A DNA stretch of 38,642 nt from Candidatus Omnitrophota bacterium (GTDB taxonomy: Bacteria > Omnitrophota > Gorgyraeia > Gygaellales > Profunditerraquicolaceae), in the NCBI GenBank assembly GCA_043802105.1, contig JAZDLL010000031.1, positions 1 to 38,642 on the forward strand, written 5' to 3'. The notes under the pieces are model-generated. The model made no database searches. It saw only the letters and a program-made list of their open reading frames with translations, and had not been told where the DNA came from. A program made the position numbers and the translations under genes. Shown in pieces: positions 1 through 38,642 of the stretch. Numbering within the stretch: the first letter of the stretch is position 1; every line of letters begins with the position of its first letter.

Positions 1-273
1 ATGAAAAAACAAGTGCTCATCTATTATTCGGGCCGGGTACAGGGGATAGGTTTTCGTTATACGCTTGCGGATATAGCCAATTATCAAAAAGTGCGGGGTT
101 GGGTTAAGAACTTAGAAGATGCCAGGGTTCAGGTGGTGGCAGAGGCTGAGGAAGAAACTCTCAACATTTTTTTACAACAGGTTAATCAGCATTTTTCCCA
201 GTATATTAAAGATGTAAATATAGAATGGCTGCCGGCCAGCGGCGAATTCCGCGATTTTAGTATTAAGTTTTAG
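1..273 (+). CDS. acyP: Acylphosphatase
   Basis: 90 aa; GRVQGIGFR phosphate-binding loop and GWVKN motif; begins at the window edge. Confidence 0.93.
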   Translation: MKKQVLIYYSGRVQGIGFRYTLADIANYQKVRGWVKNLEDARVQVVAEAEEETLNIFLQQVNQHFSQYIKDVNIEWLPASGEFRDFSIKF

Positions 274-291
274 TCATGCCAATAGTTTAAA

Positions 292-2286
292 ATGTCCACC
301 CAAATCAAGAACGAAATTGAACAGTTAAGAACAAAATTACGAAAACATGATTATCAGTATTATGTTTTAAGCCAGCCTTTGGTTTCAGATAAGGAATACG
401 ATGATTTGTTGCGCAAATTAAAATCGCTGGAAGATAAATATCCGGATTATCGCTCTGTCGATTCTCCCACCCAGCGTTTAAACACCGCCATTAGCGCAGG
501 TTTTAAAACCGTCAAACATAATGTTGGGATGTTTTCTTTGGATAACACTTATTCCATTGATGAGTTAAGGCTTTGGGATCAACGCGTGCGCAAAGGATTA
601 GGACAAAATTGCAATTACCAGTATGTGGTTGAGCTTAAAATTGACGGAGTTAGCGCAAATTTAACTTACGTTAGCAGGAAATTAACCCTGGGGGCCACCC
701 GCGGAGATGGGCAGACCGGTGAAGACGTGACTGCCAATATTAGGACTATCCGGGCGATTCTTCCGGAACTTTTGGATAAGGCTCCTAAAGATTTGTTTGA
801 GATCCGCGGTGAAGTGTATATGGATAAAAATGATTTTTTAAAAGTTAATCAGGAACGCTTAGAGCAAGGAGAAGCTTTATTTGCCAATCCCCGCAATGCC
901 ACCAGCGGTTCGCTGAAATTATTGGACTCCAGCCTGACCGCTAAAAGGCGCCTTAGTTTCTTCGCCCATTCTTTAGGCGTTTATCAAAGCGAGCCGATAG
1001 CTACGCAATGGGATTTTTTAACTAAGCTTACCCACTGGGGAGTACGCGTAAATCCCTATTCGGCGCTTTGTTCTAATATTGAAGAAGTAATCGGTTATTG
1101 CCAAAAATGGCAAGATAAACGCGATGAGCTTGACTATGAAATTGACGGGATAGTGGTTAAATTAAATAGTTTTAGCCAGCAGAAAGATTTAGGTTTTACG
1201 GCTAAAGCTCCGCGTTGGGCAGTAGCCTATAAGTTTACTGCCCGCCAGGCCACCACCCAGGTTTTAGCAGTTAATGTTAATGTCGGCCGTACCGGGGTGA
1301 TTACTCCGGTGGCCGTGCTTGAGCCGGTAGAATGTTCCGGGGTAATCATCAGTAATGCCACTTTACATAATTTCGATGAGATAGCCAGGCTGGGATTGCG
1401 GGTGGGTGACCGGGTGCTGATTGAGCGCGCAGGAGATGTAATCCCTAAAGTAGTAAAAGTGGTGGAGCAAAGAGGTAAGCGCCCCTATCGTAAGCCCCAA
1501 AAGTGCCCGGCTTGCCAAGGAAAAATTGTTAAAGAGAAAGCTCAGGATGTGGCTTATCGCTGTATTAACTCTAATTGTCCTGCGCAGCTTGAGCGAGCGC
1601 TTTTGCATTTTGCCAGCCGGGATGCCTTGGATATTGAAGGTTTGGGTGAAGCGGTAATTATTCAACTGGTAAAGTTAGGGTTTCTAAAAAGCTTAGCTGA
1701 TATTTATAAACTTAAAATCGCTGATTTGTTGCAGGTGGAGTTGTTTAAGGAAAAGAAGGCTAATAATCTGCTGGAGGGGATTAAGAAAAGTAAACAAGCG
1801 CCTTTGGCGCGTTTGATCTTTGCTCTAGGCATCCGCCATGTCGGCCAGAAAGCTGCTTATACGTTGGCGATGGAGTTTGGCAGCCTGGATAAACTGATGC
1901 AGGCAGAGCTTAGCGATTTAGATAAAATACCTGAAATTGGTGAAGTGATGGCCGGCTCAATTGTCGACTATTTTGCTTTAAGCCAAACTAAAAACTTAAT
2001 TCGACAGCTAAAGATGGCGCAAGTAAATATGCGCCAGGAAATTTCTAAGGTCAAAATCAATGAATTAACCGGCAAAATAATAGTTTTTACCGGCCAGCTA
2101 GAAGGATTTTCGCGCTCGCAAGCAGAAGCGTTGGTGCGCCAATTCGGAAGTATTCCAGCTTCCAGCGTGAGCAGTAAGACTGATTTTCTGGTGGCCGGTA
2201 ATGGCGCCGGCTCAAAATTTAATCAAGCCCAGGTACTAGGAGTAAAAATTATTAGCGAAGATGAATTTAAGGAGATGATAAAATGA
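292..2286 (+). CDS. ligA: NAD-dependent DNA ligase
   Basis: ELKIDG adenylation motif, FANPRN, PRWAVAYKF, VGRTG, Cys4 zinc finger, HhH repeats, C-terminal BRCT. Confidence 0.98.
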   Translation: MSTQIKNEIEQLRTKLRKHDYQYYVLSQPLVSDKEYDDLLRKLKSLEDKYPDYRSVDSPTQRLNTAISAGFKTVKHNVGMFSLDNTYSIDELRLWDQRVRKGLGQNCNYQYVVELKIDGVSANLTYVSRKLTLGATRGDGQTGEDVTANIRTIRAILPELLDKAPKDLFEIRGEVYMDKNDFLKVNQERLEQGEALFANPRNATSGSLKLLDSSLTAKRRLSFFAHSLGVYQSEPIATQWDFLTKLTHWGVRVNPYSALCSNIEEVIGYCQKWQDKRDELDYEIDGIVVKLNSFSQQKDLGFTAKAPRWAVAYKFTARQATTQVLAVNVNVGRTGVITPVAVLEPVECSGVIISNATLHNFDEIARLGLRVGDRVLIERAGDVIPKVVKVVEQRGKRPYRKPQKCPACQGKIVKEKAQDVAYRCINSNCPAQLERALLHFASRDALDIEGLGEAVIIQLVKLGFLKSLADIYKLKIADLLQVELFKEKKANNLLEGIKKSKQAPLARLIFALGIRHVGQKAAYTLAMEFGSLDKLMQAELSDLDKIPEIGEVMAGSIVDYFALSQTKNLIRQLKMAQVNMRQEISKVKINELTGKIIVFTGQLEGFSRSQAEALVRQFGSIPASSVSSKTDFLVAGNGAGSKFNQAQVLGVKIISEDEFKEMIK

Positions 2287-2777
2287 ATATAAAGAAAATA
2301 TTATCGGTTTTATTATTTTGTTTTCTATTGTTAGATTTATTAGGCTGTGAATCTTTCGCGCGCAAATTTACCCGAAAATCTAAGAAGTCGGATGCGGCGG
2401 TGGAAATGGTCCTTGTTCCACAGGAATATAAAGGGCCCAACCTGACCAAAGAGGAGATTTACCGCCAGTATTATCTTTATTGGGACTCTTGGCAGGGGGA
2501 GTTGATTAACGCCTTAACCCAAAAGGCCAGTTTAAAGAAAAAAGTAGATTGCGCCCAAGAGGCTTTAAAGGATCTGGATTATATGAAAATGATGCTACTG
2601 CCCGATGCCCAGAAAAATTTCAACTTAGAGATTGCCAATTTAAATGAGCTCTTGGCCTCCATCAAAAGTGATGTTTATGGAGCAAATGACAGCCGCGCCT
2701 TGCGGTTGGCTGAGCGCATTAGGTCCAAAGTCCATAAGAACTTTATTTATCCTAAGATAAGGAATTATTTAAAATGA
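2283..2777 (+). CDS. Hypothetical lipoprotein
   Basis: Basic N-terminus, hydrophobic stretch, lipobox LLGC; 4-nt overlaps with both neighbours. Confidence 0.75.
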   Translation: MNIKKILSVLLFCFLLLDLLGCESFARKFTRKSKKSDAAVEMVLVPQEYKGPNLTKEEIYRQYYLYWDSWQGELINALTQKASLKKKVDCAQEALKDLDYMKMMLLPDAQKNFNLEIANLNELLASIKSDVYGANDSRALRLAERIRSKVHKNFIYPKIRNYLK

Positions 2778-3394
2778 TTTTAGAAACAGTTAATGTCGGG
2801 CCGATGCAGGTTAATTGCTATATTCTGGCCTCTGCTGCGGGCGGCCAGGCGATGATTATTGATCCGGGTGATGATCTGCTCAAGATCAAGGCGGTTTTAG
2901 ATAAGCACAGGTTAAAGCCGGCGATGGTGATCAATACGCATGGGCATTATGACCATATTGGTAGCGATGATGAATTTGGTGTTTGCGTTTATGTGCATAA
3001 AAAAGATTTACCGATGTTACTGGACGCCAGAAAAAATCTTTCCGCTAGTTTTTCTTTGGCTTATAAGGTTAGTTCTGAGACTAAAACTTTACAAGATAAA
3101 GAGATTATTAAACTAGATGGTTTGGAATTGGAAGTGCTACATCTACCCGGGCATACCCCGGGAGGCATCGGCCTTTTGATGAAAAAACCTCAAAACGATA
3201 TCGTTTTTACCGGCGATACCTTGTTTTGCATGGGGGTAGGGCGTTGGGATCTATCGGGGGGCAGCCAGCAGCAGCTGGAGGAGGCCATCCGGGAAAGATT
3301 ATTTGTTCTGCCGGTGGCAACCAAAGTTTATCCGGGGCACGGAACCTCGACCACTATCGGAAGGGAAAAGAGCGGTAGCACATTTAGATTATAA
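2774..3394 (+). CDS. MBL-fold metallo-hydrolase (glyoxalase II-like)
   Basis: THGHYDH, GHTPG, TGDTLF, PGHG motifs. Confidence 0.93.
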   Translation: MILETVNVGPMQVNCYILASAAGGQAMIIDPGDDLLKIKAVLDKHRLKPAMVINTHGHYDHIGSDDEFGVCVYVHKKDLPMLLDARKNLSASFSLAYKVSSETKTLQDKEIIKLDGLELEVLHLPGHTPGGIGLLMKKPQNDIVFTGDTLFCMGVGRWDLSGGSQQQLEEAIRERLFVLPVATKVYPGHGTSTTIGREKSGSTFRL

Positions 3395-4281
3395 TGAAAG
3401 AACTTATCGATTCATTCCTAGATTATCTTTCGGTTGAGCGGGCGCTGGCTAAAAATACCATTGTTGCCTATCGGGCGGATTTGAATCTTTATTTGGGTTT
3501 TATTGAAAAACGCAAGATTATTGTACTTTCTAAAGTCGCTAAAGATGATATTGTTGAATTTATGCTTGCTCAAAAAGCGCAAGGCATATCTCCTACGAGT
3601 ATTTCACGCCGCCTGGCCGCCATCCGTATGTTTCATCGTTTTTTAGCCAGGGAGAGAGTTTTAAAAAGCGATCCGACGACCTTGATCGATTCTCCCAGGC
3701 TTTGGAAGAAAGTTCCGGATACGCTTTCTTTAAATGAAGTGGAAGCATTAATCAGCCAGCCCGATTGGCGCGATCAGCAGGGGGCCAGGGATAAAGCGAT
3801 CATAGAAACTCTTTATGCCACCGGAATGCGGGTATCGGAACTGAGTAATCTTAAAACCAATAACGTTAATTTAGATATTGGGTTTTTGCGTTGCATCGGA
3901 AAAGGCAATAAGGAGCGGATTATTCCATTAGGCAAGAAAGCCATTCACAGTATTAATCGTTATTTGGAGTTTAGCCGGAAACATTTTTTAAAGCAAAAAG
4001 CCTCAGAGTTCATTTTTATCAGCCGCTGCGGGGGTAAACTCTCCCGGCAATCAGTTTGGAAATTGATTAAGCGGTATGCTAAAGAGGCTAAAATTAAGAA
4101 ATCGATAAAAGTGCATACGCTTAGGCATTCATTTGCTACGCATTTATTAGAGAGGGGCGCGGATCTGCGTTCCGTGCAAGAGATGTTGGGGCATTCCAAT
4201 ATCTCTACCACTCAGATTTATACGCATATTGATAAAGAGCGGCTTAAAACTATTCATAAGATGTTCCACCCGCGTCCCTAG
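3394..4281 (+). CDS. xerD: Site-specific tyrosine recombinase XerD
   Basis: LYATGMRVSEL, GKGNKER, HTLRHSFATHLL, LGH, TTQIYT, C-terminal HPR. Confidence 0.93.
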   Translation: MKELIDSFLDYLSVERALAKNTIVAYRADLNLYLGFIEKRKIIVLSKVAKDDIVEFMLAQKAQGISPTSISRRLAAIRMFHRFLARERVLKSDPTTLIDSPRLWKKVPDTLSLNEVEALISQPDWRDQQGARDKAIIETLYATGMRVSELSNLKTNNVNLDIGFLRCIGKGNKERIIPLGKKAIHSINRYLEFSRKHFLKQKASEFIFISRCGGKLSRQSVWKLIKRYAKEAKIKKSIKVHTLRHSFATHLLERGADLRSVQEMLGHSNISTTQIYTHIDKERLKTIHKMFHPRP

Positions 4282-4320
4282 CGAGTAGTTAGTTTACCGG
4301 CGCAAAGATAGGCTTAGGAT

Positions 4321-5595
4321 ATGAGGAAATATTTTAAAAAATTACCTAAAGAATTAAGAGAGGTTATTCGTCAGGCTTGGCGAGTTTCTCAGGAAACCCG
4401 GATGCCGGCCTATCTGGTTGGCGGATGCTTACGTGATTTAATTTTACAGGTAAAAAACCTGGATCTGGATATTGCGATTGAAGGAAACGGTATTATTTTT
4501 GCTCAACATCTGGGGCGAAAACTTAAAGCGCAACTAAAAATTCACCCGTGGTTTGGCACGGCTACCTTAATTTTAAGCGCGGGGTTAAAAGTGGACATTG
4601 CTACTACGCGTCAGGAAAAATACCCTGATTCTGCAGCGCTTCCGCAAGTGCACCCGGATTCATTAAAAGAGGATCTTAAACGCAGGGATTTTACGATCAA
4701 CGCCATGGCGTTAAGCTTGGCGGCGGATAAGCAACAGAAAATAATTGATCCTTTCGGCGCTGTCGCTGACCTGGTTTCTGGTAAAATTCGTATTCTCCAT
4801 AATTTAAGCTTCCAGGATGATCCTACGCGGATTTTAAGAGCGATTCGTTTTAGCCAACGTTTTAATTTTAAGATTGAGCCTAAAACGCTGGCCTTGCTTA
4901 AGGAGGCCATTAGCGCTGGCTTGTTGGATAAAGTAAATCCCCATAGAATGCGCGAGGAATTGATATTAATGCTTAAAGAGCAAAATCCTTTTAAGCCGAT
5001 TAAAAAGCTTAGCGATTTAGGGGGATTGTCTTTTATCAGCCCTAAACTGAAAATCGACAGATCTACGCCAGGCTTATTTAAATCTATTGCTGGGGAAATT
5101 AATTGGTTTGTTAAAAATTTTCCTGCGCGCAGGCCGCTGGACGTCTGGCTGGTTTATTTTGCGGCGCTTTTGGCCGGGCTTACTTTGGAACAGATTAAAA
5201 CGATTATTTACCGGCTGGGTGCGCCCAAGGGGGATCAAAAGCGGATAATTGGCTATTACCAGGAAGGTAAGAAAATTATAGCGGCTTTAAGCAAAAAACA
5301 GGCCTCGCCAGAGCAGATTTTTTCATTACTGGAGCCCCTAAGCTATGAAACGATTATTTTACTTAGGGCTGCGGCGCCCAACAAAAACTTTAAAAAGCAT
5401 TCGGCAGATTTTCTTCAGATTTACAATGGTATGCGTCTTAGCATCTGCGGTAAGGATTTAGGCGGTTTGGGTGTTTTGCCGGGCCCGGAGTATCAGAGGA
5501 TCTTTGCTCAAGTATTAGCGGCTAAACTTAACGGCCAGGTCAAGAATCGCCAAACCGAGTTGGCTTTAATCCAAAAATTAGTGCAGGCAACATAA
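4321..5595 (+). CDS. Class II tRNA nucleotidyltransferase (CCA- or A-adding)
   Basis: VGGCLRD, DLDI, RRDFTINAMA, DDPTRILRAIRF. Confidence 0.88.
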   Translation: MRKYFKKLPKELREVIRQAWRVSQETRMPAYLVGGCLRDLILQVKNLDLDIAIEGNGIIFAQHLGRKLKAQLKIHPWFGTATLILSAGLKVDIATTRQEKYPDSAALPQVHPDSLKEDLKRRDFTINAMALSLAADKQQKIIDPFGAVADLVSGKIRILHNLSFQDDPTRILRAIRFSQRFNFKIEPKTLALLKEAISAGLLDKVNPHRMREELILMLKEQNPFKPIKKLSDLGGLSFISPKLKIDRSTPGLFKSIAGEINWFVKNFPARRPLDVWLVYFAALLAGLTLEQIKTIIYRLGAPKGDQKRIIGYYQEGKKIIAALSKKQASPEQIFSLLEPLSYETIILLRAAAPNKNFKKHSADFLQIYNGMRLSICGKDLGGLGVLPGPEYQRIFAQVLAAKLNGQVKNRQTELALIQKLVQAT

Positions 5596-5615
5596 TAGAA
5601 ACGGAGTGCATAATC

Positions 5616-5966
5616 ATGTCTAGACACGAGCGTGTGGAAGAGGCGATCAGGAAAGAAGTTAGTTTGATTATCCATGATGAGCTTAAAGATCCGCGGGTAG
5701 GTTTTGTTACGATCACCCGGGTGGAGTTGTCCAAGGACTTAAGAAATGCGAGAATTTTTTATAGCGTTTTGGGTAAAGAGGATGCTTGTAAAAAGACCAA
5801 AATGGCCCTGGATTCCGCTTTAGGTTATGTCCGTAGCCTGGTCGCTCAAAGAATTAACATGCGTTTTGCCACGGAACTTATGTTTTGCGAGGATCATTCT
5901 ACCGAGTATAGCGTTAAGATCCAGGAGGTACTTAACAAAATAAAGGAGCCAGATGAGCCTAAATGA
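5616..5966 (+). CDS. rbfA: 30S ribosome-binding factor A
   Basis: LKDPRVGFVTITRVELSKDL; RBS-like GGAG upstream. Confidence 0.96.
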   Translation: MSRHERVEEAIRKEVSLIIHDELKDPRVGFVTITRVELSKDLRNARIFYSVLGKEDACKKTKMALDSALGYVRSLVAQRINMRFATELMFCEDHSTEYSVKIQEVLNKIKEPDEPK

Positions 5967-6942
5967 AATTTGCCAGAGCATAAAAAAGTATAATAATTTT
6001 TTGATTACCGCTCATACCAGCCCGGAGGGGGATGCTTTGGGCAGCCAACTGGGATTTTATAATCTGATTAAAAAACTTGGGCGCCGGGCGACGATTATCA
6101 GTGATGATCAACTGCCCTATGGCTATGATTTTCTGCCCGGCTTCCAGCGTATCCGTCGTTTTGGCCAGAAATCTAAATATATTAAATTTGACTGTTTAGT
6201 GGTTTTGGATTGCGCAGACCTCAAGCGCACCGGAAGAGTCTATAAGCTCAACCTGGATCATCAGCCGGTATTAAATATTGATCATCATATCAGCAATCAA
6301 ATCTTTGGCGATGTAAATTGGGTCAATGTGCAAGCCTCTTCTTGTTCGGAGATGATTTATCAGCTGTATAAGCGGCTGCATTTGGCGATGGACAAGGATA
6401 CCGCTTTAGTTTTATATACCGGGATTATGACCGATACTGGATCTTTTCGTTATTCTAATACTTCTAGTTCTACGCTTAAGGCGGCCGGGGAACTTTTGAA
6501 ACTTGGAGTTAACGTCGCTGAAGTTTACCGTTATGCTTATGAAAATATTTCGCCGTCGGAGGCAAAATTGCTGCTAAAATTTTTATCCCAGGTTAAATTT
6601 TTCGGCCGGGGTAAAATTGCAGCTTTTAGTATTGACCCAAAGTTGTATGGAGGCAAAAGAATTGGCCTGGATTTAGCGGATCACGTTTTAAGTTTTGGCC
6701 GCGCGATTAAAGGAGTGGAGGTAGTGGTTTTATTTAAAAATAGCCTAGGGCCAAACTCGCTTGTCCGGGTTAATTTAAGAAGCCAGGGCAGGGTGGATGT
6801 AAATAAGATCGCAGCTTTTTTTGGAGGGGGAGGGCATCAGACGGCTGCCGGCTGCACAATCTGCGCAGCGCCCAAGGTTGTGCGCCGCAAAGTCATCACT
6901 AAAATTTGCCAGTTTTTAAAATTAAACTCAAGCGGAATTTAG
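5953..6942 (+). CDS. nrnA: DHH/DHHA1 phosphoesterase (oligoribonuclease/pAp phosphatase, NrnA family)
   Basis: HTSPEGDA, NIDHH, TDTGSF, GGGGH motifs; usual position after rbfA. Confidence 0.9.
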   Translation: MSLNEICQSIKKYNNFLITAHTSPEGDALGSQLGFYNLIKKLGRRATIISDDQLPYGYDFLPGFQRIRRFGQKSKYIKFDCLVVLDCADLKRTGRVYKLNLDHQPVLNIDHHISNQIFGDVNWVNVQASSCSEMIYQLYKRLHLAMDKDTALVLYTGIMTDTGSFRYSNTSSSTLKAAGELLKLGVNVAEVYRYAYENISPSEAKLLLKFLSQVKFFGRGKIAAFSIDPKLYGGKRIGLDLADHVLSFGRAIKGVEVVVLFKNSLGPNSLVRVNLRSQGRVDVNKIAAFFGGGGHQTAAGCTICAAPKVVRRKVITKICQFLKLNSSGI

Positions 6943-6956
6943 CAGCTTAAAAAACG

Positions 6957-7862
6957 ATGAAAATTATTTATGGGGTTGGAAAAATCGAAAAGGCCTTGGG
7001 CCCCCGGCCGGTGGTGGCGATGGGGGTTTTTGACGGGTTGCATCTTGGCCATCGCAATATTTTGCAGGCGGTAGTTAAAAAGGCAGTTAAAATTAAGGGC
7101 ACCAGCCTGGTTTTAACTTTTTTCCCGCATCCGCAAGCAAAAGAAAGCTTGTATTCATTGGAGCATCGCTTAAGGTTAATTGCTGAGTTGGGGGTAGATG
7201 TGTGCCTGGTGGTGAATTTTAGCCGTAGTTTTGCAAAAATAAGCGCGCAAGATTTTATTGCTAAAATACTGGTTAAAAAAATTAAAGCTGGCTTTGTTTA
7301 TGTGGGGAAAAATTTTCGTTTTGGTAGGCAAGCTGCCGGTGACTATCGATTGTTACTCCAAGAGTCTGAAAGGCATAAATTCAGAGTTAAGATTTTTAAG
7401 GTGCTTGCCCGCGGCGGATTGACGATTAGCAGTACCACTATCAGAAGATTAATTAAAAATTCTAAACTTAACCAGGCCCAGAAGTTGCTTGGTCGTCGGG
7501 TAAGTGTTTTAGGTACGGTGGTTAGGGGCAGTAGACTGGGCAGATTATTAGGTTTTCCGACGGCCAATATCAAAGCCCACCATGAAATTATCCCCCCGGC
7601 AGGTATTTACGCGGTGCAAATTATATTTTTCAATCACAGGTATAATGGTGTCTGTTATATTGGTAAAAGGCCAACCCTGGGCCTTAAAAATAAAGCCCTG
7701 CGCATTGAAGTGCATATCTTTGGTTTCCATAAAAATATTTATGGCCGGGTGCTGGAGATCCAGTTTGTAAAATTAATTCGTTTAGATCAAAAATTTGCTG
7801 ACCTAGAAGATTTATCCGCTCAAATCCAAAAAGATATTCTTTCCTGCAGCAAGATTCTATAA
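6957..7862 (+). CDS. ribF: Bifunctional riboflavin kinase/FAD synthetase
   Basis: GVFDGLHLGH, FRFG, ISSTTIR, GFPTAN, EVHI. Confidence 0.96.
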   Translation: MKIIYGVGKIEKALGPRPVVAMGVFDGLHLGHRNILQAVVKKAVKIKGTSLVLTFFPHPQAKESLYSLEHRLRLIAELGVDVCLVVNFSRSFAKISAQDFIAKILVKKIKAGFVYVGKNFRFGRQAAGDYRLLLQESERHKFRVKIFKVLARGGLTISSTTIRRLIKNSKLNQAQKLLGRRVSVLGTVVRGSRLGRLLGFPTANIKAHHEIIPPAGIYAVQIIFFNHRYNGVCYIGKRPTLGLKNKALRIEVHIFGFHKNIYGRVLEIQFVKLIRLDQKFADLEDLSAQIQKDILSCSKIL

Positions 7863-7904
7863 TTCTTTCGCAGCATACCACCATGGCTAGGGATTTCGGT
7901 CACT

Positions 7905-7913
7905 TTATCCACA
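7905..7913 (+). promoter_or_regulatory. Perfect DnaA box
   Basis: TTATCCACA, ending 36 nt upstream of the mraZ promoter -35. Confidence 0.55.
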
Positions 7914-7949
7914 ATTGATTGTGTTTCCAGCATTTAGGAAATTTTTCTC

Positions 7950-7978
7950 TTGACAAAAGGGGTGATTTTACCTATACT
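7950..7978 (+). promoter_or_regulatory. sigma70-type promoter of the dcw cluster
   Basis: TTGACA (7950-7955), 17 nt spacer, TATACT (7973-7978). Confidence 0.85.
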
Positions 7979-7986
7979 TTGTACAT

Positions 7987-8012
7987 AAGTGGTTAAAAGT
8001 GGAGTAAAGTGG
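7987..8012 (+). promoter_or_regulatory. MraZ operator: three direct repeats
   Basis: AAGTGG at 7987, 7997 and 8007 (10-bp period) between promoter and mraZ start, matching known MraZ GTGG-type repeats. Confidence 0.85.
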
Positions 8013-8024
8013 AAGGAATCAGAA

Positions 8025-8462
8025 ATGTTCTACGGTGAGTTTGAGCATTCTATTGATCGTAAGGGGCGTTTAATCTTACCCGCTAAATTTCGCGAGGTAG
8101 CTAAAAATCAATTCGTGGAAAAGTTTTTTGTTACCCGGGGCCTGGATAAATGTCTTTTTATGTTTTCTGAGGAACAGTGGCGGACTGAGGAAAATAAATT
8201 TAAAACGATGTCTTTTACTAAGCAGCAGCCGCGTACCTTTAACCGGCTGTTTTTTAGCGGCGCGGTGGATGTTAGTTTTGACAAACAGGGCAGGATTCTT
8301 CTGCCGCAATATTTAAAAGATTTTGCCGAGATTAAAAAAGATGTGATGATCATCGGCGTTTCTAGCCGTATTGAGATCTGGTCGAAAAATTTATGGCAGG
8401 ATTTTTACGCCAACAACCATCAGTCTTTTGAAGAAATTGCCGAGAAATTAATGGATGTTTAA
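8025..8462 (+). CDS. mraZ: Division/cell wall cluster transcriptional repressor MraZ
   Basis: MFYGEFEHSIDRKGRL and DKQGRI motifs; start moved to ATG 8025 because the ORF-track start 7989 lies inside the operator. Confidence 0.97.
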   Translation: MFYGEFEHSIDRKGRLILPAKFREVAKNQFVEKFFVTRGLDKCLFMFSEEQWRTEENKFKTMSFTKQQPRTFNRLFFSGAVDVSFDKQGRILLPQYLKDFAEIKKDVMIIGVSSRIEIWSKNLWQDFYANNHQSFEEIAEKLMDV

Positions 8463-9365
8463 ATGTTAGACGAAAAGTTGCATGTGCCGGTGATGTTGCA
8501 GGAAGTGTTGGATTTTTTAAAGCTAAAGCCTGGGCAGGTGATTGTGGATGCTACTGTGGGAACCGGCGGGCATGCGTTGGAAATATTAAAAAGAATTACT
8601 CCTGGCGGCAGATTGATTGGCTTAGACCGCGATGAAAATTCTTTAGCGATTTGCCGACAGAGGCTCAGTCCGTTCAAAGATAGCAGCGAATTTGTGCAAG
8701 CTAATTTTGCGGATCTGGATCAAGTTTTGGCTAATCTGGGTATTCGGAATATTGACGGTATTGTTTTCGATTTAGGCATCTCTAGCTATCAGTTGCATGA
8801 CCCGCAGCGTGGTTTTAGTTTTCAGGAGGAGGGGCCCCTGGATATGCGTTTGGATAAGAGCAGCTATATATCAGCGTACGATTTAGTAAATAACCTCAAT
8901 GAAAACGAAATTTCGCAGTTGCTTTGGAATTTCGGGCAGGAGCGTTGGCATAACCGGATTGCACACCTCTTAGTTCAGGAACGCAGGAATGAACCGATCG
9001 CCACCACTAAACAGTTAGCTAATTTAGTGATGCGGGCAATCCCCCATCGCTACCGTCGCAGTTACTACCGCATTCATCCGGCTACGCGTACTTTCCAAGC
9101 TGTACGCATCGCCGTAAATCGAGAACTGGAAATTTTAGAAAGCGCGATTAAGAAAGCCGTTGCTATTTTAAGAAAGCAAGCTAGAATATGTGTTATTTCT
9201 TTTCATTCTTTGGAAGACCGTGTGATTAAACATACATTCCGTGCACTTGCCGCTGACGGATTAATTGATATTGTTACTGCTAAGCCCCTGATTCCGGTTC
9301 CCAGCGAAGTAGAAGTAAATCCTTCTAGTCGCAGTTCTAAATTCAGGGTTGCTGAAAGGATATAA
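8463..9365 (+). CDS. rsmH: 16S rRNA m4C1402 methyltransferase
   Basis: HVPVML, DATVGTGGH, DLGISS, PLDMR, HPATRTFQA, SFHSLEDR. Confidence 0.97.
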   Translation: MLDEKLHVPVMLQEVLDFLKLKPGQVIVDATVGTGGHALEILKRITPGGRLIGLDRDENSLAICRQRLSPFKDSSEFVQANFADLDQVLANLGIRNIDGIVFDLGISSYQLHDPQRGFSFQEEGPLDMRLDKSSYISAYDLVNNLNENEISQLLWNFGQERWHNRIAHLLVQERRNEPIATTKQLANLVMRAIPHRYRRSYYRIHPATRTFQAVRIAVNRELEILESAIKKAVAILRKQARICVISFHSLEDRVIKHTFRALAADGLIDIVTAKPLIPVPSEVEVNPSSRSSKFRVAERI

Positions 9366-9371
9366 AATTAT

Positions 9372-9740
9372 ATGAAGTTAACCAAGTTTTTTTCCGCCGT
9401 GGTTTTTATTACTTCATTCTCGGTGCTTTATGTATACCAGCAGAGCGAGATCTTCCGGCTGGCTTATCTGGGGCAGAAGAAGCAAGCTGTCTTTACAGAG
9501 CTGCTGGATAAGAATACCGCATTAAGATATAATATTAACAAAAATTCTTCCTTAGTAAATATTGGTGCGCGTATTTCCGATACCAATGATTTTCAAATGC
9601 CGGATAATTACCGTTTTGTAAAGTTTATTACTTCGGCAGAAGGTATAAAGCTGGCAAATCAGAATTCGGCTCCGGAAGGCCTGTTAGCGCGTATTTTTAG
9701 TTTGAAACGGGAAGCTCAAGCAAAGACCATTAACCCCTAA
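9372..9740 (+). CDS. ftsL: Probable FtsL-like cell division protein
   Basis: Lies between rsmH and ftsI; single N-terminal TM followed by a heptad-like segment; call is mainly positional. Confidence 0.6.
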   Translation: MKLTKFFSAVVFITSFSVLYVYQQSEIFRLAYLGQKKQAVFTELLDKNTALRYNINKNSSLVNIGARISDTNDFQMPDNYRFVKFITSAEGIKLANQNSAPEGLLARIFSLKREAQAKTINP

Positions 9741-9764
9741 TTTTTATTATTCCTAAGGAAGAAA

Positions 9765-11462
9765 GTGTATATTAGCAACTATCGCCGAAGATGCGAGGCG
9801 GTATTTTTAATTTTCTTTATATTTCTTTTGCTTTGTGTGGGCCGCCTTTTTTTCATTCAGTTCTTCCGTTCGGATTATCTTACCGCAATAGCTAAAAAAC
9901 AACATAATCAGCTGGTGGAGCTTGAACCGCGGCGCGGGGTAATCTATGACTGTAATCTTAAAGCTCAGGCTTTTAATATGTCCATGGATTCTCTTTATGG
10001 CGTGCCGATAGAGATTAAAAATAAAGAGGTAGTGATTAATCAATTACAGTCAATACTTGGTCTGGAGCACAGTTACCTTGAGGAAAGATTGAATCGTAAA
10101 AAATCGTTTATTTGGTTGGTGCGTAAACTTACCCCCGAGAAGTCCGCAGCAATTAAAAATTTAAATATTAAAGGATTAGGGTTTCTCAGGGAAACTAAGC
10201 GGATCTATCCCAATAGTTATTTGGCTAGCCACATCATTGGTTTTAGCGGAATGGATAATGTCGGACTGGAGGGGGTAGAGAGGGGTTTTGACAATTATTT
10301 AAAAGGGGTCCCTGGCTGGGCTATTTTTTTACGCGATGCCCGACTAAAAAAATTAGATATTTGGGAGAAGATGGTGGTCCCCCAAGACGGCCTGGATCTG
10401 GTTTTAACTATCGATGAGGTTATTCAATATATTGCCGAAAGAGAACTGGAGAAGGCCTTTATTAATTTTCATGCCAAGGGTGCCAGCATCGTGGTCATGG
10501 ATCCGCATACCGGTAGGATCTTAGCCATGGCTAACCGGCCGACCTATGATTTAAATGATCATTCCGCAGTGGGCAAGGATATGATGCGTAACCGGGCGAT
10601 TTGTGATTTATTTGAGCCAGGTTCAGTATTTAAAATCGTTACGGCTTCGGCTGCGCTGGAAGAAAAAAAAGTTACTGAAGAGGATGTATTTTTCTGTGAA
10701 AATGGCTCCTACCAGGTAGGTGGACGTATTTTACATGACCACCAGCCACATGGCAATCTTACCTTTAGGCAGGTGATTGAGGAGTCTAGTAATATAGGTA
10801 CCGTTAAAGTGGCTCAGCTTTTAGGCCAGGATACGCTTTACCAATACGTCAGGGCGTTTGGTTTTGGCTCCAAGTTAGGGATTGATCTTTCCGGTGAGAT
10901 ATCGGGAATGATCCGGCCGGTGCGCCTTTGGTCAAAAACATCCATTACCTCCATACCGATGGGCCAAGAGGTAGGCGTGACTACCCTGCAATTAGCCGGT
11001 GCGATATCCGTAATTGCCAACGGAGGGCAATTAATGAAACCCTATATTATTGATTCCGTGCGCGATAATCAAGGCCGCATTATAAAACAAAACAAACCGG
11101 TATTAATCCGCAAAGTGATTTCCGTAGATACGGCGATGCGGATTAAAAAAATCCTGACCGGCGTAATTGAGGAGGGGACGGGGAAATTAGCCAAGGTGTT
11201 GGGTTTTAGCGCCGCGGGAAAAACCGGAACCGCCCAGAAGCTTGAGCCCAATGGCACTTATTCTCATAACAAGTTCGTTGCTTCTTTTATCGGCTTTGCT
11301 CCCGCAGAGGATCCGTTATTAACTATCGTGGTAACTGTGGATGAGCCGCATCCGTATTATTTTGGCGGGGTAGTCGCCGCTCCGGTGTTTCAAAAAGTCG
11401 CTAGCGACGTCATTCGTTACTTAAAAGGAAACCAGCTACCCTTGGAGGCGATGGCGCAATGA
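9765..11462 (+). CDS. ftsI: Class B PBP, FtsI/PBP3 transpeptidase (no PASTA domain)
   Basis: N-terminal TM, RGVIYD, EPGSVFK (SxxK), SSN, KTGTAQK; GTG start. Confidence 0.93.
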   Translation: MYISNYRRRCEAVFLIFFIFLLLCVGRLFFIQFFRSDYLTAIAKKQHNQLVELEPRRGVIYDCNLKAQAFNMSMDSLYGVPIEIKNKEVVINQLQSILGLEHSYLEERLNRKKSFIWLVRKLTPEKSAAIKNLNIKGLGFLRETKRIYPNSYLASHIIGFSGMDNVGLEGVERGFDNYLKGVPGWAIFLRDARLKKLDIWEKMVVPQDGLDLVLTIDEVIQYIAERELEKAFINFHAKGASIVVMDPHTGRILAMANRPTYDLNDHSAVGKDMMRNRAICDLFEPGSVFKIVTASAALEEKKVTEEDVFFCENGSYQVGGRILHDHQPHGNLTFRQVIEESSNIGTVKVAQLLGQDTLYQYVRAFGFGSKLGIDLSGEISGMIRPVRLWSKTSITSIPMGQEVGVTTLQLAGAISVIANGGQLMKPYIIDSVRDNQGRIIKQNKPVLIRKVISVDTAMRIKKILTGVIEEGTGKLAKVLGFSAAGKTGTAQKLEPNGTYSHNKFVASFIGFAPAEDPLLTIVVTVDEPHPYYFGGVVAAPVFQKVASDVIRYLKGNQLPLEAMAQ

Positions 11463-12874
11463 AAATCGTAGATCTAGAAATTAAAGGCATTACTTGCAAC
11501 TCTCGACAGATAAAGAAAGGCTTTCTGTTTGTGGCGATCAAGGGTAATTCCCAGGATGGCAGCCGCTTTATAAAAGAAGCGATTGACCGGGGTGCGAGTA
11601 TTATCGTGGTACATAAAAAGCTACCGCCGATCAAGGCCCCGGGTAAAGCTATCTTTCTGGCGGTTAATGATTGCCGCAATTTTTTTGCGCAGGCGACGCA
11701 TCAGTTTTACGGAGCTCCTTCAAATAAGATTAAAGTTGCCGGGATTACCGGTACTAACGGCAAGACCACCATTTCGTATTTAATCGAGGCGCTGGCTAAA
11801 AAATCCGGCCGCCACTGCGGAGTGATCGGTACGATTAATTACCGTTTTAAAAATAAAACTGTGATTGCTAAAAATACAACTCCGGAAGCCGGCCAGCTGC
11901 AAAATCTGCTGATGAAGATGCATGCGCAAAAAGTAAGATATTGCGCGATGGAAGTTTCTTCTCATGCTTTAGACCAGGAGAGGGTGGCCGGGGTGAATTT
12001 TAGCCACGCTATTTTTACCAATCTTACCCAGGATCATTTGGATTATCATAAAAATATAGAAAACTATTTTTTAGCCAAAGCTAAGCTGTTTTTCGCTTTA
12101 GCGCCAACCAGCTGGGCGATTGTTAACAGCGATGATCAATACAGCCAGCGGATCAGGCAGTTAACTAAAGCTAAAGTTTTAACCTACGGAATAAAGAATA
12201 AATCGCAGGTGATGGCTAAAGAGATTAATTTTGGTATGCACTTTACGGAGTTTTCTTTGGTTGCCGGGCGTACGAATATCAAAATAAAGACCAGTCTAGT
12301 GGGCCGTTATAATATTTATAATATTTTGGCGGCGGCGGCCTGGGGAATAAGTGAAAAATTGCCTATTCGAGATATCAAGTCGGCGATTGAGAAATTTAAA
12401 AATGTTCCTGGGCGCCTGCAGAGAGTTAATTGCTCAAGGGATTTTAGTATTTTTGTCGATTATGCGCATACTCCGGATGCGCTTTTTAATGTGATCAGTG
12501 CCTTAAGGCCGCTGGTAGCCGGAAAGATTATTGTCATCTTTGGTTGTGGCGGAGAGCGGGATAAGCTTAAACGCCCGCAGATGGGCAAAGTGGTTACGGA
12601 GTTGGCAGATTATGCGATTATTACCAGCGATAATCCCCGCTCTGAGCAGCCGGGCCGGATTATCAAGGATATTGAGCAAGGTATACAAAAAAATAATTAT
12701 TGTTCAATACCTGACCGCCTGCGGGCTATCGCTAAAGGTTTGTCCTTGTTGCAGAAAGGCGATTGTTTACTGATTGCCGGCAAAGGCCATGAAAATTACC
12801 AGATCTTAAAAAATAAAATGGTGCAGTTTAATGATCGAAAGGTTGTGCAAAAGTGTTTAGCATCGATGAAATAG
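11459..12874 (+). CDS. murE: UDP-MurNAc-dipeptide:meso-DAP ligase
   Basis: GTNGKTT, MEVSSHAL, DHLDYH, DYAHTPD; DNPR motif indicates meso-DAP specificity. Confidence 0.96.
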   Translation: MKIVDLEIKGITCNSRQIKKGFLFVAIKGNSQDGSRFIKEAIDRGASIIVVHKKLPPIKAPGKAIFLAVNDCRNFFAQATHQFYGAPSNKIKVAGITGTNGKTTISYLIEALAKKSGRHCGVIGTINYRFKNKTVIAKNTTPEAGQLQNLLMKMHAQKVRYCAMEVSSHALDQERVAGVNFSHAIFTNLTQDHLDYHKNIENYFLAKAKLFFALAPTSWAIVNSDDQYSQRIRQLTKAKVLTYGIKNKSQVMAKEINFGMHFTEFSLVAGRTNIKIKTSLVGRYNIYNILAAAAWGISEKLPIRDIKSAIEKFKNVPGRLQRVNCSRDFSIFVDYAHTPDALFNVISALRPLVAGKIIVIFGCGGERDKLKRPQMGKVVTELADYAIITSDNPRSEQPGRIIKDIEQGIQKNNYCSIPDRLRAIAKGLSLLQKGDCLLIAGKGHENYQILKNKMVQFNDRKVVQKCLASMK

Positions 12875-14208
12875 TTAGAGCGACCAAAGGCCTACTTATT
12901 CAAGGTAGGTTGGCCAATAAGGTAACGGGCATCTGTACTGATTCCAGGAGCCTGAAACCGCAAGAGGCGTTTCTGGCTTTACGGGGGAATAATTTTGACG
13001 GGCACGATTTTGTTGCTTGTGCCCTGAAGTTAAAAACTAAATGCTTGATTGTCCAGAATGTTCCGCAGGTTTCGGTCCCGGAGACTACGGCGCTGATTAA
13101 AGTTAAAGATACCAAGTTAGCTTTGGGCGATCTTGCTCGTTTTCAGAGAAATAAATTTAATCTGCCGGTAATTGCCGTTACCGGTTCCAACGGCAAGACG
13201 ACGACCAAGGAGATGATTGCTTGGGTATTGTCGGCTAATGCCCGGGTGCTTAAAAATGAGGGAACCAAAAACAATCAGATTGGCCTTCCCCAAACTTTAA
13301 TTCAGCTAACCAAAAAAGACAGTTTTGCCGTGGTGGAGATCGGCACTAATCATTTTGGGGAGGTGGATTATCTGGCTAAAATAGCCAGGCCCAATATCGG
13401 CGTGATTACTAATATTGGCCCCAGCCATCTTGAGTTTCTGAAAGATTTAAAAGGGGTGGCTAAAGAAAAAACTGCTTTACTGAAGAGCTTAGCTTGGCCG
13501 GCTATTGGATTGCTGAATGCCGATGACCAGGCATTTAAAGGCTTAATTAAGGCCCAGGCTAGAGTACAGCGTATATTTAGTTACGGCCTTGATGAAAAAA
13601 GTGATTTTCGCGCCTCGGCTATTAAGTTAAAAAATGGGAAGCTGGAATTTAGAGTTAACTCGAAGTTTAATTTCCGGATATCAAGTTTGGGGGGTTATAA
13701 TATTTATAATGCACTGCCTGCGATTGCCGTGGGCCGAATATTAGGATACAGCTATTCCCAGATACGGGCAAGATTGGCCGTATTTAAATTTCCTAAAGGC
13801 AGGCTAAACTTAGTGGAAGTTGGGGGTTTAAGGTTCATTGATGATACTTATAACTCCAATCCGTTCTCTTTAAATGCGGCCCTGACAGCTTTAGGCGCCA
13901 GCAGTTGTAAGGGAAGGAAAATTCTGATTATGGGAGATATGCTGGAGCTGGGTAAAGAAAAAGAGTTATTGCATAGGCAAATTGCTTGGAGTATAACTAA
14001 TACTTGCGACCTGTTAATTGCGGTAGGCAGCTTATCCCGGATCACTGCGCAGGAGGCCAGCCAGCAGGGTTTTAAGCATATATTTTGTTGCGACAATGCC
14101 CTGCAGGCCAGGGATTTATTATTTAAAAAGGTATTGCCGAAGGCCAGCGATTTAATCTTGGTTAAAGGTTCTCGGTCAATGAAAATGGAAGAGGTTTTAA
14201 GAGCTTAA
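12853..14208 (+). CDS. murF: UDP-MurNAc-tripeptide:D-Ala-D-Ala ligase
   Basis: GSNGKTTTK, DDTYNSNP, GDMLELG, VKGSR. Confidence 0.96.
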   Translation: MFSIDEIVRATKGLLIQGRLANKVTGICTDSRSLKPQEAFLALRGNNFDGHDFVACALKLKTKCLIVQNVPQVSVPETTALIKVKDTKLALGDLARFQRNKFNLPVIAVTGSNGKTTTKEMIAWVLSANARVLKNEGTKNNQIGLPQTLIQLTKKDSFAVVEIGTNHFGEVDYLAKIARPNIGVITNIGPSHLEFLKDLKGVAKEKTALLKSLAWPAIGLLNADDQAFKGLIKAQARVQRIFSYGLDEKSDFRASAIKLKNGKLEFRVNSKFNFRISSLGGYNIYNALPAIAVGRILGYSYSQIRARLAVFKFPKGRLNLVEVGGLRFIDDTYNSNPFSLNAALTALGASSCKGRKILIMGDMLELGKEKELLHRQIAWSITNTCDLLIAVGSLSRITAQEASQQGFKHIFCCDNALQARDLLFKKVLPKASDLILVKGSRSMKMEEVLRA

Positions 14209-15293
14209 TGCTTTACCATCTGTTTTATCCCCTGCGGGATTACATTTTTGCTTTCAATGTCTTTCGCTATATTACTTTCCGGGCGGCCATGGCGGCTTTA
14301 ACTGCCTTTGTACTTAGCCTGATTTTTGGCCCCTTGTTAATTAATAAATTAAAAGCCTTAAAAGTCGGAGAAAAGATCAATAAAGCGGATAGCCAAAAGC
14401 TAGATGATTTACTCCACCATAAGGAAAGTACCCCGACGATGGGCGGGATCCTTATCTTGGGTGTAGTGATAATTTCAACGCTGCTTTGGGCGGATGTCAC
14501 GCACCAATGTATTTGGATTGTTTTGTTCAGTACGATTTGGCTGGGTTTGACGGGTTTTGCCGATGATTATTTAAAGCAGATAAAAAAGAAGTCTAGAGGA
14601 TTACCCCCGAAAGTAAAATTTGCCAGCCAGGTTATTCTTGGCCTGATCTTGGGAGGGATTCTTATTTATAGCCAGTATAGCGTTAATCTTGAAATACCTT
14701 TTTTAAAAGAGGTAAATCTGAATTTAGATGGTTTATATATTTTATTTGTAATTTTGGTGATTGCCGGTACTTCTAACGCTGTCAATCTTACGGATGGCTT
14801 AGATGGGCTGGCGATCGGTATTGTGGTGATGGTGGCGATCGCTTTTACTATACTTTGCTATGTTTCCGGTAATATTAATTTAAGCCGTTATTTGCTCATT
14901 CCTTATATTAAAGGCGGCGGAGAGTTGACCATTTTTTGCTCCAGCATTATTGGAGCTGGCTTGGGGTTTTTATGGTTTAACTGTTATCCGGCTACAATTT
15001 TTATGGGAGATGTCGGTTCACTGGCTTTGGGCGGGGCAATCGGGACAGTGGCTTTATTAATAAAAAAAGAGATGCTGCTTATAATTGTGGGAGGGATATT
15101 TGTGGTAGAGGCACTTTCCGTTATACTGCAAGTAGGTTCTTATAAGCTGACTAAAAAACGTCTTTTTAAGATTGCCCCTTTGCACCACCATTTTCAGTTT
15201 TTGAACTGGCCTGAGAATAAAGTAATTGTCAGGTTTTGGATTATTGCGGGTCTACTTGCCCTGTTTACCTTGGTTACCTTGAAGATCAGGTAA
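14208..15293 (+). CDS. mraY: Phospho-MurNAc-pentapeptide transferase
   Basis: TPTMGG, DD, NLTDGLDG, FMGDVGS, APLHHHF; multiple TMs. Confidence 0.98.
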   Translation: MLYHLFYPLRDYIFAFNVFRYITFRAAMAALTAFVLSLIFGPLLINKLKALKVGEKINKADSQKLDDLLHHKESTPTMGGILILGVVIISTLLWADVTHQCIWIVLFSTIWLGLTGFADDYLKQIKKKSRGLPPKVKFASQVILGLILGGILIYSQYSVNLEIPFLKEVNLNLDGLYILFVILVIAGTSNAVNLTDGLDGLAIGIVVMVAIAFTILCYVSGNINLSRYLLIPYIKGGGELTIFCSSIIGAGLGFLWFNCYPATIFMGDVGSLALGGAIGTVALLIKKEMLLIIVGGIFVVEALSVILQVGSYKLTKKRLFKIAPLHHHFQFLNWPENKVIVRFWIIAGLLALFTLVTLKIR

Positions 15294-15300
15294 ACCACCA

Positions 15301-16581
15301 ATGCGCAACAGCGAATACTTTAAAAATAAAAAAGTTACGATTATCGGTTTGGCACGTTCCGGAGTGGCTTGCGCTAATCTTTTGCACGGATTAGGCGCTT
15401 TGGTCAGTGTTACCGATATTAAGGACGACCCGCAAAGCCGTCAAGCTGTTGCTAAGCTCTGTTCGCCTGAAATAAAAGTGGAATTAGGTAAACATAGCCG
15501 GGAGGGGATTAAGCAGGCGGATGTCGTGGTGATTTCTCCCGGTGTACCGCTGGATTCCTTACCTGCTAACTGGGCCAGGGAATTTGATAAATTACTGATT
15601 AGTGAGATTGAGGTTGCTAGTATTCTGTGCCCAGCGCAGATGATTGCCGTAACCGGCTCCAACGGAAAAACCACAGTTACTACTTTAATCGGTAACCTTC
15701 TGGTTGCTGCTGGCAAAAAGGTTTTTGTCTGCGGCAATATCGGTAATCCTTTTTGCGGTGAAGTTGCCAAGATGCAAGAGAGTGATTGGGTGGTTTTAGA
15801 AGTGAGTTCTTTCCAGCTGGAGACGATTAAAGATTTTAAACCTAAAATTGCGGTTATTTTGAACTGCACCCCTAACCACCTGGACCGTTATAACAGCTTG
15901 CAGGAATATTTAGCAGCCAAAAAGCGTATTTTTATGAATCAGGGCCAGGATGATTTTTTGGTTTTAAACGCCCGGGACCCGGCTTTAAACTCTTGGGCAT
16001 CTGGGCTTAAGCCCAAAGTAGTTTTTTTTGTTAAAGGTGACCAATTAAACCCTAATCAAAGCGCGGTGATGGCAGTGGGCAAAATCCTGGGAGTGGAACC
16101 GGAAAAGATGCAAAAAGTTTTTCAAGAGTTTAAGGGGATTGAGCACCGGATGGAAGAGGTAGCCCAGATAAACAGGATAAAATTCATCAATGATTCTAAA
16201 GCTACGACTGCGGATTCGGCTATTTGGGCGATCAGCAATATTACTTCACCGATCATGCTGATTGCCGGAGGCCGGCATAAAGGAATTGATTATCAGGTAA
16301 TTCTTGAAGCGGCCAAGGGTAAAGTTTTACATGCCTTTTTGATCGGAGAGGCCAAAGATATAATTGCTTCCGATCTTAAAAGAGGAGGTTTCTCAATTGA
16401 TAAGGCGGATACTCTAAAGGAAGCGGTAATTAAAGCCTATCGACAGGCCAAGCCGGGATATACGGTGTTGTTGTCTCCGATGTGTTCAAGTTATGATATG
16501 TTTACGGATTATGAAGAGCGGGGCAGGGCTTTTAAACGGATCGTTTTGGATTTAGAGCAAGCAGAAAAAAATCATGGTTAG
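15301..16581 (+). CDS. murD: UDP-MurNAc-L-Ala:D-Glu ligase
   Basis: SPG, GSNGKTT, GNIG, EVSSFQL, NHLDRY, NDSKAT, LLSPMCSSYD. Confidence 0.96.
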   Translation: MRNSEYFKNKKVTIIGLARSGVACANLLHGLGALVSVTDIKDDPQSRQAVAKLCSPEIKVELGKHSREGIKQADVVVISPGVPLDSLPANWAREFDKLLISEIEVASILCPAQMIAVTGSNGKTTVTTLIGNLLVAAGKKVFVCGNIGNPFCGEVAKMQESDWVVLEVSSFQLETIKDFKPKIAVILNCTPNHLDRYNSLQEYLAAKKRIFMNQGQDDFLVLNARDPALNSWASGLKPKVVFFVKGDQLNPNQSAVMAVGKILGVEPEKMQKVFQEFKGIEHRMEEVAQINRIKFINDSKATTADSAIWAISNITSPIMLIAGGRHKGIDYQVILEAAKGKVLHAFLIGEAKDIIASDLKRGGFSIDKADTLKEAVIKAYRQAKPGYTVLLSPMCSSYDMFTDYEERGRAFKRIVLDLEQAEKNHG

Positions 16582-17668
16582 AAAAACGCGCATTAACCTG
16601 CTGACTGTATCGATCGTGCTGGTATGTATCGGCATTGTAATGATCTATAGTTCTTCCAGTATTTATGCCTGGGAAAGGTATCAAGATAGTTTTTATTTTT
16701 TAAAGCGGCATTTATCTTTTTTATTCGTAGGCGTACTGCTGGCCTTCTTAGCGATGGTTATTGATTACCGTTTTTTCAGGAAATACGCGCACTGGATGAT
16801 TTGGATTGCGCTGGCTTTATTGGTTTTAGTGCTGATTCCCGGATTTGGCCGGGAAGTCTCCGGAGCCCGGCGCTGGTTTAGATTTAAATTTGTCAGTTTT
16901 CAACCGTCGGAGTTTGCTAATTTGGCGCTGATTATTTATATTGCTGATTTTGTTGCTCGTAAAGAAGACAAAATCAAGATGCTGGTGGCCGGTTTTCTGC
17001 CGGCGATGTGTATGTTGGCAGCCGTGGCTTTGCTAATACTTTTGCAGCCGGATTTAGGCACGGTGATCGCCTTAGGCAGCGTAATTTTAATTATGCTTTT
17101 TATAGCCGGAGTCAGAGGCAGGTATATTTTATCTTTGTTACTTTGTAGCCTGCCGGTGCTTTATCTACTAGTTTTTAGCGTGCCTTACCGACGAGCCAGA
17201 ATTTTAGCTTTTTTAAACCCCTGGCTTGATCCTAAGGGAACGGGCTTTCAGATTATTCAATCGCAGGTGGCTATCGGTTCGGGGGGGGTATTCGGAAGGG
17301 GGTTGGGGCACTCTCAACAGAAACTTTTTTATCTTCCGGCAGCCCATACGGATTTTATTTTCTCCATTATTGGTGAGGAGCTGGGCTTGCTGGGCACCTT
17401 GGGGATAATTGCGTTGTTTATGGTCTTTATTCAGCAGGGGCTTAAGATCATTAAGAATGCCCAGGACAGGTTCGGATATTTTCTTGCTTTGGGGTTAATT
17501 TTAATGATCTCGCTTAAAGCGATTATTAATATCGGAGTTTCTTGCGGAGTATTCCCGACCAAGGGGTTACCGTTGCCGTTTATTAGCTATGGCGGTTCTT
17601 CGCTAATCTTTGATATGGTGAGCCTGGGTATTTTAATTAATATTGCACGTTGCGGAGAGTATCCTTAA
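16574..17668 (+). CDS. ftsW: SEDS peptidoglycan polymerase FtsW
   Basis: GARRW, QPSEF, QPDLG, LPAAHTDFIF, PFISYGGSS. Confidence 0.96.
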   Translation: MVRKTRINLLTVSIVLVCIGIVMIYSSSSIYAWERYQDSFYFLKRHLSFLFVGVLLAFLAMVIDYRFFRKYAHWMIWIALALLVLVLIPGFGREVSGARRWFRFKFVSFQPSEFANLALIIYIADFVARKEDKIKMLVAGFLPAMCMLAAVALLILLQPDLGTVIALGSVILIMLFIAGVRGRYILSLLLCSLPVLYLLVFSVPYRRARILAFLNPWLDPKGTGFQIIQSQVAIGSGGVFGRGLGHSQQKLFYLPAAHTDFIFSIIGEELGLLGTLGIIALFMVFIQQGLKIIKNAQDRFGYFLALGLILMISLKAIINIGVSCGVFPTKGLPLPFISYGGSSLIFDMVSLGILINIARCGEYP

Positions 17669-17669
17669 G

Positions 17670-18749
17670 ATGCGCATTTTAGTTGCTACCGGCTCTAGCG
17701 GAGGACATATCTTTCCGGCAATTGCCCTGGTGGAGGCATTAAAAGATTCCGGCGCCCAGGTGCTTTTAGTTTTACCGCAAAAAGCCCGTCAGAATAATAT
17801 TTCGGTTGCTACCGGGCAAATAAAATATATACCCGCGGCGGTTTTAAGTTTTAGCGTAAGCAGTAAAAATATAGTTGGCCTTTACTTTTTTTTAGCTGGC
17901 GCCTGGGAGTCTTTACGGATTGTTATGAAATTTAAACCGCAGGTCGTGGTAGGATTCGGCAGTTTGAATACGGTGGCTTTAATTTTTTGGGCCTGGTTAT
18001 TTAGGATAAAAACGATAATTCATGAACAAAATGTTATTTGCGGCCGGGCAAATAGAGTGTTAGCCAAGTTGGTAGATAAAGTGGCGGTATCTTTTAGACA
18101 AACTGCCGACTACTTAAATGTCTCGCCGGAAAAGATTGTTTTCACCGGTAATCCTCTGCGTAAGGATTTGCTTGGGCTAAATAAGGCAGCGGCGCTGGAG
18201 TTTTTTAGCTTTAAAGAAGGAAAATTAACTATTTTAATTACGGGTGGTAGCCAGGGAGCGCATAATTTAAATGCTGTTTGCCTGGAGGCGCTGGCTAGCC
18301 ATCCCAGGCAGGAGGCTTTCCAGGTAATCCATATTTCCGGAGTGGAGGATTTTACCTGGCTAATAAACGGGTATGCCGCAACAACTTTGACTTATAAACT
18401 TTTTGATTTCTTTTCGCAGATGCAATACGCTTATAGCGTAGCCGACCTGATAATTTGCCGGGCCGGGGCAACTACGATCGCCGAGCTGCAAAAATTTAAG
18501 ATTCCGGCCATCCTGATTCCTTATCCTTTTGCTTATGCGCATCAATTGGCTAATGCCCAGGTTCTGGGGAATCTTAAAGCCGCTTTGATTATTCAGGATC
18601 GGGAATTGACTCCGGAAAGATTAAGGGGGATATTTACGCAGCTTCTAGCAGATCCGCAGAAGCTAGAAGCTATGCATCAGGCGTATATGGGATTTCAGGA
18701 TTTTGATGCGGCGGGGCTGTTGGCTAAAGAAGTTTTGGCCGCCGTTTAA
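17670..18749 (+). CDS. murG: Lipid II GlcNAc transferase
   Basis: GGHIFPA, HEQN, GNPLR, GGSQGA, RAGATT, HQLANA; start set at ATG 17670, just after the ftsW stop. Confidence 0.95.
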   Translation: MRILVATGSSGGHIFPAIALVEALKDSGAQVLLVLPQKARQNNISVATGQIKYIPAAVLSFSVSSKNIVGLYFFLAGAWESLRIVMKFKPQVVVGFGSLNTVALIFWAWLFRIKTIIHEQNVICGRANRVLAKLVDKVAVSFRQTADYLNVSPEKIVFTGNPLRKDLLGLNKAAALEFFSFKEGKLTILITGGSQGAHNLNAVCLEALASHPRQEAFQVIHISGVEDFTWLINGYAATTLTYKLFDFFSQMQYAYSVADLIICRAGATTIAELQKFKIPAILIPYPFAYAHQLANAQVLGNLKAALIIQDRELTPERLRGIFTQLLADPQKLEAMHQAYMGFQDFDAAGLLAKEVLAAV

Positions 18750-18764
18750 TTTTATAAGGAGCTT

Positions 18765-19544
18765 ATGTTTACTTGGATACGTCAGGCTGGATTATCGCTG
18801 GTGATTTTATTTCTGCCGCTAGTTGTTTTAGCTTCGGATCAGGCCTGGCAGGAAGTTAAAAGTACGCACTTTAAAGTTTTTTATAAAAACGCTCCGGAGG
18901 ATATACTTAATCAATTAACTCAGAAGGCCGAAGAGAGCTATGATTCCATTGCCAATGAGTTAGGTTTTAACCGTTTTAATTTTTGGACTTGGGATAACCG
19001 GGCCAGAATCTATCTGTTTGATAATCAGGATGAATATATGAAAGCTACGCTAAGCTATAATTGGTCCGGTGGCCAGGTGAGTATTGGCCCTAAGCTCATC
19101 CAGAGCTATGTCGGAGCGCCGGGTTTTTTGCAGAATGTTCTTCCGCATGAACTAGCGCATATCGTTTTTATCGAAATGGTTGGTTTTAATAATCCGGCTG
19201 TGCCTTTGTGGCTTCAGGAAGGGGTGGCGGCTTATCAAGAGCAGGATATCTTTTCAGTTCGGGCGGAGTTATCCGATAAAATAAAACAAAACAACTATCT
19301 TGATTTGAATGCTTTAAACAGCTTTCAGATCAGAAGCTCAAACAGCGAAAGGGTTAGACTTTTTTATGCGGAATCTTATAGCCTGGTTAAATATCTGGTC
19401 GCGGAGTTTGGTAAGGAGTCCTTTGTAGATTTCTGCCGCGCCCTGCGGGATAGCCGGAATCTGATGGTGGCCTTGTCCAGGGTTTATGCTTTTAAAAATT
19501 TCAATGAATTTCAAGAGGCCTGGAAAGCATATATATTAAGATGA
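18765..19544 (+). CDS. Secreted zinc metallopeptidase (gluzincin, MA-clan-like)
   Basis: Signal peptide, HELAH, PLWLQEGVA third-ligand motif, downstream Tyr (FYAESY); RBS AAGGAG. Confidence 0.82.
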   Translation: MFTWIRQAGLSLVILFLPLVVLASDQAWQEVKSTHFKVFYKNAPEDILNQLTQKAEESYDSIANELGFNRFNFWTWDNRARIYLFDNQDEYMKATLSYNWSGGQVSIGPKLIQSYVGAPGFLQNVLPHELAHIVFIEMVGFNNPAVPLWLQEGVAAYQEQDIFSVRAELSDKIKQNNYLDLNALNSFQIRSSNSERVRLFYAESYSLVKYLVAEFGKESFVDFCRALRDSRNLMVALSRVYAFKNFNEFQEAWKAYILR

Positions 19545-20902
19545 AAAAATATTATCATTTTATCGGAATTGGCGGGATAGGGATGAGCGGGATTGCGCAT
19601 CTGATGCTGTCCAGCGGATTTAGGGTGAGCGGTTCGGACTTAAAAGAAAATCCTGTTACGCGGCAGTTGGAGGGCCTGGGGGCCAAAATTTTCCTGGGGC
19701 ACAGCGCTCAAAATATATCCGAACAGGAGGTGGTGGTTTATTCATCGGCCATCCGAGAGGATAATCCTGAATTGTGCCAGGCTAAGCTTTTAGGTATTCC
19801 TTTGATCAAGAGAGCACAAGCCCTAGCCCAGCTTATGCAGCAAAAAACAGCCATTACCGTTGCGGGTTCTCACGGCAAGACCACCACCACTTCTTTAATT
19901 TCTTACATGTTGCTGGAAGCCGGGCTCTGTCCTACGGTAGTTATCGGGGGTATCCTGAATAATATTCAAACTAATGCTTGTTTAGGTAATGGCCAGTTTT
20001 TTGTCGCGGAGGCCGATGAATCAGACGGATCCTTTTTAAATTATAGTCCTAAGTTTTCCATTATTACTAACATTGACCATGAGCATTTGGATTATTATCA
20101 TAGTTTTAAAAATGAATTAGATACTTTTGGTATTTTTATTAAGCGCACGCAGCCCGGGGGCTGTGTTTTTGCCTGCTCTGACGATATTAATCTTTTAAAT
20201 TTAATGCGCACCTATGAGGGTAAGCGGGTATTTTTTGGTTTAGACAGCTCTGCGGCGGATATTTATGCCAAGAACATTGTATTGAGCGGGCTGGTTAGCG
20301 ATTTTGACGGGTACTTTAAAGACAAATTTATTTCGCGTTTTCATTTGCCTTTGGGCGGAAAGCATAATATTTCAAATTCTCTGGCGGTAATCGGCTTAGG
20401 GCTAGAGCTAGGTATTGATTTAAAGTATATCCGTAGCAGCCTGGCTCAGTATCAAGGCGCCGGCCGTAGATTGGAAACCAAATTTAGCAGCGATAAGTAT
20501 TTAGTCCTTGATGACTACGCTCATCACCCTAGCGAAATAAAAGCTACTTTGGCCGCGTTAGCTAATTTGAAAGTTAAGCGAAAGATCATAGTTTTTCAAC
20601 CGCACCGCTACAGCCGCACGCAACTACTTTTAAATGATTTTGCTAAATCTTTTGTGCGGGTGGATTATTTGATTATTACCGATATTTACGCGGCGAGCGA
20701 GCAGCCGATTGAAGGAATAAATGCTCAGGGGTTATTAAATAAAATAAAGGAATTTGACCCAAGCAAAGAAGTTGTGTATTTGGCTAAAGATAATATTCTG
20801 CCCCATATTTTGGGGATGATTAAAGAGGGTGATTTGGTGATCACCTTAGGAGCCGGGGATATTGTGAGGGTAAGCGATGCTTTGGCCCAAGAGCTTAAGT
20901 AA
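19541..20902 (+). CDS. murC: UDP-MurNAc:L-Ala ligase
   Basis: GIGGIGMSG, GSHGKTTT, EADESD, DDYAHHP, FQPHRYSRT. Confidence 0.97.
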   Translation: MKKYYHFIGIGGIGMSGIAHLMLSSGFRVSGSDLKENPVTRQLEGLGAKIFLGHSAQNISEQEVVVYSSAIREDNPELCQAKLLGIPLIKRAQALAQLMQQKTAITVAGSHGKTTTTSLISYMLLEAGLCPTVVIGGILNNIQTNACLGNGQFFVAEADESDGSFLNYSPKFSIITNIDHEHLDYYHSFKNELDTFGIFIKRTQPGGCVFACSDDINLLNLMRTYEGKRVFFGLDSSAADIYAKNIVLSGLVSDFDGYFKDKFISRFHLPLGGKHNISNSLAVIGLGLELGIDLKYIRSSLAQYQGAGRRLETKFSSDKYLVLDDYAHHPSEIKATLAALANLKVKRKIIVFQPHRYSRTQLLLNDFAKSFVRVDYLIITDIYAASEQPIEGINAQGLLNKIKEFDPSKEVVYLAKDNILPHILGMIKEGDLVITLGAGDIVRVSDALAQELK

Positions 20903-21758
20903 AAAGATAAAAACTAAAGTTAGTTTGGCTAACCTGACGAGTTTTAAAATCGGCGGCCCGGCGCAATTTTATTTCGAGCCGAAGAATCTTAAAAGTTTGC
21001 AGAAGGCGTTGGTTTCTGCTCAGCGGGCCGGCAAACCTGTTTTTATCTTAGGCGCCGGCAGCAATATCTTAGTTAGCCAGGCAGGCATCCCAGGCCTGGT
21101 GGTCAGGCTAAGCAGTAAAGATTTCCGCAGATGCTTTCGTCAGGGTAGCTGCGTAGTCGCCGGGAGTGGTTTAAAATTAAATGCGTTGATTTTATTTTCC
21201 AAGAAAAATAATTTAAGCGGTTTGGAATTCCTGTCCGGGATTCCCGGGACATTAGGCGGCTGTTTACTGGGTAATGCCGGCGCCTGGGGCAAGTCGATCG
21301 GAGAATTAGTAAGCCAGGTTGGTGTTTTAGATTATAACGGTCAACTAAAGTTGCTGGCCAAAAAGCAACTGAAGTTTGCTTATCGAAAATCTAATTTGGA
21401 TAAATATATTATTATTTGGGCTAAACTTAAACTACAGGCTGGCCAAAAAAAGGTAATTGCGGCTAAGATCAATCAAAACCTCCTGCAGCGCAAGCAGTCC
21501 CAGGGAAATAATTTACCCAACGCCGGGTGTATTTTTAAAAATCCACCCCAGGGCTCTGCCGGTAGATTAATTGATCTGTGCGGGTTAAAGGGCTGGGTCA
21601 GGGGCAAAGCGATGATTTCCCCGCGGCATGCGAATTTTATCTTAAATACCGGGCAGGCAAAAAGCGGTGAGGTTTTATCGTTGATGGACTTGATGCAAAA
21701 GAAAGTAAAGAAAAAATTTAAAATTAACTTGGAGCCTGAGATAAAAATATGGAAATAA
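20877..21758 (+). CDS. murB: UDP-GlcNAc-enolpyruvate reductase
   Basis: IGGPA, GAGSN, GIPGTLGG, NAGA, AGCIFKNP, HANF, LEPE. Confidence 0.95.
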   Translation: MLWPKSLSKKIKTKVSLANLTSFKIGGPAQFYFEPKNLKSLQKALVSAQRAGKPVFILGAGSNILVSQAGIPGLVVRLSSKDFRRCFRQGSCVVAGSGLKLNALILFSKKNNLSGLEFLSGIPGTLGGCLLGNAGAWGKSIGELVSQVGVLDYNGQLKLLAKKQLKFAYRKSNLDKYIIIWAKLKLQAGQKKVIAAKINQNLLQRKQSQGNNLPNAGCIFKNPPQGSAGRLIDLCGLKGWVRGKAMISPRHANFILNTGQAKSGEVLSLMDLMQKKVKKKFKINLEPEIKIWK

Positions 21759-22696
21759 ATGATTTTGGCAAAGTCGGCGTTTTAATGGGCGGGCCTTCTT
21801 CGGAAAGGGAGATTTCTTTAAAAAGCGGCCAGGCGGTTTTTTCTGCGCTGGCCCAAGCGCAGGTAGCTGCCGTGGCGATTGATATAACTACCGATAACCG
21901 CCAAGAGAACATGCGCTTATTAAAAAAATATAATTTAGATTGTGCCTTTATCGCTTTACACGGCCGCTTTGGCGAAGACGGTACAATTCAAAGTATCTTA
22001 GAGGCAATGCATCTGCCTTTTACCGCTTCTGGCGTTAAAGCCAGCCAACTGGCGATGGATAAAATCGGTTCACTGGAAATATTCTCGCAAAACGGATTGT
22101 GTGTACCGCAGTCCCGGTTTTTGGAAAAATCAGCTTATCGGAAAAATAAAATCGTTTGGCCGGGCGATCTTGTTTTTCCTCTGGTGGTTAAGCCGGCTAA
22201 TCATGGATCAAGTATTGGTTTATCGCTGGTCGAGCTCCCGGAAGAATTGCCGGCGGCACTTGAGCTGGCTTTTGAATTTGACACGCATATAATTATCCAG
22301 GATTATGTGTCCGGCCGGGAGCTGACCGTAGGTATTTTGGATGAGGCGGCTTTACCGGTAATTGAAATTATCCCCAGTAATAAATTTTTTGATTTTACGG
22401 CAAAATACCAGTCCGGCTTAACGCAATATATTATCCCAGCGGTTTTAGATAGAAAAATAGCTTTAGAGGTTCAAAATACTGCTTTGCGGGCACATAAACT
22501 TTTGGGCTGTTACGGTTGTTCGCGAGTTGATATTATTTTAAATCCGCAAAGCCGTACGTATATTTTAGAGGTTAACACCATTCCCGGGATGACCGCTACC
22601 AGCCTTTTGCCTAAAGCGGCTAAAATTGTGGGAATTGATTTTACCCGGCTGTGCCTTAAATTACTGGAATTAGCATATGCGAAAGAAAAAGTTTAA
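21749..22696 (+). CDS. ddl: D-Ala-D-Ala ligase
   Basis: GGPSSEREISL, LHGRFGEDG, GSSIG, AKY, EVNTIPGMT. Confidence 0.97.
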   Translation: MEINDFGKVGVLMGGPSSEREISLKSGQAVFSALAQAQVAAVAIDITTDNRQENMRLLKKYNLDCAFIALHGRFGEDGTIQSILEAMHLPFTASGVKASQLAMDKIGSLEIFSQNGLCVPQSRFLEKSAYRKNKIVWPGDLVFPLVVKPANHGSSIGLSLVELPEELPAALELAFEFDTHIIIQDYVSGRELTVGILDEAALPVIEIIPSNKFFDFTAKYQSGLTQYIIPAVLDRKIALEVQNTALRAHKLLGCYGCSRVDIILNPQSRTYILEVNTIPGMTATSLLPKAAKIVGIDFTRLCLKLLELAYAKEKV

Positions 22697-23465
22697 TCTA
22701 CCTGTAAAAATTATTAGCTTTTTGGTGATAATTTCGCTTGCCTTCTCTTTTATTATAGGATATATTTGGAAAGTATTAACTACCTCGGATTTTTTTGCTG
22801 TTAAGCAGGTCATCGTTAGGAATTCCGATATTAAATTTGAATATTTAAAAGGCAGCAATATTTTCAGTTTGAATTTAAGCAATGAGGCCTGGAAGACTTT
22901 TTTAAGGTGTTCGGATTGCCGTAAGGTCAGGTTTTCCAGGATTTTGCCTAATACCGTAGTGGCGGATTTTTTAAAACGCAAAGCCATTGCCCTGGTTAAG
23001 TTCTATAAGAGTTTTGCTATTGACGAGCAGGGGGTGCTGTTTTATCCGGATGAAGAGACCGAGGAGTCAAAGCTACCGGTAATTTATGGCTTAGAAACCA
23101 AGATCTTCGCTCCTAAGCCGGGAGTAAGTTATAAACGGTCAGAGCTGGGTTTAGCTTTGAGTATCATCAATGAGTTTAAAGCCAATAAATCTTTTTCCGG
23201 CTTTGAGCTAAAAAGGATTGATGTGGCTAGCCCGGGCAGCACCGGGTTCTTTATGCTTTTCCCCAGGCAAAATGCCGATTATACTTTACCTTCGCCTCAG
23301 GCAGAGTGGTTGGGTTTTGAAGTGCGCACCGGAGCAAATAACATCAGGCAAAAGATGATGATTCTAGGCGGGCTGGTTACCCAGGAACGCAAAGAATGGT
23401 CCAATATTAAGTATATCGATCTTAGGTTCAAGGAACCGTTAATCAAGCTAAACAATAAGCTTTAA
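22677..23465 (+). CDS. ftsQ: FtsQ/DivIB family cell division protein
   Basis: N-terminal TM, POTRA-like segment, C-terminal YIDLRF; lies between ddl and ftsA. Confidence 0.85.
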   Translation: MRKKKFNLPVKIISFLVIISLAFSFIIGYIWKVLTTSDFFAVKQVIVRNSDIKFEYLKGSNIFSLNLSNEAWKTFLRCSDCRKVRFSRILPNTVVADFLKRKAIALVKFYKSFAIDEQGVLFYPDEETEESKLPVIYGLETKIFAPKPGVSYKRSELGLALSIINEFKANKSFSGFELKRIDVASPGSTGFFMLFPRQNADYTLPSPQAEWLGFEVRTGANNIRQKMMILGGLVTQERKEWSNIKYIDLRFKEPLIKLNNKL

Positions 23466-23473
23466 TTTAAAAG

Positions 23474-23504
23474 AGTCCTGGCGAGCGAGCAGCGAGCAAG
23501 GGTT
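23474..23504 (-). repeat. Family A hairpin repeat, copy 1 (opposite orientation to the other three)
   Basis: Reverse complement AACCCTTGCTCGCTGCTCGCTCGCCAGGACT aligns with 31663-31693. Confidence 0.7.
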
Positions 23505-23509
23505 AAACA

Positions 23510-24766
23510 ATGCTAAATAACAGTTATATCTGCGCCATCGACATCGGTTCGAATAAAATATCCGCGGCCCTGGCTCTGATCAAAAAAAATAAAATCAGCA
23601 ATATCTTTTTTGATTGTTTTGTTTCTCGCGGGGTTAAAGAAGGGGTGATTGTGGACGCCACCGAGCTGGTGATCTGTTTGACCAAAATTTTAAAAAGCTT
23701 AAAAAGCAAATCCGGATTAAAAATAAAATTCATCCATACTAATTTCTCGGGTAAAGATATCTCCACCAAGCATAGCCATGCAATTATCCCCCTGGCTGAA
23801 CGCGGTAACAAGGTAATTACTTCCACGGATATCGCTACCGCCAATGAGCAGGCGCGTATTTTAGGCTCCAGTTTAGAGGATGAGATAATCCATGTAATTC
23901 CGTCGAGCTATTCGATTGATTCTAAGAGCAACGTGATTAATCCTATCGGTTTGTACAGCCATCGGCTAGAAGTGGATTTATATTTAGTTTGCGCCAGGTT
24001 AGCATCTTTGCAAAGCTTAAGCCGGGTGGTTAGCCAGGCCGGCTATGAGATTAGGAACCTTTCATTCTCGGGGTTAGCCACCAGCAAAGCGGTATTTGGC
24101 ATTGAAGAAAAACGCGGCGTAAGCGTATTTTGCGATTGTGGCAGCGATGTCACGGAACTGCTGATCTTTAATGATGGCCTTCTGCAAAGTATCCAAATTT
24201 TACCTTTGGGCGGCAATAGCATGACTCAGCAGCTTTCCGAGGGGTTAAAGATTAATTTTGAGCTGGCTGAGGACATTAAGCGTTCTTACGGGATCATCGG
24301 AGATATTAACAACATCCAGGAAGATAAGGAAATTTTAGTTAAGAAGGATGAATTTTATAAGCCGATAAAACAACGCGATGTAGCGGCGATGGCCACCAAT
24401 TCCAGCCGTTTAATTTGCACACAGATTATGGAAGTGGTGCAAAGAAGAGTGGTGCTCCACGAAATTGACCACTTTATTATGGTGGGCAAGACTTTGTTGA
24501 CCGAGGGATTTATTGAGATGATGGAGAGCGTGATCGGCATGCCGGTAGCTATCGGCAGGATCAATAACCCGGCGATTGCCTCTTTGGTCAAAGAAAATAA
24601 CGATTTATCCGGACAGAAGTATTTAACTTATCTTACCTGCCTGGGGATGATTTGCCAGGATCTGGAAAATAAAACTGTGGGAAACTTAGCTTTAGTTAAG
24701 CCTGCCAAAAATCTGTTGATTAAAACTGTAAATCGTTTTAAAGAAGTTTATCAAGAATATTTCTAG
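23510..24766 (+). CDS. ftsA: Cell division protein FtsA (divergent)
   Basis: AIDIGSNKI, 1C domain (IHVIPSSYSID...NPIGL...RLEV), AEDIKRSYG, C-terminal amphipathic helix ending in F. Confidence 0.9.
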   Translation: MLNNSYICAIDIGSNKISAALALIKKNKISNIFFDCFVSRGVKEGVIVDATELVICLTKILKSLKSKSGLKIKFIHTNFSGKDISTKHSHAIIPLAERGNKVITSTDIATANEQARILGSSLEDEIIHVIPSSYSIDSKSNVINPIGLYSHRLEVDLYLVCARLASLQSLSRVVSQAGYEIRNLSFSGLATSKAVFGIEEKRGVSVFCDCGSDVTELLIFNDGLLQSIQILPLGGNSMTQQLSEGLKINFELAEDIKRSYGIIGDINNIQEDKEILVKKDEFYKPIKQRDVAAMATNSSRLICTQIMEVVQRRVVLHEIDHFIMVGKTLLTEGFIEMMESVIGMPVAIGRINNPAIASLVKENNDLSGQKYLTYLTCLGMICQDLENKTVGNLALVKPAKNLLIKTVNRFKEVYQEYF

Positions 24767-24787
24767 AGCCTCTTTGGTGCGCCTCTA

Positions 24788-24815
24788 TTGCTTCCTTAGC
24801 TTTATTGTGTATAAT
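24788..24815 (+). promoter_or_regulatory. Putative sigma70 promoter for yggS-proC-mtnP
   Basis: TTGCTT (24788-24793), 16 nt spacer, TATAAT (24810-24815). Confidence 0.6.
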
Positions 24816-24832
24816 GTATTTAATCTTAAGCG

Positions 24833-25492
24833 ATGATTAAAACAAATATTGAAAAGCTGCGCTTGCGAATCTCTGAAATTTGCGCTAAAGCTAAAATTGA
24901 CCCCGGTAAAATCACGTTGCTTTGCGTAACCAAAGGCAGGAGCGTTGAGCAGATACTACAAGTAGTCAGCACGGGAATTAATTATCTAGGCGAAAATAGA
25001 GTGCAGGAAGCGCAAGAAAAGTACAAACTGGTGGGCGGCGCGCATTGGCAAATGGTGGGGCACTTACAGAGCAATAAAGTAAAAGCGGCTTTAGAAATAT
25101 TTGATCTGATACATTCTGTAGATAGCGTTAGCTTAGCGCAGGAGATTAGTAAACAAGCTCTTAAAATGAATAAAATTCAGGACATCCTTTTGGAGGTTAA
25201 AACTTCTCCGGAGATCAGGAAGTTCGGATTTAAACCGCAAGTGCTGGCGGGGGTTTGCGAGGAAATTGAAAAGTTTCCGAATGTAAAAATTAAAGGGCTA
25301 ATGACCATTGCTCCGCTGGCGGATAACCCTGAGGAAGCCCGGCCGTATTTTTCTAAACTTAAGGCTTTGCGCGATAAATTTAATCCGGACTGGCTGCTTT
25401 CGATGGGGATGTCTAGTGATTTTACGGTAGCCATTGAAGAAGGCGCGGATATTTTAAGATTAGGCAGGGTTATATTTGAAAACAATGTTTAA
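24833..25492 (+). CDS. yggS: PLP homeostasis protein (YggS family)
   Basis: VTK, GENRVQE, GHLQSNK, HSVD, GLMT, LSMGMS. Confidence 0.95.
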   Translation: MIKTNIEKLRLRISEICAKAKIDPGKITLLCVTKGRSVEQILQVVSTGINYLGENRVQEAQEKYKLVGGAHWQMVGHLQSNKVKAALEIFDLIHSVDSVSLAQEISKQALKMNKIQDILLEVKTSPEIRKFGFKPQVLAGVCEEIEKFPNVKIKGLMTIAPLADNPEEARPYFSKLKALRDKFNPDWLLSMGMSSDFTVAIEEGADILRLGRVIFENNV

Positions 25493-26312
25493 TTTTTTAA
25501 GAAAAAAAATCGGAATTATTGGATTCGGCAATATGGGGCAGGCGCTCGGCGAACGTATCAAGCAGGAATATGCGGTTTTGGCCTTCGATAAAATCAAGAA
25601 GATTGTTTCTAAAAACGTCAGGGTTGCTAGCAGCCCTGAGGAATTGGTTAAGAAATCTGAAGTTATAATTTTAGCTGTTAAGCCCCAGGATTTTGAATCG
25701 TTGCTTGAAGAAATCCGGCCGTTTGTTAAAGGAAAATTAATTATTAGCATAGCCGCTGGTAAAACTGCAGAATATATAAGGGATAAGTTAGGAGAAGGGG
25801 CGCGAATTATCAGGGTTATGCCTAATTTACCTGCTCAGGTAGGCCAGGGGGTTTCTGTTTTGTTTAAAGATAAATCTGCTACTGAAAAAGATTTGAATCT
25901 AGCCTGGTTGTTATTGAGATATGTAGGCATAGCTGAGCCTGTAGATCAAGAAAGTATCATTAATGCGGTAACGGCGGTATCCGGGAGCGGCCCGGCATTC
26001 TTTTGCCAGTATATCCAGGATGAAAATAACGCCGGGCAGATGAGTAATACCTTTATTGAGGAGCTTACGGAAGCGGCCAGAGAGATCGGTTTAGATCCGC
26101 AATTTGCCAGGGTTTTATCCGAGAGAACTGTTGAGGGTACGCTGGCCATGTTAAAAGAAAAAAAATTATCCTGTAAAGATTTAATTGCCATGGTTGCTTC
26201 CAAAGGAGGGACAACCCAGGCTGGCCTCGATGTTTTGTATGCAGGTGGATCTCTTAATGGCGCGGTTAAGGCAGCTTTAAGACGAGCCGATGAACTGGGA
26301 AAGAGAGGTTAA
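25485..26312 (+). CDS. proC: Pyrroline-5-carboxylate reductase
   Basis: GFGNMG, LAVKPQ, SIAAG, RVMPN, SGSGPAF, SKGGTT; ATG 25485 overlaps the end of yggS. Confidence 0.93.
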   Translation: MFNFLRKKIGIIGFGNMGQALGERIKQEYAVLAFDKIKKIVSKNVRVASSPEELVKKSEVIILAVKPQDFESLLEEIRPFVKGKLIISIAAGKTAEYIRDKLGEGARIIRVMPNLPAQVGQGVSVLFKDKSATEKDLNLAWLLLRYVGIAEPVDQESIINAVTAVSGSGPAFFCQYIQDENNAGQMSNTFIEELTEAAREIGLDPQFARVLSERTVEGTLAMLKEKKLSCKDLIAMVASKGGTTQAGLDVLYAGGSLNGAVKAALRRADELGKRG

Positions 26313-26313
26313 T

Positions 26314-27174
26314 ATGTCTAAGATTGGGATTATTGGTGGCAGCGGATTATATAAGATTGAAGGATTAGAAATTATCAAGCAGGTTAAGGTGAAAACACCT
26401 TTTGGCGATCCTTCGGATAAATTTACCATTGGCCGCTTGGAAGGCAAAGAGGTAGTTTTTTTGCCGCGCCATGGAGTAGGCCACCGTCTATCGCCCAGCC
26501 AAATAAATTATCGCGCCAATATTTTTGCCATGAAAAAATTGAAAGTTGAGCGAGTTATTTCGGTAACTGCCTGCGGTAGCTTAAAGGAAGAATTAAAACC
26601 TTTAGATTTTGTGGTGGTAGATCAATTCGTAGACCGCACCAATTGTGGCCGGCAGATGACTTTTTTTGACCGGGGTATTGTGGGCCATATTGTTTTTGAC
26701 CACCCGGTATGTCCGCAGCTTGCTGCTTGTATTTATTCAGCCGGTAAATCTTTAAATCTAAATATGCATAAGGCAGGCACCTATATTAATATGGAAGGCC
26801 CGCAGTTTTCTACATTGGCCGAAAGCAAGCTTTACCGCAGCTGGGGTATGGATGTGATCGGGATGACCAATATGGCCGAGGCCAAGCTTTGCCGGGAAGC
26901 GGAGATCTGCTATTCTACGCTGGCCTGTATTACCGATTACGATTGCTGGTATCCGGATCATGCCAGCGTGACCTTAGAGATGGTGATGAGTAATTTACAG
27001 AAGAATGTCGATAATGCCAAAAAAATTATTTCTCGAGTGATCAGGGAGTTAAATCCGCAGCGCGGTTGTAGTTGCGGTGGGGCTTTAAAATTCGCTATCG
27101 TTACCGATAAAAAACTGATTCCGGCAAAAACCAAGAAAGACCTGGATATTATTATTGGTAAATACGTAGGATGA
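26314..27174 (+). CDS. mtnP: S-methyl-5'-thioadenosine phosphorylase
   Basis: IGIIGGSGLY, RHG, EGPQFSTLAES, IGMT, TDYDCW; GAGG upstream of ATG 26314. Confidence 0.94.
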   Translation: MSKIGIIGGSGLYKIEGLEIIKQVKVKTPFGDPSDKFTIGRLEGKEVVFLPRHGVGHRLSPSQINYRANIFAMKKLKVERVISVTACGSLKEELKPLDFVVVDQFVDRTNCGRQMTFFDRGIVGHIVFDHPVCPQLAACIYSAGKSLNLNMHKAGTYINMEGPQFSTLAESKLYRSWGMDVIGMTNMAEAKLCREAEICYSTLACITDYDCWYPDHASVTLEMVMSNLQKNVDNAKKIISRVIRELNPQRGCSCGGALKFAIVTDKKLIPAKTKKDLDIIIGKYVG

Positions 27175-27231
27175 AACTAAAAGTTTTGCTGGAAACTAAA
27201 GAGTGCGCCAGAGTGCACCCCTGGATTAATT

Positions 27232-30048
27232 ATGGCTGATAATTCTGAATATAAGCAGACATTAAATTTGCCCAAAACCGATTTTCCGATGAAGGCGGAT
27301 CTGCCTAGGCGGGAACCGTTGATGCTTGAGGATTGGTATAAAAAGGATCTTTATGGGCTGATCCGTAAAAAACCGGCTCCCCAAGGAAAATATGTTCTGC
27401 ATGACGGGCCGCCTTATGCCAATGGAGATATTCACATCGGCCATGCCTTAAATAAAACATTAAAAGATATCGTAGTTAAATATAAGACTATGCAAGGGTA
27501 TTATTCGCCTTATGTGCCCGGTTGGGACTGTCACGGGCTGCCGATTGAGCATCAGTTGTTCAAAGAATTAAAGATCGCCAAACACCAGATTGCGCAGCTG
27601 GCGTTTAGGAGGAAAGCTCATGATTACGCGATGAAACATGTGGCTAATCAAAGGGAACAGTTTAAGCGCCTGGGGGTGTTCGGGGATTGGGAGCATCCTT
27701 ATTTGACCTTAAGCCATGAATATGAAGAGGCAATTATCCGGTCTTTTAACGATTTAAATAGCCAGGGGTATATTCAGCGGGGCTTGAAACCCGTGAATTG
27801 GTGTTTTAAATGTGAAACCGCTTTGGCCGAAGCTGAGGTGGAATATGAAAATCATACTTCTCCATCTGTATTCGTAAAATTCAAAGTGAAAGAGGATAGA
27901 AGTTGGTCAAGGGATAGCCATCTGGTGATTTGGACGACAACGCCGTGGACTTTGATCGCTAATGTTGCCGTGGCCGTGCATCCGGAGTTTAATTATTCAT
28001 ATATCAAAACGAATAAAGGTGATTTGATTATTGCCGATGTACGCCTGTCAGTATTACAGCAGATGGGCATTGATCAATATGAAGTTATAAGAGAATTAAA
28101 AGGGAAAGATTTAGAGGGTGTAATTTATGACCATCCGTTTGGTTTGCGTTCGGGCAAAGTAGTTTTGGCAGATTATGTTTCAGCCCAGGAGGGTACAGGT
28201 TTAGTGCATATTGCTCCCGGCCATGGCGCGGAGGATTATCGGACCGGATTAAAATATGGTTTGGAAATTGTAATGCCGGTTGACCCCAGAGGTAAATTTG
28301 ATGCTACGGCCGGAGAATTTGCCGGGCAGAACGTGTATGATGCTAATCCGGCGATTGTGGAAAAATTGCAATCAATAGGCGCCCTGCTTTTAGCCCAAAA
28401 GATAACCCACTCTTATCCGCATTGCTGGCGTTGCAAACATCCGATAATTTTTAGGGCCACTAAACAGTGGTTTTTGAATATTGATCATCATGATTTGCGT
28501 AAAAAAGTACTGGCAGCCATAAAAGAAGAAGTAACCTGGATTCCGGAAGGAGGCCGCGAGAGAATTTCGGCCATGGTGGAATTGCGGCCGGATTGGTGTT
28601 TATCCCGTCAGAGATACTGGGGAGTACCGGTACCGGCTCTGGTTTGCCAGGAATGCAAGGAAGAGTTTTTTGATACAAAAGTAATCGAGAAGTTCGCGCA
28701 ATTTTCCGCTACAGAAGGCTCGGACTGCTGGTTCAGCCGTGAAATAAATGATTTTCTGTATGAAGGTTTAGTCTGCTCAGAGTGCAAAAAAGGAAAAACT
28801 TTTGCTAAGGGAGCAGATATTTTAGATGTTTGGTTTGATTCCGGAGTAAGCTCTCAAGCGGTATTGAAAAAAAGAAAAGAACTAGGTGGGGTTCCAGCGC
28901 AATTATATTTGGAAGGCTCCGATCAGCACCGGGGATGGTTTCAGTCTTCGATTATTCCGGCCATGGCCATCGACGGTAAACCGCCGTTTGAGAACGTGCT
29001 TACCCATGGTTTTGTCGTTGACGGCGAAGGCAAGAAAATGTCTAAGTCCGATGGTAATGTTATTTCTCCTGCCCAGATTATTAAGGATTATGGGGCCGAT
29101 ATCTTAAGGATGTGGGTAGCCTCCAGCGATTACAATGAGGATATCCGGATCTCTAAAGAAATCCTCACCCGGCTTTCTGAGGCTTACCGCAAGATCCGCA
29201 ATACCGCCAAATTCATTTTAAGCAATCTTTATGATTTTAATCCGGATACGGACAAAGTCCCTTATGAAAAATTACGTAAGATCGACCAGTGGATACTTTA
29301 CCAGATGATGGCAGTGAGAGATAATGTAGAAAATGCTTATGGCACACCGCCTAATCCTTCATTTGAATTTCACCTCGCCTATAAAGAGATTTATGATTTT
29401 TGTAACGAAGAACTTTCCATGTATTATCTGGATATGGTCAAAGGCAGGCTTTATACTTACGCCGCCAGTTCTGTAGAACGGCGTGCCGCCCAAACCGTAA
29501 TTTATGAAGTATTAAATCATCTAATTAGATTAATTGCTCCGGTTTTAGTTTTTACTGCTGAAGAGATCTGGCAGAATATGCCTAAAGAAAAAAAAGATCT
29601 CGATTGTGTAAGCGTGCATCTGGCAGATTTTCCAGAACACAATCCTACTTTTTGGCAAGATGATCGTTTCTCTCTGGGGCAAAAAAATGTTGGTGAGGAA
29701 TTAAAAGATGTAATAGAATTAGTTCCGGTGGCCGCCAAAGCCCTGGAAGAACTGCGCTCAAAAGGCCAGATCGGAAGTTCTTTTGATGCACAAATAAATA
29801 TATTGACAAAAACCCAGGATCGTTATACATTCTTACAAAGCTTTAATATCGAACTTGGCGAGATTTTTAAGGTTTCTCAAGTTAAAGTGACTCTGGATAA
29901 AAGTAATTCTGCAGACCTGTCGATGAGAGTAGAGAAGGCCCCAGGCGCTAAATGCCTGCGTTGCTGGAATTATTCATTAGAAGTTGGCAAGAGTCAGGCG
30001 CATCCTTTAATTTGTGATAACTGTATTAAAGCTATAGGGGGTATGTAA
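27232..30048 (+). CDS. ileS: Isoleucine--tRNA ligase (type 1)
   Basis: HIGH, GWDCHGLP, WTTTPWT, EGSDQHRGWF, KMSKS, C-terminal zinc motif CLRC...CDNC. Confidence 0.98.
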   Translation: MADNSEYKQTLNLPKTDFPMKADLPRREPLMLEDWYKKDLYGLIRKKPAPQGKYVLHDGPPYANGDIHIGHALNKTLKDIVVKYKTMQGYYSPYVPGWDCHGLPIEHQLFKELKIAKHQIAQLAFRRKAHDYAMKHVANQREQFKRLGVFGDWEHPYLTLSHEYEEAIIRSFNDLNSQGYIQRGLKPVNWCFKCETALAEAEVEYENHTSPSVFVKFKVKEDRSWSRDSHLVIWTTTPWTLIANVAVAVHPEFNYSYIKTNKGDLIIADVRLSVLQQMGIDQYEVIRELKGKDLEGVIYDHPFGLRSGKVVLADYVSAQEGTGLVHIAPGHGAEDYRTGLKYGLEIVMPVDPRGKFDATAGEFAGQNVYDANPAIVEKLQSIGALLLAQKITHSYPHCWRCKHPIIFRATKQWFLNIDHHDLRKKVLAAIKEEVTWIPEGGRERISAMVELRPDWCLSRQRYWGVPVPALVCQECKEEFFDTKVIEKFAQFSATEGSDCWFSREINDFLYEGLVCSECKKGKTFAKGADILDVWFDSGVSSQAVLKKRKELGGVPAQLYLEGSDQHRGWFQSSIIPAMAIDGKPPFENVLTHGFVVDGEGKKMSKSDGNVISPAQIIKDYGADILRMWVASSDYNEDIRISKEILTRLSEAYRKIRNTAKFILSNLYDFNPDTDKVPYEKLRKIDQWILYQMMAVRDNVENAYGTPPNPSFEFHLAYKEIYDFCNEELSMYYLDMVKGRLYTYAASSVERRAAQTVIYEVLNHLIRLIAPVLVFTAEEIWQNMPKEKKDLDCVSVHLADFPEHNPTFWQDDRFSLGQKNVGEELKDVIELVPVAAKALEELRSKGQIGSSFDAQINILTKTQDRYTFLQSFNIELGEIFKVSQVKVTLDKSNSADLSMRVEKAPGAKCLRCWNYSLEVGKSQAHPLICDNCIKAIGGM

Positions 30049-30049
30049 A

Positions 30050-30433
30050 TTGAAGAAAAAATTTTCTAAAAGCGATTTGAAAGATTTCAAAAAGATTGTG
30101 CTGAAGAAAAAAGAAGAGCTACTTAATGATCTTAAGCACATCTCTGACGATACTTTAAGAAAATCGCAAAAAGAGGCCTCCGGGGATATTTCCGGCTATA
30201 CTTATCATATGGCAGATGTGGCGACCGATAATTATGACCGCGAGTTTTCTTTAGGGTTGGCTTCTAACGAGAGGAAATCCCTTTATGAGCTGGATGATGC
30301 GCTGAAGAGGATAGATGAAGGGGTTTTTGGCATTTGTGATGATTGTAAAGGTTCAATTTCTAAAATTAGATTAAAAGCAGTTCCCTCTGCCCGCTTATGT
30401 ATCAAATGCCAGCAGAAAAGGGAAAAGAAGTAA
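30050..30433 (+). CDS. DksA/TraR family C4 zinc-finger protein
   Basis: Coiled coil with HMADVATD tip; CDDC...RLKAVP...CIKC; TTG start. Confidence 0.9.
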   Translation: MKKKFSKSDLKDFKKIVLKKKEELLNDLKHISDDTLRKSQKEASGDISGYTYHMADVATDNYDREFSLGLASNERKSLYELDDALKRIDEGVFGICDDCKGSISKIRLKAVPSARLCIKCQQKREKK

Positions 30434-30450
30434 GAGCTTTGACCAATTAG

Positions 30451-30885
30451 ATGATTTTTATCATCGTTACAAGCGTTATTTTGCTGGATCAGGCCACTAA
30501 ATTTATCGCCGTAAGATTTCTGCAACTAAATACCCCGGTTCCTTTAATAAAAAATTTCTTAAATTTAACCCTCGTTCATAATCGGGGAGCAGCTTTTGGT
30601 ATTTTTCAAAATCAGCTGCTTTTATTTGTGTTGGTTTCGCTTTTTGCTATCGGGTTTATTTTTTGCAATTTAAGAAGCAAGGCCAATTCCGGGCTTTTAA
30701 AATTGACCTTGAGCCTGATTTTAGGCGGGGCAATCGGTAATCTTATCGACCGTTTGCGTTTCGGTTTTGTGATTGATTTTTTAGACCTGCGCATCTGGCC
30801 GGTTTTTAATCTTGCGGATTCCGTAATTACCATCGCTGCGCTGGTCTTAACCTGGGAGTTACTATTTAATAAAAATGCTGCCTGA
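30451..30885 (+). CDS. lspA: Lipoprotein signal peptidase II
   Basis: DQATK, NRGAAFG, GNLIDR, VIDF, FNLAD. Confidence 0.97.
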   Translation: MIFIIVTSVILLDQATKFIAVRFLQLNTPVPLIKNFLNLTLVHNRGAAFGIFQNQLLLFVLVSLFAIGFIFCNLRSKANSGLLKLTLSLILGGAIGNLIDRLRFGFVIDFLDLRIWPVFNLADSVITIAALVLTWELLFNKNAA

Positions 30886-31609
30886 AATTTGCCGGATCGC
30901 AAGTTTTACGATTTATTCTTATGGTTTGCTGCTGGTTTTGGCTTTTTTTACCAGTTCCTATTTAGCTGCATTACAGGCAAAAAAAGAGCAAATGGATGGC
31001 GAAGGAATATTCAATCTTTTCTTCTTGGTTTTTATCTTTGGCATAATCGGTTCCCGGATATTTTACGTGTTGATGAATGCCCGCTTTTATCTGGCTAACC
31101 CCCGGGAGATGGTTATGCTCCAACACGGAGGATTGGCCTGGTTCGGCGGCCTGATTTTTGGTCTAAGCGTGGCAGTCTGGTTTATTAAGCAGCATAAAAT
31201 GGACTTGCTTAAAACTCTGGATCTCGTGGCTCCTTTTATTGCCTTAGGACAAGCCATCGGCAGGATCGGTTGCCTGCTTAACGGATGTTGCTTTGGCCGG
31301 GAATCAGAGTTTGGGTTATATTTTAAAGTTTTTGACCGGATTTTGATACCTACCCAGCTGTATTCTTCGCTGCTTTTGCTTTTGATATTTATTATTTTAA
31401 GATTTAAACAAGCCCGGGAGCATTTACGGGGTGAGATTTTCTGCAGTTATCTTTTTCTTTATTCTCTAAAGCGTTTTTTTATTGAATTTTTGCGCAATGA
31501 TAGCCCCCGGATATTTTACGGGTTAACTTTTTTCCAGATTTTGTGCCTGGCGATGTTTTTTATTTCGCTGGGTTTATTTATTAAGTTATTCGTAATCAAG
31601 AAAAAATGA
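30875..31609 (+). CDS. lgt: Prolipoprotein diacylglyceryl transferase
   Basis: SYG, GSRIFYV, GQAIGRIGC, PTQLY, RFFIEFLR; adjacent to lspA. Confidence 0.9.
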   Translation: MLPEICRIASFTIYSYGLLLVLAFFTSSYLAALQAKKEQMDGEGIFNLFFLVFIFGIIGSRIFYVLMNARFYLANPREMVMLQHGGLAWFGGLIFGLSVAVWFIKQHKMDLLKTLDLVAPFIALGQAIGRIGCLLNGCCFGRESEFGLYFKVFDRILIPTQLYSSLLLLLIFIILRFKQAREHLRGEIFCSYLFLYSLKRFFIEFLRNDSPRIFYGLTFFQILCLAMFFISLGLFIKLFVIKKK

Positions 31610-31662
31610 AACTCCTGGGTTAGTTTTGCTTGAAGAGAAGTTTACTGGAAGAAACTTAATGC

Positions 31663-31693
31663 AAGACCCTCGTTCGCTGCGCTCACGAGGATT
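31663..31693 (+). repeat. Family A hairpin repeat, copy 2
   Basis: AAGAC CCTCGT-TC-GC-TGC-GC-TC-ACGAGG ATT. Confidence 0.75.
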
Positions 31694-31709
31694 TTCTGTG
31701 GGAAGCTTA

Positions 31710-32630
31710 ATGGAAGAGCTGTTGTTACAAGTTAAGGCCCAAGAGGCCAAAATGCGTTTGGATATCCTCTTGACGGATTATGCCCTGCGTAATAATTTAG
31801 GACTTTCGCGTACAAATATTCAGAAGCTTATTCACGAAGGAAAAGTTTTTTTAAATTCCCAAGTAGTTAATAAACCGCACCATAAATTAAACTCGCTTGA
31901 CACGCTGCAGGTTTTTCTCCCGGAGAAAGAAAAAACAGAATTTTTACCGGAACAGATACCTTTAAATATTATTTATGAGGATAAGGAGGTATTAGTCATT
32001 AATAAACAGGCCGGTTTAGTGGTGCATCCGGCCCCCGGTAATCGGGCGCATACTTTAGTTAATGCTTTATTGGGCCGTCCTACTCAGCTTTCCGATATCA
32101 ATAAAAATCGCCCCGGGATCGTGCATCGGCTGGATAAAGAAACCAGCGGACTTTTGGTGATTGCTAAAAATAATGCCAGCCATTTGAAATTAGTTAAGCA
32201 GTTTGCCCAGCATAGTATCCAGCGTAAATATGTTGCTCTGGTTAGCGGAAGGGTAGAGTTTGATGAGGATGTGATTGAGGCTCCCATTGGCCGGCACCCT
32301 CTAAAACGGAAAAATATGGCAGTTTCATTTTCCAAAAATACCAAATATGCCAAGACTTTTTATAAAACATTAAAGCGTTCCAAGGATTTTAGCTTTTTGG
32401 AGTTAAAGCCCTTTACCGGCAGGACGCATCAACTCCGGGTGCATTTGGCCTACTTAGGGCATCCGATACTTGGCGATATCAAGTATGGGAAAAAAGATAG
32501 TTTTCCCCGGCTAGCTTTACATGCCCAGGAGATCGGCTTTATTCATCCGACTACCAATAAACTTATGCACTTTACGAGTAAGGTGCCTTTAGAGTTTCAG
32601 GAGTTTATTAAGAAGAATTTTGTAAGGTAG
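31710..32630 (+). CDS. rluD: RluA-family 23S rRNA pseudouridine synthase (S4 domain)
   Basis: RLD...SR S4 domain, NKQAGLVVHP, HRLDKETSG, TGRTHQLRVH; start set at ATG 31710, downstream of the repeat. Confidence 0.92.
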   Translation: MEELLLQVKAQEAKMRLDILLTDYALRNNLGLSRTNIQKLIHEGKVFLNSQVVNKPHHKLNSLDTLQVFLPEKEKTEFLPEQIPLNIIYEDKEVLVINKQAGLVVHPAPGNRAHTLVNALLGRPTQLSDINKNRPGIVHRLDKETSGLLVIAKNNASHLKLVKQFAQHSIQRKYVALVSGRVEFDEDVIEAPIGRHPLKRKNMAVSFSKNTKYAKTFYKTLKRSKDFSFLELKPFTGRTHQLRVHLAYLGHPILGDIKYGKKDSFPRLALHAQEIGFIHPTTNKLMHFTSKVPLEFQEFIKKNFVR

Positions 32631-32652
32631 TTTATGCGCTATGATATAGGGA

Positions 32653-32707
32653 TAGTTCGCACATTGGCTTACGAGTACACAGTACGAGTAAGTCAATGTG
32701 TTCACTA
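32653..32707. repeat. Family B long hairpin, copy 1 (core inverted)
   Basis: TAGT-TC-GCACATTGGCTTAC-GA-GTAC-ACA-GTAC-GA-GTAAGTCAATGTGT-TC-ACTA. Confidence 0.8.
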
Positions 32708-32715
32708 AATTTCTC

Positions 32716-32743
32716 TTGATTTTTACCTAACTAATGTTATATT
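32716..32743 (+). promoter_or_regulatory. Putative sigma70 promoter
   Basis: TTGATT (32716-32721), 16 nt spacer containing TG, TATATT (32738-32743). Confidence 0.5.
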
Positions 32744-32774
32744 AATGGTTAAGAAACATACTAAAATTGTAAAA

Positions 32775-32805
32775 AAGATTCTTGCCCGCTGCGCGGCCAA
32801 GGACT
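32775..32805 (+). repeat. Family A hairpin repeat, copy 3
   Basis: AAGA TTCTTG-C-CCGC-TGC-GCGG-C-CAAGGA CT. Confidence 0.75.
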
Positions 32806-32830
32806 TCGCTGGATAAAAACTATAAGCTGC

Positions 32831-32890
32831 TTGATTTACGCATTAACTTACTCCCCACCTTCGGCGGATCGTAAGTTAAGCGTTCATTAA
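32831..32890 (+). repeat. Family B long hairpin, copy 2
   Basis: TTGAT-TT-ACGC-A-TTAACTTAC-TC-[CCCACCTTCGGCGGA]-TC-GTAAGTTAA-GCGT-TC-ATTAA. Confidence 0.85.
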
Positions 32891-32904
32891 TTAAAGGAGG
32901 CAAA

Positions 32905-33765
32905 ATGCATCGCAAAGGCTCAGTTATATTACCTGTCTTAATTGCATTATTTATTATTGCATTATCGGCCGGCGCCGGAGTATTTTATTTATATCAAAAA
33001 GAATATGCGCAAAATATTAAGCTTCAAGCGCAGATTGTGGAGTTGGAAGACCGCCAGCGCCAAACTACTACTCAGCTGGAAGAATCCAAGAAGGTGGCTA
33101 CGGATCTTGCCTTAAAATTACAAGAAGCTAAAAGTAGAATGGATTCTTTAGCCGGTGAGTTGGCTGCGGAGAAATCTGCCCACGCTGCCACTGCCAGCAA
33201 ATTAGAGCAGTTTAAAGATGATCTTGCCAATCAGAAAACATTGCGGGAGGATCTTGAGAGTAAACTGAATAAGGTTCAAGATGATAGCAAACAAATTAAA
33301 GAGCAAATAAAAATTATGCAACAGCAGAAGGTGGCGCTAGAGGAAAAGATTAAGAATCTGGAAGCCGGCGCCAGCGGGGTAGAGTTGGGTACGGTGGTGG
33401 TCAATCCTGAACTGCTCCCGACGGAAAAGGCGGCGGTGCAAGCTTTGCCTAAAACGGCTAATGATAAAACTAATGCCGCCGACACCAAGGCCTCCAAGGT
33501 TACTAAAAAAGAGCAGGCTCCTTTGGCCAAGGGTTTAGAAGGCAAAGTGATGATTGTGAATAAAGAATTTAATTTCGTGGTGATTAACTTGGGTAGCAAA
33601 GATAAAGTAAGCGTAGGAGATGAATTTTCAGTATCGCGCGCCGGTAAGCCGATCGGAGATTTAAAAATAGAGAAAGTCCATGAATTCATGTCTGCTGCGG
33701 GTTTTGCGCCTGAGCTAAAAGAGGCAATTAAAGAAAACGATAAGGTTACCCAAAAGATAAGGTGA
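32905..33765 (+). CDS. Hypothetical bitopic coiled-coil protein with C-terminal beta domain
   Basis: Strong RBS AAGGAGG; N-terminal TM, long heptad region, A/K/T-rich linker, C-terminal FVVINLGSKDKVSVGD domain. Confidence 0.85.
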   Translation: MHRKGSVILPVLIALFIIALSAGAGVFYLYQKEYAQNIKLQAQIVELEDRQRQTTTQLEESKKVATDLALKLQEAKSRMDSLAGELAAEKSAHAATASKLEQFKDDLANQKTLREDLESKLNKVQDDSKQIKEQIKIMQQQKVALEEKIKNLEAGASGVELGTVVVNPELLPTEKAAVQALPKTANDKTNAADTKASKVTKKEQAPLAKGLEGKVMIVNKEFNFVVINLGSKDKVSVGDEFSVSRAGKPIGDLKIEKVHEFMSAAGFAPELKEAIKENDKVTQKIR

Positions 33766-35126
33766 GCCGCATTAGAAAATTTTCTAATCGCTTAGCAGGA
33801 AAGTTTTCCCCTTCCCGTAAATCTATTTTAATTAAACGTAAATTTATTCCTCGCGGCTCAATCAGGCTGGCGGGGGATAAATCCATTGCCCACCGGGCGT
33901 TAATTTTAAGCGCTTTAAGCCGCGGTAAAACCATTCTTAAAAATTTTCCCATCCACGAGGATTCTTTGGCTACTTTAAATGCTTTAAGCGCTTTGGGAGT
34001 GATCATCCTGCGCCGCAAGGGCCAGGTTTCTGTTCAGGGCGCCGGCCTAGGAGGGTTAAGAGGATGCCGGCAGCCGATTTTTGTGAATAATTCCGGAACT
34101 ACCTTGCGTTTACTTTTAGGTGTTTTAGCGGGGATGGAATTTGAATCTAAGGTGGTGGCGGCTAAAGCTCTTAGTTCCCGACCCATGTCCAGAGTAAATG
34201 TGCCTTTACGTTTGATGGGTGCGCGGATTATCTCCAGAATTAAAGCTCACCAAGAGTATGCCCCGATAATGATAAGCGGAGGAAATCTTAAAGGCATTGT
34301 TTATCATCTAAAGATTGCTTCGGCTCAGGTAAAATCGGCGATTCTTTTGGCGGGGTTATTCGCCCGGGGTAAAACACAAGTTATCCAGCGGATAAGCACT
34401 CGCGATCATACTGAGCGGATGCTTAAAATTTTTGGCGCAAATATAGTTATCAGGAATAAAAGCATCATCTTGAATCCCAGTCGCAGCTTAACCAGCCCGG
34501 GTGAAATTTATATTCCCGGGGATATTTCCTCAGCGGCTTTTTTTATGGTCCTGGCGGCCATCATTCCCGGAGCCAGGGTTATTATTGAGCATTCTAGCCT
34601 TAATCCTACCCGCAGCGGAATAATTAGTGTGCTTAAAAGAATGCAGGCTGAAATAAAAGTTGCAGTTTCTAAACCCATAAATTTTGAGCCCAGAGGTGTC
34701 TTAACGATAAACAGCAGCAAGCTTAAAGGCACGGTAGTTTCGGCGGGCGAAATACCCTTTTTAGTTGATGAGTTGCCTATTTTGATGGTGGCTGCTTGTT
34801 TTGCTCAGGGCCGCACCGTAATTAAAGGGGTTGGCGAACTTAGGGTTAAGGAGACCGATAGGATTAATTCCATGGTGGTCAATTTAAGGAAGATGGAGGC
34901 GGATATCCGGGTCAACAAGGTTGCAGGCGTGGAAAATATAGTTATTCAAGGCCGGGGTAGACTTTACGGGGCTAAGCTTAAAAGTTTCGGAGATCATCGC
35001 ACGGCCATGAGTATGGTGATAGCGGCTCAAGCTGCCGATGGTGAATCTACTCTTGATGATATTAGTTGTGTTAGTAAATCTTTCCCCGGGTTTCTTGCGA
35101 CGTTGCAGAGCCTGGAAAGAGGGTAG
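33762..35126 (+). CDS. aroA: 3-phosphoshikimate 1-carboxyvinyltransferase (EPSP synthase)
   Basis: GDKSIAHR, NSGTTLR, RPM, SAQVKS, RDHTE, DELP, RVKETDR, GDHR, KSFP; GTG start overlaps upstream TGA. Confidence 0.96.
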   Translation: MSRIRKFSNRLAGKFSPSRKSILIKRKFIPRGSIRLAGDKSIAHRALILSALSRGKTILKNFPIHEDSLATLNALSALGVIILRRKGQVSVQGAGLGGLRGCRQPIFVNNSGTTLRLLLGVLAGMEFESKVVAAKALSSRPMSRVNVPLRLMGARIISRIKAHQEYAPIMISGGNLKGIVYHLKIASAQVKSAILLAGLFARGKTQVIQRISTRDHTERMLKIFGANIVIRNKSIILNPSRSLTSPGEIYIPGDISSAAFFMVLAAIIPGARVIIEHSSLNPTRSGIISVLKRMQAEIKVAVSKPINFEPRGVLTINSSKLKGTVVSAGEIPFLVDELPILMVAACFAQGRTVIKGVGELRVKETDRINSMVVNLRKMEADIRVNKVAGVENIVIQGRGRLYGAKLKSFGDHRTAMSMVIAAQAADGESTLDDISCVSKSFPGFLATLQSLERG

Positions 35127-35174
35127 TTAATGCATATATTCTATAATTGGCTAAAGATCCATAAATTGTGGGGA

Positions 35175-35204
35175 AAGATCCTTGACCGCTAAGCGGCAAG
35201 GATT
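35175..35204 (+). repeat. Family A hairpin repeat, copy 4
   Basis: AAG ATCCTTG-A-CCGC-TAA-GCGG-CAAGGAT T. Confidence 0.75.
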
Positions 35205-35280
35205 AGTTCGCGCATTAACTTACTCACACCAGCACCTGTCTATCGGCAGGTAGGTATTCGTAAGTTAAGCGCTCACTAAT
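35202..35280 (+). repeat. Family B long hairpin, copy 3
   Basis: ATTAGT-TC-GCGC-A-TTAACTTAC-TC-[ACACCAGCACCTGTCTATCGGCAGGTAGGTAT]-TC-GTAAGTTAA-GCGC-TC-ACTAAT; shares CGCATTAACTTACTC and TCGTAAGTTAAGCG exactly with copy 2. Confidence 0.85.
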
Positions 35281-35287
35281 ATTATAT

Positions 35288-35316
35288 TTGACAAAAAGTT
35301 TAATTTTTGTTAAAAT
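35288..35316 (+). promoter_or_regulatory. sigma70 promoter of mreBCD-mrdA
   Basis: TTGACA (35288-35293), 17 nt spacer, extended TG, TAAAAT (35311-35316); RBS AGGAGA before ATG 35346. Confidence 0.85.
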
Positions 35317-35345
35317 ATTACCTCGCATAATTTTAGGAGAAAAAT

Positions 35346-36419
35346 ATGGGAAACTTAAGCCAGCAGCTAAAGAAAGCAATTAATTATGTCTTAGGCCTTT
35401 TCTCCAATGATATGGGGATTGACTTGGGTACCGCGACGACCTTAGTTTTTGTCAAGGGCGAAGGGGTGGTGCTTTGTGAGCCTTCTGTAGTTGCTATTGA
35501 AAGAGGTACTTCGCACGTTTTAGCTGTAGGAGAGGAAGCCAAGCGCATGCTTGGGCGCACTCCCGGTAATATCATTGCCATCAGGCCAATGAAAGACGGA
35601 GTTATCTCTGATTTTGAGATTACCGAAGCGATGCTGCGTTATTTTATTAAGAAGGTGCATCATCGTAAGGTTTTAGTCAGGCCCAGGATCGTTATTGCTA
35701 TTCCTTCGGGGATTACCGAGGTAGAAAAGCGAGCAGTAAAAGATTCTGCAGAGCGTGCCGGAGCCAGGGAAGTATTCTTGATTGAGGAACCCATCGCCGC
35801 AGCCATTGGCGTGGGCCTGCCCATCCAGGAACCTATCGGCAATATGATTATTGATATCGGAGGCGGTACTACGGAGATCGCGGTAATTTCACTGTGCGGA
35901 ACGGTTTTTTCCAAATCCATTCGTATCGGCGGAGATGAAATGAATGAAGCGGTCATCGAGTATCTTAAGAAAACTTATAACCTGATGGTTGGTGAACGCA
36001 CTTCGGAAGAGATTAAAATTAAGATTGGTTCCGCTTATCCCTTAGAAGAAGAAATGAGCATGGAGGTTAAAGGCCGGGATCTGGTGGCGGGTTTGCCTAA
36101 AACCGTGACCATTACCAGCGAAGAGATCCGTGAATCTTTGCAGGAACCTTTGCGGGCCATCTTGGAAGTTATAAAAATATCCTTAGAAAGAACTCCTCCG
36201 GAATTAGCGGCGGATCTTATTGATCACGGAATTGTGATGGCCGGAGGCGGTTCATTATTAAGAGGGCTGGATAAATTGATCTCTGAAGAAACCGGCCTGC
36301 CCGTGCACATTACCGATGATCCGGTTACTGCGGTGGCTAACGGAACCGGCATTGTATTGAGTGAAATTCAGTATCTTAGAAAAGTTACCGTACCGGTTAA
36401 AAGTGAAGTGCGCAATTAA
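35346..36419 (+). CDS. mreB: Rod shape-determining actin homologue MreB
   Basis: [40 protein letters not shown]. Confidence 0.98.
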
Positions 36420-36421
36420 AT

Positions 36422-37195
36422 GTGTTTAAGTTACCCCGCAAAACTTTAATTCGTTTTATCCTCCCCGCCTGTGCTCTACTTCTAGTCTTTAATTTTTTAT
36501 CCTGTTTTAAGCATCCGGCGCAAAAAATATTCAAACCCCACCTGTCTTTGATCGGCTTGGTTAAACGTGAATTCCTGGGCATTATTTTTTATCATCGTAA
36601 TATGATGCAGGCTGATCAATTGCGCAATGATGTTGATTTGTTACGTTGGCGCCTGTTTGACCTGCGCGAAGTAACCCAAGAAAATGCCCGGCTTAAGAAT
36701 TTGTTTAACTTCAAACAGAAATCTTCTCTGCGGCTGGTGGCCGCCAGGGTAATCGGCCGCTCGCCGGATAGTTGGTCCTCCAGCCTGATCATTAATAAAG
36801 GCAAATACAGCGGAATTAAATCCGGGATGGTGGTAACTACTCCTCGGGGATTAGTGGGTACGATCATCGAGAATACAGATGATACCAGCAAGGTATTGCT
36901 GATTAACGACCCTAATCAAGGCATTTCCAGTATCGTACAACGCAGCCGACAGGAAGGTCTGATCAGTGGGACCCTGGGTACCAATTTAATCATGCGCTAT
37001 CTTCCGGATGAGGCGGCGATTATGGTGGGGGATATTATCATTACTTCGGAATTAAGCCAGGTTTACCCTAAGGGGTTATTGGTGGGCCGGGTGGTGAATA
37101 TCGGACGGGAGTTTTCCGGGCTTAACCGTTATGCCCTGGTTAAGCCGAGTGTCGATCTGAACAACATTGAAGAGGTCTTCGTGATTATCCCATGA
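36422..37195 (+). CDS. mreC: Rod shape-determining protein MreC
   Basis: TM, ENARL coiled coil, IINKG, GLVG, YPKGLLVG. Confidence 0.94.
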   Translation: MFKLPRKTLIRFILPACALLLVFNFLSCFKHPAQKIFKPHLSLIGLVKREFLGIIFYHRNMMQADQLRNDVDLLRWRLFDLREVTQENARLKNLFNFKQKSSLRLVAARVIGRSPDSWSSSLIINKGKYSGIKSGMVVTTPRGLVGTIIENTDDTSKVLLINDPNQGISSIVQRSRQEGLISGTLGTNLIMRYLPDEAAIMVGDIIITSELSQVYPKGLLVGRVVNIGREFSGLNRYALVKPSVDLNNIEEVFVIIP

Positions 37196-37662
37196 AAAAA
37201 TTATTCTTTTTGTTGACCATAATCATTCTGGCTACCTTAGGATTGAAGTGGCCGAATTTTTTAAATTTCTTTTATTGTAAGCCGGACCTGCTTTTAATTT
37301 TTACGGTAGCTTTGGTTTTTTATACGGATTTTAAGACGGCTTTATTATTTGGTATTTTAGCCGGACTGGCTAAAGATGTATTTTTGCCCTGGGCCCTGCC
37401 GATAAATACAATTTGTTTTATTATCTGGATTTATACGGTACATTGGATTAGCCGTCAGATATCTACGGAAGAGCCTTATGTAGGTTGGGCAATCGTTTTA
37501 GCGTTAGCTTTGTTAAATAATTTTATCCTGGGCTTGCAAAGTGTGTCCGCCGGGAATATTATGCCGCCAGGCATTTTTTTACGCAACCTGATTATTGTTA
37601 GCGTTTATACAACGTTGCTATCACCTTTGATTTTTAAGCTCACGAAAAGAATCGCCTCTTAG
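37192..37662 (+). CDS. mreD: Rod shape-determining protein MreD
   Basis: Hydrophobic 156 aa protein, PDLLLI, GLAKD; follows mreC. Confidence 0.88.
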   Translation: MKKLFFLLTIIILATLGLKWPNFLNFFYCKPDLLLIFTVALVFYTDFKTALLFGILAGLAKDVFLPWALPINTICFIIWIYTVHWISRQISTEEPYVGWAIVLALALLNNFILGLQSVSAGNIMPPGIFLRNLIIVSVYTTLLSPLIFKLTKRIAS

Positions 37663-37671
37663 TTTTAAATC

Positions 37672-38642
37672 ATGGAAAGAAAGAATATTTTAAACTTTAT
37701 AATTATTCTCATGTTTGCCTCTTTAATTATCGGGCTCTTAAGCCTAGGGGTATTGCAGGGGGCTAAGTTTCGCCGGCTCAGCGATAGCAACTGCATTCGT
37801 CTGATCGCTCAATTCGGCAGCCGGGGTAATATTCTGGACCGCCATGGCAAGGTGATTGTGGATAATAAGATTTCTTATGACGTAATGATTCTCCCGCAAG
37901 ATTTAAACGATCTTGACCCGGTTTTAACTTTGATCGGTCGTATTTTAGGTGTGGAAGTTAAAGATTTAAAGTTGGCCTTTAAGAGGAATTTTATCTCTTC
38001 CAGCCTGCCGGTTACCGTGGCTACGAATATCCAGCTTAAAGATGCCATTTTGCTTGGAGAGCATAAGATTGAACAACCCAGTATCATTGTTACGCCTAAA
38101 CCTTTGCGGCATTATCCGTATGGGGCTTTAGCTTCGCATGTGATTGGTTATGTTAATGAGATTGATCGCTGGCGCCTGACTAAATTGGAAGATTATGGTT
38201 ATAAAACTAAAGATATCGTCGGGTTTGGCGGGGTGGAGGAGAAATATGATTATTATTTGCGCCAGGAGGAAGGAGGGATGTCGGTGGAGGTAGATCACCG
38301 GGGCAAATTCATGCGGGTTTTGGGTTTTGAGCCTCCGCGCAATGGTAAGGACGTGGTGCTCACTCTGGATCTGGATATTCAAAAGATTGTCGAAGAAAAT
38401 TTAGCAGGGCGCAAGGGAAGCATAATTTTAATGGATCCGGCCAGTGGAGAGATTTTGGCCATGGCGAGTTTCCCGAATTTTGATCCGGCGATTTTTGTGA
38501 ATCAGCGCTTTCGGCAGATTGCCGGAATATTCAATGACTCCAGCGGGCCGTTAATCAATCGGGCTATCGGATCAAGCTATCCGCCGGCATCGGTTTTTAA
38601 AATAGTACTGGCTTCTGCCGGACTGGAATTAAAAAAAATAAA
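37672..38642 (+). CDS. mrdA: Penicillin-binding protein 2 (3'-truncated by window end)
   Basis: Absent from the ORF track because it has no stop in the window; my translation gives MERKNILNFIIILMF TM, RGNILDR, RHYPYG, and YPPASVFK (SxxK) near 38580. Confidence 0.93.
   Translation, partial: MERKNILNFIIILMFASLIIGLLSLGVLQGAKFRRLSDSNCIRLIAQFGSRGNILDRHGKVIVDNKISYDVMILPQDLNDLDPVLTLIGRILGVEVKDLKLAFKRNFISSSLPVTVATNIQLKDAILLGEHKIEQPSIIVTPKPLRHYPYGALASHVIGYVNEIDRWRLTKLEDYGYKTKDIVGFGGVEEKYDYYLRQEEGGMSVEVDHRGKFMRVLGFEPPRNGKDVVLTLDLDIQKIVEENLAGRKGSIILMDPASGEILAMASFPNFDPAIFVNQRFRQIAGIFNDSSGPLINRAIGSSYPPASVFKIVLASAGLELKKI

Follow-up and report, generated by a model that had tools for sequence, protein, structure and literature searches.

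The window, i.e. the whole 38,642-nt stretch of Omnitrophota DNA that was analysed, carries 39 ORFs, all on the + strand and of housekeeping type. As stated in the preliminary description there is no transposase among them, and the single recombinase is XerC/D-like (3394-4278). Three copies of an imperfect hairpin, termed here hairpin B, lie on the + strand at the positions originally assigned to them, accompanied by two promoters, two copies of a second hairpin (A) and a linker module (L). These are collected in Table 1.

Table 1. Hairpins, promoters and linker module around rluD, aroA and mreB in the window.
Feature	Position	Strand	Details
Hairpin B copy 1	32653..32707	+	model R1 46.4 bits, E 2.0e-8; 22 nt past rluD stop
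Sigma-70-like promoter, coiled-coil gene	32716..32743	+	TTGATT-16-TATATT, TG-extended; kept in relatives
Hairpin A module	32777..32805	+	GC-rich stem-loop, ATCC...GGAT type, here TCTTGcCCGC-tgc-GCGGcCAAGGA
Linker module L	32806..32830	+	TCGCTGGA-taaaaact-ATAAGCTGC
Hairpin B copy 2	32831..32890	+	within 5′ UTR; model R1 60.7 bits, E 2.3e-12
Hairpin A module	35177..35204	+	GATCCTTGaCCGC-taa-GCGGCAAGGAT
Hairpin B copy 3	35202..35280	+	model R1 58.5 bits, E 9.7e-12; 76 nt past aroA stop
Sigma-70-like mreB promoter	35288..35316	+	TTGACA-17-TAAAAT, 11 of 12; kept in relatives

Copy 1 ends 9 nt upstream of the -35 box of the next promoter, and copy 3 ends 7 nt upstream of that of mreB. Copy 2 is 2 nt upstream of the Shine-Dalgarno sequence AAAGGAGG (32893-32900), with the ATG at 32905. 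The 3′ strand of the second hairpin A overlaps the first basal-stem bases of copy 3; a hairpin A module of this type precedes hairpin B in most copies. Linker L is related to TTCGCTAGA...AAGGTGCTCAA, found in four other copies of the source genome. Reading it as a sigma-54 or otherwise unusual promoter was dropped by eye, the spacings being unfit. The window contains solo B and A-B arrangements only, with no inverted composites.

Folding reproduced the proposed layout in all three copies. The outermost part is a basal stem, followed by an internal loop of 2x2 form, which is TT/TC in copy 2 and TC/TC in the other two, and by a 4-bp GC stem with an A that bulges out of copies 2 and 3 and has a partner in copy 1. 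The outer stems have the claimed ACGC/GCGT and GCGC/GCGC forms, and copy 1 has GCAC(A)/(T)GTG(T). Copy 1 has TTGGCTTAC/GTAAGTCAA as its 9-bp stem; copies 2 and 3 have TTAACTTAC/GTAAGTTAA and share the identical arms CGCATTAACTTACTC...TCGTAAGTTAAGCG noted previously. A second 2x2 loop is TC/TC in copies 2 and 3 and GA/GA in copy 1, showing that the tip of copy 1 is flipped relative to the family norm; an apical hairpin lies above it. That of copy 3 carries a nested palindrome of type C (35235-35250). The minimum free energies of copies 1, 2 and 3 are -27.6, -22.1 and -34.4 kcal/mol, with z-scores of -6.83, -5.47 and -8.55; 0, 1 and 0 of 200 shuffles each were equally stable. The motif CTTAC-N(11-41)-GTAAGTYAA gave five strand-matches in the window, at three places, while 100 shuffles yielded 0.00.

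Occurrence and pairing of hairpin B

The proposal of a multi-copy, non-autonomous family is borne out by at least 26 copies in the 1.13-Mb source genome, which is 85% complete, and by further copies in related MAGs. The covariance model found the hairpin in 32 of 41 related genomes and in 23 of the 24 genomes of the source genus; the 1-45 matches per relative are lower bounds, with 137 candidates scored per genome. In a phylum-wide sample it was found in 71/151 genomes and 51/111 genera of Omnitrophota. A scan with the exact arm motif placed 63 of the 80 loci listed in contigs labelled Omnitrophota or Omnitrophica, and gave no exact match in viral contigs. Many distant MAGs share the 19-nt arm to the letter.

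The unit is at least 55 nt in length (55, 60 and 79 nt in the window), reaching approximately 230 nt where tips are nested. From the base upwards there are a basal stem of 5 AT-type bp that covaries, the TC/TC loop of 2x2 form, a GC stem of 4 bp that also covaries, and a bulge of 1-2 nt that in some copies has grown into an extra hairpin. Above the bulge follow the 9-bp stem, whose CTTAY/RTAAG core is invariant, the second 2x2 loop and finally a free tip. Among 138 copies the flanks have the consensus GAT(T/A)AATTC ... TCATT(T/A)AA.

As proposed, the tips hold other small palindromes, and these are nested, tandemly multiplied or flipped. The tips of the window are not unique to it, each being a recurrent tip type in other genomes. 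Some tips nest a two-hairpin unit once, twice or four times, one copy having it in reverse, and palindrome C also occurs alone. Copies within one genome have common arms but differing tips. The B units occur singly, as A-B doublets or as inverted B′-A-B triplets, and A and B abut without a linker between them. Cleavage of an RNase E type in a single-stranded A-B linker was dropped as a candidate for this reason. The composites are flush with stop and start codons, the B′-A-B triplet spanning from a stop codon to the next start. Head-to-head B′-spacer-B pairs, with a hairpin in the spacer, were present in 12 of the 80 phylum-wide loci listed.

Pairing is strongly supported, with 98.1% of cells paired, compared with 18-44% in slid controls. 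Compensatory change on both sides was found in 11 of 16 pairs, a number reached by none of 500 shuffles. The basal stem covaries likewise: in 102 of 138 copies the two flanks match as perfect inverted complements, compared with 38.2 after shuffling. Pairing in the helices is almost exclusively of Watson-Crick type. Among 1,807 pairs there were 10 G·U and 11 A·C, and among 1,486 pairs from 93 phylum-wide copies 7 and 9 respectively, giving pooled values of 17 and 20 in approximately 3,290 pairs. With G·U no more frequent than A·C, hairpin B is without an RNA-type wobble signature, which weakens the suggestion of a plain structured ncRNA. We note that this comparison provides a simple way to tell DNA-level palindromes from RNA structures. 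The reverse strand of hairpin B folds slightly better than the forward (mean -24.7 vs -22.8 kcal/mol). For hairpin A the strands are equal in folding energy (-20.73 vs -20.75 kcal/mol), with G·U counts of 118/1,406 on the forward strand against 59/1,271; we suspect that much of this excess comes from one conserved closing G·T.

No Rfam family matched at the gathering threshold in the window, and a permissive scan of the region and six loci gave chance-level matches only (BMV3_UPD-PK3, 20.3 vs 36 bits; mir-590, 23.8 vs 65 bits; SPRY4-IT1_2, 18.5 vs 40 bits). There is thus no clean match to a known family, and a literature search found no earlier description. Hairpin B apparently constitutes an undescribed family of small palindromic repeats distributed across the uncultured phylum Omnitrophota.

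Flanking sequences and candidate mobilising genes

A classical MITE, one of the origins first suggested, would have the hairpin arms as terminal inverted repeats and TA or TTAA as the duplicated target. One insertion (in genome G022) does have TTAA on both sides, the B′-A-B composites end in inverted TTAAATGAG...CTCATTTAA, and congeners have both filled and empty sites. Yet the 4-nt flanks of the 138 copies are inverted complements such as TAAA/TTTA (41), TCAA/TTGA (10) and TAAG/CTTA (8). Direct identity is limited to 41 copies, all with the self-complementary TTAA, so the flanks are the covarying 5-bp basal stem and a target-site duplication was rejected. A search of the 85% complete source genome found no DDE_3, DDE_Tnp_1, TnpB or Y1 gene (PF13358, PF01609, PF01385, PF01797), no arm pair enclosing a gene was seen, and viral contigs gave no match. 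This is the least probable of the readings that we consider.

A link with RAYT or IS200 genes fared no better. Model R1, at E<=1, found no copy at 30 Y1_Tnp loci (24 plus 6, with 1.5-kb flanks); these genes are flanked by another inverted repeat hairpin, of GGGGAC type. Y1 genes occur in 33 of the 41 related genomes, where 27 have both B and Y1, five B only (the source genome G000, and G004, G027, G028 and G032), six Y1 only and three neither. There is no clear association between the two, in genomes that are phylogenetically confounded.

Alternatively a conserved host protein could bind the hairpin at the DNA level, in single-stranded or cruciform form, for instance a recombinase that recognises structure, as at integron attC sites, or a nucleoid protein or topoisomerase, as at the BIMEs of E. 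coli. Its architecture, in which the basal stem is followed by an unpaired spacer, then by a stem carrying an extrahelical base and lastly by a terminal structure that varies, appears parallel to that of folded attC sites. The strict Watson-Crick pairing and the phylum-wide conservation of the arm letters are consistent with this, as is the XerC/D-like recombinase of the window, although that is a universal housekeeping gene. An attC site, however, marks the 3′ end of a mobile gene cassette, in an array beside an integron integrase. The genes flanking hairpin B form no such array, being core housekeeping genes (rluD, aroA, mreB, rpsP, queA, hisF and secD) that lie dispersed on 17 or more contigs. 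Neither a binding protein nor an integrase was linked, and the hairpin is dispensable at orthologous gaps. We consider such a site very unlikely.

Gene context and turnover at orthologous gaps

None of the 26 copies of the source genome lies within an ORF, though approximately 93% of the genome is ORF. The flanking genes run in the same direction as the hairpin on both sides for 16, opposite on both sides for six and otherwise for four. In other genomes 59 copies have same-direction neighbors against three opposite, with 11 same/opposite, of 127. Within 10 kb of each copy 87-100% of the ORF length is on one strand, with a GC skew of about ±0.15. With genes and skew thus uniform in direction over 10 kb or more around every copy, the orientation bias is confounded, and it was rejected as evidence of a role in RNA.

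The CTCATT side adjoins a start codon or Shine-Dalgarno sequence, while reversed copies adjoin stop codons. At highly expressed genes such as fusA, infA, rpsJ, rpsL and rplB, several copies stand in place of the Shine-Dalgarno sequence, directly against the ATG. ACAGGAG precedes the secD start in most of the yajC-secD loci listed; in genomes G017 and G020 hairpin B lies directly before the ATG without it. The hairpin is not a terminator: none of the three window copies was flagged as intrinsic terminators, the 3′ flank is TCATT(T/A)AA, where a terminator would have a T run after its GC-rich stem, and copy 2, like many other copies, lies between a promoter or upstream gene and a start codon.

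Comparison of orthologous gaps supports the REP/REPIN-like behavior that had been proposed, with sites filled or empty among congeners, as does the occurrence of inverted B′-A-B composites. Most gaps are empty, and copies have been gained and lost among species of one genus. In the aroA-mreB gap hairpin B is present in 2 of 28 loci, only the source genome and G011. At the junction of copy 1, G017 has A and B, and G024, G018 and G004 are empty; G012 has kept both junctions of the rluD region and lost the hairpins. Model R1 (E<=0.05) matched 2 of 29 other rluD loci (L212-L240), in G017 in the gap upstream of the promoter and in G024 at the 5′ UTR site of copy 2. Of the 21 other loci listed for the genus, 10 or more have that site empty, as judged by eye. 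The ffh-rpsP gap contains the hairpin in the source genome, G014 and G022, with 11 members of the genus at 33-49 nt; a clean 56-nt insertion at TTAA separates G022 from G008. One fully clean solo-B insertion junction was found. The hairpin is in none of 13 relatives at the queA gap and in none of five at the C34:2802 site, where the insertion shortens the upstream ORF and provides its TGA stop. Hairpin B occupies the yajC-secD gap at 2 of 28 loci; relative to G017, G020 has an additional hairpin A inserted exactly 5′ of B.

The chief alternative to a DNA-repeat reading is a signal acting purely at the level of RNA. Hairpin B would be a cis-acting element of polycistronic mRNAs, punctuating gene boundaries and spreading between gaps by recombination only. 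A and B could be processing or stability signals, such as a site for a double-strand-specific RNase (by analogy with RNase III) or a stem-loop protecting a 5′ or 3′ end; alternatively they could be a platform letting translation start right after the hairpin. The hairpins flush with starts, or with stops when reversed, the position of copy 2 in a 5′ UTR and the secD genes of G017 and G020 are all consistent with this, as are the strong covariation with conserved unpaired letters and the conservation of the arm throughout the phylum. Copies flanked by ORFs on both sides are mostly sense to them (16 vs 6 in the source genome and 59 vs 3 in others), though this bias is confounded by one-way genes and GC skew, and a length of approximately two helical turns would suit a double-strand RNase. 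Against this, the G·U frequency is unlike that of typical structured RNAs, the reverse strand folds slightly better and there is no Rfam match. The hairpin is dispensable at every orthologous gap examined. Furthermore both orientations occur in one transcript and tips can be flipped, so that an RNA reader would not meet constant loop letters. On balance we regard an exclusively RNA-level function as unlikely.

Interpretation and comparison with known systems

We therefore favor, with a probability of roughly 0.55, hairpin B as a DNA repeat module like REPs, REPINs and BIMEs, having a presumed mobiliser and being co-transcribed with its neighbors. Copies would be made and lost as DNA by a process recognising the folded hairpin without target duplication. 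Either a hairpin-specific enzyme, HUH-type or other, with single-stranded DNA as its substrate, or existing modules being copied and recombined with one another, could account for this. The strict Watson-Crick pairing and the conserved loop, bulge and core letters would reflect recognition at the DNA level. Copies would survive in gene gaps only, where they would be co-transcribed and tolerated, or perhaps be mildly useful as stable mRNA hairpins at cistron boundaries, and not as terminators.

Some observations fit the DNA-repeat module less well. No mobilising gene is linked, five genomes carry B without a Y1_Tnp match, just one solo-B junction is fully clean, and tens of copies per genome are fewer than for classical REPs. 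Selfish DNA that drifts would not be expected to keep identical arms across distant MAGs, which points to a host factor or function that is conserved. The sharing of arms by copies with differing tips in one genome gives no sign of a recent burst. Copies that replace the Shine-Dalgarno sequence at highly expressed genes hint at a role in RNA or translation.

A more speculative idea, to which we attach a low probability, is that A and B together form a phylum-specific gene-boundary system read by a conserved Omnitrophota factor. The hairpins would be portable cassettes setting the ends and starts of cistrons, comparable to the tRNA punctuation of mitochondrial transcripts, and their folded sites might be points of single-strand recombination for cassette exchange. 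If this is true the cassettes supply stop codons together with Shine-Dalgarno-independent starts right after the stem.

Omnitrophota are abundant, uncultured bacteria with small genomes, and we know of no work on the organisation of their transcripts. Hairpin B fills a large share of their scarce non-coding DNA, and is thus part of how these genomes are built. It provides stop codons and start-codon contexts, with the same 19-nt arm throughout the phylum. Since repeats of this kind are where contigs break, it has consequences for genome assembly as well.

Modular palindromic repeats include BOX of pneumococcus, Correia of Neisseria and the Rickettsia palindromic elements. Hairpin B is like them in being modular, with few box types and stable transcript hairpins, and in lying next to or extending into gene ends, where it can supply stop codons or alter a 5′ UTR. 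Those elements are confined to a genus or species and are at least 100 bp, and the Correia elements have a TA duplication where B shows none. Palindrome-associated elements derived from IS200/IS605 are hairpin-dependent without target duplication, as is B, whose orientation is also tied to one strand, in a genome where nearly all genes face one way. Unlike them, B has no definable conserved target tetranucleotide, its left neighbor being GGGAT of A, GCTCA of L or TTAA, and no TnpA is linked.

REPINs are mobilised by RAYT transposases (PMC3116915, PMC3337134). The B′-A-B triplet resembles them in having two inverted units and a spacer, in being non-autonomous and in the lack of a detected target duplication, and Y1 (HUH) transposase genes are common in the set of genomes that includes the B carriers (33/41). 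It differs in that the two B units usually belong to different subfamilies, each folding alone, that the spacer is itself a hairpin module, and that none of the 30 Y1 loci carries B, with five genomes having B without Y1. REPs of Proteobacteria are described as GTAG/CGTC-tagged palindromes of 20-40 bp in gene gaps, largely those of same-direction or convergent ORFs (PMC3733652), with more than 100 copies per genome (PMC2817692). Hairpin B is longer, at 55 nt or more, and is present in tens of copies (at least 26 in the source genome). Its flank consensus contains neither GTAG nor CGTC, and where REPs have an unpaired tag at one end it has paired flanks, two conserved 2x2 TC/TC loops and a bulge. 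Its tips nest palindromes, it has the same arm across a whole phylum, and it flanks no RAYT gene at the 30 Y1 loci. Like REPs and BIMEs, hairpin B is a small imperfect palindrome, many per genome, found in gene gaps mainly between same-direction ORFs, probably co-transcribed with its neighbors and joined with other motifs into mosaics, some with alternating units as in B′-A-B. As REP-like repeats beside which no RAYT gene was detected, these hairpins bear on what mobilises and maintains such palindromes.

Architecture of the hairpin and its three copies in the window

The three long modular hairpins (termed B) noted in the preliminary description are present in the sequence where they had been placed, and folding gives the same layout, in which, from the outside inwards, a 2x2 pyrimidine loop separates the basal stem from a 4-bp GC stem, a 9-bp stem comes next, and a second 2x2 loop leads to the apical hairpin. 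A bulged A follows the 4-bp GC stem on the 5′ side, although in copy 1 that A is paired. The arm pattern occurs at three places in the window (five strand-matches), against none in 100 shuffled sequences. The arms of copies 2 and 3 are identical, as had been claimed, and the inner loop is GA/GA in copy 1 versus TC/TC in copies 2 and 3. All 39 ORFs of the window are housekeeping genes on the + strand (dcw cluster, ileS, lspA, lgt, rluD, aroA, mreBCD), an extreme uniformity. None encodes a transposase, in agreement with the earlier reading, and the sole recombinase is XerC/D-like.

Features located by coordinate (the first five in the window; the C34 and C30 contigs are in the source genome, G000)
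Feature	Position	Strand	Setting	Folding energy (kcal/mol)	z-score
B copy 1	32653-32707	+	between rluD stop codon and conserved promoter	-27.6	-6.8
B copy 2	32831-32890	+	5′ UTR; ends 2 nt before Shine-Dalgarno sequence	-22.1	-5.5
B copy 3	35202-35280	+	between aroA stop codon and mreB promoter	-34.4	-8.6
Small hairpin	23476-23503		ftsQ-ftsA gap		
Promoter of the coiled-coil gene, after rluD	32716-32743				
Insertion of reversed B plus A (L277)	G000:C34:2775-2862		end of upstream ORF		
Contig-end repeat	G000:C34:1-141		100% identical to G000:C30:1-141 in reverse		

Over the wider family the 5′ half of the unit reads T-N-A-R-T / TC / 4-bp GC stem / bulge / NNNN-CTTAY / 2x2 loop / tip, and the 3′ half 2x2 loop / RTAAG-NNNN / 4-bp stem / TC / A-Y-T-N-A. 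In copies on contigs C30, C41, C81 and C11 of the source genome the bulge is enlarged to an additional hairpin, which creates a three-way junction. Over 41 hits (40 distinct) of R1, a covariance model of B, 98.1% of cells are paired, with two-sided changes in 11 of 16 pairs (69 cells); none of 500 shuffles reaches this level, and slid controls pair 18-44% of cells. The five outermost bases covary too. The commonest flank pairs among 138 copies are TTAA/TTAA (41), TAAA/TTTA (41), TCAA/TTGA (10) and TAAG/CTTA (8), and the flanks are perfect inverted complements in 102 copies; with shuffled partners the number is 38.2 (sd 4.7). The flanks are therefore a stem; this inverted complementarity rules out their being a target duplication, and the suggestion of a MITE-like element is not borne out by its classical hallmark.

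The proposal that the tips capture or exchange palindromes proved right in substance. The tips belong to types that recur from genome to genome, namely short ACAC/GTGT or GTAC/GTAC stems (copy 1), CCGCC-loop-GGCGG (represented in copy 2 by a variant) and a nested CCTGCC...GGCAGG-type palindrome (copy 3, and loci L045, L047, L057, L099, L250 and L253 elsewhere), the last of which is also found by itself elsewhere in the source genome, at three places. One MAG has, on several contigs, tips with one, two or four tandem copies of a two-hairpin unit, and in another copy of B the unit is reversed. The GA/GA loop of copy 1 would be the expected product of flipping the segment between the inverted arms.

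We note that the small hairpin of the ftsQ-ftsA gap, TCCTGGC-GA-GCGAGCAGC-GA-GCAAGGG, looks like the A2 module (ATCCTTGC-TC-...-TC-GCAAGGAT) reversed, with GA/GA replacing TC/TC.

Distribution of the family

The idea of a multi-copy family is upheld in the source genome (1.13 Mb in 120 contigs, 85% complete), in its relatives and across the phylum. A search of the source genome with strict arms found four further copies, and relaxing the arms while requiring complementarity found many more, in which the arms covary (for example ACAACTTAC/GTAAGTTGT, ATAACTTAT/ATAAGTTAT and CAGACTTAC/GTCTG-type). R1, built from 12 of these copies, gives 31 strand-matches there; together with three-way-junction variants found by pattern there are at least 26 distinct copies. 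R1 matches 32 of 41 related genomes (23 of 24 within the genus, and 9 of 16 genera), the nine without a match being G012, G025, G026, G029, G033, G034, G036, G038 and G040. Across a phylum sample it matches at least 71 of 151 genomes and at least 51 of 111 genera, these being lower bounds because 37 candidates were scored per genome.

The exact 19-letter left arm occurs in at least 119 stretches of a collection of species-representative genomes, where by our own arithmetic a few tens would be expected by chance in 596 Gb. Among the 80 loci listed, 63 are labelled Candidatus Omnitrophota or Omnitrophica; nine carry other phylum labels and have no right arm, and look like chance matches. No Rfam family matches B, a clean hit there having been named at the outset as grounds for setting the proposal aside, and in the main texts of the open literature searched no paper ties Omnitrophota or Omnitrophica to such repeats. 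B is a real, phylum-wide and apparently undescribed palindromic repeat module.

Composites and turnover at orthologous gaps

B usually lies directly 3′ of a GC-rich ATCC...GGAT-type hairpin (A) with no linker, and sometimes A and a linker module (L) precede it. A and B are separate modules. In the yajC-secD gap the sequence of genome G020 is that of G017 with an A hairpin inserted exactly 5′ of B, and B stands alone in the ffh-rpsP gap of G022. At 12 of 80 loci from across the phylum B is joined on its upstream side by another, inverted B (B′), the two facing head-to-head across a spacer that contains a hairpin; the order is then stop codon, B′, A, B, start codon. Where the element is reversed, its terminal TCA reads as the stop codon (TGA or TAA) of the gene upstream, and forward copies are followed within a few bases by ATG or a Shine-Dalgarno sequence.

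Comparison of orthologous gaps, proposed in the preliminary description, revealed both filled and empty sites, and in every gap examined B is present in few genomes and absent from most. Of 28 aroA-mreB loci only those of the source genome and G011 contain B; in eight genus members the stop codon is followed immediately by the -35 box, and G017 and G024 have a different, GGGGACGGTTC-type hairpin. The gap between rluD and the promoter is filled at the same junction in the source genome and G017 with differing interiors, while G012 keeps both junctions with the hairpin absent, and in G024, G018 and G004 the -35 box contains the rluD stop codon. The 5′ UTR of the coiled-coil gene carries B in the source genome and G024 and is empty in at least ten others. 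The ffh-rpsP gap, 33-49 nt long in eleven genus members, holds A+L+B in the source genome, A+B in G014 and B in G022, where the sequence is that of G008 plus 56 nt between GGTTAA and GAAAGG. B is found in 2 of 28 yajC-secD gaps, in none of 13 relatives upstream of queA, and in none of five informative relatives at the C34:2802 site. The insertion at that site (L277), a reversed B plus A, replaces the last ~ten codons of the upstream ORF and supplies its TGA stop; after it comes a new TTTTAAGGAG, ahead of the next gene. Other palindromic modules fill these gaps in other genomes; the gaps are therefore hot spots, and B is locally dispensable.

Several further features of these regions may be noted. 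In several relatives (L214, L215, L218) the rluD TGA lies within the -35 hexamer TTGATT of the next promoter, an unusually tight overlap of gene and promoter. At L225 (G019), 3′ of rluD, the promoter of the coiled-coil gene has three tandem units of A2 hairpin plus L immediately upstream of its -35 box, and a single such unit lies at the corresponding place in G015, G022, G008 and G020. Most yajC-secD loci printed have an ACAGGAG-type Shine-Dalgarno sequence before secD; in L243 (G017) and L254 (G020) B ends in TCATTAAA directly before the secD ATG and the Shine-Dalgarno sequence is absent. Composite blocks of >150 nt (upstream module, A and B) are nearly letter-identical before two adjacent genes, 680 nt apart on one contig at L066 and L067 and 209 nt apart at L106, which suggests block-wise copying within a genome. 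The shared ends of contigs C34 and C30 are consistent with the assembly breaking at repeated sequence.

Level of action and relation to known repeats

The helices of B are almost purely Watson-Crick. In 139 parsed copies there are 1,786 Watson-Crick pairs, 10 G·U and 11 A·C, and in 93 distinct phylum-wide copies 1,466, 7 and 9 respectively, with four others. In RNA selected for its structure, G·U pairs are normally far less penalised than A·C, and the equal rarity of the two fits a constraint on a DNA hairpin, or re-use of copies in both orientations. Folding energies favour neither strand. The main alternative is that B is primarily a boundary signal at the level of RNA. Copies flanked by called ORFs on both sides are mostly sense to them (16 versus 6 in the source genome, 59 versus 3 elsewhere). 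Yet around each of 26 copies in the source genome one strand carries 87-100% of the ORF length within 10 kb, with a GC skew of ~±0.15 and an overall coding-strand skew of 0.137; genes and skew run one way around the copies, and therefore orientation to transcription is inseparable from orientation to replication. We regard an RNA-level signal as rather unlikely.

HUH-type transposase (Y1) genes are present in 33 of the 41 relatives, at 1-12 per genome, and closed genomes carrying B have three and five. The suggested linkage to RAYT/HUH genes was not found, R1 detecting no copy of B in the 1.5 kb on either side of 30 Y1 genes; GGGGAC-type repeats flank these genes instead. B is present in G004, G027, G028 and G032, which gave no Y1 hit, and no Y1, TnpB, DDE_3 or DDE_Tnp_1 gene was found in the 85% complete source genome. 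In relatives, hairpins of the form GGGGACGGTTC...GAACCGTCCCC flank RAYT-like Y1 genes (L160-L180, L183, L182, L283) and also fill the aroA-mreB gap of G017 and G024 and the queA gap of G012; together with the Y1 genes this repeat looks like a classical pairing of RAYT and REP that exists alongside the A/B mosaic.

We consider the best reading, with a probability of roughly 55%, to be that B is a REP/REPIN/BIME-like DNA element that rides in transcripts, no mobilising gene having been found beside it. B may also resemble BOX, Correia and Rickettsia elements, IS200/IS605 derivatives, attC sites and T7 RNase III sites.

In the account of PMC3733652, REPs are palindromes of 20-40 bp bearing a GTAG or CGTC tag that is left unpaired; most lie downstream of genes, where the adjoining ORFs converge or share a direction, and GTAG repeats or unrelated inverted repeats flank the RAYT genes. 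In niche and behaviour B is like REPs, in line with the REP/REPIN-like reading of the preliminary description, but it differs in size, in the tag and in not flanking RAYT genes. REPIN and BIME architecture, as presented in PMC3337134 and PMC2817692, consists of inverted units with a spacer, and this is the arrangement of B′-A-B.
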